From assembly GCA_964016885.1 (NCBI GenBank), contig OZ024741.1, forward strand, positions 142,538,001 through 142,602,000: a stretch of DNA of 64,000 bases, in the 5' to 3' direction. A program made the translations under genes and the position numbers. Shown here piece after piece: positions 1-64,000 of this stretch (the stretch's first letter is position 1; the number at the start of each line of letters is the position of its first letter). The notes below the pieces were generated by a model. It was not told the origin of the DNA and made no database searches. It was given only the letters and a program-made list of their open reading frames with translations. The stretch comes from Eledone cirrhosa. Its lineage: Eukaryota.

Positions 1-541
1 TATATATAATATATATATACATACATACATACACATATATACATACACACACATACATACACATATATATATAATATATATATACATACATACATACACA
101 TATATACATACACACACATATATATATATATATATAATATATATATATATACACATATATATATATATATACATACACATATATATATATATATACATAC
201 ACATATATATATATATATACATACATATACATACATACATATACATACATATACATACATACATACACATATATATATATATACATACATATACATACAT
301 ACATACACATATACATATACATACATACATACACATATATATATACATACATACATACACATATATATATATATATACATACATACATACATATATATAC
401 ATACATACATACATATATATATACATACATACATATATATATACATACATACATACATATATACATACATACATACATATATACATACATACATACATAT
501 ATACATACATACATATATATATACATACATACATATATATA

Positions 542-573
<32 letters not shown>

Positions 574-1474
574 CATACATACATACATACATATACATAC
601 ATACATACATATATATACATACATACATATATATACATACATACATACATATATATATACATACATACATACACATATATATATACATACATACATACAT
701 ACATACACATATATATATATATATATATACATACATACATACACATATATATATATATATACATACATACATACACATATATATATATATACATACATAC
801 ATACACATATATATATATATACATACATACACATATATATATATATACATACATACACATATATATATATATATACATACATACACATATATATATATAT
901 ACATACATACACATATATATATATACATACATACACATATATATATATACATACATACACATATATATATATACATACATACACATATATATATATATAT
1001 ACATACATACATACATACACATATATATATATATACATACACATATATATATATATATATATACATACACACACACATATATATATATACATACACACAC
1101 ACATATATATATATACATACACACACACATATATATATATATATACATACACACACATATATATATATATATACATACACATATATATATATATATATAT
1201 ATACATACACATATATACATACATATATATATATATATATACATACATATATATATATATATATACACACATATATATATATATATACACACATATATAC
1301 ATATGTATATGTATATATGTGTGTATATGTATGTATATATGTGTATATATATATGTATATATGTATGTATATATGTGTATAAATATATATATATTTGTAT
1401 ATATATATATATATATTTGTATATATATATATACACACACATATATACATACATATATATATATATACATATAT
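1..1474. repeat. Compound (TA)n/(TACA)n/(CA)n microsatellite array
   Basis: Continuous TA/TACA/CA units, locally switching to TGTA units at ~1300-1420. Confidence 0.97.
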
Positions 1475-1475
1475 A

Positions 1476-1697
1476 GTGAAGGCGTGTGGCTGAGTGGTTA
1501 GAGAATTGGATTCGCAATCGTAAGGTTGTGAGTTCGATTCCTGGACCAGGTGATGCGTTATGTCCTTGAACAAGACACTTTATTTCACGTTGCTCCTTCT
1601 ACCTGGAGTTGCGACCGATAGATAGTATTAGCAATTGGAAAGACCAACGGAAACATTGTTCCCTCGGTCCGATTTAACGAAAGTCGATCGACTAAAA
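1476..1697 (+). mobile_element. tRNA-derived SINE, CORE-like family (family A)
   Basis: A-box TGGCTGAGTGG 1487-1497, B-box GTTCGATTCC 1532-1541, then TGTCCTTGAACAAGACACTTT CORE-like segment; tail shared with 40380-40430. Confidence 0.85.
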
Positions 1698-1776
1698 AAA
1701 AGATATACATATACACACATATATATATATATATACACATATATACATACATATACATACATACACACATATATAC

Positions 1777-1811
<35 letters not shown>

Positions 1812-1844
1812 TACATACATATACATACATACACACATATATAC

Positions 1845-1891
<47 letters not shown>

Positions 1892-2056
1892 ACACGATTA
1901 TTCCCAAGGCATAATGTAACGCAGACCACATAATCCAATGTGTCCTTTTTTTAAAATTCAAACGGTAGGTTGTGATTTGAAGCATCCATTTCTAACGTGT
2001 TGAGTACAACTTAGATGCACTCATTTTTTTATATAGCTGTAGTGATGATGATGAGA

Positions 2057-2060
<4 letters not shown>

Positions 2061-2142
<82 letters not shown>
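2061..2142. repeat. (TG)n microsatellite
   Basis: Pure TG run. Confidence 0.98.
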
Positions 2143-2145
<3 letters not shown>

Positions 2146-2814
2146 AGAAATATCAAAGCAAATTGCACAGTACATATTTACACACACATATTAGTCAAAG
2201 ACACGTCTGTCTGTCTCTCATATATATTATATATCATCATATAGCTACATTGTGTATATCTGTCTGTTTATATATCTATATATCTATACACACACACACA
2301 CACGCGCCTGTTTTGTTTGGTGTTTTTCTACGCATGTATTCATATCCAATAACTACTGTGATATTCCTATGTATAAATATAGAGCTAGGAGGATAATGTC
2401 CTTTGAAAGGCGCCGACCATCATCGGCTGAACATGAGAGACGGAGTCTGTGTGTTTCATTTAATGTTTATTTTTTGTCAACTATGATATACAAATGACTA
2501 ATACCCCTTCTAACCAAGGCTACCATGTTTTCCCACCCCGTCCTCACACCAAGACAATAATGAGATTTAGCTGCTATTTCTACGTTGTCGATTTCATTTA
2601 TTCCCCGATTTTTTTCTGCCCACAAATTAATTCATGATGGTGATATCAGAGTTCTTGTATGAGTACAAAGCCACAAATATGTGAAGAGTGAGTGTGTGTG
2701 GTATGTCATAAAGATACAATTAATTCAACTGAATGTGACAGAAAACCTAGTTTTCGTTAACAGAACTAGCGCGATACGACAATTTCGCCGGAAAACTGCC
2801 AGTACTAATATAGG

Positions 2815-3030
2815 TTTTTAATTTAGGCATTAAGTCAGCAATCGTGATGGGGTGGAGTGGGGGAACCGATATTACCCCACACCCACCCACCAGTACTTGA
2901 CTGGTCCTTTATTTCATCGACCTCGGAAGGATGAAAAGCAAAGCTGACCTCGACGGGATTTGAACTCAGAAGTTAAAGAGAGACGGAACAAATACTGCCA
3001 AGCATTTGCCAGACGCTTCAACTCTGTCCT
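2815..3030 (-). mobile_element. tRNA-derived SINE, family B (central GCCTTTCATCC..GGTCGATAAAATAAAGTACCAG domain, Meta/MESC-like)
   Basis: Reverse B-box GGATTTGAACTC plus the central domain shared with >15 other copies in the window. Confidence 0.8.
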
Positions 3031-3051
3031 AACTACTGTTAATATTTCTAG

Positions 3052-3222
3052 GGTGGTGGTTTGGCAGTATCGGTAGAACATAGGACAAAATGTTTTGCAG
3101 TATTTAGTTACGACTTTCTACGTTGAGTTCAACTTTGTCTTTCATCCTTCTGGGATAGATAAATTAAAGTACCAGGTCGATATAATTGACTTTCCCCTTC
3201 CCCTAAATTTGTTGAACTTAGG
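3052..3222 (+). mobile_element. SINE family B, divergent from the preceding copy
   Basis: TGGCAGTATCGGTAGA A-box-like head, GAGTTCAA, CTTTCATCC..GATAAATTAAAGTACCAG. Confidence 0.75.
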
Positions 3223-4384
3223 CATCGAAGGTGGGATGAATTAAGCAATGTACTAATACTCCCAGCCAATAACATTGAACGGTCCTTGCGACATTATTCC
3301 ACACTAGTGTCTAGAAAATATCACCAACACCTGAGCCGTTAAGTCACTGTTACAGATTCACAGTTATAAATAATAGCTTAGAAAATTGAGTAAAGTACTA
3401 TTAGCGAAAAAAGATGGGCAACGACTGCTGGCCACATTTTACTATATTACTATTTATAGCAATCAGCTGTATTTGCAGTTATTTCTGAGTCTGAGTTTAT
3501 TACATTTTCTGAGCTTCGCTTCGCAAAGTTTAATTATTTACATTATATATCTATATCTATCTATCTATAATCATTTTAACGTACTTCGTTTCATTTGATT
3601 CCATGGAAGTACATGACTATAAATACAGTGTGTAACTATCTAATGTATATACTACCATGAACAACATCACTATGTTTGCCTCACACCAAACTGTTTATGC
3701 GTACACCCAATTTTAAATATTACATACTTTGGGATATATTCAAAGACGGATAGAACAATTATAATATATATATTCATTTTTCCACGAACAATGAAAATAA
3801 AAGGTGATGCTTAGTGTTTAATTAGTTCATTGTTTTACGATCGTTTCAGAAAGTTGAATGATCATGATCAATTTCGCCTGTTATTTTCATTGTTCAACAT
3901 ATACATATCATTCTGGAGATCATTTATTTGAATGCGCAATGAAATCCAATATGATGGAAGCTTACTACAAAACAAGAACCCTCATCACTTGATCCTGTTG
4001 GAGTTATTGCTTCTGTACTACATGGAGTTCTAACAGCGCTATTGGCCCTATCATAGACAGGTAGATACCAGTGTGTGTGTGTGTGCACGTGCGTACACAG
4101 AGAGGGGGGGGCGGCGGATAACAGATATGTAGGAAAATATATATGATAGACTAGTTGAATAGAGTAAGATAGATTGAGATGAGGACACGGTAGAGTTCAT
4201 AGAGCTATGGTATTACACACAACAGCATAATCGACGTCTCTATGGCAACTGTAAAGCACAAATGATGAGAGGAGACAGAGGATATGGGGAGAGAGAGAGA
4301 GAGGGGGGGAGGTTGGCTTCTTTGTTATATAGATGCTTGAATTCACATCTTGTATCCACTTCTTTCTATATAGTGTGTGTGAAT

Positions 4385-4530
4385 AGGTGGCAAATAGGCA
4401 AGCTCGTAAGAGCGCCAGATAGAAATTCTTACGGCATTTGTTTCCACTCTCTACGCCCCGAGTTCAAATCCCACCGAGGTCAACTTTGTCTATTTCCATT
4501 TGGCGTCAATAAATAATAATGAGGCACCGA
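4385..4530 (+). mobile_element. SINE family B, degenerate
   Basis: GAGTTCAAATCCCACCGAGGTCAACTTTG B-box segment. Confidence 0.65.
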
Positions 4531-4972
4531 ACAAACCTTATTTCCCCAGGAAACCATTTGTTATAATGCTTTGCTAACGAGGCTCTATGTATGAAAATTA
4601 TGATGAATGATGATGTGCATACATACACACACCATGAGTGTCCATCGCATATTTGGCGACCATCAGACATGATGTGGCATGAAAGAAAGAAAGAACTAAA
4701 GAAAGAAAGAATAAAGTACTCGTCCAATAAAAGGGTTCAATCATCTCTCATCCTTTCTTTCTTATATCGAAAACTTCCCGACCTGCTTTCTCTCTAGAAG
4801 AAATCAGCTATGGTGGTCAGACACAAAGAAAGATGGTCTCCGTCATGTTTAGACAGCCAAAGACATACAGTACTGCATGTCATGACAACACCCCTACGAT
4901 TCCAATAAGAGTTGAGGACCCATCAAAGCAAGTTCGCAGCTATGTAAATTACCAAGCTCTGCTCTCTGACAT

Positions 4973-5068
4973 TTAACTTTGCCTTTCATCCTTACGGGGT
5001 CGATAAAATAAAGTACCAGTAATGTACTGGGTAATTGCTGACCTTGTGCCTAAAATAGAAACAATTAT
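4973..5068 (+). mobile_element. SINE family B, 3' half (young subfamily)
   Basis: TTAACTTTGCCTTTCATCCTTACGGGGTCGATAAAATAAAGTACCAGTAATGTACTGGGTAATTGCTG, near-identical to 37978-38072. Confidence 0.85.
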
Positions 5069-6508
5069 AAAACAAAACATTACCAAGAAGATCGATAACG
5101 AGGAAATCTATAAATAGCAGTCAAATACATACACCCTCTTTTACTGGTACTTGTTTTATCGATCGCTTTTTGTTGAACTGCTAAGCTACTAGACATAAGC
5201 AGTAAAAGCAAGCACATACTGGACACACACGAACACCTACATAGCCACACATATATATCATCACCGTTTTACGTCCATTTTCCACATTAGCATGCATGTA
5301 TCTGCAGAATTTCAGTCTCCCAAAGGTCCCCTCCCCCCTCCCCTAAGACGGTTAGAATTTGAGGAACATTTCGCTGTTATTTCTAACATTTCGAGCGACA
5401 ATGTAGAGGCGCCACGCGCTAGTGTGAATGTTATGCGGGTAGATGAAGCGCAGCATCGTTTTTCTTTAAACCGAAGACGAAACGAAGTTGCGACAATCGA
5501 AAAGATATATATATATACACATATAGATGAAAAAAATTAAAGTACAGTTCGCTTATTTATATTTTTCGGTAGTTTCCATTTCTTTTTATCGCCCACATTC
5601 CTGGGAGGGTCCGACGCCTTCCTGGGGGTCCTGTCAGAAGCAATTGTCTCCAATTAATACGAATGTATTCCCAGGCGAGTGGTTTATAGAATAAATATAG
5701 TTACACCCTTCCATTATTTATAGCAGTTGTGAATGGATCTCGTAGGTTTCGACGGTGACTTCTCGTTGTTCAGTCAACGGAACGGTTTACTCTATAAATG
5801 ACTGAGTCATCCACAGACACACGTCTACGCATGACAACGTTGGAACTTTGAATTGAATAATAGGCACAGTTCATCTGACAGGCTTCTGCCCAGTTTCCGC
5901 CCACCAAATTTCACTAACAAGACTCGTATCAATCCGAGGATTTAGAAAAAGATACGTCTCAAGATGCCATCCAGTAGAACCGAATCCAAAATTTGATGGT
6001 TGATTGCGAAGCGAACTTCTTGACTATTCCGTCTTGCTGTGTACATCTCACGAGTAAAGATGAAACGAAACATTCGTCTTCTCCTACGAGAGTCGAGTTA
6101 TCCCTAAGGTGAATGCGTGCTTATAAATTTATCCCTTTCTTTTTCCATTGAAAATTGTGACAGTACATAAAACTTTTATTTACTCTCGGATCCCAAATAA
6201 TAGTCGCAAGAATGCCTACCACTTAAAATGAAATTTCGCCGGAGATATTTTAGCAAAATAATTTAATAGGCTGGGGTGGGGGGTTATTCGAGACCCAAGA
6301 GATGTCTAAAGTCTAGAGGAATTTTATAGGCATTTAATTGAATATCTACACGTATATTCAATTCGCTCTAGTAAATTTAAAATGTACAACTGTACATATT
6401 TACATACTTCTAGTTTCTGTTTAAGACGTCAAGCACTCGTTGTGATAATTTATTTATGGATTATGAAAAAAAAACACAGTATCAAATATTATTTTACAAG
6501 ATATAACC

Positions 6509-6621
6509 AGAGAGAGAGAGAAAGAAAGAGAACGAAAGAAAGAGAGAAAGAAAGAAAGAGAGAAAGAAAGGAGAGAAAGAAAGAAAGAGAAAGAAAGAAA
6601 GAGAAAGAGAGAAAGAAAGAG

Positions 6622-6652
<31 letters not shown>

Positions 6653-6653
6653 G

Positions 6654-6688
<35 letters not shown>

Positions 6689-6692
6689 GAGA
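6509..6692. repeat. (GAAA)n/(GA)n purine microsatellite
   Basis: GAAA/GAGA units. Confidence 0.95.
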
Positions 6693-6849
6693 GCGCGCGT
6701 GTGTGCATTACATACAATTTAAATTCTATATCTTGTATTGAGTAGCGTTTTTCTCCTTGTTTGCACAAATTCACATAGTTATGTTTTTACGACATTTGTA
6801 GATAACGAAAAGACACCATTGTATGCATTACAAGATGTAACTTGGGTGA

Positions 6850-7090
6850 GCCCTTGAGCAAGGCACTTTATTTCACGTTGTACTGGTCAACTCGGCTAGA
6901 AGTAATGAGTAGTGCTACATATAATTCAAAGGGCCGCCCTTGTCACACAGTGTCCCGCTAAACCTTCCTGAGAACTACGTCATGGGTGCATGTGTTTCTG
7001 GAATACTCAGTCATTTGCGCGTTTCACGAACATGCTCTTCCATTGTTCCAACAACTGGAGGAATCGCCGTCGAAACCAACGTATGTCCAA
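6850..7090 (+). mobile_element. SINE family A, 5'-truncated
   Basis: CCTTGAGCAAGGCACTTTATTTCACGTTG...AATTCAAAGGGCC..CCTTGTCACAC...CTGAGAACTACGT; same body as 16150-16325. Confidence 0.8.
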
Positions 7091-7859
7091 CATGTGTGTG
7101 TAATTAAAACTATATTTTGTATTAAGTAGAGTTTTCTCATTATCTTTGTTCGTACCAAATCCTATACACACACACACCTCTTTCTTACACAAAACATACC
7201 AGCACCAGCTCAACCACCAAGTCAGCCAGTGTATATAATAGTAAAGACAACTATCTCTATTGAAGCAGACCGTAGTAGCTGTAGCCATCGTATAATCGGT
7301 GAGTGTTTATACACTATGGAGACCAAACAGTATCTACTGAGCTGAAGTAGCAGATCGGGTAAATAGATACTTCTCTTTCTCTACTTGTTTGTGTATGTAT
7401 ATGTGCTGTTTAACCCCAGCTACTGACCTGACTGAGCAGACCTATCATTAAAGGCATTCCAGCCGTGACCACCTTTCTCTCAAGCATTCTATAATTAGAG
7501 TTACATTGTTCAATGTGTCATTATTTTCGCTGCTATTTCTAGTTGGTTCACTGACTACGTAGGGACTCCTTGGTGAGTATGTATGTGAGATTGATGGGTA
7601 AATGTGAAGAGGGTGAATAGAAGGTCTTTGTTTTTATTTAAATACACTACTGCCCATATATATATATATATATATATATCCTCCTCCACTTCTCCACCAA
7701 GCGTGAACCTAATATTACTGTGTACAATTGCCTCCTGTGTTTTGTTCGTTCATTTTCAACTATATATATGTGTGTGCGCGTGTTGAGGTGTTTCTTCGCG
7801 CGCACTCACACACATGAGAGAGAGAGAAGAAACACCACAAAGCTTAACTAATTCTTCAG

Positions 7860-8066
7860 AATTGCTGCTGATACTAGCGTAATTCCCAGGCAGATTCAAC
7901 GCGACAGTGTATGACAAGGCTGGTATCTTGAATCTCAGGTGCAATCCATTTTTGAGAGCATGGTAACGTGAAATAAAGTGTCTTGCTCAAAGACACAACT
8001 CACCGCCGGGAATCGAATTAATTTTCTTGAGCCGAACACCGTAACCACAAAGCCACACGCCTTCAC
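7860..8066 (-). mobile_element. SINE family A, internally deleted
   Basis: Reverse head GCCACACGCCTTCAC, CGGGAATCGAA B-box, GTGTCTTGCTCAAAGACACAA. Confidence 0.75.
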
Positions 8067-8334
8067 ACAACATGAATACTAATACAACAACCAGAACACA
8101 AACATTAACATCTCTAACCACCGCCACTGTTATTCAACAAAACGTGGGATAAAGTAAGGCGATCAAGGCGTTTAGAGTTTCATTTTTGTCACTAGCTAGT
8201 ATCAAAGTGAAATGGTGCGCTAAACTCACAGATTACCTGATGTAATCTAATAAATATGTAAAAAAGACAGGATGGTCGCACTGAAACTCTTTTGATGATT
8301 GTTCTGCACAATCAAAACCTATCTATGGCTAAAT

Positions 8335-8487
8335 AGCGATTTCTAATTTAGGCAGAAGACCAACATTTGGTAGGGAGGGGATGTCGACGCCAGTATGCGA
8401 CTGGTACTGTATTTTATCGACTTCGGAAAAACGAAAGGCAAAGTTGGCATCGACGGGATTTGAACTCAGAGCGTAAAATACTGCCAA
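8335..8487 (-). mobile_element. SINE family B
   Basis: CTGGTACTT..TTTATCGAC...GAAAGGCAAAGTTG..CGGGATTTGAACTCAGA. Confidence 0.75.
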
Positions 8488-8550
8488 TCCAGACATGTGG
8501 TTAGAATGTCTCAGGAAAGAATCGCTGGACAGATTTTACAGGCAAAACTA
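8488..8550 (+). pseudogene. Small RTE-clade LINE ORF2 C-terminal fragment
   Basis: Reads HVVRMSQERIAGQILQAK; homologous to 22127-22185. Confidence 0.6.
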
Positions 8551-10885
8551 TGCTTTACTATTTTGATCGCGGGGCGCCGCTCACAATGGGATTTAGTCTA
8601 TCCCTCTCTCTCCTTTTCTTTCGTTGTTTGATTCTTTTTTTTTCTTTTCACTCCTCCCTCCCCTTTAAATCTCTTTAATACTGTTTTGTTTTTGTATATC
8701 CAGCCCTGACACACCATACCACGCTTGAGAATTACGTTATGAGTACATGTGTTTGTGGAATGCTCAGTCACTTGCACGTTACTTTCAGGAACAACTGAGA
8801 TCCATTATATTTTTGCATGTGTGCATGTATGAGTGGGGTGAGTGTTGTATGAAAAGAGCAGATATAGATATTATACGTGATGGTGAGTCATTAGATGACC
8901 TCTTACTTCACCCCTCACAGAGACACCTCACTATCACCATCTGAATACACATACACTAGCCAATAGCACCGCTACTAATACACACGTCACATCACCACGA
9001 CCCTCACAACAAACACCGGTGAATAAATTTAACAATTAAATGATAGTCTGTTTTCAAACCAGTGATTACAAAATGCTCATTTAATGTTGTTTTTTGTGCT
9101 TTTTGTGTGTTTAGCTATGTTTTTAATTTATTACTCACCCCACGCAATGCAAAGGGTTACCGAGATGGGAAAATCAAAGAGAGATAAGATGACGATTGGT
9201 GTTACTTTTGAAATTTTGCAAATTGTAATGGCCGGGAAAGCAAGAAGCTGGAAGTTCCATTGGCAAGATATGCGAGGGAAGAAACTATCAGAATAGAATT
9301 TGCGATTGCATTTGTTTCAAAGCAAGCATGTTTCACTTAATATCCTTTGACACAGTGTTCGGTGCAGTGTTGGCGAATGCTAGCACTTCTGTGTGATATC
9401 TGCATGCATGTAATGCACCTTGGTTTGTATGGATTTTAGAAAGGGGACGGATAGAGGGAAGGGATGTGAGGAGGAGAGGGGGAGGGGCTTTACTGGGTGT
9501 GTTTTATCGTGGCACCAGCACTGACCAGACTAAAGGTCGTCTCCGTTCATAATAAATAGATTGGCTAAGCAGAGGCTATGCAAGAGGACCGCGTTGTGGA
9601 ATCGACCATGGAACCACATGGTTACGTTGCGAATCTCTTAGCCACAGAGCTCATGTACTTAAAACAAACAACAAACGAAAAAAGGAAGGAAATAAGAAAG
9701 TATAAGTGGAAATAACAAATTACACGCCTCCACCTCCTCATTCGTTTTATCATAAGTGCGCATGCATGCACGCATGTAGACACATATACACACGCGCGCA
9801 TTCACGCAACGCGCGCGCGCACAGCAATCATCCGGAATAAGGCACGTTCACTCACAATTATGTTTTAAATATCTGAAATGAGGATTTCTTTCTTATATTG
9901 ATACAATGACCCAATTTTGCAGTTGTTATTGTTAAGCTGGAAGCCAGCTAGCTCTAATCAAACAGATTTCCTCCCCACCTCATCAAAGACAATACAGCCA
10001 TCACAATCAAGACTTCGTGTACATCTGGAGCTACATTTTCAAATGTGCTCATCTCGTTTTAATTTATTTTATTTTTATTTATTTTTTGATTTGGGTGTTC
10101 TTTCTAGCAGGTCGAACAACTGTGTAGAGACTTGGTTAGTCAAAGTCACAAATTGTTGTTTAACATCACATCAACCCTGATCGATAAAGATTGAAGATAT
10201 TTCAGTTATGAATTTTGTGAATATCTAAGACTACGTTATCTAACGTGATATTAAAAGAAATTATTATTGATTGTAGGAGAGAATTTAAATGGGAATTGGT
10301 TGCTACTTCTAACAGATTGAGCGACCACGTACAGTACCAGCAGTGGCTGGAAGTTAATTTGCGATGGAAGGGTGTCCTATCCAGAGGCGAGTTTTGTACT
10401 CGCAATCGCTTAACGCCAATGAAACGAAGATAAGCTCAGGCCTAGCAAGACTCGGGGCTTGGTACAGGCTTTAATATATTTATGTGTATATACACTTCAG
10501 CCCTCCACTAAATATGAACAGCACATAAATAGAACCACCACGGTCGCTTCAATTGCAGGTTCGCATCATCACTGAGGATCAGTGCTGGCGAATCTAAACA
10601 TAACAAAAATTGGATCTCACTGGCCTTCCTTTCTAAAACTAGAAAATACTACCGCCCCAACAACTATTAATATCCCTACAAATCTCCAGAAGGAGCTTTA
10701 ATGGTATGAATACTGTCCCTATATTTAGGACAGTGCTGTTACTATACAGGCAGTCGCATCCAAACAGAGGTCAATTGATCGATTGTTAGAAGGTCACTGA
10801 CACTTCAACCTCTGGCTCACATTTCTACCGCTACTACAATGGCATCTGCTGACTTCCTGCCACATAATCCAACTCCTGGCCGAAG

Positions 10886-11090
10886 GATGTAACATCCCTT
10901 CTCTCTGCCAGTTCTACCTCTGGCTGGCAGATGTAACACCCCTTCTCGCTGCCAGTTCTACCTCTGGCCGACATATATAACATCCCTTCTCGCTGCCAGT
11001 TCTACCTCTGGCCGGCAGATGTAACATCCCTTCTCTCTGCCAGTTCTACCTCTGACTGATGCAATATCCCTCCTCTCTATCAGTTCTACT
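10886..11090. repeat. 44-bp minisatellite, ~4.7 copies
   Basis: Unit GATGTAACATCCCTTCTCTCTGCCAGTTCTACCTCTGGCYGGCA. Confidence 0.92.
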
Positions 11091-11793
11091 GTCATTACAA
11101 TGGCCCCTTCTCCTCGGAAATAGCTGATATGCCACACAATCCAAGTTCTAGTTCACACAAGAAGTTCTACCATTACTCCAATGGCCTCTGCTTCTCGGAA
11201 CTGGCTGAACTCATGCCACACAATTCAATCTCAGATTCACAAATTTTAAATCACCTCTCTCTACCAATTCTACTTCTACTACAAAGGCCTCCGAGTTTCG
11301 TACCTTTTGTGCCATCCCCATCCAAACTATCACGACTCACTCGTCTTTTTTCCGTTTGTAGTCTATACCCAGGCCCGATGTACCCCAGCTTAGGCTCCAT
11401 ACTAATCACAACAACCACCCCTTCGTCCCCAAAGTGCACTTGGTTCCCCCACCTTCTCGCCTTCGGTTTGCAACTGCTTAAGAGGAACGTTAAGACTACT
11501 AATATCAACGGTCTGGGAGGGCGTGCCAACTCCAGGAGTATTGCCAGTTCTCCCCCCCCCCCCCCGGACAATAACATGCACATACTAACATAACTACACA
11601 CATACATACCAATACACACACACATACATACATATATATATATATACATGCACATACGACATATATAAACATGAATACATAGTAACATACATTAATATAC
11701 ACACCGACATATAACATATCGATCTATATAAACATGAATACACATTAATATACACACGGTCAATACTGAAATATTTAAACATGAACACACATA

Positions 11794-12491
11794 CATACTG
11801 ATATAATATAAACACTCACACATACATCTTATACTACATACTGATATAATATAAACACTCACACATACATCTTATACTACATACTGATATAATATAAACA
11901 CTCACACATACATCTTATACTACATACTGATATAATATAAACACTCACACATACATCTTATACTACATACTGATATAATATAAACACTCACACATACATC
12001 TTTATACTACATACTGATATGAATAAACACTCACACATACATCCTTATACTACATACTGATATGAATAAACACTCACACATACATCCTTATACTACATAC
12101 TGATATGAATAAACACACACATACATCCTTATACTACATACTGATATGAATAAACACACACATACATCCTTATACTACATACTGATATGAATAAACACAC
12201 ACATACATCCTTATACTACATACTGATATGAATAAACACTCACACATACACCTTATACTACATACTGATATGAATAAACACTCACACATACACCTTATAC
12301 TACATACTGATATGAATAAACACTCACACATACACCTTATACTACATACTGATATGAATAAACACTCACACATACACCTTATACTACATACTGATATGAA
12401 TAAACACTCACACATACACCTTATACTACATACTGATATGAATAAACACTCACACATACACCTTATACTACATACTGATATGAATAAACAA
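11794..12491. repeat. 41-44-bp minisatellite, ~17 copies
   Basis: Unit ACTGATATGAATAAACACTCACACATACACCTTATACTACAT; unit starts at 11797, 11840, ..., 12474. Confidence 0.97.
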
Positions 12492-12794
12492 TTCACATAC
12501 ATACTACATACCGAAATGAACAAATTATACAGAACAGAGAACGGGAGAGTGTAGTGTATGTGTGAAGTGATGTGTTGCGACACGAACACCTACAAAATCG
12601 ATACATCACCTCACTCAGAACGCACATTCCTTTTCCAATCACTAAGCTCCCAGTGACAGTATCGATTAAGTGTTTTTCATTCAGAGAGTTTAGGATTTAC
12701 CACGTTACCATGTGCAGGACTCTGGCAAGTATGCCGGGAAGATTGCTGCTGCAATAACAACAACAAGCACAGCATTACTTGCTAACAATAAACG

Positions 12795-12921
<127 letters not shown>

Positions 12922-12924
12922 TGG

Positions 12925-13340
12925 TTGCATCTCGGTTTCGAGAATTGCCATCCCTTGACCTTTTTCTCATACATAGGTGGCACGAACATGACTTTTTAGC
13001 CCTGCTAAGGACTTAGATTCCTTTCTGCATATGCTGCATCGAAAGACAAAAGAAAAGGCCATGCTCACGTAACACATGTGAACGTCGTGCTTCAAACTGT
13101 TTTAAGTGAAGGAAAACCTTGCACTGGACCAATCTCACTTCCTGAACAACGGTGACAGGTATCAAAAAAAAGAGAAAGAACAGGTCAGCTTTGTTGGCTG
13201 CCATCCAATTGCAGGTTTTACATCAGTGTTTTCCTTCTAGAATGATGTCCCAAAAAAAATTAGGGGTTTCTCACACCCGGTGGGCTAACCGCGCGCTCGA
13301 GCACCAAACCGAGTATTTATATGTCCTAGCGCACACGCGC
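12925..13340. repeat. Unclassified ~410-bp interspersed repeat, copy 1
   Basis: Colinear similarity to 25660-26070 (e.g. TTAGATTCCTTTCTGCATATGCTGCA, CCTTGCACTGG, CCCGGTGGGCTAAC). Confidence 0.85.
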
Positions 13341-13514
13341 ATATTTAGGGGATCAGCTTTTCTTTTGAAACTTTGTTGCTCCAAATGAACTGCAGACGCC
13401 TTATTATAAAATACAAGAATATTCTAAGGCATTCAAACTCGAATATGGTCGTGTCTATAACAACACACACACGCTTATATATATGTGTATGCGTGTCTGT
13501 GTTCCTTATTCTTT

Positions 13515-13610
13515 CCTTTCTGGTGTAGGACTAACGTCCGAAACATAAAGAGCAGCCATTTATTTCATTCAAGCGTTAAACTAACAGCATTCATCGTACT
13601 GTGTTCTTTG
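13515..13610 (+). ncRNA. Decayed minimal hammerhead motif in a Penelope pLTR-like repeat
   Basis: CTGGTGTA-GGAC TAAC GTCC-GAAAC; downstream AAGCGTTAAACTAA..GTACTGTGTT resembles the flank of the HHR at 53327. Confidence 0.4.
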
Positions 13611-13848
13611 TGAGTGGTTTTCTAATTATACACACACACACACACACACATTATATATATATTGAAATTATGTCAGTTTCTACTCAATTATTTGAGAATT
13701 CTAATGTGTACGACACGACATTCAGTACACTACCACCAATACCATATCTAAATTCTTGTCATTGGCCAACTATTATTTTGTAACCTTTATGCAAATTGTT
13801 TCTCCGTGTAAAGTCTTCTGTCAACTGATGAAAATAAGCTTGCGTAGA

Positions 13849-13894
13849 CTATGCTCCGCTGATGAGGACCAGTAAGACTGAAACATGTCCATAG
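13849..13894 (+). ncRNA. Decayed type I hammerhead ribozyme motif
   Basis: CTGATGA 13859-65, GAAA 13880-83, palindromic stem III ACATGT, GUC site; CTATG/CATAG outer stem I present, inner stem I partner missing. Confidence 0.5.
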
Positions 13895-14474
13895 CTGATC
13901 AGCTTGCTTAGAAACAAGAATCAGATTTTTCCCTAGTTTCTGTGGCATTAATTAATTTCATGAAATTATCTTTCCTTTCCTTTTTCTTTTCGTGAATCAG
14001 TAACAATTACCGCTAGTTTCTTTTTTTTTTTTTCTTTCTCCGACTAAAAGGGAAATTTCAGTTTAGAATTCTTTTTGCGTACGTCATTCAATAACCCTCC
14101 TCCTTGAGTGTGTGTGTGTTTGTGATGTTTGAGCGGGGATGCGTATTTGTGTGTATGTTTGGTTGTTTGCGTGTGCTTTATCGCACAGGCGATATGGTGA
14201 GAGACACCGTGTGTGCTAATTTTACACTAAACATCATCATCAACAACAATAATGTCTACCCCCTCCTTCAACGCTGATGAGAAGTATGTTATTTTGCAGC
14301 AGCAGCTACTACTACTACTAATACTACTACTGCAACGACTAGTACGACTACAAAAATAGTAACCAACCACATCACAGCCTGCTAAAAATAATAACCGAAT
14401 CTCAATGAAAACAGGAAAAACGGATTGGACAATACAGCTGTGATGGTCACGGTTAGAATGCCGTTAATTATATA

Positions 14475-14518
<44 letters not shown>

Positions 14519-15974
14519 CCTGCATAATCGGGCTAAAAACAACATACATGAAGTATATACAGACCTAAAGACATAGAGACCCCTACCCCTCAAATCACAC
14601 TGCCTGTCGTTTTAGAAAAGGTGTGATTCTATTCTAACATATGTTCCAGTCCTACTGCGAGGCATCTTGGGCTTGGGTCTTCCAAAAGCCTCGAGTTTAC
14701 CAACGTTTTGTGACTGAAATTTGGCGGGCGGAAACAGCAGAAAACCTTGTGTGTGTTTGTGTGTTCGACACCTCATAATTAGCGGTATTTGTAAAAATTG
14801 AGTCCCGTAACTTAGCGACTTGACAAAAAAGGAGATAGACGAAATAAGTACCAGACTTGAAAAAGTAAGTACAAGAGTCGGTTATGATCGAATAAATCAA
14901 GGCAGTGCCCCAGCATGGCCATAGTCTAATGACTGAAATCAGAAACAAAAAAAAACAAAACAAAAAAAAAAAACACGAAACCCGTTGCTAGTAAGAGCAG
15001 CCAAATTACTCTCAACTCACAACCGTGAATCAGTAAAGGTTATTGGTCAGTGCTGTGTGACATAGAAAAAGTTGAGATTGTCACGACTGGAACGTCTTTG
15101 TTCATCACAATTACCTCAACAACACTGTTTTTGCTGCTGCTACTACTACTACCACCACTTATTCAGCCAGCCCGGGACTAACTTCTACGTAGTCTCTCGA
15201 CCTGCTAGGAATAGCAGCCAAACATCCTCCTCAAATCATTCCTTACGCTTTAAAAACAAACAGATACACAATAATCTAATCATACACAGATTATGCCCGA
15301 AGAAGACAGGACTGTCGTGGCTGGAACGCTTTTATCTATCGGTCTATTCGATCAGGGTCGATCTAAACAACAACCACAATTTCTATAAATACCACTATTT
15401 ATGAGAGCCTGGAGAAAGCTATGGGCACTGTCCCTTTTTCCAAACATACTAAAAAAAAAAAAAGGAATAAATAAAAATAAAACTTCATCTATAAATAGCA
15501 ACCAAACTTCCCTCCAACCACACCTTATTGTGTTAAAAGAAATGAAGGACACTGGATAATATACATTATCTGAAAATAATACGACATGGCCATGGATGGA
15601 ATGGTGCTCTTCTACACCAGCGTTGAGCTAAACAACATCAACAAACATGGGGCTTCCACGTAGTCACTCGACGTGTTAGAAATAGCAGCCAAACTCAAAT
15701 CTCAGCGTACACCCTACTGTCTACCAAAAGGAGACGTTACATAATGTAGTCCAAGATACACTTAAAGAGACGGAATGGATGGTCACAGCTGCAATGCCTT
15801 TGATCATAACAGGCCAAATAAACTTGACAAGACAGTAACTTTACACTAGAGGTACAATAGATGGATAGAGAGTGAGACAGAAAGAGATAGTATGTATTTG
15901 ACACGGGGCCAAACAACAGTATCATCAGCATTACTATAATGAATACAATTGCTTGATTACTATACGTGGATAAC

Positions 15975-16325
15975 GTATGGCCGCACGACTAAGGAGTTCG
16001 CTTCGCAATCATTAAATTGCGGGTTCAATCACACTGTGTGATATCTTGGGCAAGTGTCATTTGTAATAGCCTTGGGTTAACCCATGCTTTGTGAGTGAAG
16101 CTGGGTAGGCGGAAACAGACTGGAAGCCGGCCGAATGGACTATACCTGTAATTCAAAGGGCCAGCCTTGTCACACAATGTGCCACTCTGAATCTCCCCGA
16201 AAATTTCGTTATGGGTACACGGGTCTGTGGGATATTCAGCCACTTACATGTTAATTTCATGAGCAAGCTGTTGTTCCATTGATCGAACAACTGGAACAGT
16301 CATCGTCGAAACCGACGGACGTGTT
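15975..16325 (+). mobile_element. SINE family A (CORE-like head plus family A tail)
   Basis: GGTTCAATC B-box, CTTGGGCAAGTGTC core, tail to CGTCGAAACCGACGGA. Confidence 0.8.
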
Positions 16326-17874
16326 AATCCTGCTTAACTCTACTAATACCGCTTGTTACAAACACATCTACTGTCATTTCGACAACAACGACAATTATAC
16401 CACCGCCACCGCCATCACCACATTGTTGCTACTGCAGAATTAAAAAAAGTAACTTAGCAAGCTTTCTAATGCAATATTTACACTCCTAGTGACCTCCCCA
16501 CTCTCTTTCCCCCCCTTCCTGTCTGTTTCTCTCTGTTAGACTCTCCGTTACTCTTTTTCTTTCTGTTAGATTCTCCGATACTAGGTAAGACGAATAAATG
16601 TAGTGATGGCCGCATTTCGACTCTCTCAAAGCCAGGTCAGACAAATAAGGGCAGAATCATGACCCCTTTTCCACTCTCATTGCCCCGTTTCTGTGTCCCC
16701 CGAGACTGGTGGAAGGTAGCAGTCTTCATACCGGTGACCTGACACGAATATTAGCAGCAGTAGTAGCAGCAGTACATTGCTTGGCTGTGTATAGTCAATC
16801 CGCATTACGTTGAGTTCAAATTCCACCGAGGTCATCTTTGACTTTCATCCTCTCAGACTCAATAAATTAAGAACCAATATTGGCGTTGATTATCCTTTCG
16901 CTCTCTCACTCACATTATATCTCTCTTTCTCATACACTTACACACTATCTCTATCTCACCCTACACACCATCTCTTTCTCTCTTTCTCACTCTATCAATT
17001 GTACCTTTAATATAAAGACCCAGTCTTGTCACACTGTCAAGCTTATCGGGCCTAAGAATTACAATAAGGAGTACACGTGTCTGTGGAATACTCAAGTCAC
17101 TTACAGGCTAATAGATGATCGAACATCTGAATGCTCATCGTCGAGACTGACAGAGAGCCCACTATTTAGAGAAGCAGGGTTAGACTCCTGAATGAATATC
17201 CATATATAACTGGTACTAAATTTACTGACCCTGGTCACAGAAAGCTGAAATAGTTGCTACTGTTTAACCTCCGTCAATTCTGATTCCGCTGACCTATGAT
17301 GAAATGGCATTCCAGTCGTCATCACCACGTTTTATTTTATTATTATTACTATGTCCAGAACGACCCTGTCTAATGTCTCCGCCCATTTTAAAGCTGCCAA
17401 TGTGTAATTTGAGTTTACTGATTAGTCGGAGCGGGAGACGTGTGGTCGATAGGAAGTTATTTACAAATTAGAGGGGACCGTGTATGAATCATTACAACAG
17501 CAAAGTTCGCTAAACGTACCCAAGTAGCATGATTAAGTCTACCGACCATGTTAGCCACAACGGGATTTGAACAAAGAGACAACAAATACTGCAAGATATC
17601 ACATCCGATTATTTAACAACTCCGTCAATAAAGTAACCTTGGACTGGTTACTTTATTTCGACAACGTTTATCGCGTTTTATCCTACGCTCTACCGACTCA
17701 ATAAATTCGGCTGATATTTCTAACAGATCAAGCAACTTCATAGAGTGTGTCTGGGTCACGAGCGGGGCTCGGACTCAGAACCCGTTTTCAGCTATTTAAT
17801 CTCAGCGAACTACTGACGTCTACCACCTCGCCATGTCTATTTTATTTCATTTATCATTATAAAGTCAACTTAAA

Positions 17875-17998
17875 TATAACCCAGGCTTCGCTGCTCGATA
17901 AGTCAAAGATAGCATGCTGTCGAAGAATCTATCGGTCGCTCTCCGATAGGTTTGTAGTCGAAAGTGTAACAGCGGATACTTTCGGCGTTCTGGCCTTC
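17875..17998 (+). pseudogene. CRE-clade non-LTR retrotransposon REL-endonuclease fragment
   Basis: NPGFAAR*VKD..(frameshift)YRSLSDRFVVESVTADTFGVLA resembles the CRE C-terminal PGSAA..K..KY..L...F.F.PVAVET.GVLG. Confidence 0.55.
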
Positions 17999-18164
17999 AT
18001 ACCACCTCCTTACTCACTCCCCTAAACCGCCCGGCTTGCATCACGAGAATGAATTACTGAAAAGAAACTAGACCGTGGTATTTCCATATGAAATTTTATT
18101 TACAGTTAAAATATGGTGTTAGTTCTTTATTCCATACACCAACAAAGAAAGAGTGAAAATAAAA

Positions 18165-18270
18165 CGATGGAGTTATCTCCCTTTTATTGGCTATTGTCAA
18201 CCAATAGAGAAAAGGAAGTATCGACCGAATTCTCTCTCCCCAGAAGAAAAATGCGCACGCGCATTATACA
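18165..18270. promoter_or_regulatory. Promoter-like motif cluster
   Basis: ATTGG and CCAAT boxes, GGAAGT (ETS) and TGCGCACGCGCA (NRF1-like) in non-repetitive DNA; motif evidence only. Confidence 0.3.
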
Positions 18271-19825
18271 TCGCCTAGCCTGATTACGAATGTCAAGCTT
18301 CCAGTCTTGACAGTAGGATCAACAGTTCATATCGTGTCAATATCGCTGTATCCTTAGATTAAAACACAATTCACTACATATTTTTCGTTTACTCAGTATA
18401 TCTAGTTGTGGACTTGCGTGGTTAAATACACACCTAAATACAAACGGAACACTGAATATATTGATGTAAAATTAGGCACAAGGCCAGTAATTTAAGTGTG
18501 TGTGTGTGTGTGTGTGGGGGGGGGTTAAAGTAGATTGAATCAACCCTAGTACTTCACTGGTAGTTAGAAGGATGAAAGGCAAAGTTGACCGCCACGAGAT
18601 TTGAATTCAGAACAAATAGCGTTGGGGCGTCGGATCGAAATGCATCGATATTTATTCCGGCTTATTATACTCTGAGGTCATATTTGCCTTTCATCCTATC
18701 GTGGTCGATAAATTAAGCGCTACCTTGATTTTATCCGACGCTCTACCAATTCTGTGAAATTACCACGCTTAGGCATCAAGCAAGTGTTTGGGTAACTTCA
18801 GTCGGTTTAGACTCTTCACTAGCAATGTTTTATTCAGGTAGAAAGTAAAAATTGTTTTACTTTGATACCATTTTCGGCTACAGTTAGTAAAGAAGAGGGA
18901 GAGATGAAACAGTTCATTTTCCAGGAACGTGTAACGGTGAACGTAAAATGACCTTAACTTATGATGTCAGAGGGGCGCCATCCTAACTCACAGTGTCTTG
19001 CGCATCTTAAATCTAACTGAATTCATTCCTCTCCCGGTCGCGACACGGCTGATTTCTTCCGGAGAGAGAGAAGAAAATTTAACCAGGCAAAGTAGACTTC
19101 AGAACGCAATGAGCCGGAACAAATACCGAAGCATATTTAATCCGACACCCTAACACCTGTGCCAATTCCCCGCCTTCAGAATCATGTTATCCAAGTAAAT
19201 CTGATGACGTCTTCGGTGATGGGCCAAATCATCCTAGAATAAACTGCTGAGACCTCCATGCGTGTCTGTTGGAAGCAAAGGCGTTAGTCCAGTAAAAGAA
19301 CGCACCACCTCACGAATCACTTGCACTGGAATATTAAACATTTTGTTGATGCAGCAACCCCACCTCTATCTAGACATTACACAGGAGGTCTACATCGAGA
19401 ACCATCCAGTCGTGCCTCCTCACCACCACCACCACCACATTGGCATATCGCTTGAAATAAATAGAAATCGATTTTCATTTATTTCGACAATTCAAATGAA
19501 TGGCGGAACGTTCATGTTGCGACTTCTCGAGTATGTAGGTATTCTTTCTCAGTCTGTCTCTATAAATATATATATATGATCTTGTGAGTACACAGGTGAA
19601 GCTGCAGAGTAACAAGGCTCACCACTTAGCCATAATAAAGAAAATTGCTTTTATAGACACACCGTCTCCAACACTACTCCTTCTCTCCCGATAATAATAC
19701 AATATATGACGAATTTTATTCTATAAGAAACAAACACAGCTTAGATATAACAACAGTACATGTATATAACTTACAAAGAACATATCACAGGTTTGCTACT
19801 GACAACCAATAAACATCCCATAGGC

Positions 19826-20255
19826 TAGGGAGTCTCAAACACGCAGCCTGCAAACTACTTTTCTATGGTCTGCGGCAGGGCAATTTTCCTAAAACTTATC
19901 CCTGTTTAAATAACATGTATAGTGCTATTGAAATTTACCCATGAATTACAATAAAATGGAAAAAAGGGAATTTATCACAAGTGAAAACGAAGAAAAAGAA
20001 ATTTACCATAAGTAAAAACGGAATTAAGGAAAATTTGGAACTGAAAATTTGTCTCCCTAAATTTTGTACTAATTCACATAACACACGCATATTCATTTTA
20101 ATAAAACAAATAGGCGAATAGCAGTCTATCAGTTGTACTACAAATTAGAATTATAACAAGTGAAAATTACCCACACCCTCATCTCACTTTTGGCCCGCTC
20201 TGTCTCTCCCCCAGGACGTAATTGCCCTTTTGATTACTTGAGTTTGAGACCCTTG
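19826..20255. mobile_element. hAT-type MITE (MER30-like termini)
   Basis: Termini TAGGGAGTCTCAAAC ... GAGTTTGAGACCCTTG with subterminal GCAGCCTGC/GGCCCGC motifs; TSD degenerate. Confidence 0.65.
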
Positions 20256-21299
20256 CCGTATACCAGTTAAGTCACGAAATAAACTAAACACAACTAGAAA
20301 CGAAACAGTTGCCGCAGCAACTATCTCAACACTTGTCACTCCATACATATATACTGCCATCGCCACAACAAACACTACTAAAAGATATACAAATGGAATG
20401 GTAATAAACGTGATAGTAGTTGGGTAGTGGTGAGCCTGTGTGGGGTGGGGGGGTGCAAATGTAAATATCAGCAACCCATCCTCTGGGCTAGATTTAGACC
20501 ATGGGGAGCCTTAATCACTATTGGTCTGTCCCCACCTCACTTACACACAATAACATCAACCCTGCTTAGTGCATGTAATTGGAATTGACAAATTATACAT
20601 ACAAATGTTAAATACAAAACTAACCAGTAATGCATAAATATAATATAGAAATAGAGATACATACATAAACGTTAAATGGAAAGTGTTCAATGTTACATAT
20701 TGGTATGCAAGTGTCAAAGTTCCCATAAAAATTTTAGCAAAAAATATACTGGAAGCTTAGGCCAAAACGCATCAAATCCACCATAATAGGCTTAAATGCA
20801 TTTATCAATGCAAAATGTTACCTAGACTAAGTACAGTAAATTATACCTATTTATTGTGCAATAAGTTCCATAATTCCTAAAAGAAATTCCCATTGTGTTT
20901 AGATCTTATGATCTTTTCTCTACCTATGTCATGTCGCTCTCAATGATAATTATTGTCAGAACTACAACAATCACTCGAGTATTTCTTGTTTCCCTGTGAA
21001 TACGAGAAGAGTCTCTTACATTGAAGATCGAATATGACCTTGGGTTTGTTCATGAGTTTTCATAATTGTCTTACTGGGGCCCAAGCAAACTAAATTTTAA
21101 TACACGATGGTTACTTGACCCCTTAGTGTAACTTGGAAGTGATAAAGCAGAATAATAAAAAATAAAAAAAACAGAAGAGCTCTTTGTATATTTTTCTTAC
21201 ATCCCTGCCCATACCGTCGCTACTCTTAAATCTGGCCGTGTCCTTACAATCGCTACACCAACAATACAAGCCCGGACAATGTGGGAGAATGTTCTCAAC

Positions 21300-21570
21300 C
21301 ATACAAAACCTCTGGCGCAAGCCGCCTCCTTGTCCCAGCAGATAGAATGGAGAAAGCGTTATTCGGGAGGATATCGAAGGAGACGAGAGATGGTACGGGG
21401 ACCAAGAGCCCTAGCAGTCTCCACCGCTACAGGTTTGAAAAGAAGTCAGTTTAGTTCATGTGACTCACTCCAGCTAGTGGTCAACTCCTCCCCAATAGCA
21501 GTAAGTACGGTGACCAAGAACGCTAGAAGTCTCTATCGCTACAAATTCAACAACGAATCTTATCAGAGAA
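21300..21570 (-). pseudogene. CRE-clade REL-endonuclease relic (motif present twice)
   Basis: Minus strand reads FVAIETSSVLGHRT and FKPVAVETARALGPRT...NNAFSILSAG. Confidence 0.6.
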
Positions 21571-22122
21571 AAAAAACAAAAACAAAAGTATTTCTTCTAC
21601 TCAAGTCCAGACGAACACAAATAAAACAGACACACAACTGCAGTAGCTGCAACATAGTTAACAGTTCGTTAGTCTCAATCAAATACATAAACAAAATCAC
21701 ACAATCTCTATCGCGTGCGTGTGTGTACTGTACATACTCGAGTAAAAGTCGAATTTTTTAGGCCATTTTTAATGTTACAACCAAAGTACTGATCTCTAAA
21801 CGAATAAAAACAATGAATTACAGTGATACTACCAATTCTAAGCATCAAAACACACGTCCTAGTAATTATAATAAAAATCCATAAACAAGGCCGTATATCT
21901 CTTATAAATATTTACACTCGCGATCGTATTCTTTCGGTCATTATCCGAGATTTATGACCATAGGTAATGGTTGGTACGAATACCGAATTGAAGTTAGCAA
22001 GTTTGGGTTTTACTTTTACCTCCCTTTCTGGTGATCGAATGCTGAAGCAGACGCATAATTGCACAAGCTCCAGCAATTATTACACTTAATTCAGCCTCAT
22101 GCCTTCCATCACCCGTGATACT

Positions 22123-22330
22123 ACAGACATGTGGTTAGAATGTTTGAAGAAAATATCGCTCAGCAGATTTTACGGGCAAAACCAACTGGCAGGAGACCCA
22201 GGGGTAGACTCCCCAAGCTATATGGTTGCATAACACCCATGAGTCGGTTGGTCTCGCTTGGAGACACAGCCGGATCAATTGGAGGCAGTTGATTCTGACA
22301 ACACACGCTAGAAAGCGTGCTTGAGGAATA
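22123..22330 (+). pseudogene. RTE-clade (Expander-like) LINE ORF2 3' end
   Basis: HVVRMFEENIAQQILRAKPTGRRPRGR..W...GWSRLETQPDQLEAVDSD; typical RTE C-terminus with frameshifts. Confidence 0.8.
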
Positions 22331-22789
22331 GGTGAGCGAAGAAAAAGAAGACATATATACACACACACACACACATCCAAATGTATAATATACACACACG
22401 CAAACATATATATATTATATGCACACACATATACATATATGCATAACATACACTCACATATATATAAACATATGCGCGCGCAGAGAGGGGGGGGGGGTCT
22501 ATAAACAGTTGCTAAACTTCAAATCATGTTATCCATCTGTAGATAAGCCTAAGAAGTTCGATATGGGTTCACCTAAAGTTCTAACCCCACTAGAAAGGAT
22601 CAGGTCACATAACCACCCAAATAGGTGTATCATAACTGATGGTATCTTAATACTGTGCCATGACCAGCCGTTTCCTTTTCGTGCCGGTCGCCGCCGAGAA
22701 CTCTAGTGTCCTTCTCAGTCTCTGAACTGTCGTTTATCTCCGCAAAATCGGGAGGAATGCATCCCAACTGCTAAAGGCACCCAGCGAGT

Positions 22790-22940
22790 TGGAGTGATTG
22801 ATGCAATGGGTGTATCACTGGCTGTTCTCCACGGCAATGCCATCACCATTTTCTTCCACAAAGTTGCGAGGTATGCATCTTGCCTGAGGCAGGATTCTCG
22901 AGGGGTGGTGTGGCTGATACAGCGGGTGTCGCTGCCGAAA
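22790..22940 (+). pseudogene. CRE-clade REL C-terminal relic
   Basis: GNAITIFFHKVARYASCLRQDSRGVVWLIQRVSL resembles G..A..F.KELGRR.....GD.RE..WL.QR.S. Confidence 0.5.
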
Positions 22941-23734
22941 ATATATCGCCTAGACTTGGATGTACAGTCTGCTCTCCCCTTTCGCTTACTTTCATTATTC
23001 CTTATTTAAATTACAAACATTCTATAATTTAACTGAAATATGTTGAATAAAAAATTTACATTTTTGGGGATAAAAAAAAGAACTGCTGATGTTGTTACTA
23101 ATGATAACGACAGCGTTTTTTAGTTGAAATACAACTAGGATTTGGTTTGTTGTTGTTGCCATTGTTTATGTTGTTGTTTAGCTTCATGGCTTGCCTTGAT
23201 CAAACCACATTTTATTTAGTACGAGCGAGACACGGTCTCCCGACGAATCCTGCATCAAATGGAACAAAACCGTCTAACCCATGCTAGCGTGGAAGACGTT
23301 AAACAATGATGATGATGATGATTAGTCAAGCAATACAGTGTCTACGACCCTTTGAGTTTCTAAGACCTTAGAGACCAGTGGTGAGAAGGACGGAGGAAGG
23401 AATCCCCCTTTACACCGAAAACCAGGTCCGAATATTTACAAGGCGGACTCTGTTTAAAGGCACCCAAAGGCCAGGTGTGGATGTTATACCCGTAGAAAGA
23501 GGGGAATCATGGATTAAATCTATCATCCAAGTAGGTCAAAGAGGGATTTTAACCTGAACTAACACCATGAGGAATCTCGCTCGGCGTTGTCAGTTCCGCC
23601 AATGGCTGGTACTTTATTTTATCGATCTCGAAAGAATGAAAGGCATAGATTACTTCGGCGGTAAATGAATTCAGAAAATAAGCAGAGAATCATGGCAAAT
23701 ATCGTAAGGCGTTTTTGTCCTATGCCATCACATG

Positions 23735-23880
23735 CGAAGGCGCGTAATTTAGTGGTTAGGATGCTGGATTTACGATCATAATGGTGTGAGTTCGATTCCT
23801 GGATTGGGTTATGTGTTGAATTCTTGAACAAAACACTTCATTTCGTTTTGTACCAGTATACTCGGCTGAAAATGATTCCC
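23735..23880 (+). mobile_element. SINE family A, 5' part
   Basis: GAAGGCGCGT..TTAGTGGTTAGG head, GAGTTCGATTCC B-box, CTTGAACAAAACACTT. Confidence 0.8.
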
Positions 23881-24119
23881 AGCAGTAGTTTGTGGTTTAT
23901 AATAAGCCCTGCGATTTGGAATGGCTCTTTTAGCGCATTCCCCTTGCTATCCTCCGGGAATAACGCCTTTTAAATTCTGACTGCAGGGACCTCGCGACAA
24001 CATCTATCTGAGGCAGACTGAGAATTGGCTGGTTCGTGATGTTACTGTTGTCTACAACACTCATGCATACATATGCATGTACATACATATTCATTCATGC
24101 ATGCTTGCATATATACATC

Positions 24120-24437
24120 TGGACATTCCATCAGTTATGATGACGAGTGTTCCAGTTGATTTAATCAACAGAAAAGCCTGTTCAAGAAATTCACGTGCAA
24201 GTGGCTGAACATTCCAGACACACGTACCCTTAACAAGTTCTCAGGGAAGATTCAACGTGACACAGAATGTGATAATGTTGACCCTCTGGATTAGAGGTAA
24301 ACTCATTTTCCCCCTGAGTGGAATGAAGCAATTTGAACTTAAGTGTCTTTTTCAAAGACGACACAACGCGTCATCGGAAATTTGAACTCATGACCTTACG
24401 ATCGGAGCCGAATGCCCTAACCACTAAACCACGCGCA
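24120..24437 (-). mobile_element. SINE family A, near full length
   Basis: Reverse head CCCTAACCACTAAACCACGCGC, TTTGAACTC B-box, full family A body and tail. Confidence 0.85.
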
Positions 24438-25298
24438 TTTACATACATACATACATACTAACAAGCACTAAGCCATAAATATACACCATAACACACTGCC
24501 CCTGTAACAAGACAAACGAGGTAGCTTCTACATGATCGTTTGACTTCCTAGGGGCAGCAGCTAAATTCCTCTTAATTTTATCGTTGTTAAAAGAACGAAC
24601 GGATAGATGGTATAATGTACTCTGGGATACACTGACTTGAAAAAAAAAAAGAGGGGTTGGGAATGAACGCATTTTAACACACTGCAGTGATTTAGTAGAA
24701 ATATCTCTAAATTTTGTTAATTCAAATATAGCATCTTCACTAATGGAAAAATCGTCGTGAAAATTTGCAGTATTTGAGAAACACTTCAATTTCATGTAAT
24801 TTTGTAATAATGCTGTTTTAATACTTTACAAGAATGTCTTGCTAATGTGGTTACGCGTGGTACAGGGCGTTAACGGTTAATCCTAGATTGATAAGGGCTG
24901 ACTTGGGAATGAATACAGCCTAACACGAATAACTACCTTATAACCCTACATCCATGCTAACCTGAACACTGCACTCAAAATTCCTCACTACTACTACTAC
25001 CACCATTATTATTACTACCAACAACAACACTGCAACCCACTTTAACTACTATACCACCACAACCACCAACATCATAACACCTACATCTAGTATTAAAACA
25101 CTTACCACTACCCTTACCATCACTACTACTACTAGAATCGATACTGTAATTGTTTTTGCCGTGACAGACACGCAAACTGAGCAAGGGAGTTAGAGAGACA
25201 GACCAAAATTAGTGAAATCAGATAAGGGCGGATCATTGTGATGGTTAAAGAAGAGCAGGTAAAGAAAACAGAGCAGTGTGTGTGTGTTTTCTACTTAC

Positions 25299-25363
25299 CT
25301 GACATTTGTCCAGTGTCCAGACAGCCTGCAGCTGTCCGAAACTCGGAAAAGGCAGAAGCCCAT
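25299..25363 (-). CDS. Candidate first coding exon of an unidentified minus-strand host gene
   Basis: ACAATGG Kozak-like start, 21 codons MGFCLFRVSDSCRLSGHWTNV, strong donor CAG|GTAAGT at 25299/25298, in a unique CpG-containing segment; no downstream exon identified. Confidence 0.25.
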
Positions 25364-25659
25364 TGTTACTGTTGCTATTAATATTATTAGATTTATGGAA
25401 AACAGGCAAACGACATGTAAGCAAGATTCAAATGTCAACAACGGAATCAAATTTTACGTCTTGCATCCTCTGCGTTTGACTGTGAGGACATACATATGTC
25501 GACGCGCGTTAAAGCTTTAGATCGCGACTGTATGTATGTATGTATGTATGAGTGTGTATGTGCGTGCGTGTGTATGTGTGTGTGTATAAAACCAATTGGC
25601 GAAGTTTTTCAGATTATATATAAACACACACATGCATACATATAGGTGCTGTTTTGTAT

Positions 25660-26070
25660 CTGCATCTCAGTTTCAAGAATGGCCATCTATTGATTTCTTT
25701 CTCGTACCTGGTTGGTATGAACACGACCTTTTAGCACTAAGGAGTTAGATTCCTTTCTGCATATGCTGCAGCGAAAGAAAAAAGAAAAGACCATGCGCAT
25801 GCAACACATGTGAAAGTCGTTTATTTAGATCAAGTGATAAAAATGTGCTTGAAAATTTTTTAAGTGAAGAAAGGCCTTGCACTGGGCCAATCCCACTCTC
25901 TGAACAACGGTGATCAAAAAGAAGAACAGATCAACATTATTGGCTGCCATCGAGTTGCCGGTTTTACATCAGTTTTGCTTCTAGAATGATTTGTTAAGAA
26001 GAACTAAGGATCTCTCACTCCCGGTGGGCTAACTGCACGCTCGGGCACAAACTATTTCCACGTTCCCACG
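25660..26070. repeat. Unclassified ~410-bp interspersed repeat, copy 2
   Basis: Same orientation as, and colinear with, 12925-13340. Confidence 0.85.
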
Positions 26071-26298
26071 CATACATACATATATACAGACGCACATACA
26101 TATGAATTAGAAACTGAAACATCACAAATGGTTTTTACTGCGAGTTACATTGCTATCTTTGAACAACACACTCTACTCTCCTCTCTCTCCCTATATTATA
26201 TATTTCCCCACCTCTCTCTTATTTTCCCCCGTTCCTTCCTTATATATATATATAAGAAAAGGGGTGGGGTAACACGTGCATATTCAGTTACCGACTTT

Positions 26299-26353
<55 letters not shown>

Positions 26354-26384
26354 ACACACTCACACACACATACATATATGTATA

Positions 26385-27180
26385 CACAGAGAGAGAGTCT
26401 TAGTTTACCGCTACTCCGCTTAGCGCTGATTCGACATAGCGCATTAATTATTTTTTTTATCGATATTTTTAGTGGGATAACACATAATAATTGTATGCCA
26501 ATATGTAAGAAACTATGATTCACAATCATGCATACTACTACATACACCCGGATTGTTCACACAATTGTTTATTTATCGTGAGTAGTAAAAGGCAAGCAAC
26601 TGTAAGTGCTGAACTTTCGTCTAATGTGCAGGGAAAGAGATGACACTCGATATAACGCTGTTATCGTTGAGACGATTGAAAGCTGGAAAATGTCAAGCAT
26701 TCGTGGGTATGTCGTTAAATTTGACCATATCGATGATTAGAAAAATACTGATAAAATAAAATCACTTGCCATAGCGACCTTACTGATATCAGCAAAGAAG
26801 AAGGTGACTCATTCAAAATATAACATTTTAAAAGAAATTGAGTGTCTACTTGATGAACGAGTGAACAACGAAACAGCATGCAATATGCCAGTAAGCAAAA
26901 CCAAGAAGTAATTTCATGCATTTATAAGGAGATAATTCAGGGGCATTCACAGTAAATAGAGGCTGATTTAAAAGATTCAAACGACAGCATAACCTACTCA
27001 ACACTGTAATTAGTGAAGCTGCAAGTGTAGATACCAAGGGAAACATGAAATTCCCTTAAAGTTCTTACAAGTACCATCCAACGTAACAATTATTCAAGAT
27101 AAATGAAGCAGGTCTTTTCTTGAAAAGAATGCCGTCCCGCTCTTTCATTTTAAGAAAAGAAAAGAAAAGCATGCACTTCT
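26385..27180 (+). pseudogene. Tigger/pogo transposase relic (CENP-B HTH plus start of the DDE region)
   Basis: KEMTLDITLLSLRRLKAGKCQAFVGMSLNLTISMIRKIL (HTH); FTVNRG*FKRFKRQHNL..SEAASVD; QLFKINEAGLFLKRMPSRSFI (cf. IFNxDETGLFWKKMP); stops and frameshifts. Confidence 0.85.
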
Positions 27181-27411
27181 TGAACTAAACCCCCCAACAA
27201 AAAAAAACTCGAACAGTTAGTATGAAGAGGCATTGCTCGAACTTCGAAGTCACTGACATCTATTTCTTCCGAGACTAAACCTTATATTTTGTTCACACGT
27301 ACCGAATACTCATTCAATTAATATTGACCACGATGTACGTGTGTACATAAATCGCCCCCTTATCTCTCTCTCTCCCTCTCTCTCTCTAGACAGACAGACA
27401 GATAGATATAT

Positions 27412-27782
27412 TTCTTTATTAGCCACAAGGGCGCACAAGAAAAGGGGACAATACAAAAACATGCCGTGGATTTTACATCATACAGTCGTGTAAAAAATAT
27501 AAAAACAAACAATTACAACAATCGAAATCCCCAATAGGGGGGAGGCGCCACAAATGGGTTGTTTAATACCCCGTCGATAGAACAACCCTCAACTCCAGGA
27601 GCGTGTTGTGCAAGTGTTCCTTTCTTCCTTTTGCTCTCTTCTTCAACCTACAGGCTTATAAACAGAGAAGGCCCAATCACTCGGGCCATTTTCGCTTCAT
27701 TCACCCACCTTTCAGTAAATTTACTGGGGTGCAGTGCCACTCTCCCCACCCTGATTCTCCTTCTAACGTGATACTTAAAGAC
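27412..27782 (-). mobile_element. Probable L1/Tx1-like LINE 3' end
   Basis: Minus strand FKYHVRRRIRVGRVALHPSKFTERWVNEAKMARV, then a 3' UTR ending AATAAA next to a microsatellite. Confidence 0.5.
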
Positions 27783-27792
27783 AGATAGACAC

Positions 27793-27909
27793 ATAAATAA
27801 AGACACGGTTCTACATTTCATTATTCAAATTTATTCGGTCAACATATTTTGACCGAATTTTGGACAATTAATAAAGTATAGAAAAGTAGAACCGTATCTT
27901 CCTATTTAT
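27793..27909. repeat. Imperfect palindrome / MITE-like foldback
   Basis: AAGACACGGTTCTAC/GTAGAACCGTATCTT outer arms; ATTCGGTCAA/TTGACCGAAT inner arms. Confidence 0.75.
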
Positions 27910-28088
27910 TAACATACCAACACTCCGTCTACATGATATCCGATCTTTCTTAGTTCATTGATTGCGATAATCAATGACTGTTCCCCTGTGTCTCCCTCTA
28001 TTTTTATTAGCAATACAGGCAACAAATATAACAATAACTGTTGCAACACATGATTTCACATCAAAAATCTTGCAAAACACACACACAC

Positions 28089-28152
<64 letters not shown>

Positions 28153-28439
28153 GAGCCAAGAAGTCCCCAGGCCTGCATCGGTTGTAGAGATAGAATGACA
28201 AATGAGAAGATTGCAAAAGGGACATCTGTACATTATGGTTTATAGTAACAAGAATGTTATTCTCTAAGTGTCAGTGATTATTATCTGATGACGAGCATAA
28301 GCAAGATTAGTGGCAATAGCATAATCTGAAAGTTTCATTTCAGAGTTTCCCTCTCTTAAAAAAATGCCGTAACAACAGCTCGGGGTCTTTCACTCCCCAT
28401 GGACATACTGCGTTTTCAGACAACAACCTGGGGGTTCCT

Positions 28440-28720
28440 TAGTTACCGCGCATAAATGGGTAGTCATAATTATGACTGAGGAGTACTATCTACCTCGGTT
28501 TTGAAATCAAAGTGACCCTTCTACTAAACAGTCACTCAAGGCTAACGAGTTCGGTCTACTCGGAGCAACAGCATTGATGGCGCCAGTAACTCGCCTTTGC
28601 CTCTCCTTGTCAATTCCAAACATCTCTGTCACGGGAAAACCAATAGCTATGCTTTGGTTGTCAGAGGTGCAAGGTATTTGGAGCATTTTAGAAGTGAGTA
28701 GATTCCCGGGTCTACCTCCA
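28440..28720 (-). pseudogene. Degenerate CR1/L2-like LINE fragment
   Basis: GIDKERQRRVT resembles DKLERVQRRAT; shares GTTTTGAAATCA..CAAGGCTAACGAGTTC with 39270-39315. Confidence 0.4.
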
Positions 28721-29796
28721 CTCTGGCAATAACAGCTATGTATGTATGCATGAAAATGTAAGTTCATGGACTTTTGTTTGTCTTTTGTAAATAAATATGT
28801 ATATGCGGGTATATGTGTATACAACTATCCCTCCACATGCATGCATATATATATATATGTGCATATGTGCGTTAAGAATATTTACATATGACGCTATTCG
28901 TCGCTATGGTGTCAGTCCAGTTTATGGCAGTAGACAACTCAATATATAGTGTCAATTTTATGGGAGACTTTCACCAAAATAATATCTAAAATATATGTAT
29001 AAATGTTCTGCTCAATGAAGATGCAAAGGGAAGCCTTCTACGTCGTTATACGAGCTACTAGAAAGGTCAGTTAATTCTTCCTAAGTTACATTTTGAATAG
29101 AGGACACATTGCACAATGTAGTCCATACAGACCAGAAGTCTTAAGCTTAAGGACTCAAAAATACCATTACGTCACGAGGAAGAGACACCAGGCCAAAAGT
29201 GAGATGAGGCGGGGGTGATTTCCACCAGTTATAAAGCTAATCTGCAATAGTTGATAAGTTGCTATTTATTTTTATTTTTTCATCAAAATGAATATGCATA
29301 AGATAGTAAGTGCGATATATGAATTAGTACTAAATGTAGGTGGACAAATTTTCCGTTTCACATTTTCTCTAATTAGTCACAAAAAATGTTCTGCCGCGAG
29401 TCATAGAGAAGTATTTTGCCGGGCGTGTGTTCGAGGCCGCTGATACAGAATGTACAGATTGTTTATTTTTCTAAGAGTGGAGGCTGAATGCCTTTGATCA
29501 AAGGTTTAATGAATCAACGGTGTATTTGGCGTTTTTTCTGCACATGTTACAGAATGAATAACTGCAGTATAGCTGGGAACAAGGGGGTTAAATCTTTGAC
29601 GGATTGGAGTTCCCTCTAAGGGAAGAGGGATCTTGTAGCCACAGTTGTCATGGAATAGGAATAACGACTACAGAAAGTGCTATGTGTGTGTGCCTGTGTA
29701 TCTGGGTATATGTAAGTGAGGGAGAAGAATCCGCGCCTGAACATAATATATATATATATATAGTAACATTTTGAATTAACTCCGCAATATCATCAA

Positions 29797-29920
29797 TGTA
29801 TTTGATGACATACTCGTGTTTACGTCTTGAAACCGCTGGTAATGCAGATTTAAGTCAACCTGTTAATATAAATACTCTCAATTTCCATGTGTTGACTTCT
29901 ATTTTCATTCCTTTTGCACC
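29797..29920 (+). ncRNA. Decayed type I hammerhead in a ~125-bp repeat, copy 1
   Basis: TGTAT-TTGATGA-stem II-GAAA-CCGCTGG-TA-ATGCA (C3 mutated); second copy at 30498-30630. Confidence 0.5.
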
Positions 29921-30128
29921 TTCACATGTTTGTGTGCGCGTACGCATATATATACACACACACACACCATGTGTACCCCGTTTTTTCTTCTTTTTTTAGT
30001 AGACACACCGTATCACTGCGGTGAGGCGACTAAAAGGGTTGGGTTCAGAAAGGGTATCCGGCTCTAAAACTGTCTCACATCTCGTCTAACCCATGGCAGC
30101 ATGGAAAGGTGGGGGCAAAAGCGCGCGC

Positions 30129-30164
<36 letters not shown>

Positions 30165-30497
30165 ATCCATCCATTGTAACGAGAAAAAAAAGAGAAACAA
30201 ATGCCTGTGGCGTGTTTATATATAATTTCAGCAGCTACTGAATAAGAACGACATAGAAGGAAGGATACAAGTAAAGGATTAAACGAACCTCGGAGTACCA
30301 AAGCTTCCTCATGGTTTGTCTGAATCCACAGGGAATCATGACATCAGCCATTACGGGTAGAGAAAGGCATAAGATGCAGCCGAATGAAATATTTCTTCCG
30401 TGATGCTCTCTTCTTTTCTATTCTCTTGATGGGGAAATAACCGAAAGCGGCGAGGTGCATAAAATGCAATATATATGGGGGGGGGGGGGTATGAGTG

Positions 30498-30630
30498 TGT
30501 GAATGACGAAATATACGTGTTTACGTCTTGAAACCGCTGGTGATGCGCAATTATGTCAAATTGTTGATATAATGTGGAAGTTGAGAATATTTATGTGTTG
30601 ATTGCCCGTTTCTTTCGTTTGCACCTACAC
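30498..30630 (+). repeat. Copy 2 of the HHR-bearing repeat, more decayed
   Basis: ATGACGA..CGTGTTTACGTCTTGAAACCGCTGGTGATGC..GTCAA..TTTGCACCT. Confidence 0.6.
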
Positions 30631-31029
30631 TTTATACAATGTTCATGTATGTATGTAATGTTTTAGGGGGTGGTGATATATTAAGAAAAGGAAAGGGGGA
30701 GAAACACTTCCACAGCAATACACTGACTGGTTTGTGTAGCTAACTGTGAAGAACAACTGCGATGAAGTTGATATAGAGAAAGATGTTATTTTATATTGAC
30801 GTGGTTGCCGGCACCAACAGAAACGAGAGAACGAGAGACGGTGTCAGCAACAACGTCAACACAATCACTATACATACATGCCATACCCACGCTCCAACTA
30901 TCTCTCATACACACAACCGCTACGCTTCGCATCACAACCATGACTTCCATCATCATCGTCGTCATCGCAACCATTTTTTGCACCCAGTCACTCAATTTGC
31001 TTGCCCACGCGCGTGCATTTGTAATAGTT

Positions 31030-31216
31030 GTGGTGGTGGTGGTGGTGGTGGTGGTAGTAGTGATAGTAGTAGCAGTAATAGTGATAGTAGTAGTAGTAAT
31101 AGTGATAGTAGTAGTAGTAGTAGTGATAGTAGTAGTAGTAGTAATAGTGATAGTAGTAGCAGTAGTAATAGTGATAGTAGTAGCAGTAGTAATAGTGATA
31201 GTAGTAGCAGCAGCAG
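31030..31216. repeat. (GGT)n plus AGT-based 21-24-bp minisatellite
   Basis: AGTAATAGTGATAGTAGTAGC-type units. Confidence 0.92.
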
Positions 31217-31229
31217 GAGACAAAGTACA

Positions 31230-31345
31230 ATGGAAGTGACGTTCTCTGACCTAGATTTGCGAGTCACATGACACAGTCATGTGGTAGTTTTGTTTACTTC
31301 CGGTATATCAAACTTGACGCAGTGCAGCTGACTCGTACGGCGGAA
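31230..31345. promoter_or_regulatory. Dense transcription-factor motif cluster (putative enhancer/promoter)
   Basis: GGAAGTGACG, GTCACATGAC and GTCATGTG (MiT/TFE-type E-boxes), TGTTTACTTCCGG (FOX:ETS composite), TGACG, CAGCTG. Confidence 0.35.
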
Positions 31346-31948
31346 CACATCTAACCATGACAACCAGCAAAAAGAACACTCTTCGTTCTCTCTGCACGGA
31401 ATCTATCAGTAGCTTCTAGTAACTCCACCACAACTACTATCATCATCATTATTATGCCATTAGTGTTGGACCTCCGTCGGTTCTGACGACGATAAATGTT
31501 TGATCAACCGAACAACTCTCTCGTGGAATTCAACGTGCAAGTGGCTGAACATTCCACGAGTACGTGTAGCCTTAACGTAGTTCTCATATTATATATGTAG
31601 AGAGAGAGAGAGAGAGAGAGAAGTAGATGCCTAGATTTGTCCAGATAGATATGGAGACATGACAGGGTTGGGGCTTTCATATACACGAATGAATGTCACC
31701 TTTATGAATACACACAGAAAATACCTAATCAAACAACACACTAGAAAAACAGAGATAACAGATAATACAAACAACAATAGAAATCTAGAAACTGTCCTAA
31801 ACATTGAGAATGTGACGATGTTAGAGACAATTTACGTAAAGCTGTTATAATACCATACCGAAAACCTAATCCCAGGCTAAATATTCATCACTATCGACAT
31901 AATGCCATAATTAATATTATCTGTTATATATCTATATCTCGCTATCAT

Positions 31949-31989
<41 letters not shown>

Positions 31990-32396
31990 TATTTGTCATT
32001 CCGAATATTTCCATTTTTTCACTGTAAATAATAAATCCACTACTGTCGGTATTTCCTGTATGTACTGTCCCCAACATCCTAAGACCTAGTGTGTGGGTAA
32101 TGAATTCATCTACTACTACTAATACTATGCATCTATGATTGTCGCCACCTCTGATGCTACTACCACTACGCATGCAATGTATCTGTGTTTGATGATACCA
32201 CTTCTGACCACTATGAGGTATAGCGAACGTCTACTTGGTAAAATAAATAAGTATTTGACGGCTAGTTGTGATCGCGAAACGGTGTTGATTCTTGCTAACG
32301 CGGTTAATTGCACTTGGCAAAGGTGTGAACACCTCATACACACAGACGCACTAAACATATATTGGTAAGCAGCCTAACAATAATGGTGTGTGTATG

Positions 32397-32442
<46 letters not shown>

Positions 32443-32444
<2 letters not shown>

Positions 32445-34574
32445 GAATAAAAATAACCAAGATTAAATTACATTAAATTATTTAATTGATTTACGAACGT
32501 TTCTATCAATACAGTAAAAAAATACATTTCCTCTGTATTGATTTCTTCAGAATTTATTAAACATGCTATAACTTTATGGAAGACTAAATATGCAGTTAAA
32601 GTTTATAAATAATAAAAATATAACATGCAGTAGCTAAAAATACTTTGCTTGACTTTTTTACATTCAAATGCACGTCTACTACGCACTAAAGTAATGTTAT
32701 AGGAATACAACCAGAGCTTATAATTTTAATAATACTTATTAATTGAAGCAACAGTAATTATAAGAATAAAATTAATAGAATATATTAAGAAACACAATAC
32801 AAACACGATGGAGGCTTTATTCAGTAATAAAAAATATCAATCAGAGGGAGAAGTTCCAGTTAAGAAACTGATAACCATATTAATAGAGGCGAAACGATTA
32901 TTTTTAGAATAAAGGGTTATAAGTGAAACATATTCATACATACATATATACATACACATACCTACACACATACTTATATATATACATATATATACAGAGA
33001 GAGACTTCAAATACATATCAAACTATGAATTACAACTTCAGTTCAAATACATGTTTAAGATGGGTAACAAAATAAATATAAGATATTATAAGATAGGCAA
33101 AGTATAAAGGATCTATGAGACAACTATTCTATGCGTTAAGAGGGGGGGGGGTTAACTGGAATGTAAAGAGGTATAATTAATCAGGTTCAAGGATTTTCTA
33201 AAAGAAAAAGTGAAAGGCTCTAAGCAAACAAAAGGGGATTATCTCATTTCTAGGGTTGAGAAGATTAATTTTAGAAGTTATTACTAATGCTTCAGTCAAA
33301 CAAAGATGACATATAGCGCTACCGCCTTCATACGGTTTTGTTTGATATCCTTTTTTTAGAGTCCAGATTAGTTTAGCTAAAGAGGTATATTTTTAATTTT
33401 TCCTTCTTAAAAGAGCGTAGATGCCCATAAAACCTAGTTTTAAGATATTAGCAGTTACTCCTATGTAATTAAAGAATTTATTACAAGTTAAAACTTCACT
33501 TATATACTACAATACTTCTAAAGCAATATCCCCTAAGGAGGCAAGACTCAGGGACCCTACAATTATAATTGGTTACCAGCTTATTAGTAGATCTATTTAA
33601 TATATTATTTGGACGATTTATCCTAGTCCAAAAATTACTATCAAATTCAACAATAGTACGTCTAGTTGCTAAGACAATATCAAATCCCTGTGTTGTAATA
33701 TTTGTAAGGTATAGATAGCGCGTCACCAAGGAGAGTAGGAGAAATAGAAGCATAATAGCGTCGATATCAAATTGCAAATATTTCACATTATTCTTCTTAT
33801 CCAATTTAATAAACCACTCAGTAACTTCATTTGTATGACCCCATATATTAAGTGTAGTTTTCTGTTTGATAGTAGGAATAATTCTATCGAGGATATTTTT
33901 TACTAATTCTTCCTATTTCCGAGGTTGAAGGACATATAAAATCTTTTTTTATGGTCTAAGATTAAACCTAGGCGGTTTAGGAATATAAGGATCAGTGTAT
34001 TTTTCGAATTTCAATAATTTTACAATATTTTAGCCTGCCTATTGATTTCCATTAAGTTAGCTTTGTTGGGGAGGCGAGGGGGGGGGGGGGGGGGGGTTAT
34101 AGCTTCTATTAAGTTTTTTGTAGATGAAAGAATTATATAAATCAAAGTTCATACTATATATATTTTTGGTTTCGTCAACATGTACCTGTATTTTTGTTTG
34201 TTATTTAAAATAATTGATTATAGAAGCAAGAATGTCAAGAATGAGTAATAATATATAGGTTTTTTAAATTTGATATTTTTTATCATGTTAAACAAATCAT
34301 TTTCAAAGTTATCCAACATAACATTATGAGGTGGATTCTTAAACGTACTAAATCCAAAGTTATATGGTGGAGTTTTGTTATTGTTGTTTTCTTTGAAGTC
34401 TTTCTTTTCATCATAAAAAATCTTCCATCGTACACATCTGATAAATGAATTAATAATATTAATAAAGTATTTCAAATATACTTTCTTTTCGGGCACTGGG
34501 ATACACTTAAGAGACATCGGAAGGTAATCCTTCGTTAACATCTTAGCCAAATTATTCATAATATATGTATACAT
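32443..34574 (-). mobile_element. Decayed, internally deleted Penelope-like retroelement (Naiad-type) with a 3' HHR
   Basis: N-terminus SLKCIPVPEKKVYLK..SFIRCVRWKIFY..FGFSTFKNPP..LDNFENDLFNMIKNIKF; RT region KNILDRII..EWFIKLDKKNNVKYLQFDI; GIY-YIG C-terminus LAKLIWTLK..KPYEGGSAICHLCLTEAL..LLNPRNEI; ends at (TA)n. Confidence 0.85.
32487..32556 (-). ncRNA. Type I hammerhead ribozyme motif in the Penelope 3' pLTR
   Basis: Minus strand ATT-CTGAAGA-A-ATCAATACAG..CTGTATTGAT-A-GAAA-CGTTCG-TA-AAT; 10-bp stem II, weak stem I. Confidence 0.6.
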
Positions 34575-34669
34575 GTAGAATGTTTAGTCACAAGACCGTC
34601 ACATCAACCACTTTACTTTTTAAGTGAGTGGGAAAGATTCACTAAACTGCTTCCCCTAAGGCCGTTAAT

Positions 34670-35320
34670 GGTTTCTAATTTAGGCACGAGGCCAGCTTTT
34701 TGGTGGAAAGTACATGACTGGTACTTTAGGTCAGCGATCCCAGAAGGACGAATCTAAGGACATTAATAATTGTTTCTACTTTTGGCACAAGGCCAGCAAT
34801 TACCCAGTACAGTACTGGTACTTTATTTTATCGACCCCGTAAGGATGAAAGGTAAAGTTAACCTCGGTGGGATTTGAACTCAGACTGTAAAGGGACGTAA
34901 CTATGCTAGAAAGCATGGCGTCCAACCCTCTACCGATACTGCCAATGACGTATGGAAAGTGACGGGAGTTTTTATGATATCGTTAGAAATAGCAATCAAA
35001 CGCCACACAAATTACTCATTACTAGCTTTAAAAAAAAAAAAAAGATACACTAAAGCATTGGGAAATTTTAAAACAGTCTCGTTACACTGGAAGTAAATAT
35101 AATAATTGTTTCTACTGTAGGCACAAGGCAAACAATTTGAAGGGAAGGGAAAACATCGATTAAATCAACCCCAATGTTTACTGGTACTTTATTTTATCGA
35201 CCCGTAATAATGATAGGCAAAGCTAACCTCTGCGGAATTTGAACTCAGAACGTAAAGGGTCGTAACTCTGTGCTATGAAGCATGGTGTCCGACGCTCTAC
35301 CGATACTGCCAATCCACCTA
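34670..35320 (-). mobile_element. Cluster of three family B SINEs
   Basis: Repeated GGCACAAGGC..CTGGTACTTT..ATCGACCC..GATTTGAACTCAGA. Confidence 0.85.
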
Positions 35321-35399
35321 AATATAATAATTGTTGATAACCATAAATAATGGTTGAATAAAATCGAGTAAAGTACTCACGGAGACGGAAAACAAGTGA

Positions 35400-35470
35400 A
35401 TAGAAACATCTACGAGGAATTGAACCCTGCATCTTTCGTATGCCGGGCGAGCGTGTTTAATACGTAGGCG
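35400..35470 (-). mobile_element. tRNA-like SINE head of another family
   Basis: Minus strand CTCGCCCGGCATACGAAAGATGCAGGGTTCAATTCC; no complete cloverleaf. Confidence 0.45.
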
Positions 35471-36339
35471 TCTCTTTTCACAGGGGTGGTACTTTACATG
35501 ATTTTATCCAATCATGATTTATTATCAATTTAGTATTATAATTTTCTGCATTGTAGTCACGATATTTTCAAATTTCAAAAACATTTGGTACAAAATGCTT
35601 TGCAACGAATAAGACGAGATGGTCACGGCTGAAACGCCTATTTTCCAATATGTCTGCACAAGCAGAATAACTGGGTGGGGCTAAATAACAATTTGACCCA
35701 TTTCCGCTCGACTAACTCCACATAGTGGCAACTACAATTCACTAAATCTCTCTCAGTTTGCCTCTCTCTCTCGCGCGCGCAGGGCCATATGCTTTTATCA
35801 TGACACTTTCCTCTGGTGCTTAATAGCAAGGGAGATAATCCTTATCTTACCTTATCCTTATGAGCGTAGACGGCCACTTCCGCTTTCTAAACAAAATGCT
35901 AATTCCTAGTAAAGATAGTATTATTTTTACCTACTATTGTTTAACAAATAATAGTAGCAGAAATCATCTCTCTGATAATATATATTTTTTCATTCGTTTC
36001 AGTAACTGACTGGGACACAGCTATGACTTAGCCGACTATATCGATCCCAGTACTTTTTTTTCAAGCCCGGTACTTATTTCATTAATCTGTTTGTCGAACC
36101 GCTACGTTACGGGTTATTAACACAGGTTAAAATGCAAACAGGGAAAATGGCAGACAAGCATATATAAATATACATTGGGCTCTGCATTTTCCACCCACCA
36201 AATTCTACTCGTAATGTATTGGTCGACACGTGCACAAGATGCCACGCTCCGAAACTGCACCTTTAACAAAACACACGCTCACACACACACACACACATCA
36301 TCTACTTCCCCTTATGCGTGATAATAATAAGATTTTGTG

Positions 36340-36577
36340 TTTTGCATCTTTGCGGCATATAGTTACGTCCCTTTACGTTCTGAGTTCAAATCCCACGGGG
36401 ATTAGTTTTGCCTTTCATTTTTACGGCATCGACAAAATAAAATACCAGTAACGCTCTGAGGTCGATTTAATCGACTTTATTCTTCCCTACAAATTGCTGG
36501 TCATGTGTCAAATTGTTTAACGAAGCTAATCAGATCGAATCATTACAACTCCGGTCGCGATTTACTCACTCAATGAT

Positions 36578-36635
<58 letters not shown>

Positions 36636-36648
36636 TGTGTGCGTGCGC

Positions 36649-36691
<43 letters not shown>

Positions 36692-37010
36692 CGTGTGTGT
36701 GTGTAGACGACGAATTGACAGAGTGGTTAGGGCGTTGGAATAAATGCCTTTTATATTTGTTCCATCTCCCTGCATTCTGTGTTCAAATCCCGCCGTTCTA
36801 GGATCGATAAAATAAAGTACCAATCATGTACTGTGCACATATAATCGATCACAGTTTCTGGTCTTGTGCCCAAATAAGAAAGCATTATTAATTTCTAACA
36901 CCCGCCGAGGTTAACTTTGCCTTTCATCATTACGGGGTCGATAAAATAAAGTACCAGTAATGCACTGGGTTATTTGCTGGCCTTGTGCCAAAAAGTAGAA
37001 ACAATTATTA
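36340..37010 (+). mobile_element. Three family B SINEs separated by (TG)n/(CA)n
   Basis: GTTCAAATCCC B-boxes and TCGAYAAAATAAA.TACCA cores at ~36430, 36805, 36940. Confidence 0.85.
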
Positions 37011-37954
37011 ATTTCTAACACAAGCAATAATTGTTTCTAATTTCTAACAAGCAATAATGTACCTTAACTTCCTCCCGCCAGTGAGCGTCATGAAATTAAA
37101 AGTGTACTGAAATACAACAGGGACCGCTTGTTATAATCACGGTTTATTGCTATTAAAATTAGTGAGTCCCAATGTTGATTTTTTTTAAATTTAAATTGAA
37201 TTTCAAATTATCCAGTAATTAGAATCAAAGCTCCGAATATTTTTATCAAAATATTTAAGTAAGCCGCTACACAACCACTATATTCACTGCTGAGATAAGA
37301 AATATGTTGCTAGCTTGGGAGATGTAGTAGGTGTAAAATGATGGTGGTGGTAGTTGTGGTGAAGGAGGAATCGAATGGTGGTGGAGATACTGGTGTGTTA
37401 AGTTTCAACAGTGTGCTTGGTGATATCGGTCACTAAAGACTACCTTCTTTATTAAGCGTCTGTGTGAATGTGCGTTTTTCCAGAGAACTACGTTATGGGG
37501 ACCCGTGTCTGTGAAATGCTCATTTCATAAACAGTCTGTTCTGTTGATCGAAAAGCTGGAACACCCACCTTTGGGAGCGACGGAGGTCGCGTGCGCGTGT
37601 GTTTAATCTGTAGCGGAACCTACATCGCAAGACACCGGTTCACTGACAGCTTGCTACAACTGTGTAGCGTTCTGTTCTCGTGTTACTATGTGCGTGTATA
37701 TTTAATTTATAAGATATAGATTATTTATTCTATAGACACGCACATACATACTAGTGTAATCTAATATAGTCGTTTAATATATATATATGTAAAATACATG
37801 AAAATATTAAATTAATATATATATATATATGGCAGCTACAACTTCGATTCATACCTAATTTAATGTAATCTATATAAACATATATATATACATATATAGG
37901 CGGCTGTATCCACTTTTTCTCGTCTTCAGGGTTAGTTTACCCGATATATTCAAT

Positions 37955-38072
37955 TCTGAGTTCAAATCCCGCCGAGGTTAACTTTTCCTTTCATCCTTAC
38001 GGGGTCGATAAAATAAAGTACCAGTAATGTACTGGGTAATTGCTGGCCTTGTGCCAATAGTAGAAACAATTA
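37955..38072 (+). mobile_element. SINE family B, young subfamily
   Basis: TTCTGAGTTCAAATCCCGCCGAGGTTAAC...GTAGAAACAATTAT. Confidence 0.88.
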
Positions 38073-38565
38073 TTTATAGTTACCAACTATTGTTATAATT
38101 ACCTAAATTGTGGGAATTGCATTTTCAAATTTCGCGCGCGCGTGCACAAGTTAGAAACACAAACAGACAGATAGATACTGCTTGATTTTAACCACCTCAA
38201 TACCTATAGTCGACATATTTTGCTTCCTGCACGTAAATATCCACAATCACCACCACCACCCCATCATTACTAGTAATAGCACCAGCCACAACAACAACAG
38301 CAACACCACCACCATCTCCGCCACTATTCAGTTCCAAAGAGAATTATGTTCAGTCGTTCGCTGCTAAGATGAACGGACAATAATTCGCCTCGCTTTCCAT
38401 TCACATACAAACAAATCCAATGCAGAACACTAAAGTACATTTTTCAGTCGATACTAACTACTCGGCTTCCAGAACGCTAATTTACCACGACTAGTTTTCT
38501 TGTCTCTTACCATCCTCATTGCTGAGGCCAGGGACCATGGAAATGCTAATCTATATGATGCTATA

Positions 38566-39070
38566 TCTAAACTATAATAAAGTAAGAAGCGCGGGACTGC
38601 GTACGGTTTATAATTTGTTATCTCCTTAGTAAAATAAGTTTGCTTTGATTAATAAGATTACTTTGAATAAATAATTGTTTCTACTTTTGGCATAAGGCCA
38701 GCAATTACCCAGTGCATTACTGGTACTTTATTTTATCGACCCCGTAAGAATGAAAGGCAAAGTTAAGCTCGTCGGGATTTGAACTCAGTCCGTAAATGGA
38801 CGTAACTATGCTGCAAAGCATAGCGTCCGACCCTCTACCGATAATGAATGAATATTACATAATTTATCTACTAAATTTCGTGGCTGTTCATTAAATATAT
38901 TTTATTACTTATTTAAAGATTCACTTCTTTAAATTTTCAAATGTCAACACTTCCGGTTAGCGATCGTTTAAATAAATATTCATATATTTCTGTCACTAAT
39001 TTTCTTCTAATGCAGTTTATATATAATATCGTCTTTTTTTTTTATGTATCGTGGATTACGTTACTGATTA
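38566..39070 (+). mobile_element. Helitron-like non-autonomous repeat interrupted by a SINE (38676-38840)
   Basis: Starts A|TCTAAACTATAATA; uninterrupted homolog at 55427-55746. Confidence 0.6.
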
Positions 39071-39084
39071 CACAAGGGTGGTTT

Positions 39085-39315
39085 TTCTGCTAGTGTCCAT
39101 AATTCTCATTGAAGAGAAACAGTGACGTCGGAAGTTCCAAATCCTCATCTGCCCACTACTCTGAAGCTGATTACCAAGCCACAGCTCATCTACCTTCATC
39201 ACATGGATGAAACCGTTGACTATTTGAAAGGCTGTTATCGAGGTGACCAAGGAGTCCGATTTACCCCAGTTTTGAAATCAGAATGATCCAACCAAGGCTA
39301 ACGAGTTCTGTCTAA
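39085..39315 (-). pseudogene. CR1/L2-like LINE 3' fragment
   Basis: ITAFQIVNGFIHV..NFRRHCFSSMRIMDT resembles GDLI..FKI.NG...RRHFFS.R.V..WN. Confidence 0.5.
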
Positions 39316-39618
39316 CCGTTTTTGTTTTTTATACACTATAGGATGGTCCTTCATTCTCTCGAGTGCCTCCATTCCTTGGCGGATTTTGTTTTTCGTCCTG
39401 TGGGGTGTCCAAAAGTCCCCCTCTTCATCAAAAAAACTTAGTGTGGTTGCCGGTTAAGTCGCCGACGACCCGAATAATATAACAGGTTGGAATGGGTAAC
39501 ATGTTACTAGTTAATTGGTTACATAAATGTTCAACATGTATGTACAAATGACATACAGAATTAAGTGTATGAGTAGCTTTGGAGAAATAACTATTTACAG
39601 GGACAAATGTAGGGTATA

Positions 39619-39827
39619 GCTTAGTGGACTTACAATTATAATGTTGTGAGTTGGATTATTGGACTGGGTTGTGTATTGAGTTAAATGCTTCATGGCTGGA
39701 GCTTTAACGTTGCGATGAACTAGCATCCTGTTCAGGGGACAGCCTTGTACTTTCAGTCGCTTCACGCCACGGAAACCGGAATAAGCACAGGCCTGATGAG
39801 ACACCCGGCTCGAGACTTTGATTTAGA
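39619..39827 (+). mobile_element. SINE flanked by 58-bp direct repeats
   Basis: GCTTAGTGG head remnant; CGATGAACTAGCATCCTGTTCAGGGG..GTCGCTTCACGCCACGGAAACCGGAATAAG tail; flanks 39561-39618 and 39828-39885. Confidence 0.7.
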
Positions 39828-40254
39828 TTAAGTGTATGAACAACTTTGGAGAAATAACGATTTACAGGAAGAAATGTAGGGTATAAAGAAAACAGAAATT
39901 AAGCAACGAAAGAAAGGGAAAGGGGTGAGGGAGCGGCATACTCTACACCCCAGTCTGAGCGCTGTTTTAGCTGCACCCAGCGGACAAAATGGCGAAGGCA
40001 TTGCCGCGAACAGCAAGCGACACCCGCTGCAACAGCAACACTACCTCACGGGGCTCCTCCTTCAGTTAGTTGGTACCACAACACTAAACTACCCCATTTG
40101 AGTTGATACCACGTGTCTCTATGTCTTCCTGTGACTGACTCAATGTTAGACAGACAGACACACAAACTGTATTCATTCATACTGACGCATGAATGAATAC
40201 ATGAACATTCAAAGAAGACTGACTAGGGTTTGGGACACACATATATGTGAAAAC

Positions 40255-40780
40255 ACAATGGCCTAGTGGTTGTGTTGAACTCACATTATAAAAGGACGTA
40301 GATCAATTCGTGGACTGAGCAGCGTGTTGGGTTTATTTCCCCTTACTCCATCTATGAGGAATTGCGACCAGCAGATACTATCAGCAATGGAAAGACCAAT
40401 GGAACTGTTGTTTCCTTCGTCCGATTTGATTATAAGCCATAGTTGTTCTACACAGCATGGTCGAGTGGTTAACAAGGTTACTTCTCAATCAATAGCACAC
40501 GGAACCTTAGGCAAACGTAAATTACCATTATCTCGGATCAACCTCTGCTCTGTCAATGAAATAGGTTAGACGGAAACTGTTTGGAAACCCCGAGGCTGGA
40601 CTGTACCTGTAATTCAAAGAGCCAGCGTTGTCTCAGTTACACTAAATATTTCCGATAATTACGTTATCGGTACACGTGTCTATGGAATACTCAACCACTT
40701 ATACGTTAATTCCATGAGCAGACTGTTCCATTGAATGAATGAATGACTAGAGTACTAATCGTCGAAATCTACGGAGGTCT
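40255..40780 (+). mobile_element. Two tandem family A-type SINEs
   Basis: Heads TGGCCTAGTGGTT and TGGTCGAGTGGTTAA; body AATTCAAAGAGCCAGCGTTGTC..GGTACACGTGTC. Confidence 0.7.
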
Positions 40781-41250
40781 ATCCCAGTATATACAAACAA
40801 GAAAGCGTGGGAGATTTCGTCTGAATATAGTGTATTGTGGAAGCATCTTGGCTAAGTTCATCCTTCTCTGAAATCTATCGAAGGGAGCTGTGTGAACCGC
40901 GACACTGTAAGCTCACGAAACAATGGATAATTTTGCAGTGGCGTCACTGCTTAAGAGTCGTACTTGTTCCCGCTTCGAACGTTCTGCCGTTCCAATTTCC
41001 CCGACGTCAACTTTACCTTTCATCCTTTCGGGGTCGATAAATAAAATACCAGTCCAGTACTAGCGTATATATCGAGAAGAAATCGGCTGTGCCTCAACAT
41101 AGAGAGGGAAGGGTCTCACCAGATTTTAAATGCCGTCAGGAGAGCGCCTCTACGACACGGTAGCTGTTTCTGAGATAAGGCATCTACTTACAGCTATGTA
41201 AATAGATGCCTTAGCTCTATGGTAATAAAACGGTAGTGGTGGTGGTTGCT

Positions 41251-41352
41251 GTGGTGGTAGTGGGTTGTTGGTAGTGTTGTCTGCTGTGGTGGTAGTGGGT
41301 TGTTGGTAGTGTTGTCTGCTGTGGTGGTAGTGGGTTGTTGGTAGTGTTGTCT
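41251..41352. repeat. 35-bp tandem repeat, ~3 copies
   Basis: GTGGTGGTAGTGGGTTGTTGGTAGTGTTGTCTGCT. Confidence 0.92.
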
Positions 41353-41701
41353 GGTTTCCTACTGATTCTACTCTCACTGCCTGTCTTCACCATGCATAAA
41401 CAGATACGCTAACGCATATGAATATAATCATTTACATGTATATAAACTATGTATCTACATACATGTATTGCTTGAAGTTTCCCTCTATTCATACATCCAC
41501 ACAATATTATGTGTGTGAAGGGGTGTGCAAAAGGTAAACGGAAACAACAAAGCAAACAACACAGTACAATGAAGAAATATATTAGTTTAATGCAAGATGT
41601 AGTAGGAAAGGAGTTTTTACGTTTCAGATAATAGTCCTTCATCAGAAGATAGAACAAGAAATAAAAGATGAAATAGAAAGAGAGTGAGAAGAGGGAACGG
41701 G

Positions 41702-42297
41702 AAATGTATGTATACGTACATACAAATATGTATACAGACGTACAGTAGTATGTATATATATATACATACATGCACACATATATATATGCACGTATCGGTT
41801 TACCGAACAGTAAGTGCCGTACTAAGAGTGAGAAATGAAATTTCGTTTCATTCTATTCCATTTATCGTTTTCGGTGTGCCCGGCCGACTGAACTCACTCG
41901 ATATGCAAATTAGGCTGCTCAGCCGTTAATATGCATAAGGAAAGTATATACTTTCAGACGTTCAACCATCTGGCAGGAAGGTATACGATGCTGACGATAG
42001 CTAATAAGCTTGTAACTAGTACATCGTTCCTGTGTCAGTGTTGAACAAAAAGGTGACGTGGTTGCCTAAACACTGTACGGCGTAATTCGGGCTGTTTGTT
42101 TACAAACAAACAAACCGAGCATTATAATAAATGTTCGGTAAACCGATACGTGCATATATATATGTGTGTATGTATGTATATATATATATATACATACATA
42201 CTACTGTACGTCTGTTTAGATATATGTATGTACGTATACATACATTTAAGTAAGTGCCGTACTAAGAGTGAGAAATGAAATTTCGTTTCATTCTATT
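41702..42297 (+). mobile_element. Non-coding HHR-containing mini-Penelope / retrozyme-like element (inverted arm + 440-bp unit + 47-bp tail)
   Basis: 41702-41809 is the reverse complement of 42132-42246; 47-bp direct repeat at 41811 and 42251; HHR at 41976-42031; ends in (TA)n. Confidence 0.75.
41976..42031 (+). ncRNA. Type I hammerhead ribozyme with one core substitution (GAAA>GTAA)
   Basis: ACGATG-CTGACGA-T AGCT AATA AGCT T-GTAA-CTAG-TA-CATCGT; 6-bp stem I extended by AGGA/TCCT across a bulge. Confidence 0.75.
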
Positions 42298-42304
42298 ATA
42301 TATA

Positions 42305-42360
<56 letters not shown>

Positions 42361-42474
42361 AAAATCCTATATATATATATATATATATAATCCGATTTTC
42401 CTATTACCCACTCTACTACCCTAAGTATTGAGTACTCTGGTCCGTCTGGTTCCTTACCACACCTCCTTCGTTAT

Positions 42475-42507
<33 letters not shown>

Positions 42508-42659
42508 AAGTGTACTCCCGGTATCCGCGGGATTTTCCTTAGAATCTAACTAACAACTGTTCGTGGATCGCGGCATCGTAAATATCTTCCCCAATTGTTT
42601 TTATGACTTTTTCCGTGGCGATATATATATATATTTTAAGGCTAAATTATTAACAATAT

Positions 42660-42815
42660 ACCGTATTTGCGGCCTATCGGACGCCCCTTCGCATAAGACG
42701 GTCTCTCATTTTTTAAAATTATATTTTAGGTTATATTTTGACGTTTATAGGCAATTTTTGTGGACCACGTCCAATATTGCGGGTGCTCTCGGAACGTAAC
42801 ACCCGCGAATACCGG
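42660..42815. mobile_element. Tigger/pogo-type MITE, degenerate
   Basis: TA|CCGTATTTGCGG...CCGCGAATACCGG termini; internal ATAAGACG motif. Confidence 0.5.
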
Positions 42816-43056
42816 GGAACATCACTGTGTGTGTATATATAATATATATATATATAACCTGTTGGTTCTATCGTTACTTTGGTATATTATTGTGTGTTAG
42901 ATTTTGCCTACCACAATGTTCGATTTGTCAAGCTATTTGAACGTATGTTATTACTCTAAGGACCTTATCGAGTGCTTTGCTAACTCATCATTTCATATAA
43001 GTAGGCCGAAATTGCTTGCAAACCGCCAGAGATTCGATTTTACTAAATTTTTCAAT

Positions 43057-44556
43057 TATATAGTATATAATATATATAATATATATAATATATATATTAT
43101 ATATAATATATATATTATATATAATATATATATTATATATAATATATATATTATATATAATATATATATTATATATAATATATATATTATATATAATATA
43201 TATATTATATATAATATATATATTATATATAATATATATATTATATATAATATATATATTATATATAATATATATATTATATATATTATATATATTATAT
43301 ATATTTATATATAATATATATATTATATATAATATATATATATATAATATATATTATATATAATATATATATTATATATAATATATATATTATATATAAT
43401 ATATATATTATATATATATATATATTATATATATATTATATATAATATATATATATATATAATATATATATTATATATAATATATATATTATATATAATA
43501 TATATATTATATATAATATATATAATATATATTATATATATTATATATATAATATATATAATATAATAATATATATATTATATATAATATATATATTATA
43601 TATAATATATATATTATATATAATATATATATTATATATAATATATAATATATATATAATATATATAATATATATTATATATATTATATATATAATATAT
43701 ATAATATATATAATATATATATTATATATAATATATATATATATATATATAATATATAATATATATATAATATATATTATATATATTATATATATAATAT
43801 ATATAATATATATAATATATATATTATATATAATATATATATTATATATAATATATATATTATATATAATATATATATTATATATAATATATATATTATA
43901 TATAATATATATATTATATATATTATATATAATATATATATTATATATAATATATATATTATATATAATATATATATTATATATAATATATATATTATAT
44001 ATATATTATATATAATATATATATTATATATAATATATATATTATATATAATATATATATTATATATATATTATATATAATATATATTATATATAATATA
44101 TATATTATATATATATTATATATAATATATATATTATATATAATATATATTATATTTAATATATATATTTAATATATATTTATATATATAATATATATTA
44201 TATATATTATATATATATATATAATATATATTATATATAATATATAATATATAATATATATTATATATAATATATAATATATATAATTTATAATATATAT
44301 TATATATAAATATAATATATATAATATATATAATATATATATAATATATATATATATAATATATATATATTATATATATATATATTATATATATATATAT
44401 TATATTTATATATATATATATTATATATATTATATATATATATATAATATATATATATATAATATATATATATAATATATATATATATAATATATATATA
44501 TAATATATATATATAATATATATATATATAATATATATATAATATATAATATATAT

Positions 44557-44588
<32 letters not shown>

Positions 44589-44910
44589 ATATATATATAT
44601 ATATAATATATATATATAATATATATATATATAATATATATATATAATATATATATATAATATATATATATATAATATATATATAATATATATATATATA
44701 ATATATATATATATAATATATATATATATATAATATATATATATATAATATATATATATATAAATATAATATATATATATAATATATATATATATAATAT
44801 ATATATATATAATATAATATATATATATATAATATATATATATATAATATATATATATAATATATATAATATATAATATATATAATATATATATATATAA
44901 TATATATATT

Positions 44911-44943
<33 letters not shown>

Positions 44944-44953
44944 TATATATAAT

Positions 44954-44998
<45 letters not shown>

Positions 44999-45048
44999 TA
45001 TATATAATATATATATATAATATATATAATATATAATATATATAATAT

Positions 45049-45099
<51 letters not shown>

Positions 45100-45334
45100 T
45101 ATATAATATATATATAATATATATAATATATAATATATATAATATATATAATATATATATATATATATATAATATAATATATATATAATATATATATATA
45201 ATATATATAATATATAATATATATAATATATATATATATAATATATATATATATATAATATATATATATAATATATATATATATAATATATATATATATA
45301 ATATATATATATATAATATATATAATATATATAT

Positions 45335-45400
<66 letters not shown>

Positions 45401-45426
45401 ATATATATATAATATATATATATATA

Positions 45427-45460
<34 letters not shown>

Positions 45461-46590
45461 ATATAATATATATAATATATATATATATATAATATATATA
45501 ATATATATATATATATAATATATATATATAATATATATATATATAATATATATATATATAATATATATATATATATAATATATATATAATATATATATAT
45601 ATAATATATATATATATATAATATATATATATATATATAATATATATATAATATATATATATATAATATATATATATATATAATATATATATATAATATA
45701 TATATATAATATATATATAATATATATATATATAATATATATATATATAATATATATATAATATATAATATATATATATAATATATATATATATAATATA
45801 TATATAATATATATATATATAATATATATATATATATAATATATATATAATATATATATATAAATATATATATATATAATTATATATATATAATATATAT
45901 ATATATATAATATATATATATATATAATATATATATATATAATATATATATATATAATATATATATATATAATTATATATATATAATATATATATATAAT
46001 ACATAATATATATATAATATATATATATATAATATATATATATAATATATATATATAATATATAATATATATATAATATATATATATATATAATATATAT
46101 ATATATAATATATATATATAATATATATATATATAATATATATATATATAATATATATATATAATATATATATATAATATATAATATATATATAATATAT
46201 ATATATAATATATATATATATATATAATATATATTTATATATAATATATATATAATATATATATATATAATATATATATAATATATATATATATATAATA
46301 TATATATATATATATAATATATATTTATATATAATATATATATAATATATATATATATAATATATATATAATATATATATATATATAATATATATATAAT
46401 ATATATATAATATATATATAATATATATATATATAATATATATATATATATAATATATATATATATAATATATATATAATAATATATATATAATATATAT
46501 ATATATAATATATAATATATATATATATAATATATATATATATATATAATATATATATATATATATAATATATATATATATATAATATAT

Positions 46591-46635
<45 letters not shown>

Positions 46636-46980
46636 TATATATAATATATATATATATATAATATATAATATATATATATATAATATATTATAAATATATA
46701 ATATATATATATATAATATATATATAATATATAATATATAATATATATATATAATATATATATATATAATATATATATATATAATATATATATATATAAT
46801 ATATATATATAATATTATATATAATATATAATATATATATAATATATAATATATATATAATATATATATATAATATATATATATAATATATAATATATAT
46901 ATATATATAATATATAAATATATATATAATATATAATATATATATAATATATATATATATATAATATATAATATATATAT

Positions 46981-47014
<34 letters not shown>

Positions 47015-47314
47015 ATATATATATATATATAATATATATATATATAATATATATATATATAATATATATAATATATATATATAATATATATATATATAAT
47101 ATATATAATATATATATATAATATATATTATATATATATAATATATAATATATATTATATATATATATAATATATATTATATATATATAATATATAATAT
47201 ATATTATATATATATATAATATATAAATATAAATATAATATATAATATATAAATATAATATATAATATATATATATATAATATATAATATATATAATATA
47301 TATATATATATATG

Positions 47315-47345
<31 letters not shown>

Positions 47346-48191
47346 CTTATAATATTATATATATGATATACTATATACATATTATATATATATATATATA
47401 ATATATATATACATATAATATATATATATGATATATAATATATATATATATAATATATATATATGATATATAATATATATATATATATTATATATATATG
47501 ATATATATATATATAATATATATATATATAATATATGATATATATATATATGATATATATATATATAATATATATATATGATATATATATATATATATAT
47601 ATATGATATATATATATAATATATATATGATATATATATATATATATATATTATATAGATATATATATATATAATATATATATATGATATATATATATAT
47701 AATATATATATATGATATATATATATATAATATATATATATAATAATATATAATATATATATATATAATATATATATAATATATATATATATATGATATA
47801 TATATATATATAATATATATATAATATATATATATAATATATATATAATATATATATATATAATATATAATATATATATATATATGATATATATATATAT
47901 ATATAATATATATATATATAATATATGATATATATATAATATATATATATATAATATATATATAATATATATATATAATATATATATAATATATATATAT
48001 AATATATATATAATATATATATATATAATATATATATATAATATATATATAATATATATATATATAATATATGATATATATATAATATATATATATAATA
48101 TATATATAATATATAATATATATATAATATATATATAATATATAATATATATATAATATATATATATATAATATATATATAATATATAATA

Positions 48192-48239
<48 letters not shown>

Positions 48240-48240
48240 T

Positions 48241-48285
<45 letters not shown>

Positions 48286-48518
48286 TATATATATAATATA
48301 TATATATATATAATATATATAAATATATATATATATATAATATATATATATATATAATATATATAAATATATATATATATATAATATATATAATATATAT
48401 ATATATATATAATATATATATATAATATATAATATATAATATATAAATATAATATATATATATATAATATATATATATAATATATATATAATATATATAT
48501 ATAATATATATATATAAT

Positions 48519-48550
<32 letters not shown>

Positions 48551-49162
48551 ATATATATATAATATATATATATAATATATATATATAATATATATATATA
48601 ATATATATATATATAATATATATATATAATATATATATATAATATATATATATAATATATATATATAATATATATATATAATATATATATATAATATATA
48701 TATATAATATATATATATAATATATATATATATATATAATATATATATATAATATATATATATATAATATATAATATATATATATATATATTATATATAT
48801 ATATAATATATTATATATATATATAATATATATATAAAATATATAATATATATATAATATATATATATAATATATAATATATATATAATATATATATATA
48901 ATATATTATATATATATATAATATATATATAAAATATATAATATATATATAATATATATATATAATATATATATATAATATATATATAATATATATTATA
49001 TATAATATATATAATATATATATATATATATTATATATATAATATATATATAATATATATATAATATATATATATAATATATATATATAATATATATATA
49101 TATTATATATATAATATATATATATAATATATATATATACATAATATATAATATATATATAT
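43057..49162. repeat. ~6.1-kb (TA)n mega-array with AA/TT/TGA interruptions
   Basis: Nearly pure A/T; 18-bp period AATATATATATTATATAT at the start. Confidence 0.98.
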
Positions 49163-49689
49163 TCATTTACGTTCATGTGCGTGCATACACTAATAATTAT
49201 TGACTGAGCTATAAAGGTATGTGCACATGGAAGTTTGTGTGTGCGTGTGTTTTCATCTATGTACATCGGAACATAATGTTATCGAGTTATTTTCGTGCTA
49301 TTCTCATGAGGAAAGGAGGAAGGGCGGATTAGAAATCGATATAAATTGATTTATCGTCTTGTGTTCAGTGTTATTTAGCTAATCGCTTGTGCAAGCGTGT
49401 GCGCACATATAGCTACACAATCGTAAAGATACACACCCTCACATACACACAACACTGCCGTCTTTACTGTCCTTATGTCCAGCTTTCTCCTCTTCTCATT
49501 ACCATGAACACGATCACAAACCCGAAATTCACACTACCCCTTCCAACACAGCCGCCACCGTCATCTCATATTCCACCTCTCAAATACCCACCTAATCACC
49601 TACATCATCATCATCAAAATCTAATGTAATATAAAGTATTATATATATCCGCGATATTGGTGCAGCTGGTCTGCTTGCGCCTGTTACAA

Positions 49690-50105
49690 ATTTATGGAAG
49701 GGCAAAGCTGATTAAATCAACCCCCAGTATTTTTTTTTATCGACCCCTGAAGGATGAAAGGCAAAAGTTGACCTAAGCGTGATTTGAACTTAAAATGTAA
49801 AGCTGCAGGATAAATTTTGATTTCTACTTTGCTTACACTTTATCTGAAGCTCTACCAATTGTGCCAATCCAACAGTCTCAATGAATAATTTATTTCTGAT
49901 TTTGGCACAACGCCAACAATTTTGTAGGAGGGGGAAGTCGATTATATCGATCCCATTGCATTACTGGTACTTTATTTATCGACACCGTAAGAATGAAAGA
50001 CAAAGCTAACGTCGACAGGATTTAAACACAGATCGTAAAGAACCGTAACTCTATGCCATAAAGCGTGTTGTCCGACGCTCCACCAATACTGCCAATCCAC
50101 CGCCC
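49690..50105 (-). mobile_element. Two tandem family B SINEs
   Basis: ATCGAC..GATGAAAG.CAAA..GATTT.AAC..; head CTGCCAATCCACCGCC. Confidence 0.8.
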
Positions 50106-50274
50106 TAATCTCAATGAATATTAAAAAGGATTATGATGATGAGAAAGATAACAAGATGATGAAGACTGGAGGCAGCGTCGGGTATTTTAGGTACGGCACT
50201 TTTTACATTCTGAATTCAAACATTATATAATCTAATTGAAAAGGAAAGATCGAATCGAAAAACAAACCAAATGA

Positions 50275-50278
<4 letters not shown>

Positions 50279-50362
<84 letters not shown>
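50279..50362. repeat. (GA)n microsatellite
   Basis: Pure run. Confidence 0.98.
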
Positions 50363-50363
<1 letters not shown>

Positions 50364-51938
50364 ACAACAATCAAATTAATAATTTGGTCAATCCGTCCCA
50401 CCCCATAACCAGAAAAAACCCCTTTAATTCAAACGTAACTAACAAAATACATCCTGAAGTACAACTTGAGTAATCAATATAATGGTGGGTGTGGCTTAGT
50501 GGTTAGAGAGTTCGCGATCGTGTGCTCAATATCCAACAGTGCATTGTATCTATACATCTGATAACTATGTGTATGTATGTGTACTTCAGTAACGTAGGGT
50601 TTCAAAAACCCAAAGTTCTTCATACAATGTCCAAAACAAGAAGCGAGGAGACAATTTGGTATCTAAGGCCCCAGATGTTCCTACACCAGGGCAAGAATGA
50701 CAATTGAGGGACAATAGTATAAAACTCCTTCATCAGAAGCCAACCAGAGAAGGAGGTCTGTAGACAATGGTGACGTTGCACCAAAAGTGTGGAGAGATCT
50801 GAATCTTTTGAAAAGAGTTATGTATTTTTATATAATCCCAACAATCAGCTCTACACGCTTTAAGATAACTCAGTAAAAATCTATATTATTCCTTTGTTGA
50901 TTTCAGTCATTAGACAGCGGTGAATGCTGAGGCACCGCCTTACGAGAGTTTAGTTAACCATATTAAGCTCAATGCTTATATGCATTTTTGTCATTGTTGT
51001 TTTCAAGGCTGGTATGTATTTTATCGATCATGACGGGCATCTGCAATTTCTGCCTACCAAATTTCACTCACATATGTCAAACAGAGGCCATAGTATACGA
51101 TACTTGCTCAAGGTGCCACGCAGAGGTTGCGAAGCAAACTCCATAACACATACACACACAAAGAAATCTGCATTGTTTTAAATTGTTCCAAAATAGGGAT
51201 TTTCCCGCTTGTTTTCCCATTATCTAAAAAAAAAAACCCTAAAGGGAGTTCCGATCTCCAAATTGTGAGGACAGTCCCAGTTGATTGGAATATTTCCATA
51301 CTTGACATAGTCAGACTACGAGACTCTATTTGTAAGTATAGGTGGATACTGAACTCCCGGTTATAAAATCGAAGGTTCAAATCTCGGACCGGGCGGTGTG
51401 TTGGATCCTTCAGTAAAACATTTCATTTCACACCGCCCCTATTTACTAAACTGAAAAGAAATGAGTAGCAGCAGTTGTGGAGTTGGGGTGGAGGTTGACT
51501 TTGTAACGAACTGGCATCTTTCTTGTACTCTCAGTCGATTAATACCAAGGAAACTGAGATATACCTCCAGCCCGATGAACCTCTGAGCTTGGGGAAGACT
51601 TGAATGTTTTCAGCTTAGGAAAACGACACAAGACATTTCAGACAAAATACATATTTATATGGACTTTTGGTGTGTGTGGTGAGATGAATATGTTGAGGTA
51701 TTTGTTCATAAAATAATTGATTTTGATAAGTCCCAATTGTAAATCAATATTTGATGTGAAACTATATTTGGTAATACTTTAATAAATAATTTGCTCCGCG
51801 TGTAATAATTTTTAACACAATAAGATTTTGTACACATGCTTGTTTGAATTTCTTTTCAAGGAAGTATGATACATAGCCTTATGTACAGTTTATTATAATA
51901 AATTTCCGGATTATATATATATATATATAGAAGTAGTA

Positions 51939-52102
51939 AGTTAGTTCACCATACCGAGACCAATGGTTTCACCTTATGCGGATCTTCAGCTCAGACTGGT
52001 CATAGTTATACGGAACAGGAAGAACAAGTGTATAACCATGACCAGTCCGAGCTGAAGATCCGCATAAGGTGAAACAATTGTTCTCGGTATGGTGAACTAA
52101 CT
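51939..52102. mobile_element. Palindromic element with two divergent hammerhead motifs (inverted Penelope pLTR-like)
   Basis: 73-bp arms 51939-52011 / 52030-52102 with 4 mismatches and an 18-nt spacer; each arm contains CTGAAGA..GAAAC. Confidence 0.85.
52035..52093 (+). ncRNA. Type I hammerhead ribozyme, intact core
   Basis: CCGAG-CTGAAGA-T CC GCATAA GG T-GAAA-CAATTG-TT-CTCGG; stem I extended by ACCAT/ATGGT; predicted cleavage after 52082. Confidence 0.75.
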
Positions 52103-52187
52103 GTTGTTACTACATCTACCAAACTCGTCCCATGGACTGAGTGCTCTACCACTACGGATATTATCTTCCAGTGTTCTACACACACAC

Positions 52188-52246
<59 letters not shown>

Positions 52247-52270
52247 TTTGAAACAGCGAGCGAGTTTGAA

Positions 52271-52449
52271 ATTAGAAATAGCTTTCGCCGTATTTTTTAC
52301 TAAAGAAATTTTAGCCTAATAGTGGGGTTTAAAACCCTCTAAGAAATGGAAAAAGATATACGTCAATACTCATCTTAGAGGGTTCTAACCCCCATTATCA
52401 GGCTAAAATTCCTTCACTCAAAAATATGGTGAAAGCTTCTATTTCTAAT
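52271..52449. repeat. Imperfect palindrome with ~74-bp arms
   Basis: TTAGAAATAG..AATTTTAGCCT..ACCCTCTAAGA / TCTTAGAGGGT..AGGCTAAAATT..CTATTTCTAA. Confidence 0.85.
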
Positions 52450-52460
52450 ATATATTCTCA

Positions 52461-53192
52461 ATCATCTTCCTTTGTCCCTGTGCAATCGAAGGATGGTGTA
52501 GTTCTCTATAAAAACCTAGAGAATATTATGAAGAGATAGAAAGAGATTTCTCTGACCATTTTTACAACCCTTCTATAATCAACTTTGATATTATAAAATG
52601 TCTGTCGCAGCACGATATAAAATTATCAATGGACAATCCACCGACTATTGTTGGAATTAGAAAGGCAACCACAAGGTAAACTCAGGCAAGGTATCAGGGT
52701 TAGATGGGATTCTAGTCAAATTATTGAAAGCTCGAGGAGTTCACATATCATCAGCTATCAATGCTCTTCTCATGAAATGTTGAGAAGAAGCACCAATACC
52801 ACAAGAGCGGGTTGATGAAATCTGCGTTCTTCTCTAAAGCACGTTTTGTAAACCATATAAAAACGCATGAACAGACAATGACACAGTCAGATTGTGATGC
52901 AAATTTCCCTGCATCTCCAGATGTGACTACTTATCAAATTTGTAGCAAGGTATGTAAGACAACTTCCGGGTTAAAACGCTATATGAAGGTTCATCAACAT
53001 GACATTCCACATGCTGATCCAATAAACCCAGTACATACAATGGCATACATCTGTTACTTGTGCCAGAAACCTTGCAAATTAGTTGCTGGATTGAAAGGTC
53101 ACCTCCGTGCACATGGGATGGTGTAAACTTGCTGGAGGGATTGAGATGATGTTGAGACGGCTATTACCTGACAAGATGAAGCAATCATCATC
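52461..53192 (+). pseudogene. Internally deleted RTE-clade LINE: pre-RT region fused to C-terminal C2H2 zinc fingers and 3' tail
   Basis: PVQSKDGVVLYKNLENIMKR*..MDNPPTIVGIRKA..SGKVSGLDGILVKLLK..C*EEAPIPQERVD, then ..SKARFVNHIKTH, YQICSKVCKTTSGLKRYMKVH, CYLCQKPCKLVAGLKGHLRAH*, and an ATCATCATC tail. Confidence 0.8.
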
Positions 53193-53326
53193 CACACACA
53201 CATTATATATATGATACGTGTGTGTGTTCCACCCCCACTCCCCAATTCTAAAAATAATTTTTTCCCGTTCCTTTCTCTTCCCAATCTCAATTTTTCTATT
53301 TCATCTTTTATTTTTTTCTCATTCCA

Positions 53327-53362
53327 TCTTCTGATGAAGGTCTAGTATCCGAAACGTAGAGA
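53327..53362 (+). ncRNA. Minimal Penelope-type hammerhead motif
   Basis: TCTT-CTGATGA-AGG TCTAGTAT CC-GAAA-CG-TA-GAGA; loopless palindromic ACGT stem III. Confidence 0.55.
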
Positions 53363-54140
53363 CTCTTTTCCTACTATATTAAGCATTAAACTAATATATT
53401 TCTTCGTTGTACTGTGTTGTTTCTGTTTACCTTTTGCATATATATATAATACACTTAGACGGTTATTTATAATATATATAATACAGACGACAACAGAAAG
53501 AGGAGAGGGTTCAGAAAAGGAAAAAAATAAATACATGAGAATACAACAGACAATAGAAGGAAACGTAAAGTGAGAAGAAAGAGAAATACAAAATACACGT
53601 TGATAAAGCAAGCCGAGATGAGGAGGGGAGGAGGAATGACCAGCGTAAAAAGGAACGGGAGTGGGAGGAGAGACAGAGAACTCTCCCGGACAACCTATTC
53701 AGTTTGATCTTTTCATCTCGTGATATTTTGTTTGCTTTCTTTCTATTTTTTCTTTTGAAAGGGAAAGTACAATTCGGCTATTACAAAAGATATGTGGGTG
53801 TCTGAGTGAATCCATGGGATTTGTCAAAGAAAGTAGCTAGGGTTTGAACGAAAAGTTTTGAGTGAAAGAAATTGTTAAGCTCCCTCGTCCTCCTCTAAGG
53901 ACAATAAGAAGTTTGGTGAGCCACGAAAGATGTTGAAAATAACTTCCCCTTATTCACACTCATAAGCCAAACACATTTCACGTGTGTATGTGTATATATA
54001 ATAAAATAAATATGGTTTTATAAATATAGTTTCCATTTATTTAATATGATTGAATATTTACTCCAGTAACTTGTTGAGTGTTCTAAATCAGTTATAAACA
54101 TTTATGTTTGTCGGACTTCAATAAATTAATGCAACTTCTA

Positions 54141-54189
<49 letters not shown>

Positions 54190-54194
<5 letters not shown>

Positions 54195-54542
54195 AGGGTA
54201 AAGACCCCCCCCCCCCATCGGTCACATATGACCATGGGATTTGCACCTAAAGAGTTCCCCTCAATGGCACAAGTCCGTGCAATGTTATTTGTGAAAGACC
54301 GGCAGTCGCCATGCATGCCAATCTCCCGTCTCAACGCCACTGATATTATCCAAAGGAAAGGCAGTAGCCAATACAGCTTGGCACCAGTGACGTCGCAACT
54401 CATTTCTACAGCTGAGCAAACCGGAACAACGTGACATAAAACCTCTTGCTCAAGGACACAATGCACCACTCGGTCCGGGAATTGAACTCACAGCCTTCCG
54501 ATTGCAAGCCCGACGTTCTAACCACGAAGCCATGTGCCTTCA
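54190..54542 (-). mobile_element. Near full-length CORE-like SINE with a distinct 3' tail
   Basis: Reverse head GCCATGTGCCTTCA, CGGGAATTGAACTC B-box, CTTGCTCAAGGACACAA core. Confidence 0.85.
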
Positions 54543-54548
54543 TATAGA

Positions 54549-54886
54549 CCGTATTTCCCGGCGCCGAAGACGCACCCTGATTTTGACAACCAGAAATTTG
54601 GAAAAAAATAATTGTTTCTACTTTTGGCACAAGGCTAGCAATTACCTAGTACATAACTGATACTTTATTTTATCGACCCCCGTAAGGATGAAAGGCAAAG
54701 TTGACCTCGGCGGGATTTGAACTCGGTCCGTAAAAGGACGTAACTCTATGCTGAAAAGCATGGCGTCCGACCCTATACTGATACTGCCAATTTGAAAAAA
54801 AATAATAAACAACCTTCAGCCTCCAGGACGCATGGTAGATTTTGAGACTAGGGAAAAGGTAGCGTCTTCGACGCCGGGAAATACGG
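54549..54886. mobile_element. Tigger/pogo-type MITE with a nested SINE
   Basis: 25-bp TIRs CCGTATTTCCCGGCGCCGAAGACGC / GCGTCTTCGACGCCGGGAAATACGG; family B SINE 54613-54788 flanked by AATTTGRAAAAAAATAAT duplication. Confidence 0.9.
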
Positions 54887-55426
54887 TGTGTGTGTGTGTA
54901 GCTTAATGTGTTGTAACCTTATGTTGCTGTTGGTTCACCAGCTTGAGCACTCGGTGCGTAGGTGGTGTCTAGTACGTGGTGTCACACATTTGGTGTTATA
55001 TTATGGTCGGTTTCCCTCATAAGCTGAGTGTAATATTTAAAATAAGTAGATACGAGGTATCAGAGTATCATAATTAAATTTATTCAGGTGAGACGCGCGT
55101 TTCGATATTGATCAGTTCAAGGTTCGATATGTATCGATATGTATCGATATGACTCTGCAATCAAAAGCTCATTAGACTCTTGGTTTGTTAATGATGGGAG
55201 ATATCCGCGTGCAGCATAACACAAAAACCATTTCTCATCCAGTTCGGGTATTCTATCGTTCTTTGTGGGGGTGAGGGAGAGATAAGGTATGAGCTATTAT
55301 TATTATTATATATAATATATATATATATATATATACATATTCCTTATTATTCTCTTGTTTTACTATTTCTCTCCTTTTTATACTATTTTCTCTTTTGGCT
55401 AAGCCCTTGCACACTCTATATGTGTA

Positions 55427-55746
55427 ATCTAAACTATAATACAGTAGTAAGGAGTGCGGGACTGCGTCCAGAATATATTTTTTTTATCCCGTTTGTAAAA
55501 TAAGTTGGATTACTTTGAATAAATAATGAATGAATATTACATAATTTATCTAATAAATTTCATTATTCTCTAAATAATTTTGTTGGTTATTTTAAGATTC
55601 ACTTCTTTAAAATTATCAAATGTCAACACTTCCGGTTAGCAATCGCTTAAATAAACATTCATATATTTCCGTCATTAATTTCTCCTAATGCAGTTTATAT
55701 ATAATATCGTCTTTTTTTAATGTATCATGGATAACGTTACTGATTA
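55427..55746 (+). mobile_element. Helitron-like repeat, uninterrupted copy
   Basis: Homologous to 38566-39070 without the SINE. Confidence 0.65.
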
Positions 55747-56081
55747 AGAGAGTGCAACGCAGTCTTCGTTCAATTTCTGTGTATATTGTCAATTACAATT
55801 TTATTTTATGTATCATATCTACATGCATATATACTTGCATATAATATCAATACACATGCTAGCAGAAAACCACCAAAGGGTAGTTTTTCTGCTAGTTTAT
55901 CTAATGGCGTAACTTGTTTCTATCTGTTTTGTTATGTCCCAGTGTGTACTTGAATGAATAGTATCTACCTTAAACACCCGTAACCGTAGTTATTTCCAGA
56001 GGAGATAAGACAGTTCGTCTTTCCGTTGTTTTTTCCATAGGCTTTGTCCTGTGCGCCCCCTATTTTGACCACACACACACA

Positions 56082-56207
56082 CAGGGTGGCGCAAAAGTCA
56101 CGCACCACCATATCATTTTATTAATATTTATCACATTTATTTACAAAAATAATAGATATGACGATATGGCAATTATTTTACTGGTGCGCGACTTTAGCGC
56201 CACCCTC
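56082..56207. mobile_element. Tc1/mariner-type MITE (~126 bp)
   Basis: TIRs CAGGGTGGCGCAAAAGTCACGCACCA / TGGTGCGCGACTTTAGCGCCACCCTC, followed by TA. Confidence 0.85.
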
Positions 56208-56485
56208 TATTAGAAGTTTGATATAAAAAGTCTCACTTTAAAATATTTTGTATAACAATATATTGTATAACAACCGTTAGATGTTTCACAGATGATTGGC
56301 TCGAGATCCGCATCGATGTGATAGAAATGACTCCAGCATCGATCTGCTGCTCAGACGTGTGAACTCAATCAAAACATCTGTACAAGAATATGTAACGGTC
56401 GATATACAATAAAAACAATCAAACTTCATATGTACATATGACGAATGAAACAGTTCTAGTCTTGTAGAAGTCATTTCTATAATAT

Positions 56486-57060
56486 ACTAGCAGTGGTACC
56501 CGGCGTTGCATGGGATAAGGTATTGTGAAATATATAACCGCCTTAGCTAAGCTTAGTATTGCCACAACCACGGCTGGCAAAGAAGTAAGGGTCTAGTGGT
56601 ACGTAAGTAAGCAACAGTGTGGCTTAAAACGCGAGGAAGAAGTTGTGTGCACTTACCAACTGTTTGGGGAATGAGTGTGAGATTTGTCTTCAGCAAAGGT
56701 GGCAGAATAACCGGAGAAAGCAGACAGCAAGACATGCAGACAGATATTATAAGGGCGCGTTCTGGACGCAGAGCGAATTGTAGGAAGTGACGTAATGCAG
56801 ACAGCCAGACATACAGACAGATATTATAAGTATGTATGTATCTAACTAAAAAGAGAAAGACTAAGAATTATAGAGAGAGATCGCTAAATCACCTAATGCG
56901 GTTCCTAGGGCATTGAAAATTTGAAACTTTTTTTGCTCAGAACACTCCCTGAAACATAAGTATTACATGTGTAAAGTTTGAAAACAGTTGGTTGGGTGCT
57001 TCTCTAGTTTCAGGGATTCAAACACACACACAGACATTCTCAGTTTATATATATATATAG
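56486..57060. mobile_element. Non-autonomous Helitron/HINE-like element
   Basis: ACTAGCAGTGGTACCCGGCGTTGCATGGG hairpin end, internal CAGA repeats, other end CAGACATTCTCAGTTTATATATATATAG. Confidence 0.6.
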
Positions 57061-57479
57061 TAATTCTTTGCTTAAACTTTAATCTGTTATTTTAATAAAT
57101 ATATATATATATATATATATATAAAGAGAAGCGATAGATAAATTTGTTCAAGTACATGAAATGAAAAGAAAGAAGCGGAAGGCGAGGTATGGGAGAGTAT
57201 GATGAAAAAGACAAAAAAAAAGGGGATGATTAGTGTCCTATTGTTATTGACAAACTATATAATATAAAGAGTGATAAGAGATACGACATCGGCAATTTCC
57301 GAAATTATATCGCCGGAATATGCCGAACGCATCATGTACAGAAAAACAAGTAAGCTAATGCGGATATTTATTCGTTTACATTTGGTATATAAACACAGAA
57401 ATGTACACATGTGTATGTGTGTATGTTTTCAGGAAGACATATAAACATCAATACACAAAACTAAATCGACGGACATGAC

Positions 57480-57765
57480 CGGAAGATATCAGATTCACTC
57501 GCATAGGCTGAGGTTACAAGAGAAACTGAAGAGCTCAAATGTGGTAAGGCCTCAGGGGAGGATGAAATTTGGCCCGAGATGTTAAAAGCCTTAAATTGTA
57601 AAGCTATTATCTGGCTGACTCGTGATTGCCGGGTAGCTTGGATCTCTGGAAAGGCACCTATGCAATGGCAATCGAGTGTGATGATCCCAATTTTCAAAAA
57701 GGGAGACAAGAGAGATTGTTCTAATTATAGAGGGAACACCTTGTTAAGCCTCCCTGATAAAGTCG
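57480..57765 (+). pseudogene. RTE-clade LINE ORF2 fragment (start of RT domain)
   Basis: EELKCGKASGEDEIWPEMLKALN..WLTR..AW.SGKAPMQWQSSVMIPIFKKGDKRDCSNYRGNTLLSLPDKV. Confidence 0.92.
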
Positions 57766-57869
57766 GACATCGTGAAACTCGTAGTTTCATAGAATGCTCT
57801 GTTAATGGAACACACCTATATCATTGATATTTTATATTACTGACAGAAGACCAGAAATGTCTTATGGTC

Positions 57870-58230
57870 GAATGACTGTCGATTATATCACCCCAAATAC
57901 TGATTTTTTTTTTATCCATTCCGGAAGGATGAAAAGTAACGTTGATCTTGGCAGAATTCGAGCTAAGAACGTAAATATATGTAAATACATACTGCCTTAC
58001 GTTATGTCCGGTGCTCTACTGATTTTTCCATCCAAATATGAATGATAGTGATATTATTAAGGATTGTTAGAGCGTCGGACAAAATGCTTTGCAGCATTTA
58101 GTTTACGACTCTTTACGTTCTGAGTTCAAATTTCGCCGGAGTCGATAAAATAAAGTATACGGGTGTTGATTTAATTAACTTTCCTCTTCCTCCAGCTTTG
58201 CTGGCATTGTACCTAAATTAGAAATCACGT
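57870..58230. mobile_element. Two divergent family B SINEs
   Basis: Minus copy GGAAGGATGAAAAG..GGCAGAATTCGAGCT; plus copy TTTACGTTCTGAGTTCAAATT..GTCGATAAAATAAAGTA. Confidence 0.7.
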
Positions 58231-58707
58231 GAGTTTCACAGTGTATATGGCTTTTCATTTGTTCCCGCCCACCGGACACTCTCATTCCAGACGAGAAGGG
58301 TGAGGTTGTTAGAGAGGAGGAGGCGGAAGAGAGAGGGAGAGAAAGCGAAAGAGGGGGCAGATAAAGACAGAGAGGGGAAGATGATCAGAGAAAAAGAGAA
58401 AACAGAGTGAGAGAGAAAGAGAGAAGCAGCCAAATGAAGCATGAACCACTCAGGTGAACGTTAACATTACATGGTTTATATATATTTCGTCTTTGGTCAA
58501 GTGAATGGTGTTGACGATAGTGGTGAGGGTGATGGCGGTAGTGACAGTTTTGATGATGGCGATGGTGGCGATGGTAGTAGTTGTGTTGGAATATTGGTGA
58601 TGGTGGCGGTGGCAATGGTGATAGTTGTGATGGTAATGATACTTGTGGTAAGATATTAGTGATGATTGTGATGCAATGTTGGCGAGGGTGGTAGTTAGCG
58701 TTCATTC

Positions 58708-58744
<37 letters not shown>

Positions 58745-59329
58745 GGTGGTGGTGGTGGTGGTAGATGGGGGAAGGTGTCGGCGTATTTATACATGGTCAA
58801 TTGAACCCAGAGCCGGCGAAGAAATTTGCCGGATGTCACCGACACGGGTTCGGATTACACTGGAGACGGCGGTGGAGGATGTGGAAAGCAGTAATTACGT
58901 GTGTGCGTTAAAGGAAATGAGAAGAGAGAGAGAGAGAGTACAAAGAGTGAGGCAAGAGGAAAGAAAAATACAGAAAAAAATGAAAGGGGGTAGGAGAGAG
59001 GACAGAGTAAAAGAGGCGGAGAGAAAAATATATTGAGTGAAAGTGCGTGGATATGTATGTGTGTGTGTTTGTGTGCAAGTCTGTGTGTGGACATCTGTGT
59101 ATATGGATGTTTGGGTGCGTGGATGTCAGTGTGTGTGGATATATGTGGGGATGTCTGCGTGTGGATATCTATGTGTGGGTGTTTATGCATGCATACGGAT
59201 GGAAGTGTGCAAAACTGAATATGTGTGAGTTGCAAATGCGTCTGAGAAAGTGCGAATATATATGTTTGGAATGTGTGAATACACGTATGTGTGCGAGTGA
59301 AAGAGTGAGTGCGTAAGTCGCTATCATAT

Positions 59330-59375
59330 TTGTGTGTGTGTGTGTACGAAAGGGAAAGAGTGAGTGCCTGTATGT

Positions 59376-59427
<52 letters not shown>

Positions 59428-59453
59428 AAGGGAAAGAGTGAGTGCCTGTATGT

Positions 59454-59489
<36 letters not shown>

Positions 59490-59540
59490 AAGGGAAAGAG
59501 TGAGTGCCTGTATGTACGTATGTGTGTGTGTGTGTGTTTG
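59330..59540. repeat. Compound repeat: GAAAGGGAAAGAGTGAGTGCCTGTATGTACG + (TG)n, x3
   Basis: Three exact 31-bp motifs separated by variable TG runs. Confidence 0.92.
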
Positions 59541-60274
59541 TGTATTCATAGATGATTCTTTGTGTGCTATTATGTATGCATATGTATGAGTGCATTTATG
59601 TGTGTACAGGGATATGGCAATATGTGTATGAGGATACGTCTATATATGTGTGTTAAGATGTCAATGTGTGTACGTGTATGTATATATGTGCGTATATATT
59701 CCTCTGTGTGTGCGTGTGTGTGATGGTGTACCGATGTGTGTTAAAGATGATTCTTTGTGCATGTGTTATGTATACATGTGTTTGCATGTATGTGTCTATA
59801 TATATGTGTGTGATAATATTTAATTATGCGTGTGCGTGTATGAGGATGTGCCTGTATGCGTAAAGATGCTTCCATATGTGTGTATGTGTGCTGTTATCTA
59901 TTCATGTGAGTGAGTGTTTGTGTGCACGTGCACACGCAAACAAATAAGCTTGGCTACAATTCTTATTGGATTCAGCCGGGGCGCATGCGTGCGAGCGTGT
60001 TTAACGCAATGTATTCGCTTCACGTTCATTAACGTGTGTGTACTAATGTTTATGCCTGGTTAGAGATTACTGGATTGGATTTACGGGTTGGATAGAGAGA
60101 CGTGACCGGGGGGGGGGGGATTGAGTGAGTAGAGAGAGAGAAAAACAAACACATAATCACGAGAAAGACACGGTGAATAGATAGGCGGATATTATACACA
60201 CCCACTTACACACACATATATATATATATAAATGAAAAGTTACAACAGTGACATATACAGGTACTTAAGTTTCG

Positions 60275-60325
<51 letters not shown>

Positions 60326-60327
<2 letters not shown>

Positions 60328-60405
60328 GAGTGTGTGTCCCCAAAATGTATACACACTTTGATTAGAATGCTGTTGAAGTGTGTATAAAGTTTGGGGGACA
60401 CCCTG
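60326..60405. mobile_element. ~80-bp Tc1/mariner-type MITE
   Basis: GTGTCCCCAAAATGTATACACACTT / AAGTGTGTATAAAGTTTGGGGGACACCCTG-TA. Confidence 0.75.
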
Positions 60406-60420
60406 TAGATGTGTATATAT

Positions 60421-60451
<31 letters not shown>

Positions 60452-60473
<22 letters not shown>

Positions 60474-60804
60474 GGTGAGTAAGAGTGAGTGAGTGAGTGA
60501 GTGAGTGTGTGAGAGTGAGTGTGAGAGTGAGTGTGAGAGTGAGTGAGAGAGTGAGTGAGAGAGTGAGTGTGAGAGTGAGTGAGAGAGAGATAGAGAGTGA
60601 GAGATAGAGATAGAGAGATAGAGATAGAGAGTGAGAGATAGAGAGATAGAGAGTGAGAGTGTGAGAGAGAGAGAGAGAGAGATATCTGCGTGATGTTGAC
60701 GTGCGTGTGAGTACTCAATACCGAATTAGAGTTTAATAATATTCTATATTAAACTCTAATTCGGTATTGAGTACTCACACGCACGCCCGTCAACATCACG
60801 CAGA

Positions 60805-60838
<34 letters not shown>

Positions 60839-60899
60839 TCACTCTCTATCTCTCTCATTCACTCACTCACTCACTCTTACTCACCCTCTCTCTCTATAT
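60452..60899. repeat. Large palindrome with microsatellite-containing arms
   Basis: Inner arms 60684-60738 / 60747-60805 identical except a 4-nt insertion, 8-nt loop; outer GAGGGTGAGTAAGAGTGAGTG / CACTCACTCTTACTCACCCTC. Confidence 0.92.
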
Positions 60900-61326
60900 T
60901 ATGGTGAAGTGATGAATCTGGTTACTCTAGAACAGCGTTCCTCAACCAGTGTTCCCCGGAACCCTGGGGATTCGCAAGAGGTCGCTAGGAGTTCAACTAG
61001 AAACAGTGATAATGCATTTTTGTTTAATTTTATATTCGTAATTTTACTATACACGTACGGCATATTGTTGGAAATTCCGTGGTTATTATCATCATGTTAG
61101 TTATTATAAAAATATATAAGATAGATATTAATAATGGTATATAATAATTTTTATGCAGGGGTTCCGTGAGACATGAAAAGTATTTCAAATGCTCCACAGG
61201 GGAAAAACGGTTAAGAAACGTTGCACTAGAGTTTCACCTGCATATTCACAGGATTGTCAGAGAAGAATCTTATGATTTTGTGAGTATGCAGGCGAAACTA
61301 GTAACAAGACTCATCGCATAGCCATA
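60900..61326. mobile_element. Double-hammerhead palindrome interrupted by a hAT MITE
   Basis: Left arm TATGG..GATGAATCTGGTTA|..|GTTTCACCTGCATATTCACA pairs with right arm TGTGAGTATGCAGGCGAAACTAGTAACAAGACTCATCGCATAGCCATA. Confidence 0.7.
60933..61223. mobile_element. hAT/Charlie-type MITE
   Basis: TIRs CAGCGTTCCTCAACC / GGTTAAGAAACGTTG; 8-bp TSD CTCTAGAA / CACTAGAG; subterminal GGGTTCC motifs. Confidence 0.85.
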
Positions 61327-61338
61327 TTAAATGATATT

Positions 61339-61415
61339 CTTACGGGGTCGATAAAATAAAGTACCAGTAATACACTGAGTTATTGGTGGCCTTGTGCCAA
61401 AAGTAGAAACAATTA
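61339..61415 (+). mobile_element. SINE family B, 3' fragment
   Basis: TTACGGGGTCGATAAAATAAAGTACCAGTAAT..GGCCTTGTGCCAAAAGTAGAAACAATTAT. Confidence 0.85.
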
Positions 61416-61471
61416 TATATATATATGTATACATTAATTAGGAAACACCTTATAACATAAGCATACCTATA

Positions 61472-61538
<67 letters not shown>

Positions 61539-61912
61539 TAATGAGTATAACCGAAGTTGCAGCTGCACTATAGCAGATGTTAATCGAATTATAAGAGTCA
61601 GCCACGAAGCACTTCATGTGTGAGAAATTGATATATTTCTACCCAGAGTGAACACAAAAAGTTAAGGAATTGTGACACCAAGAAGAAAGCGATCAGAAGC
61701 CTGTTGCCACAATAATACAACATCGATATACTCGCGTGCGTGTGTGTAAGAGGGAAAGAGAGATATGTAAAATGTAACATCCCGACCGCCGTGCCTAGCG
61801 GTTTTGGCTTGAGTACTCTCATGATTGGTGGTCTCCCCAGTCTCAGCACCGCAGACTCACTCATATATATCTTTACAAATAGTAATCAGTGTTTAATCTT
61901 TTAAACATTTAA

Positions 61913-61961
61913 TAACTGACGATCGTTTCATCCGAGCACAAGACCGGAATCATCGGGGTTA
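61913..61961 (-). ncRNA. Type I hammerhead motif, slightly decayed
   Basis: Minus strand TAACC-CCGATGA-T TCCG GTCTTGTGCT CGGA T-GAAA-CGATCG-TC-AGTTA (U4>C; one stem I mismatch). Confidence 0.65.
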
Positions 61962-62217
61962 AAAACAAAAGTAAAACACAAATATAAGATCAAAACTTTA
62001 TCACAAGAACATTGTATGTGTGTTTGTGTGATTGTGTTTGTGTGTGAAATGATAAAGAGTTGAAAAAGCACCTAACATGTTTTAATTTCGTGTACATGTC
62101 ACGTGTATAATACATCAAAAAGAAGAGTTTTTGTATTTTTATACTAGACGGGTTTCGCTTAAAACAGCTATTCAAAAGTTTTTCCATGTTTAATTTACTA
62201 GTTTTCTGTTATATATA

Positions 62218-62252
<35 letters not shown>

Positions 62253-62354
62253 TTTGAGTATATGTTGGTTGTATACCAACACCTCAGTATGCAGATTGGA
62301 GCACTCGACGAAGTGCGCAGATTGGTTTGGTTACTCCGGAGTAATGTAAAATTA

Positions 62355-62735
62355 TACTTTAATGAATGCCTTAAGAAGAACCTAATATACGGATGTAGGG
62401 TTAAAACCCCCAACTCCGAACACCTCTACATGGGAGCCACATCAACGAGCTTTAAGGACCGTTGGTATAGCCATCACCATTCCTTCAATAAGGAGGCCAA
62501 AAGGAAAAGTACGCCTCTCTCCGACCTGATCTGGAAGCTTAAGCTGGACAAGACCCCGTACTCTCTGGCCTGGTCCATAATCAGGAAAGTACCACCCGAT
62601 AAAGGGGGATCTGGCATATGCAAACTATGTCTGAACGAGACCCTCGAGATACTAAGAGGTGGAAGCCGCCTGATAAACCTCAGAACCGACTTCTTCGGGA
62701 CATACAGACACCTCGGGGCCGGGACCTTCCTTTAG
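62355..62735 (+). pseudogene. Penelope-like (Naiad-type) GIY-YIG endonuclease, 5'-truncated element
   Basis: CLKKNLIYGCRV..LYMGATSTSFKDRWYSHHHSF..STPLSDLIWKLK..WSII..GGSGICKLCLNE..LINLRTD..RH, open in ORF 62262-62735. Confidence 0.9.
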
Positions 62736-63860
62736 ATATATGGACAGTAGCAACACAATAAGATGTGAACTCCCCTCAAGCTATAGGGACTTCTCCAGAA
62801 CACGTAGACACCTCTCAGCCAGACCTCCCTCAAGCTATATGGGCTGTAACAACACCATAGGTTGGGAACTCCCCTCAAGCCATAGGGACCAACCCAAACT
62901 GAGCAGACACCATGATAGCCTAGAGATTGATTCTGACACAGCCTTTATAATTTGGCCAACATCTTTATAACACACACACATTTTATTTTACTTGATTTTT
63001 GATTTTTGATTTGTTTTCTGTTTTCTTCATTTTATCGCCTTATATTTATATTTAAGTTGAGATTGGTTATAACACACAAACATTTTATTTGATTATCCTA
63101 CTTCGTTTTATTCTTTTACCATCTTGTTCCTCCTACCACTTTATCCAACATCTTTCTGACCTTGAGATTGGTTATAGCACACACATTTTATTTTATTTGA
63201 ATCTTCATTTTTATTTTTCACCTTTCATTTTCATTTCTTTTTCATTAATTTTTCATTTATTCTTTATTTATTATTTATTTTCTGTTTTCTTCATTTTATT
63301 GCCTTCTATTTCTTCATATACATGGCAGAACCCCCCCCCCCCCCACCGATCCACCACCACGAGAGATGGTGGCAGGAGGGATAAATAAACACACACACAG
63401 ATACTTCTAAATGTCAGCAGCAGCAAGAAATAGGCTGACCACAACACCAACAACACTACCAAAATAAGGGTAGAGGTCAGATGTACTTAACAATAGCAAA
63501 TACAAACACTACAGGGAGCCTCAACCCAGAAAGAATTTCTAGACTTTTGACTGAGGAATGCTCTGAAAACTGACCAATGGGAAGTGACCTTACAAATCTT
63601 AATAACATTGAGATGGGTATAACACACACACATTTTATTTGATTATTTTATTTTATTTTGTTCCTTTACCATCTTATTCCTTCTATCACTTTATCATTTT
63701 TTTTAGCCGACTCCAACAACAATACCACTACCAACATAAGAGTAGAGGTCAGATGTACCTAACAATAACAAGAACAACCACTACAGATTGCCTTGCCTCA
63801 GAACGAATTTCTATAGACTTTTGACTGAGAAATGTTCTAACAACTGACCAATGAGAGGAG
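62736..63860 (+). repeat. Internally repetitive 3' region downstream of the Penelope ORF
   Basis: ~99-bp duplication 62738/62837; GAGATTGGTTATA.CACAC motifs at ~63059, 63165, 63610; ~145-bp duplication 63437-63580 / 63710-63855. Confidence 0.75.
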
Positions 63861-64000
63861 AAAAGGTCCTTTGACGCTGAAATTCGTTTGATTCCAGTTC
63901 CTCAGTGAAATAACAACCCAACCAGGAACTGGGCATATCAGAGTATTGACAAAGTTAAACACCCCAACAACATGTGTACTCGTCTCTACCACACTAATTC

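Follow-up and report, generated by a model that had tools for sequence, protein, structure and literature searches.

Non-LTR retrozymes have been described in coral, mussel and axolotl, in which they accumulate as RNA circles and for which Penelope-like elements (PLEs) have been proposed as mobilisers (PMC7229834). A 2026 preprint treats retrozymes as non-autonomous PLE sequences on the basis of co-occurrence and likeness to pLTRs; no mollusc figures in the sampling given in its available text, which also calls its own life-cycle evidence limited (10.64898/2026.07.22.740005). Non-autonomous tandem PLEs are known in Chlamydomonas, and PLE insertions are described as carrying an inverted truncated arm and a tail at one end only, with several clades targeting (TA)n (10.1101/2021.04.23.441226). 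In vitro, the tail corresponds to the stretch between two internal reverse transcriptase (RT) start sites (PMC11167929). For the enzyme that spreads animal retrozymes, PLEs are named as a strong candidate (PMC7229834). Our literature search found no cephalopod retrozyme: there is none in the main text of PMC7229834 or 10.64898/2026.07.22.740005 or in the available part of PMC6155905, and the words 'ribozyme' and 'non-autonomous' are absent from the accessible text of the Octopus vulgaris repeat annotation (PMC13282606).

Here we describe a non-coding hammerhead element from the 3.0-Gb genome of Eledone cirrhosa, found in a 64,000-nucleotide stretch of DNA (the window). The window copy is unremarkable in itself, one decayed member among the many of a large retrozyme family. 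Our main reading, to which we assign a probability of about 0.8, is that it is a decayed copy of an ORF-less non-LTR retrozyme with PLE-type ends, likely copied in trans by a Penelope-like RT/GIY-YIG enzyme; the broader statement, that this is a retrozyme moved by PLE machinery, we hold with high confidence.

Architecture and insertion pattern of the family

The window copy is organized around a direct repeat (41809-41857 = 42249-42297), and we numbered its unit from u1 (41809) to u440 (42248). A sequence-only reading had recognised this repeat and its 440-bp period; both stand, with the starts at 41809 and 42249, but the exact match is 49 bp rather than 47 bp and reaches 57 nt at looser identity (95%). 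The inverted arm in that reading is likewise real, its counterpart ending at 42247 instead of 42246, and the two differ by four substitutions and one 8-nt gap. No ORF had been seen, and indeed the longest open frame is 75 codons in the window copy and 77 codons across the four stretches checked. The coordinates of the features are given in Table 1.

Table 1. Features of the window copy, in window positions
Feature	Position	Strand	Remark
Inverted 5'-truncated arm, u324-439	41702..41809	-	Reverse complement of 42132-42247; stops at the family short 3' end
Full non-coding unit, 440 nt	41809..42248	+	Family units 420-496 nt; no ORF
Octamer-like motif ATGCAAAT within a conserved helix	41903..41910	+	Common to families A and B
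Type I hammerhead, predicted cut after 42021	41979..42031	+	GTAA replaces GAAA in the window copy
Predicted long-range helix, 42073-42081 with 42256-42262	42073..42262	+	Encloses the short 3' end
Penelope-type tail, second copy of u1-49	42249..42297	+	Hairpin at 42272-42292
(TA)n run at the tail end	42298..42389		Usual target of the family

The element had been said to end in (TA)n, which holds for its right end but not for its left arm, which stops inside an older repeat. A private 8-nt deletion lies just before the tail and is common to both arms; its reading is ambiguous, as the terminal T's may be target-derived. The 10-nt junction spacer of the window copy recurs at none of 125 other junctions, and a target-site duplication, looked for at this insertion, was not found. 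The short tail is real as well, although its length in the family is approximately 57 nt and not the 47 nt first given: most copies reach u1-57, compared with u1-49 in the window copy. We considered the tail as an artefact of the point at which the window copy is truncated and rejected this, given the fixed ~57-nt tail across family arms. The one-sided tail of the family matches the one-end tail of PLEs, and hence the tail is genuine and the window copy is a typical insertion, with 1.1 units and a tail on one side and a short-ended arm on the other.

Several repeats surround the window copy. The older repeat, which carries a minimal PLE-type hammerhead, occurs at 41401-41701 (minus strand, core at 41645; the copy within which the left arm terminates) and at 53264-53422 (plus strand, core at 53331), the two being 83% alike, and has more copies in eight fetched loci. 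Other hammerhead-like cores lie at 13825-13900 (+), 52052 (+), 51989 (-) and 37929 (-), of which those at 52052 and 51989 form an inverted pair, as in PLE insertions. A TA-rich tandem array of 6.1 kb (43057-49162) adjoins the element. A common short repeat ending in (TA)n, present at 42380-42500 and in the flanks of L031, L262 and L267, is often the target, and many families are nested in the same TA runs.

Throughout the genome, we counted 9,768 exact matches to the 32-nt GAAA core and none to its reversed control, which excludes chance. The GTAA form has 23, roughly the number that mutation after insertion would be expected to yield, and in the contigs of run X1 position 42013 is A in 1,339,817 of a depth of 1,340,057. 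A multicopy family with a GAAA consensus and with tandem and permuted copies had been predicted from the window alone, and all of this is seen. Copies are dispersed and in short tandem arrays; the head-to-tail repeats run from dimers to multimers with a type I hammerhead in each unit, as in retrozymes, and the GC content of the unit is 37%. The element is also present in the sequencing runs of two other organisms.

The family of the window copy (family A) has a sister, family B, with units of 465-469 nt that are collinear with A along the whole unit (score 282, against 65 ± 10 for shuffled sequences). Since A and B are collinear and lack an ORF, the lineage diverged as ORF-less units. A pattern for cores without U at position 10.1 gave 11,331 extra matches (control, 7), and arrays of up to 31 units were found among the related-core matches; a search that kept stem III and varied stem II returned 24 sequences, most of them mutated copies. 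The ribozyme motif has at least 21,000 copies, which makes this a major young repeat of the genome. Family B, exemplified at L157:1719-2183, is younger than A and has G-C at the base of stem II; a subfamily with C-G or C-A at that position, between A and B, was observed in L175 and L242-L245. The 31-unit array (G000:C1:5738326-5752444) retains a short end, an inverted arm and a tail.

The insertion ends carry the Penelope link. There are 1,174 exact tail-(TA) junctions in the genome, and our sample comprised the first 91, at 90 loci, all on contig C1. The 3' ends of 185 arms fell at u41-60 (107), at u431-444 (57) or elsewhere (21), and the 61 head-to-head pairs comprised 43 of short plus tail, 2 of tail plus tail, 2 of short plus short and 14 others, counts that come from a tail-anchored sample in which a TA-rich palindromic segment may mimic short arms. 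The family has two fixed 3' ends approximately 57 nt apart that lead into (TA)n, and its 5' ends are spread along the unit; family B has the same two-ended pattern with a tail of about 68-73 nt. The insertions display 5' truncation, partial tandems, an inverted arm, a one-sided tail and (TA)n targets, the hallmarks of Penelope, which supports the earlier proposal of a non-autonomous retroelement moved by Penelope machinery. As a separate observation, 11 arm 5' ends lie in the bin u111-120 (window ~41919-41928), compared with about three per bin elsewhere outside the TA-rich part; this bin is at a predicted hairpin adjoining the octamer-like motif.

Hammerhead motif and predicted RNA folds

The window copy had been thought to contain a well-folded type I hammerhead that departed from the textbook form only in having GTAA for GAAA. 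The motif is present at 41979-42031, with the core CTGACGA at 41991, GTAA at 42012 and the predicted cut after u213, but folding the window hammerhead alone did not yield it (z -1.1). Nor is GTAA the sole departure: throughout family A the pair at the base of stem II (10.1/11.1) is also U-U in place of G-C, which is what family B has there. Stem II, previously taken as AGCT/AGCT, is best read as three base pairs and a six-nucleotide loop UAAYAA (UAAUAA in the window copy) above this U-U. The six base pairs of stem I stand as first described, extended by a U-U pair, a UA bulge and three further pairs, and stem III is palindromic as claimed. The UA bulge, the UAAYAA loop and the palindromic stem III are kept in both A and B. 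Having lost GAAA, the window copy is predicted to be inactive, and the U-U at 10.1/11.1 may slow the predicted cleavage in family A. The proposed check with hammerhead models gave no match above threshold: Rfam reported no hammerhead in the window copy, only miRNA-like matches to its TA repeats, and intact A (17.6 bits) and B (34.2 bits) stay below the Hammerhead_HH9 threshold of 52.

We examined covariation in 16 variants picked from the recurring ones, together with the window copy. The hammerhead pairing held in 92.6% of cells, compared with 27-46% in slid controls, and 6 of 16 pairs, in stems I and II, were changed on both sides; this covariation stems mostly from the single A/B split, and the count of changed pairs was matched by 102 of 500 shuffles. 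A GTAA consensus without stem covariation would have spoken against the ribozyme, and the opposite is seen: GAAA is kept, the stems covary, and cleavage therefore appears to be selected. In other systems, hammerheads with a 2-bp palindromic stem III are expected to act as dimers (PMC4209133), and eight of nine Xenopus retrozymes gave no cleavage in vitro (10.64898/2026.07.22.740005).

Beyond the hammerhead, the unit as a whole is predicted to be structured. Circular folds of all four natural units gave z scores of -5.5 to -11.4 (25 shuffles each), and in these folds the extended stem I links both ends of the monomer. RNAalifold on 14 units returned 16 of 79 pairs with two-sided change, in an alignment that does not place the tail hairpins of A and B in register. 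Among them is a long-range helix round the short end (columns 58-65 with 281-288), three pairs of which were changed on both sides. The octamer-like motif is kept in 112 of 132 contexts and lies in a helix at columns 382-417. A promoter role for it is our guess; newt satellite 2 carries an snRNA-type promoter.

Template, enzyme and rival explanations

If a cut linear monomer were the template, tail arms should stop 288 nt from the end. Among the 91 tail-anchored arms, whose median length is 235 nt, 41 reach the cut site; one stops within 10 nt of it and 40 cross. More than one unit is contained in 25 of the 91, and two cut sites are crossed in 5. Such crossing would be expected from a circle and from an uncut multimer alike. 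A rare-variant test on 183 copies from 104 of 120 loci bears on the origin of the units. Rare variants were held in common at 3.6 per kb by tandem neighbours and 3.2 per kb by inverted arms, compared with 0.19 per kb between loci; locus L280 supplied 12 of the 25 variants common to inverted arms, and without it the rate is 1.8 per kb. Private variants numbered 34-38 per kb in tandem neighbours, in inverted arms and between loci alike. Rare variants in common, together with equal private variants, indicate one source lineage per insertion, with units that are mostly as old as the insertion. Unrelated copies have no more private variants than tandem neighbours do, and recent duplication therefore does not account for most short arrays. 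In a nearest-neighbour test, 23 of 74 units matched nearest within their own insertion. Judged from these DNA comparisons, a circle would best explain units of one lineage together with cut-site crossing, and on balance we favour a circle as the main template.

The long arrays are varied. The two arms of L238 contain 13 full units among which no column varies, and L240 has scattered differences only; in the 31-unit array, L237, L248 and L091 the variants alternate or come in blocks, which points to later recombination. We rejected long arrays as proof of a rolling circle.

The strongest rival keeps the same element and the same PLE machinery and has as its template a linear uncut multimer from tandem master arrays, with a late or weak hammerhead and no circle. 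We regard this as a serious contender with a sizeable minority chance of being right. In the anole PLE, unprocessed RNA was the main in vitro substrate and no reads ended at the cut site (PMC11167929); the arrays of up to 31 units are possible sources of a multimer, the U-U pair at the stem II base of family A is in keeping with a weak ribozyme, and arms are short, with few crossing two cut sites. These points are set against the kept core and covarying stems, the extended stem I that links the two monomer ends, and the identical units of L238, which occur while other long arrays are heterogeneous; the circles in which the coral, mussel and axolotl retrozymes accumulate (PMC7229834) also tell against a template that never circularises.

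Whether the copies belong to a larger, coding element is a separate matter. They could be 5'-truncated ends (solo pLTRs) of an unseen autonomous PLE, or descendants of its pLTR, and this would agree with insertion features that are all PLE-like and with the Xenopus data, where homology to known elements, almost always PLEs, was seen for 24 of 57 retrozyme families (10.64898/2026.07.22.740005). Our coverage took in 50 of the 10,597 GIY-YIG candidates and some hundreds of the family's thousands of loci, which also leaves room for it, and an old pLTR origin is conceivable. Within that coverage, the evidence makes this reading improbable. Arms that exceed one unit (101 of 267, from 143 loci) continue into a further unit, and the 57 free 5' flanks have no breakpoint in common, only common repeats at differing unit positions. 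PLE protein matches, some overlapping, occur in 15 of 234 family loci, and none is joined in sense 5' of a unit as judged by position, three of the 15 loci having been viewed in detail. Attachment to full Penelope ORFs had been named as the outcome that would reduce the element to a solo pLTR; among the sampled loci, no RT/GIY-YIG ORF is joined to a unit as it would be in an autonomous PLE. In run X1, the share of the 11,831 contigs that continues into unlike sequence is given as 0, with 235 loose ends not displayed; the four sequencing-run contig sets, of unspecified kind, served for variants only. Furthermore, A and B are collinear without an ORF, and the hammerhead has the canonical extended stem I, not the minimal PLE form.

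Another reading, very unlikely and largely refuted, makes the element a satellite or SINE-like repeat that owes its spread to DNA recombination or LINE machinery and keeps the hammerhead as a relic: the longest arrays do show satellite-like reshuffling and the unit contains a TA-rich low-complexity segment, but the insertions are dispersed and short, their 3' ends are fixed and their 5' ends vary, their inverted arms have one tail, tandem neighbours are as rich in private variants as unrelated copies, and we found no tRNA gene in four loci and no A box in four stretches, with a B-box-like match in L101 only.

For a retrozyme copied in trans, a partner enzyme can be sought among the autonomous PLEs. 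Among the 50 GIY-YIG loci that we read are some with open frames of 938, 844 and 1,096 aa that contain an RT and a CX2-5CxxC linker, and it is from this linker that we class them as putatively Neptune-type. Barring separate unit insertions, these 50 of 10,597 loci contain no extended sequence in common with the unit. A tentative partner is the young, putatively Neptune-type L111 family, whose copies are 98-99% identical, have two ends 63 nt apart and target (TA)n. Its first end resembles the A tail end over 30 nt (p = 0.0005, one of 35 comparisons and first spotted by eye), a likeness that sets the partner's first end against the second end of A in a T-rich stretch. The L122 family is a weaker candidate (p 0.006-0.015), and the family B tail matched no autonomous end (best p 0.08).

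We also observed hammerheads in the 3' regions of PLE loci. Those of L111, L112, L117 and L122 have a variant core of the U3-A8 type, with GCAA for GAAA in L117 and L122; a variant core of this type has been described for Cercyon PLEs (PMC4209133). In the 3' regions of an ORF-bearing PLE family (L090, L114, L115, L120, L123 and L126), the hammerhead likewise combines a palindromic stem III with U-U at the stem II base; the family is otherwise unlike the unit.

Returning to the circle as template, the retrozyme might spread as follows. Loci with two ribozymes would be transcribed, and the hammerheads, because stem III is a 2-bp palindrome, would cut as a pair to give unit-length RNA with its ends held by the extended stem I. 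The released unit RNA would probably be ligated to a circle. A PLE protein would nick both (TA)n strands, and RT would start at two internal sites, one per strand, producing two arms, one of them with the tail. Synthesis could cross the junction and go round again until it breaks off, and some long arrays may have grown later by unequal recombination. In its most specific form, each insertion would record rolling-circle target-primed reverse transcription by the L111 protein, which would recognise one circular ribozyme-made RNA by its conserved fold and by an approximately 25-nt mimic of the partner's own start site, and would go round it on both sides from two internal starts at the nicked (TA)n strands. 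This form of the proposal is possible and rather doubtful; if true, it would identify the enzyme that spreads an animal retrozyme and the RNA that is copied.

Comparison with retrozymes and Penelope-like elements

The family resembles the metazoan non-LTR retrozymes: its tandem units lack an ORF and contain a type I hammerhead, its GC content is low, it has thousands of copies that range from monomers to long multimers, the unit is structured and PLEs occur in the same genome. Its short palindromic stem III resembles the motifs of dimer-acting amphibian retrozymes. The 420-496-nt unit is longer than the 170-400-nt RNAs of PMC7229834 and falls within the 51-972 bp of 10.64898/2026.07.22.740005. 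The U-U of family A at 10.1/11.1 is unlike the described metazoan non-LTR retrozymes. Circles and cleavage have been shown for those elements and are predicted for the present family.

With the EN+ PLEs (Neptune, Hydra and Naiad; 10.1101/2021.04.23.441226, PMC11167929, PMC4209133), the family has in common 5' truncation, partial tandems, an inverted 5'-truncated arm, a tail at one end, (TA)n targets, a hammerhead inside the repeat and 3' ends internal to the ribozyme-defined RNA. It differs from them in lacking an RT or GIY-YIG ORF, in its canonical extended-type hammerhead and in its tails of about 57 nt (A) and 68-73 nt (B), which exceed the usual 30-40. The MRC1/Chlamys PLEs of Chlamydomonas are those of a green alga, target (CA)n and mostly lack hammerheads (10.1101/2021.04.23.441226), and, unlike MRC1, the present family resembles an autonomous family over only ~25 nt.

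In this family, which has hammerheads and no ORF, the ends of the insertions display the PLE signature and allow the RT start sites to be predicted exactly. The family also offers stem II variants that occur naturally (U-U versus G-C) for comparison and a candidate partner whose open frame spans 938 aa, so that an in vitro PLE assay that already exists could be used to test the mechanism. The available text of PMC7229834 and 10.64898/2026.07.22.740005 describes neither the two fixed ends nor a one-sided tail or inverted arms. The kind of element and its Penelope link are already in print; what this family adds is unusually direct evidence from the insertions themselves.
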